In this document: positions 1 through 10,917 of the stretch, in pieces | Numbering within the stretch: position 1 is the first letter of the stretch | Layout of the letters: every line of letters starts with the position of its first letter | Source of the DNA: Candidatus Parvarchaeum sp. | GTDB taxonomy: Archaea > Nanobdellota > Nanobdellia > Parvarchaeales > Parvarchaeaceae | DNA length: 10,917 bases | NCBI GenBank assembly: GCA_049965555.1 | Contig: JBMFWF010000015.1 | Span: forward strand, 1-10,917 | Reading direction: 5' to 3' | Notes under the pieces: generated by a model | Seen by the model: the letters and a program-made list of their open reading frames with translations, nothing else | What the model was told of the DNA's origin: nothing | Databases searched by the model: none | Made by a program: the position numbers and the translations under genes

Positions 1-135
1 GTAGCTTCTTCGCATGCACATACCTATTTCACTGGGGTAATAAGCTCCTATTGTTTTAGGCCTAGACTCCTCATTGAGGTATTCATCTATTATGCTGCCA
101 ACATCCACATCTACAAAAGAGTCGTCATTTTGCAT
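1..135 (-). CDS. Cas4-like / PD-(D/E)XK nuclease family protein, N-terminal 45 aa (runs off the left edge)
   Basis: My translation from ATG at 135 is MQNDDSFVDVDVGSIIDEYLNEESRPKTIGAYYPSEIGMCMRRSY, open to the window edge. YYPSEIGMCMRRSY resembles the N-terminal 'PSEI..C.R..Y' Fe-S Cys motif of Cas4/AddB-like nucleases. A TATTTAA box lies 23-29 nt upstream. The nuclease motifs are outside the window. Confidence 0.65.
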   Translation of the reverse strand, partial: MQNDDSFVDVDVGSIIDEYLNEESRPKTIGAYYPSEIGMCMRRSY

Positions 136-157
136 TATCAATATAGTAAAGGAAATG

Positions 158-164
158 TTAAATA
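158..164 (-). promoter_or_regulatory. Putative archaeal TATA box (TATTTAA) for the Cas4-like gene, probably a leaderless transcript
   Basis: TATTTAA lies 23-29 nt upstream of the ATG at 135. The same heptamer sits at the same spacing upstream of the ATG at 6027. Confidence 0.5.
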
Positions 165-369
165 GCTTATTTTTAGATTATTGTTAACATCAACAGGATT
201 AGTTTAAGCTATAATAAAATCATTTTTGAAACATGATTACTTTTTATTAAAATTTGTTTCAGGTTTTCTTGATAATCGAATCAGGGGCTTGGATTTAGTG
301 ATTATCGGTATATAATTTTATTTGTCTTGTATTTTGAATTACTTTTTTGTAAAAATATACAGAAAAGAA

Positions 370-376
370 TTTAAAG
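370..376 (+). promoter_or_regulatory. Putative TATA box (TTTAAAG) with purine-rich BRE-like upstream sequence for the PAP2 gene
   Basis: AGAAAAGAA-TTTAAAG lies 21-27 nt upstream of the ATG at 397. Confidence 0.4.
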
Positions 377-396
377 TCGCGTGCTTTTCTATAATA

Positions 397-1092
397 ATGC
401 TTAACAGGAAGTTGCTATTTACGGGGATATTGCTGGTAATAATCTTTGCAGTAATATTTTTGTTTGTAAACTTTAAGATATCAAATGGCTTTGATTTAAC
501 AGTTTTTAAGTTAATAAATGAAAAATGGAGTGTAAGTTTCTTAGATCCATTGTTTGCAGCGGTTGCAATCTATGGAAGAGAATATTTTTGGGTTCCTGTA
601 GTGGCTTTAATGTGGATTTTAGGAAGCGCTTTCAACAATGAGAAGGCAAAAAAAGGAGCAGTAATGCTGGTCATAGTTTTCATAGCCATTATAATCATTG
701 GTTTGTCATTAAAGGCGGTTTATTATAGGCCAAGGCCATTTCTAAATCCTTTGCTGTCTTCTGTAGATCATGTTTTAGTTCCAAAGGATTTCGATTCCTC
801 TTTCCCTTCAGGACATGCTTTGATAGTCGCGGGTGGCGCAGCAGTTGCATTTCTATTTTTAAGAAAGAGATATTCGATACCTTTGGTAATTGAGGCTGCT
901 TTAGTATCTTATAGCAGGGTTTATGTCGGCGTTCATTACCCTACAGACGTTATAGCAGGAGTTATTTTAGGCGTTGGAATAGCATTTATAATATATTCAG
1001 TTTTACTTGATAGCCAGTACTTCAACAAGCTTTATGAAATTGTGGATACTACTTACAAGAAGATATTAAGGTCAGTTAAAATTATCAAATAG
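397..1092 (+). CDS. PAP2-family membrane phosphatase (lipid/polyprenyl-pyrophosphate phosphatase-like), about 231 aa
   Basis: All three PAP2 motifs are present: KAVYYRPRP, SFPSGH and SRVYVGVHYPTD, with several hydrophobic helices. I prefer the ATG at 397 (MLNRK...) to the TTG at 322 because of the TATA spacing. Confidence 0.92.
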   Translation: MLNRKLLFTGILLVIIFAVIFLFVNFKISNGFDLTVFKLINEKWSVSFLDPLFAAVAIYGREYFWVPVVALMWILGSAFNNEKAKKGAVMLVIVFIAIIIIGLSLKAVYYRPRPFLNPLLSSVDHVLVPKDFDSSFPSGHALIVAGGAAVAFLFLRKRYSIPLVIEAALVSYSRVYVGVHYPTDVIAGVILGVGIAFIIYSVLLDSQYFNKLYEIVDTTYKKILRSVKIIK

Positions 1093-1108
1093 AAATATTA
1101 AAAATTAA

Positions 1109-2113
1109 TTATTTCTGCTTTAATCTGTATTTTTTCGAAAGTTCTTTTATCTCCTTTATTAAATCGGCCTCAGATTTGAACATGTTATCAACAAAATAAG
1201 GGGTAAACGGGCTATATTTTTCGAAGGGAAAATAAAGCAAAACCTTCTTGCCAGTAAAATGTGCATGCATCCTTTCTCCATCTACACCGCTAGAATAAAC
1301 TAAATCAGATAGATAAACAATAGTAATATCTGTTTGATCCACTAAGTGGAAATCTCTTCTAACAGTCTGGTTAAAAATAAGGTTTTTTATCCTTTCATTT
1401 GCATCTTCCTTGTAGGCATCAATATCCACTGCTTTAGGATTAAAAACAATCAGATATTTCTTTATCTTCTTTATGAATTTCTCCAAAGCTTCATATCCAC
1501 TTTTTCTATGCTCTATTGTATAACTTATGTAAGCTTTTGGTTTGTCTGGCCTGTAAATCAGCTCATAAAGGGTATTTGCATCCTCTTTTGAGCCAATAAC
1601 GTAGTTTTTTCTGTTTATGGAATTGCTTATTAAATCGGCAGTGTATAGCTCAAGCTCGGACCATAATGCTATTTCATATTCATCAACTGTTTTATCCTCC
1701 CATGATTTTTTCTTCTGAAGGTTTTTATTGACGTTGCTGGGGTCGTTCAAAACAGATATGAAAAAATCAGGGTTTAGTGTACGCATGTCCTTCGAATTTA
1801 TAAGGCTTAAAGGCCCTCCTCTCCACCAAAACGACATGTGTCCATCGATTATATAGTCTTTTTTCTTGTTTTCTTCAATGATTATTTTTATATTTTTTAA
1901 TGCATTCTCTTTGAGTAATCTGATATTCTCTATGTCCAAGTTTGGAATGTTCTTTGAATTTATATATGGGTTCGTTTTATTTGCGACTTTGACCATCTCA
2001 TCTATAAAATTTATTATTTCTAGATTTTTGCCGTGCTGTTTAGCTATTTTCACTGCTTTGCTTTCCAGGCTTATCCTGTCCGAGCCTGCGATTGCACAGC
2101 TGAATACTATCAT
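1109..2113 (-). CDS. Fusion of an archaeal adenylate kinase (AdkA)-like domain with a degenerate P-loop and a C-terminal nucleoside 2-deoxyribosyltransferase / N-glycosidase-like domain, 334 aa
   Basis: The N-half has AdkA-like segments (IINFIDEM, YIIDGH, LNPDFFISVLNDP), but AIAGSDRIS sits where GxxGxGK[ST] is expected. The C-half has the NDT/DNPH1-like pattern KAYISY...VFNP...RDFHLVDQTDITIV...SSGVDGERMHAHFTGKKV. Both domains were recognised by eye. Confidence 0.6.
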   Translation of the reverse strand: MIVFSCAIAGSDRISLESKAVKIAKQHGKNLEIINFIDEMVKVANKTNPYINSKNIPNLDIENIRLLKENALKNIKIIIEENKKKDYIIDGHMSFWWRGGPLSLINSKDMRTLNPDFFISVLNDPSNVNKNLQKKKSWEDKTVDEYEIALWSELELYTADLISNSINRKNYVIGSKEDANTLYELIYRPDKPKAYISYTIEHRKSGYEALEKFIKKIKKYLIVFNPKAVDIDAYKEDANERIKNLIFNQTVRRDFHLVDQTDITIVYLSDLVYSSGVDGERMHAHFTGKKVLLYFPFEKYSPFTPYFVDNMFKSEADLIKEIKELSKKYRLKQK

Positions 2114-2144
2114 TTATTTTTATATCACTATTGACTAATAAGCT

Positions 2145-3551
2145 TTATTTTTTCCCTTTTAATCTTCTAGGTGTTGTAAGATTGAAAGGATCAAATATTT
2201 TTTCAAGCTTTTCTTTTTCAAGCACGTTTTTCTCTTCCGCTACCTGCTTTATTGTTTTATTTTCTTTTATTGCAGTTTTTACTATCTCAGCGCTTTTTTC
2301 ATATCCAATATAAGGGTTTAAAGCCAAGCCCACTCCGGGCGTTTTATTGACCATTTCTTCAATTCTTTCCTTATTGACTTTTATGTCATTTATTGCCTTT
2401 TCTGCGAATGCCTTGCAGGCATTTCTAAGAATTATCAAATCATGTAAAATGCAGTAACTTATTATCGGCTCCATTACATTTAATTCAAATTGCCCTGCCT
2501 GTGTTGCTAATTCTATGGTCTTATTGTCGCCCATGACCCTGAAGCACACCATATCAACCATTTCTGCCATGCTCGGATTGACTTTGCCAGGCATTATTGA
2601 AGAGCCGGGTTGAACAGCAGGCAAAACAATTTCCGCCAGGCCAGTTATCGGCCCGGAATTCATTAATCTTAGGTCATTGGCAATCTTTATCAAGTCAGCA
2701 GAAAGAACGGTTATTGCTGTTGAAAGTGCAAATAAATCAGAGGGGGATTCTGTAACTGCCGGCAAATCTTTAGCTTGTTTCAATTTAAGGCGAGTCCAAT
2801 TTCTAAGATAGATTATTGCTTTTTTTACATACCTAGGGTCAGCGTTTATCCCAGTTCCTACAGCAGTCGCTCCCAAGTTTATATTTTGGATTTCTTTGTT
2901 TGCTTCTTCTATTCTCTTTATAGACTCTTTTATTAAATCAGACCATGCCTTGAATTCCTGTCCTAATCTTATGGGCGCAGCGTCCATTAAGTGTGTCCTT
3001 CCGCTTTTTATTATTTTGTCAAACTCTGCTGCCTTTTTTGAAAATGATTTTTCTAGTTCATCTAATGCCTTAATTAGTTCGTTTGAAAGTTGCAAACAGG
3101 CTATCTTTGTAGCTGTAGGTATAACATCATTTGAGGACTGGCCCATATTTACATCATCATTTGGGTGTATGACTGAGTAATCCCCTTTTTTTTTGCCAAG
3201 CTTTTCAATGGCGATGTTTGCTATAACTTCATTTACATTCATGTTATTTGAAGTACCTTCCCCTGCTTGGTAAATATCCACTCTAAATTGGTCGTCAAAT
3301 TTTCCATTCAATATTTCATTGCATGCATATACTATCGCATTTGCTTTTTTCTTTTCTAGAAGGCCTATCTCTGAATTTGCCATCGCCGCCGCTTTCTTTA
3401 TTAAAACTATAGCATAAGTATACTCTTTTATTGGAGTTATTCCTGAAATTGGGAAATTATCCAATGCTCTTTGTGTTTGGACTCCCCAATATGCATTGTC
3501 AGGTACTTTTACCGGCCCAAGGTAATCTTTTTCTACTCTAAATTTATCCAT
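2145..3551 (-). CDS. Class II fumarate hydratase / aspartate ammonia-lyase (AspA/FumC family), 468 aa
   Basis: Contains the signature GSSIMPGKVNP plus GQSSNDV, KSGRTHLMDA, GTSNNMNVNE and the N-terminal RVEKDYLG. Sequence details lean towards AspA, while the TCA neighbourhood suggests fumarase. Confidence 0.93.
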   Translation of the reverse strand: MDKFRVEKDYLGPVKVPDNAYWGVQTQRALDNFPISGITPIKEYTYAIVLIKKAAAMANSEIGLLEKKKANAIVYACNEILNGKFDDQFRVDIYQAGEGTSNNMNVNEVIANIAIEKLGKKKGDYSVIHPNDDVNMGQSSNDVIPTATKIACLQLSNELIKALDELEKSFSKKAAEFDKIIKSGRTHLMDAAPIRLGQEFKAWSDLIKESIKRIEEANKEIQNINLGATAVGTGINADPRYVKKAIIYLRNWTRLKLKQAKDLPAVTESPSDLFALSTAITVLSADLIKIANDLRLMNSGPITGLAEIVLPAVQPGSSIMPGKVNPSMAEMVDMVCFRVMGDNKTIELATQAGQFELNVMEPIISYCILHDLIILRNACKAFAEKAINDIKVNKERIEEMVNKTPGVGLALNPYIGYEKSAEIVKTAIKENKTIKQVAEEKNVLEKEKLEKIFDPFNLTTPRRLKGKK

Positions 3552-3584
3552 TTTATTTAATGGTTTTTTAGCTATTAATTTCTT

Positions 3585-4811
3585 TTAATTTGCGGCTGCA
3601 TTTGTTTTTACTTTTTTACCTTTTAAAGTTATGAATGTACCTACAGTGGTAACGACATTTGTTAGAATAATTACATATGTCACAAGTATCAGAAATGTAT
3701 TTGCTTTTGGTATACCATATTCTAATGCCAATGTCGCTAATGTGGCGGGAGTTAGGCCTTGGGCCAGTGAAATAAATATAGGTAATTTATCTTTTACCAT
3801 GTCCGATTTATATGTTGATATTGAAACTGCAATTAGCCTTGAAAATAGGAGAATACCTAATATTGCGGCTCCAGCGGCTAAGCCGAAATACAGGCTAGAA
3901 AATGAAAGGCTCAATACCAACCCTAGAAATACAAAGAAGAATGTTTTTAGTATGAATGTAATCTCTCCTTGGAAATTGAATATCTGTTTTTCGAGTTTAT
4001 CCATTCTTATTTTTCTTCTGAATAACTCGCTTATAAATTTATGATTCCCAAAAATTATGCCGAAAATTATAACTGCCAAGTATCCGCTTCCTCCAGCTTT
4101 GTCCGTAATCCCATAAGTGAGGAAAAGTAGGCCAAGAGTCAAAACGTAGGTATAATTTTGTTTTTTAAGATAGTTAAGGAGGTAAATCCAGATCACTGAA
4201 AGTATTAAGCCAATAAATATCCCTATAGAGAATGAGGAAACCAAAGAATCTACAGTAGAATAGATATTTGCACTCCCGCTTTGATACAAACCAACAAATG
4301 CTAAGAACAATACTACTAAAACTATTGAATTTAGAGCAGCTTCAAAAGTTAAGAACATTATCGTTTTATCCTTTACTTCTAATTGCCTTGATAAAGGTAT
4401 TATTACAACAGTTGTAGTTTCGCCTCCAACTATAGAAGCAAAGATCAAAGATATAACTAAATCAAAATGTAACACAAAATAAGATAGTAAAGTCACTAAT
4501 ACTATGCTTATGCTTACATATAATGCGACTTGAACGAATGGTCTCCAGCCATCCTTGAGCAATGTTCTAGCTTTTAAGTCTAATCCGCCGTGAAATATAA
4601 CCATTATAAGTGTTATCTCTGCAAGGACTCCAAGCAAAGGAAGCAAAGAAGCTTTTTGTATCACTCCTAAGACAGGGCCCAATATGAATCCTATAAATAC
4701 AAGGAAAAGAAATGATGGTACATGCGTTTTTTTGAATATCTGTTCTCCTATGTAACCTAGAAATATTATGAGCGCCGATATAAGTAATATAAAGGTTGTC
4801 GAATCAGACAT
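3585..4811 (-). CDS. Cation:proton antiporter (CPA1/NhaP-like), 408 aa
   Basis: Has roughly 12-13 hydrophobic segments and the motifs P..LFLVFIGFILGPVLG, IFHGGLDL, GGSGYLAVIIFGIIFGN, FFFVFLG and QGLTPATLA. Confidence 0.88.
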   Translation of the reverse strand: MSDSTTFILLISALIIFLGYIGEQIFKKTHVPSFLFLVFIGFILGPVLGVIQKASLLPLLGVLAEITLIMVIFHGGLDLKARTLLKDGWRPFVQVALYVSISIVLVTLLSYFVLHFDLVISLIFASIVGGETTTVVIIPLSRQLEVKDKTIMFLTFEAALNSIVLVVLFLAFVGLYQSGSANIYSTVDSLVSSFSIGIFIGLILSVIWIYLLNYLKKQNYTYVLTLGLLFLTYGITDKAGGSGYLAVIIFGIIFGNHKFISELFRRKIRMDKLEKQIFNFQGEITFILKTFFFVFLGLVLSLSFSSLYFGLAAGAAILGILLFSRLIAVSISTYKSDMVKDKLPIFISLAQGLTPATLATLALEYGIPKANTFLILVTYVIILTNVVTTVGTFITLKGKKVKTNAAAN

Positions 4812-6027
4812 TTTTATTTTCCCCCTTGTATTTTTGCTTATTTATAACAGATATCATTAAGCTGTTCAGGAATATTGTCACGAATATAACTGCGAACACT
4901 ATGTCTATAAATGCCCCGGTTCCAGGTATAGCGTAGCTTAAAGGAAGTGCTGCAACCACCGCCGCTCCTGCCCCTCTTGATACCATCGAGCCTATTATGG
5001 CCTTGTCTTTTGGTTCATATGAAGATTTATATAACACAATCTTTGTTGAGGCATATTTAGTTATGACAAGAGCCAAAGCTATTACTATCCCAAATATAAA
5101 ACCTAAGTAATCATTTAATAGCACCAGGGCACCAAAATAAACAAAGAAGAAGGAAGTAGTTAGAAATGTAACTAGTTCATTGAAAGATTTGGATTCTTTG
5201 TTTATATTGAAAGACACGCTGTGCCTATATTTTAGCGATCTAAATATATTCTCCCCATTTGCTATTATTATACCGAAAACTAATACTGATATCGGTCCGC
5301 TGCCATTTATCGCTCCTATGAAGACATACAGAAGAAAGGCTATAGCTAGTGAAGCTACGTATGAATAATCATATCTTTTCCTTTGTAGGTAACTCATCAT
5401 AGGAACCCACGCCATGCCTATGAGCGCTCCAATTACAGCACCTATTGAAAATTCTGAGATCACTCTCCCAGAAACAAAGCTTATGCTAGTGTTATTTAAT
5501 ATTATTGCGCCCACTAATACCAAAACAAATATTATTGTTAATGGCTCTTCTACTGTCGCTTCTAATTCTACAAGATTCCTTGCCTTTTCTGTACCGCTCC
5601 TTCTGCTGAAACTTGATACTACAGAGAGGCTTAATCCAGCAACAGTTAAGCTTAGCAGGCCTGAAACTAATAAGTTGTTGAGCAGAAAGTAAGTTATAAA
5701 GAAAACTGCTATGAAAGACAGTGTGAAGTTTGTTAAAGACAGCGCCAATCCCCTGGATATTGTGCGTATTATTTTTCTAAGATTTATGCTTAAACCCGCA
5801 TTAAAAAGTGTAAGCAGTATTATTATGTTTATTATAAAGGGAAGATAAGAAAGCAATGAATTTCTTTTTAGTAATCCAAGAACAGGCCCAAGCAGAAGGC
5901 CAAAGAACATAAGCCATAGTATGTAAGGTATAGTAGTTTTTTTACCCAATACTCTGCCTAAAAAGCCGATAAGCAGGACTCCTGCGGTGCCCAGCATCAA
6001 AAAATTTAGCACTGATGAATCTAACAT
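4804..6027 (-). CDS. Cation:proton antiporter (CPA1/NhaP-like), paralog of the downstream gene, 407 aa
   Basis: Has the motifs PYILWLMFFGLLLGPVLG, LFNAGLSIN, NGSGPISVLVFGIIIAN, FFFVYFG and SRGAGAAVVA. It overlaps the next gene by 8 nt (ATGTCTGA), which suggests translational coupling. Confidence 0.86.
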   Translation of the reverse strand: MLDSSVLNFLMLGTAGVLLIGFLGRVLGKKTTIPYILWLMFFGLLLGPVLGLLKRNSLLSYLPFIINIIILLTLFNAGLSINLRKIIRTISRGLALSLTNFTLSFIAVFFITYFLLNNLLVSGLLSLTVAGLSLSVVSSFSRRSGTEKARNLVELEATVEEPLTIIFVLVLVGAIILNNTSISFVSGRVISEFSIGAVIGALIGMAWVPMMSYLQRKRYDYSYVASLAIAFLLYVFIGAINGSGPISVLVFGIIIANGENIFRSLKYRHSVSFNINKESKSFNELVTFLTTSFFFVYFGALVLLNDYLGFIFGIVIALALVITKYASTKIVLYKSSYEPKDKAIIGSMVSRGAGAAVVAALPLSYAIPGTGAFIDIVFAVIFVTIFLNSLMISVINKQKYKGENKNV

Positions 6028-6177
6028 AAGTAATCTTCAATTTCAATTATTAAATATGTTTAAATTGAAAGTTATTTGACTTACTAGTAAATAAATTTTA
6101 CAAAATATAAAAACTATATGAATCGGCATATTGATCTAGCAGATAATGTTTTAATAAAAAGACCTATTTATTAATTA
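6028..6177. promoter_or_regulatory. Divergent promoter region between the antiporter run and sucCD
   Basis: Minus-strand TATTTAA at 6050-6056 lies 23-29 nt from the ATG at 6027. Plus-strand TTTTAATA at 6149-6156 lies 22-29 nt from the ATG at 6178. A TTACTAGTAA palindrome sits at 6081-6090. Confidence 0.55.
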
Positions 6178-7293
6178 ATGGTAAACCTTCTTGAATTTGA
6201 GGGTAAAAAATTGTTCAAGTCTTTTGGCATAGATGTACCAACAGGTCAATTAATACACTCCATTAAAGATTTTAAGAATTTTCAGGAAGAGGATGTAATA
6301 AAAGCCCAGGTGCCTACCGGCCATAGAGGGATAAACGGCGGAGTCTTGAAATTTAAAACAAGGGAAGAATTCATTATCGCTTTCAATAAAGTTAGTTCGC
6401 TTACTTTTAATGGTTTTAAACCAACTTCTTTTTTAGTGGAAAAGGCAATAAAACATAATAAAGAACTGTATGTCGCTTTGACTCTAGACAGAAATAATAA
6501 ATCACCAATACTGCTAGTTTCTTCAGAAGGGGGCGTTGACATAGAAAAGATACCAAAAAACAGAATTAAAAGCTTAGATTTAGACATCTTCGTGGGCATT
6601 TTAGATTATCAGATGAGGCAGGCTTTTAAATTTACTGGGTTAGATGGAAAGTACAGGCCTGAATTTTACAATATACTAAGCTCGATGTGGAAGATATTTA
6701 CGGAGAAAGACGCCGAATTGGTAGAAATAAATCCTCTAGCAGTAACAGATTCTGGATTGATCGCATTGGATTCTAAGGTTTCTATTGAAGACGACTCGTT
6801 ATTTAGACATCCAGAGTACAAAAGAGATGAATATTCTTCTGACGATATAGAGATGAAAGCGAAGAAAAAAGGAATATCTTTTGTTAGATTAAATGGGAAT
6901 ATTGGCTTAATAGCAAATGGAGCAGGTTTAACCTTGGCGACAATTGACCAGATAAAGTTGGCAGGAGGGATGGCAGGCGATTTCTTAGATCTTGGGGGTA
7001 CAGACGATCCTGCAAGAGTAGCTGAGGCTATAGATTTAGTAAGGGAATCAAATCCTAAGGTCCTTTTCATAAATATATTTGGAGGGGTAACAAAGGCAGA
7101 TACTGTTGCAGAAGGCATTATACAGGCAATAAATAAGCTTAACATAAATTTCAAAATAGTAGTGAGGTTAAAGGGCTTTAATGAAGTGAAGGGAAAAGAA
7201 CTTTTGAGAAAGAATGGAATAGTCGCCTTTACTGACATGGGAGAAGCAATAAAAGAGGTGGTAAAACTAGCAAATTATGGCAATTCTAATTGA
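6178..7293 (+). CDS. sucC: Succinyl-CoA synthetase beta subunit
   Basis: Motifs NLLEFEGKKLF, KAQVPTGHRG, ELYVALTLDR, SSEGGVDIE, LVEINPL, GLIANGAGLTLATID, DFLDLGG, INIFGG and VVRLKG. Directly upstream of sucD. Confidence 0.95.
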   Translation: MVNLLEFEGKKLFKSFGIDVPTGQLIHSIKDFKNFQEEDVIKAQVPTGHRGINGGVLKFKTREEFIIAFNKVSSLTFNGFKPTSFLVEKAIKHNKELYVALTLDRNNKSPILLVSSEGGVDIEKIPKNRIKSLDLDIFVGILDYQMRQAFKFTGLDGKYRPEFYNILSSMWKIFTEKDAELVEINPLAVTDSGLIALDSKVSIEDDSLFRHPEYKRDEYSSDDIEMKAKKKGISFVRLNGNIGLIANGAGLTLATIDQIKLAGGMAGDFLDLGGTDDPARVAEAIDLVRESNPKVLFINIFGGVTKADTVAEGIIQAINKLNINFKIVVRLKGFNEVKGKELLRKNGIVAFTDMGEAIKEVVKLANYGNSN

Positions 7294-8146
7294 TAAAGAA
7301 ACTAAAGTACTGATTCAAGGAATAACAGGTCACCAAGGCAGGTTTCATTCAAAAGCAATGGTTGATTTCGGAACAAAAGTGGTCGCAGGGGTTACTCCTG
7401 GCAAAGGAGGCCAGAGGGTAAATGGGATAAGAGTATTTGATGATGTAGACAGTGCAGTTAAAAAGACTGGTGCCAATGCTTCCGTAGTTTTTGTGCCAGC
7501 TTCAATGACGAAAGATTCTGTTATAGAGGCTATTGACGCAGGCATAAGGTTAATTACAATAATAACGGAACATGTTCCTTTTCAAGATATGCTAAAAATA
7601 AATGAATACGCGAAGTTAAAAGGCGTAAAAATAATAGGGCCGAATTGCCCAGGATTGGCCGCTCCCGGAATTGGAAAGTTAGGTATAATACCTAATAGTA
7701 TACTCAAAAGAGGAGTTATAGGAGTGGTTTCAAGAAGCGGAACACTAACTTATGAAATTGTTGATGTCATAACTGAAACAGGATTTGGAGAAAGCACAGT
7801 TTTGGGAATAGGAGGGGACAAGGTTCCCGGCATGGACTTTATTGATGTTTTAAAATTGTTTGAAGACGACAAGCAGACAAAAGGAATAGTTATAGTTGGA
7901 GAGATAGGAGGGAGCGAGGAGGAAAAAGCTGCTGATTTTATAAGAAAGAACGTTAAAAAACCTGTTTTTGCCTTTATAGATGGCATATATGCTCCTCCTG
8001 GGAAAAGGATGGGACATGCTGGCGCTATAATATCTGGTAATACAGGTACCGCAAAAAGCAAGTTGGCAGCATTTAAAAAAGCGAATGTTCCAGTTGCAAA
8101 AACCTTTAGCGAACTTTCCAGTTTCATAGTAAGAAAATTAGGATAA
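7277..8146 (+). CDS. sucD: Succinyl-CoA synthetase alpha subunit
   Basis: Motifs QGITGHQG, GVTPGKGG, IIGPNCPG, SRSGTLTYE, GEIGG and the phospho-His motif PPGKRMGHAGA. Overlaps sucC by 17 nt. Confidence 0.97.
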   Translation: MAILIDKETKVLIQGITGHQGRFHSKAMVDFGTKVVAGVTPGKGGQRVNGIRVFDDVDSAVKKTGANASVVFVPASMTKDSVIEAIDAGIRLITIITEHVPFQDMLKINEYAKLKGVKIIGPNCPGLAAPGIGKLGIIPNSILKRGVIGVVSRSGTLTYEIVDVITETGFGESTVLGIGGDKVPGMDFIDVLKLFEDDKQTKGIVIVGEIGGSEEEKAADFIRKNVKKPVFAFIDGIYAPPGKRMGHAGAIISGNTGTAKSKLAAFKKANVPVAKTFSELSSFIVRKLG

Positions 8147-8199
8147 ATATCGTACGCATTATATTTAAAAATACAAAACATTAAATATAATAAAAACAA

Positions 8200-8222
8200 C
8201 TGTTATATTGTTTATATAACAG
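8200..8222. promoter_or_regulatory. Perfect 9-bp inverted repeat (CTGTTATAT-N5-ATATAACAG) overlapping a TTTATATA box upstream of the thioredoxin-oxidoreductase operon; candidate operator
   Basis: The arms at 8200-8208 and 8214-8222 are exact reverse complements. TTTATATA is at 8211-8218 and the SD GGAGGT follows at 8230-8235. Confidence 0.5.
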
Positions 8223-8245
8223 ATATTTTGGAGGTAAATAAAAAA

Positions 8246-8563
8246 ATGGAAGAAGTAAACGGCGAAGAACAATTTGAAAAATTGGTTCTAAAATCTAGTA
8301 CACCTGTATTGGTGGATTTGTGGGCACCTTGGTGTATGCCTTGCAGATGGTATTCTCCAATAATAGAGAAGACTGCTGAAGAAATGAAAGACAAATTTAA
8401 GCTTGTAAAAGTAAATGTAGATGAAAATCAAGAGATAGCTGCAAAATACGGCGTTGAAGCAATTCCAACTACTTTGCTTATAGAGAATGGAAAAGTTAAA
8501 GCCAGTATCGTTGGCGCAATGCAAGCCGATCAGCTCAAAGGATGGCTTGGGAAGAATCTTTAA
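8246..8563 (+). CDS. trxA: Thioredoxin (WCMPC active site), about 105 aa
   Basis: Motifs PVLVDLWAPWCMPC, KVNVDENQEIAAKYGVEAIPT and IVGA. I prefer the ATG at 8246 because GGAGGT (8230-8235) precedes it. Its stop codon abuts the next start (TAA-ATG). Confidence 0.95.
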   Translation: MEEVNGEEQFEKLVLKSSTPVLVDLWAPWCMPCRWYSPIIEKTAEEMKDKFKLVKVNVDENQEIAAKYGVEAIPTTLLIENGKVKASIVGAMQADQLKGWLGKNL

Positions 8564-10414
8564 ATGACAGAATTAACCTGGATGACTGGTGGAAAACAAG
8601 GCAGTGGTATAGACGTATCTTTAAGCCTATTTTCAAGAGTAATGATGAAGTATGGCTATAACATATACGGTTATAGGGAATACTTCTCAAATATCAAAGG
8701 GATGCACAGTTTTTTCACTGTACGTGTGTCTGACAAACAAATCGCTTCTATACCGAGTAAGGTGGATCTTGCAATATTTTTTGATACTGAATCAGTTTTG
8801 GGCGAAGTAAATGAAAGAGGAGAGGTTGTTCAGGACGGCCATGTTAAAGATATTAAAGAAAATGGAACTTTGGTTGTAGACAGTAAAATTGACAAAAGCA
8901 AAATAAGCAGAAAAGACATAAATGTGCTTGACATAGACTTTGACGCAATAATAACAAGCGTGGCTAAAAAGTTGAACAAACCTACAAGTGAATTAGTGAT
9001 CTCCAAAAACATAATCTGTGTTACAGCTTCCTGTTATTTACTTGGTTTAGAAGATAGTTACATAGTCGATGCAATAAAAACAGAGTTTGCAAAGAAGCCG
9101 AAGAGTGTTATTGATTTAGATATATCTGTTTCAGAGGAAACTATAGAGTACATGAAAAGTAAGAATGAATCCCTTGCTACCGAGACTTTGAATCACATAA
9201 AAACAAAAGGGATAGCTCCCATAACAAAGCTTGACAACAAGAACAAAGGAGAACAGCTTTACATGGAAGGCTTTGCCTCCACGGCAATAGGTAAAGCTAT
9301 AGCTGGCTGTAAAATGCAGATCTATTATCCTATAACGCCGGCCAGCGATGAAAGCGTGTTTATAGAGTCCCATCCCGAGTTAGGCATTCGCGTAGTCCAG
9401 CCAGAAAGCGAGTTAGCAGTTCTTGCAATGGCTACAGGCGCAGCAATAGCGGGCGCAAGGGCCTCGACTTCTACTTCCGGCCCTGGTCTTTCGTTGATGT
9501 CGGAAACAGTTACTTGGGCAGGGATGAATGAAGTACCAATAGTTTTAGTAGATCATCAGAGAGGGGCGCCGGCAACCGGACAGCCAACAAGGACAGAGCA
9601 AGGAGATCTAATGTTTGCAGTCCATCAGGGGCATGGCGATTTCGGCAGGATCATTATTGCGCCTGGAGACGTAAAGGACAGCATAAAAATGACTGCAGAT
9701 GCGTTTAATTATGCGGAAAGGTACCAACTCCCTGTTATAGTTCTAGGGGAGAAAGCAATTTCACAGGGTTCAATGAATATAAGCAAAAGCACAATTCTAG
9801 ACATAAAGAAAAATTATAAAGTCGATAGGGGTAAATTAATCGATAATGTCAACGGCGAATATAAAAGATTCAAATTTACAGAAGACAATATCTCAGACAG
9901 GATAGTTCCAGGCAATCCAAATGCAATTTTTTGGCTCACAGGAGATGAACACGACGAGTGGGGCCACGTTTCTGAGGATCCTAATAACAGAATAAAAATG
10001 ATGGAAAAAAGAAATGGGAAATACGCTCAAATACTAAAGGAAATAAAGAAAGAGGATAAATTTACTTTAATAGGCGATCCTAAGACGGCAGATCTTTTAG
10101 TAGTTACTTGGGGAGGCCCTTCCGAGGCATTAAAAGAAGCAGCAAATGGAAAGAATGTTGCAGTTCTTCAAATAAAATTAATACATCCATTGCCAAATGA
10201 AATATTGGATATCCTAAAGAATGCAAAGAAAGTTGCAATTCTGGAAGAAAATATCTCGGCTCAGTTAAAACAGCATATAGCTTCAGTTACTGGCTTTGTG
10301 ATACCAAATGAAATACTGAAGTACAACGGAAGGTTGGTAAGATATGATGAAGTTGAAGATGCAATTAATAAAGTAATAAAAGGAGAAAGCAAGGTGATAC
10401 TAAATGGCTACTGA
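8564..10414 (+). CDS. korA: 2-oxoacid:ferredoxin oxidoreductase alpha subunit (gamma-alpha fused, two-subunit OFOR/KOR type), 616 aa
   Basis: N-terminal GGKQGSGID / YREYFSNIKGMHS domain, then YYPITPASDE, TSTSGPGLSLMSE, QRGAPATGQPTRTEQGD and TGDEHDEWG. Substrate specificity cannot be read from the sequence. Confidence 0.93.
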   Translation: MTELTWMTGGKQGSGIDVSLSLFSRVMMKYGYNIYGYREYFSNIKGMHSFFTVRVSDKQIASIPSKVDLAIFFDTESVLGEVNERGEVVQDGHVKDIKENGTLVVDSKIDKSKISRKDINVLDIDFDAIITSVAKKLNKPTSELVISKNIICVTASCYLLGLEDSYIVDAIKTEFAKKPKSVIDLDISVSEETIEYMKSKNESLATETLNHIKTKGIAPITKLDNKNKGEQLYMEGFASTAIGKAIAGCKMQIYYPITPASDESVFIESHPELGIRVVQPESELAVLAMATGAAIAGARASTSTSGPGLSLMSETVTWAGMNEVPIVLVDHQRGAPATGQPTRTEQGDLMFAVHQGHGDFGRIIIAPGDVKDSIKMTADAFNYAERYQLPVIVLGEKAISQGSMNISKSTILDIKKNYKVDRGKLIDNVNGEYKRFKFTEDNISDRIVPGNPNAIFWLTGDEHDEWGHVSEDPNNRIKMMEKRNGKYAQILKEIKKEDKFTLIGDPKTADLLVVTWGGPSEALKEAANGKNVAVLQIKLIHPLPNEILDILKNAKKVAILEENISAQLKQHIASVTGFVIPNEILKYNGRLVRYDEVEDAINKVIKGESKVILNGY

Positions 10415-10917
10415 TGTTAAAAGTTTGACTTCAAATGAATTTAATGATTGGTGTCCTGGCTGTCTGCTTCCAGACAATACTATAATAGGCAATCCTTCTG
10501 CTAAGGCAATTCAGGAATTTAAGGTAGGAGATAAGGTTCTTGGAAGTGATGGTTATTTCCATAGGATAAATGAGGTCATGTCACATATCCACAAAGGTAA
10601 GATTTACAGGTTAAAAGTTGCGTATTTTGGCGAGACTACATTAACGCATGAACACCCTGTTTTGGCTGTCAAGGCAAGCCAGATAAAAAACGGCGATACA
10701 AATCCCGAATGGTTTGAAACTGAAAAATTGGAAGTTGGCGACTATGTAGTTTACCCTATACTGAAATTAACAAAGGATGTAAAGTACCTGCCTGTATCTT
10801 ACAACAAAAAGAGCAAAGACACAAGAAGTAAAGAATTGGTGAAAAAAGTAAATGTAGACAGTGATTTTCTAAGACTTGCAGGATATTACATAGCAGAAGG
10901 CAATACCCATAATAGAG
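10404..10917 (+). CDS. korB: 2-oxoacid:ferredoxin oxidoreductase beta subunit precursor, intein-containing (truncated by the window end; absent from the ORF track)
   Basis: The ATG at 10404 overlaps the korA end by 11 nt, with SD AGGTGA at 10392-10397. The frame reads MATDVKSLTSNEFNDWCPG-C and stays open to the window end (171 codons). DWCPGC is the conserved N-terminal Fe-S motif of OFOR beta subunits. Confidence 0.88.
   Translation, partial: MATDVKSLTSNEFNDWCPGCLLPDNTIIGNPSAKAIQEFKVGDKVLGSDGYFHRINEVMSHIHKGKIYRLKVAYFGETTLTHEHPVLAVKASQIKNGDTNPEWFETEKLEVGDYVVYPILKLTKDVKYLPVSYNKKSKDTRSKELVKKVNVDSDFLRLAGYYIAEGNTHNR
10461..10917 (+). mobile_element. Intein with LAGLIDADG homing endonuclease (N-terminal part)
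   Basis: After WCPG the protein reads CLLPDNTIIG (block A, Cys1), IQEFKVGDKVLG (N2), IYRLKV, TLTHEHPVL (block B TxxH, Thr codon at 10644, His codon at 10653), WFETEKLEVGDYV (N4) and FLRLAGYYIAEG (first LAGLIDADG helix, LAGYYIAEG at 10875-10901). The expected CG[DN]FG OFOR-beta continuation is missing. Confidence 0.93.

Follow-up and report, generated by a model that had tools for sequence, protein, structure and literature searches.

An intein within the iron-sulphur ligand motif of an archaeal oxoacid:ferredoxin oxidoreductase and its probably independent linkage to thioredoxin

Introduction

Conditional protein splicing through a junction disulfide has so far a thin natural basis. The one case of a natural disulfide between the extein cysteine at position -3 and the catalytic Cys1 that is cited is the MoaA intein of Pyrococcus abyssi (Callahan et al., 2011, as related in the reviews PMC3922620 and PMC10663303). 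An engineered trap, in which CPG precedes Cys1, has also been reported (PMC10772547). For inteins in oxoacid:ferredoxin oxidoreductases (OFORs), no description was found in a literature search judged by titles and the openings of abstracts, and inteins in this type of host are likewise absent from the available portion of Novikova et al. (2016; PMC4760082).

Here, we analyzed a contig of 10,917 nucleotides (referred to as the window) from Candidatus Parvarchaeum sp. (assembly GCA_049965555.1, contig JBMFWF010000015.1), in which a thioredoxin gene (trx) is followed by the genes korA and korB of an OFOR, an enzyme of central metabolism; korB is interrupted by an intein. According to the original prediction for this locus, the splice junction WCPG/C (the slash marks the junction) forms a thioredoxin-like CxxC from Cys(-3) and Cys1, and the intein and the thioredoxin could form a co-adapted redox switch. 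Both precedents on which it drew, the MoaA intein and the engineered CPGC trap, are indeed found in the literature cited above. It is likely, in our opinion, that this is an ordinary intein at a CxGC motif, that its neighborhood with trx is independent of its presence and that there is no co-adapted redox-gated system, an explanation which builds on the anatomy, insertion site, synteny and patchy intein distribution observed below.

Results

Host enzyme and insertion site

The korA product matched the profiles POR_N (E 3.1e-51), POR (E 1.2e-22) and PFOR_II (E 5e-05). The korB gene, starting at position 10404, encodes the beta subunit, and its C-extein matched TPP_enzyme_C with 90.8 bits. Spliced KorB could be aligned with the beta subunit of StOFOR2 (5b48_B) over 297 residues (E 1.2e-91), NDWCPGCG included. 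A fused gamma-alpha subunit and a TPP-binding beta subunit with CxGC and no ferredoxin domain, the features of the two-subunit (ab)2 class of OFORs, were all present. The korB CPGC corresponds in this alignment to Cys12b-Cys15b of StOFOR2, whose proximal [4Fe-4S] cluster is reported to be ligated by a conserved CXGC motif (PMC5020499). All features are listed in Table 1.

Table 1. Location of the features of the trx-korA-korB region in the window
Feature	Position	Strand	Basis or remark
TTAAATA, similar to a TATA box, 65 nt before the start of trx	8181..8187	+	In 19 of the 22 loci of the genus
Perfect 9-nt inverted repeat, CTGTTATAT-N5-ATATAACAG	8200..8222	.	Downstream of the TATA-like box, upstream of the ribosome-binding site
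Thioredoxin (trx), 105 aa, active site WCMPC	8246..8563	+	PF00085, E 8.3e-29
korA, fused gamma+alpha subunit of a two-subunit 2-oxoacid:ferredoxin oxidoreductase, 616 aa	8564..10414	+	Pfam profiles
korB N-extein, 19 aa, MATDV..NDWCPG	10404..10460	+	Comparison with intein-free alleles
CPGC: extein Cys(-3), Pro, Gly, intein Cys1	10452..10463	+	ORF translation, alignment to StOFOR2
Intein, N-terminal 152 residues, ended by the contig end	10461..10917	+	Motifs and relatives

Residues W16-C17-P18-G19-C20 of korB are encoded at 10449-10463. The translation reads NDWCPG/CLLPDNTIIG, a class-1 LAGLIDADG intein beginning after the junction, and confirms the CxxC formed by Cys(-3) and Cys1. Intein-free alleles of the same genus read NDWCPGCGDSGIV here, with zero residues gained or lost at the site. 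All 14 of them have NDWC[PGS]GC[GA]D without any indel (CPGC in 12 alleles, CGGC and CSGC in one each), which indicates a precise in-frame insertion, and in four of them (L005, L006, L009 and L028) the first 20 residues, i.e., the N-extein and the next Cys, are identical to those of the window. Cys(-3), a [4Fe-4S] ligand present in each of the 14 alleles, is attributable to the host and not to a trap. As judged from these alignments, CPGC is the host enzyme's own conserved CxGC ligand motif, neither an intein feature nor a chance match, so the Cys(-3)-Pro-Gly-Cys1 arrangement is an automatic by-product of the insertion site. This caveat had been raised together with the original prediction and is borne out by the host motif in 14/14 intein-free alleles. 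The insertion splits the ligand motif exactly between its Gly and its second Cys, and splicing of the intein would let Cys17 and the +1 Cys re-form CPGC and might thereby allow the enzyme to bind its cluster.

Anatomy of the intein

The window is the entire contig and stops 152 residues into the intein, within which block A (CLLPDNTIIG), block B (TLTHEHP) and the first LAGLIDADG motif (LRLAGYYIAEGN) were recognized. At the end of another contig of the same assembly (C6) we identified the last 11 intein residues (SYVSNSATLHN), the +1 Cys and a C-extein of 288 aa, with the junction SATLHN/CGDSG. About 200 internal residues of the intein are missing from the assembly of this genome, and nothing intein-like was found on the ten short contigs C19-C28. 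A profile search of the whole assembly gave zero LAGLIDADG_3 matches because that part of the intein is unassembled. The Intein_splicing profile gave a weak match to the fragment in the window (10557-10865, E 0.0018, 17.2 bits, under the cut-off of 35.8).

Full-length inteins of relatives have 364 aa and are 87-91% identical to the part in the window. They contain Cys1, TLTHEHP, two LAGLIDADG motifs and the end SATLHN/CGD (alignment A1). The relative P0004 scored 42.8 bits with LAGLIDADG_3 (cut-off 22.5) and 29.4 bits with Intein_splicing, under the cut-off, and the mini-intein of L022 scored 35.8 bits with the latter, right at the cut-off. The nucleophilic Cys1 (Cys20 of the ORF, 10461-10463), T62 and H65 of the block B TxxH and the C-terminal H363 and N364 before the +1 Cys were invariant among 11 aligned inteins (A3); a few distant homologs end with SGN/C or SSN/C and not with His-Asn. 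L010, the full-length relative that is closest, has no intein cysteine other than Cys1, which leaves Cys(-3) and Cys(+1) as the only partners nearby. The best match among solved structures was PI-PkoII (PDB 2cw7, E 1.2e-10, residues 128-273). By comparison with these relatives, the intein of this genome is presumably intact. Its motifs and patchy distribution suggest that it splices, its homing endonuclease is presumably active, and it is probably an ordinary class-1 intein with a LAGLIDADG homing endonuclease that is still mobile.

Distribution of the intein

Among the best 120 database matches, 119 carry the intein at the same korB site, WC[PAVI][GA]/C, and the remaining one is N-truncated; the inteins of this set are 36-89% identical. 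The same korB intein was found in Nitrososphaeria, DPANN archaea, Chloroflexota and Bipolaricaulota. The nearest named records are labeled as Nanoarchaeota metagenome-assembled genomes (MAGs). A different intein had been suspected in Micrarchaeota (L043) from a 1.1-kb gap between korA and korB, but translation revealed a separate ORF in the gap and an intein-free korB.

On a korA tree of 20 loci of the genus, the intein requires seven gains or losses, at least six of which are forced by the starred branches; the mean of shuffled distributions was 7.0, and 329-331 of 500 shuffles were equally low. The nearest relatives of the window (L005, L006, L007 and L009) are all without the intein.

Thioredoxin gene and its linkage to korAB

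The thioredoxin matched positions 7-101 of the 103 positions of PF00085 (100.1 bits) and has a WCxxC-type active site. GGAGGT at 8230-8235 precedes the ATG of its gene at 8246, and the stop codon ends at 8563. The packing of the genes was found as described, with a gap of 0 nt between trx and korA (8563/8564) and an overlap of 11 nt between korA and korB (10404/10414). Other neighboring genes in the window overlap by 8-17 nt or are 31-33 nt apart. The unusual active site WCMPC occurs in the clade of the window, in intein-bearing and intein-free loci alike.

In 19 of the 22 loci of the genus, TTAAATA lies in the 120 nt that precede trx (0.02 expected per 120 nt in the same loci); it is probably the archaeal promoter of a trx-korA-korB unit, in which trx would be co-transcribed with korA and korB. 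The inverted repeat is identical in L005, a relative without the intein, and becomes degenerate in loci further removed; it may be an operator, or a hairpin after sucD.

We identified only one PF00085 match in the genome (an assembly of 783,591 bases and 92% completeness), namely the trx next to korA. A bona fide thioredoxin reductase (TrxR) gene is located elsewhere (C1:8037-8927, 396.7 bits, cut-off 343.45).

The original prediction had named a correlation between trx linkage and intein presence as a check. In the genus, trx is located directly upstream of korA in 22/22 loci whose upstream side is visible, at a distance of -1 to 19 nt, these loci being kin and not independent samples (G012 and G015 give two loci each). 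The intein is present in nine of them (as a 158-aa mini-intein in one) and absent from 11, and korB is not visible in two; no correlation was observed. The synteny of trx and korA holds down to approximately 60% korA identity. Eight genomes that have a second trx elsewhere still keep the korA-adjacent copy, either with the intein (G004, G015 and G016) or without it (G006, G010, G018, G019 and G021).

Outside the genus, no thioredoxin was found near intein-bearing korAB in any of 28 loci with visible flanks (0/3 GTDB loci, i.e., L039, L040 and L072, and 0/25 metagenome loci, phmmer), and none of 156 ORFs upstream of korA matched PF00085 (Pfam), the scans covering ORFs from 60-75 aa upward. L025 and L026, korAB loci that belong to the same class but to other families, have no trx within 1.5 kb upstream. 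With regard to intein-free korAB outside the Nanoarchaeota-labeled records, a nearby trx was observed only in L099 and L051 (set of 80 loci). In other lineages, korAB is adjoined by genes for rubredoxin (L118 and L119) or AhpC-type peroxiredoxin (L040, L130 and L134).

Discussion

The presence of trx next to korA both with and without the intein argues that this locus is not a co-adapted redox-gated splicing system. The trx-korA-korB unit is likely a trait of the whole genus that is older than, or independent of, the intein. If a disulfide formed at the junction, the general Trx/TrxR system would reduce it as a side effect. The premises which the original prediction had read from the sequence stand, and the co-adaptation deduced from them is disfavored.

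It should be noted that the korA-linked trx has been kept despite a second trx, which argues for some functional tie between trx and korAB, and such a tie could extend to the intein precursor. One possibility, which we regard as tentative and hold to be improbable rather than probable, is that the linkage serves the mature enzyme, with thioredoxin keeping the CxGC thiols of apo-KorB reduced so that the cluster can be inserted, or reactivating the oxidized enzyme. The synteny conserved to approximately 60% korA identity, its persistence beside a second trx and its independence of the intein would fit such a role, as would the rubredoxin and peroxiredoxin genes beside korAB in other lineages. 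A disulfide switch has been reported for the pyruvate:ferredoxin oxidoreductase (PFOR) of D. africanus (PMC13768988), and a study cited there names PFOR as a target of D. vulgaris thioredoxin 1 in its title; however, the same source describes a mechanism that needs the C-terminal domain VII, which two-subunit enzymes do not have. In addition, trx is missing upstream of korAB in L025 and L026 and is found near intein-free korAB outside the Nanoarchaeota-labeled records only twice, and adjacency by itself is no proof of function.

It appears unlikely, and more so than a role in the mature enzyme, that oxidative stress induces a disulfide between Cys(-3) and Cys1 at CPG/C, which holds up the maturation of KorB until the general Trx/TrxR system releases it, without any co-adaptation. 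In such a case, trx would be in the operon for other reasons and a physiological effect would be expected wherever the intein occurs. A disulfide trap at the korB junction is chemically plausible because the tetrapeptide equals that of the engineered CPGC trap (PMC10772547); the natural disulfide cited for the MoaA intein (PMC3922620, PMC10663303), the short N-extein of 19 aa and the presence of both Trx and TrxR in the genome point in the same direction. Cys(-3), Cys1 and Cys(+1) are also invariant in 16/16 aligned diverse homologs (A2), but Cys(-3) and Cys(+1) are so because they are cluster ligands, and their conservation therefore says nothing about a trap. Sister inteins with 36-41% identity are inserted at GNPV/C in NifU-like proteins, which have no Cys(-3), and therefore the intein lineage needs none. 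Free gain and loss within the genus is more in keeping with a neutral or selfish element than with a beneficial switch. The oxygen lability of OFORs, to which the original prediction had appealed, is weaker than claimed for this class, since (ab)2-type OFORs without a ferredoxin domain are reported to be enzymes of aerobes with a relative tolerance to oxygen (PMC5020499).

These ideas could be joined into a broader and quite improbable reading, in which the korB CxGC/C intein would be a natural redox trap, with oxidative stress locking the precursor through Cys(-3) and Cys1. In this genus, the sole thioredoxin, which is encoded in the operon and would already be linked to korAB for keeping the ligand thiols reduced, would free the precursor, and OFOR maturation would thereby follow the thiol redox state. 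One clade of related LAGLIDADG inteins would have dispersed over sites at functional cysteines in proteins with Fe-S or thiol-redox roles (KorB, ferredoxin-type proteins, thioredoxin-reductase-like flavoproteins, NifU-like and SufB-like proteins), the N-junction CxxC being recreated at four types of site (KorB, TrxR-like and two ferredoxin-type).

Finally, although the 0-nt and overlapping gene junctions, the conserved TATA-like box, the unusual WCMPC active site and the trx-korA distance of -1 to 19 nt, which leaves little promoter room between the two genes, could be quoted in its favor, dedicated control of oxoacid oxidation by a co-adapted intein and thioredoxin is extremely improbable, given that trx is equally linked to intein-free (11) and intein-bearing (9) loci, that WCMPC occurs in both, that 0/28 intein-bearing loci outside the genus have a nearby thioredoxin, that tight gene packing is normal throughout the window and that this trx is the genome's only thioredoxin and therefore cannot be dedicated.

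With the explanation of an ordinary intein beside an independently linked trx, the outcome for this locus is negative, the combination of intein and thioredoxin probably being a coincidence of two independent features. On the other hand, this intein is widespread and has a native junction identical to the engineered CPGC trap, and it provides many natural sequences on which the working of such traps in real proteins can be examined. The trap-like junction lies in an enzyme whose activity depends on the same cysteines, and the NifU-like sister inteins without Cys(-3) are a natural negative control. The conserved trx-korAB operon raises a separate and modest question, namely how archaea with very small genomes maintain the thiols of an Fe-S enzyme.

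Comparison with known systems

Similar to the P. abyssi MoaA intein as reported, the korB intein has an extein Cys at -3 that makes a CxxC with Cys1 across the N-terminal junction and resides in a redox-relevant host; however, the host here is an OFOR beta subunit, the flanking cysteines are documented [4Fe-4S] ligands and the trap is putative. The tetrapeptide is the same as in the engineered CPGC trap of the Ssp and Npu DnaE inteins (Callahan et al., 2011, 2013; PMC10772547), but that trap was designed and is reported to work in oxidizing E. coli strains, whereas the motif here is native to the host and the korB intein belongs to a different, LAGLIDADG-bearing and cis-splicing family. With PI-PkoII it shares the organization of archaeal class-1 inteins in which a LAGLIDADG endonuclease is inserted into the HINT splicing domain, although the match is confined to the endonuclease region and the host and insertion site are unrelated. 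The PFOR of Desulfovibrio resembles the present case in that both a reversible disulfide and thioredoxin are linked to the activity of an OFOR (PMC13768988); it differs in that the reported mechanism resides in domain VII of a one-subunit enzyme and involves no intein. StOFOR2 of Sulfolobus tokodaii (5b48_B) is likewise described as being of the two-subunit (ab)2 type and having one [4Fe-4S] cluster, but it is without an intein, and the available text of PMC5020499 reports no adjacent thioredoxin. In the other lineages that carry the korB intein, it occupies the same site as here, but no upstream thioredoxin was found in the loci with visible flanks.

Gene organization and the korB intein

The window is the complete contig C15 (10,917 bases) of an assembly of 28 contigs and 783,591 bases, rated 92% complete. 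Its features are listed in the table below. There is no gap (0 nt) between the trx stop and the korA ATG, and the overlap of korA with korB is 11 nt, as originally noted. The window has a compact TCA-cycle neighbourhood of fumarase, sucCD and korAB, continued on contig C6, where the ORF beyond the korB C-extein resembles, in our reading, citrate synthase. Two tandem Na+/H+ exchanger family genes with an 8-nt overlap (3585-6027, minus strand) lie beside the class II fumarase gene (2145-3551).

Features of the trx-korAB region in the window
Feature	Position	Strand	Remark
sucC	6178-7293	+	
sucD	7277-8146	+	
AT-rich spacer			99 nt, between sucD and trx
TATA-like TTAAATA	8181-8187		65 nt upstream of the trx start codon
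Perfect 9-nt inverted repeat, CTGTTATAT N5 ATATAACAG	8200-8222		downstream of the TATA-like box, upstream of the ribosome-binding site of trx
GGAGGT	8230-8235		ahead of the trx start
trx (thioredoxin)	8246-8563	+	105 aa
Trx active site	8333-8347		WCMPC
korA	8564-10414	+	
korB start	10404 onward	+	
CPGC codons	10452-10463		in korB

Translation of korB gave MATDVKSLTSNEFNDWCPG, followed by CLLPDNTIIG.. and TLTHEHP, which we take to be intein blocks A and B, and by LRLAGYYIAEGN, the first LAGLIDADG motif; the originally noted CPG|C junction (the bar marks the splice site) was thereby confirmed. The sole TPP_enzyme_C match of the genome was located at the end of C6 on the minus strand, which reads inward from the contig end SYVSNSATLHN and then CGDSGIVLAVKNAI.. 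over 288 residues. This end carries the C-terminal His-Asn of the intein, the +1 Cys and the C-extein. Approximately 200 intein residues are unassembled in this genome, and the missing part was absent from the ten short contigs. The assembly is broken within the intein on both sides (3' end of C15 and end of C6), possibly because strains with and without the intein coexisted in the sample. The short contigs C19, C20, C21 and C26 (568-934 nt) have mutually similar ORFs unlike the remaining genome and a higher GC content, with a motif-rich stretch common to C19 and C26, and are possibly contaminant mobile-element fragments.

Inteins of the relatives are 364-367 aa long (374 aa in the remoter locus L021), and the full-length ones contain both LAGLIDADG motifs and ..VNSYVSNSATLHN|CGD; in one genome (locus L022), this korB site is occupied by a 158-aa mini-intein. 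The insertion is exact relative to intein-free alleles, whose sequence is NDWCPGCGDSGIV. Some korB inteins elsewhere (P0104, P0108, L137 and L138) have SSN|C or SGN|C at their C-terminal junction in place of HN|C and thus lack the penultimate histidine.

Linkage of trx and korA in the genus

It was originally proposed that the intein had co-adapted with the adjacent thioredoxin, with a comparison of trx linkage across genomes as a check. The KorA search covered 41 genomes, including that of the window (G000), and trx, korA, the intein and the C-extein were located in 28 returned loci. In all 22 genus loci with a visible upstream side, trx lay -1 to 19 nt before korA. Among these loci, which come from related genomes with G012 and G015 giving two apiece, nine bear the intein (L004 in the window, L008, L010, L011, L016, L020, L021, L029 and L022 with the mini-intein), eleven are intein-free (L005, L006, L007, L009, L013, L014, L015, L017, L018, L019 and L023) and two have no visible korB (L012 and L024); three more intein-free alleles (L028, L030 and L031) are in loci that end before trx. 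Thus, trx accompanies both kinds of allele alike, and it is this thioredoxin question, answered negatively by comparison of loci, to which the window contributes. Intein-bearing and intein-free loci of the window's clade share the active site WCMPC, and a deeper clade of the genus has WCGPC or WCPPC; this change is independent of intein presence. The korAB loci L025 and L026, which belong to other families of this class, showed no trx within 1.5 kb upstream. Both G012 (L005, L029) and G015 (L020, L031) have two korA/korB copies, one with and one without the intein, which differ in identity to the window and represent either mixed bins or real paralogues.

In 19 of the 22 loci, the 120 nt ahead of trx contain the TATA-like box, as against 0.02 expected per 120 nt, and the narrow trx-korA gap leaves little space for a second promoter. 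It is therefore likely that trx, korA and korB are co-transcribed. The inverted repeat, which is identical in the intein-free L005 and decays in remoter relatives, may serve as an operator or form a hairpin behind sucD.

The trx gene is the single PF00085 match in this genome, and hence is not dedicated to the intein. A canonical thioredoxin reductase is encoded elsewhere (C1:8037-8927). A second reductase-like gene (G000:C8:32389-33318; TIGR01292 178.5 bits, below cut-off) might encode a TrxR-like ferredoxin:NADP+ oxidoreductase, a kind of enzyme named in the references of PMC5020499. Thioredoxin is present in 27 of the 31 genus genomes, 13 of which have two or three. In the six searched genomes with korA at least 90% identical to that of the window (G002, G003, G012, G013, G020 and G023), no thioredoxin away from korA was found; the two of G012 each accompany one of its two korA genes. 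Eight genomes (G004, G006, G010, G015, G016, G018, G019 and G021) kept the korA-adjacent copy despite a second trx elsewhere, irrespective of the intein, which suggests some tie of trx to korAB itself.

In the maximum-likelihood korA tree (20 genus loci and one outgroup), the intein label needed seven changes, at least six being forced by well-supported branches. Shuffled labels needed 7.0 on average and 329-331 of 500 shuffles were as low, so the distribution is no better than chance. The closest relatives of the window all lack the intein. The intein is not stable in the genus, with the pattern of a homing element gained and lost and not of a fixed regulator.

Distribution of the korB intein beyond the genus

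Searching the database with the precursor of a relative gave 7,098 matches. Among the best 120 examined, all contained LAGLIDADG_3 and all but one TPP_enzyme_C; they came from Nitrososphaeria, Aenigmarchaeota, Micrarchaeota, Woesearchaeota, Chloroflexota and others. The intein followed WC[PAVI][GA] in 119 of these 120, the remaining match being N-truncated, with the junctions CPGC (106), CAGC (9), CVGC (2), CPAC (1) and CIGC (1). The korB intein is thus frequent in public sequence data; the literature searched yielded no description of it.

The intein was present in 7 of 80 GTDB species loci. Both L036 (intein-bearing, Nanoarchaeota-labelled) and L037 (an intein-free Nanoarchaeota record) have trx directly upstream of korA and are probably members of the genus counted above. 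Among the remaining six intein-bearing GTDB loci, the three with visible flanks (L039, L040 and L072) had no thioredoxin by phmmer, nor by Pfam in 67 flanking ORFs. A metagenome scan with an intein-only alignment gave 80 loci, including 32 korB hosts. Thioredoxin was found by phmmer in none of the 25 showing more than 400 nt upstream of korA, and PF00085 in none of 156 ORFs (at least 70 aa) upstream of korA. Neighbours there include 2-hydroxyacid dehydrogenase or aconitase, and ferredoxin and a NifU-like gene in L129. Other genes of oxidative stress or electron transfer are also among them: an AhpC/TSA peroxiredoxin flanks intein-bearing korAB of the Bipolaricaulota type (L040:1532-2029(-), L130:438-977(-), L134:481-978(-)), and a divergent rubredoxin does so in another lineage (L118:1946-2239(-), L119:1983-2195(-)). 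Conversely, trx immediately precedes korA in an intein-free locus of the Nitrososphaerales (L099).

Origin of the CPGC motif and sister inteins

The intein-free L006 allele, 98.6% identical to the C-extein of this gene, matched the Sulfolobus tokodaii StOFOR2 beta subunit (5b48_B; E 1.2e-91), with NDWCPGCG aligned around residues 12-15. According to PMC5020499, the conserved CXGC motif ligates the proximal cluster, which identifies both Cys(-3) and Cys(+1) as ligands. The same paper describes (ab)2-type OFORs without a ferredoxin domain as found in aerobes and 'relatively tolerant to oxygen'. The intein is inserted directly ahead of the second ligand Cys, and the precursor CPGC is the host motif with Cys1 replacing Cys(+1). 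The original caveat that CPGC follows from the insertion site is borne out, as the motif is native to the host: the 14 intein-free genus alleles have CPGC (12), CGGC (1) or CSGC (1).

When the intein region was scored alone, 158 proteins matched (E <= 1e-10). Among the 120 listed, 21 were NifU_N proteins (~440-550 aa) with inteins 36-41% identical; all 21 had a GNxx N-junction, in most cases VGNPV|C, and the pattern located the C-junction in 11, each with HN|CGD. These hosts again have a cluster-binding Cys at +1, without a Cys at -3. Further relatives, 27-40% identical, were found by the metagenome scan in thioredoxin-reductase-like flavoproteins (C[AS][LT]|C..|CD[GA]; Pyr_redox_2), ferredoxin-type proteins (CHF|C..|CTDYCP and CIG|C..|CAAC; Fer4 families), SufB-like proteins (EG|C..|C[TS]AP; SUFBD_core) and another host (PAH|C..|CWTPWF). 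The sister inteins (27-41% identical) are metagenome loci L140-L152 and L161-L195 and proteins P0164-P0189. A CxxC spans the N-junction at three of these site types, the TrxR-like and both ferredoxin-type ones. The lineage has thus settled repeatedly at functional cysteines of Fe-S and thiol-redox proteins. That only some junctions recreate CxxC suggests that Cys(-3) belongs to the host site and is not required by the intein.

Proposed redox-gated splicing

At the level of compared loci, our results show an apparently mobile class-1 intein in the CxGC ligand motif and a trx-korAB operon independent of it. The intein would splice autocatalytically, after which Cys(+1) would complete the cluster site. 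Gain would be driven by endonuclease homing, and loss would occur via replacement of the allele or exact deletion. If a Cys(-3)-Cys1 or Cys1-Cys(+1) disulfide formed, the general Trx/TrxR system would presumably reduce it.

The original reading of redox-gated splicing stands only in part: its co-adaptation of the korB intein with thioredoxin is not supported by these comparisons, and its motif and precedents are real. Cys1 is the only intein cysteine in the closest full-length relative and has the junction cysteines as its only near partners, so a junction disulfide trap is chemically possible. According to secondary sources, such traps have precedents in the engineered CPGC trap (PMC10772547), which the korB junction resembles, and in the natural Cys(-3)/Cys1 pair of the Pyrococcus abyssi MoaA intein (PMC3922620, PMC10663303).
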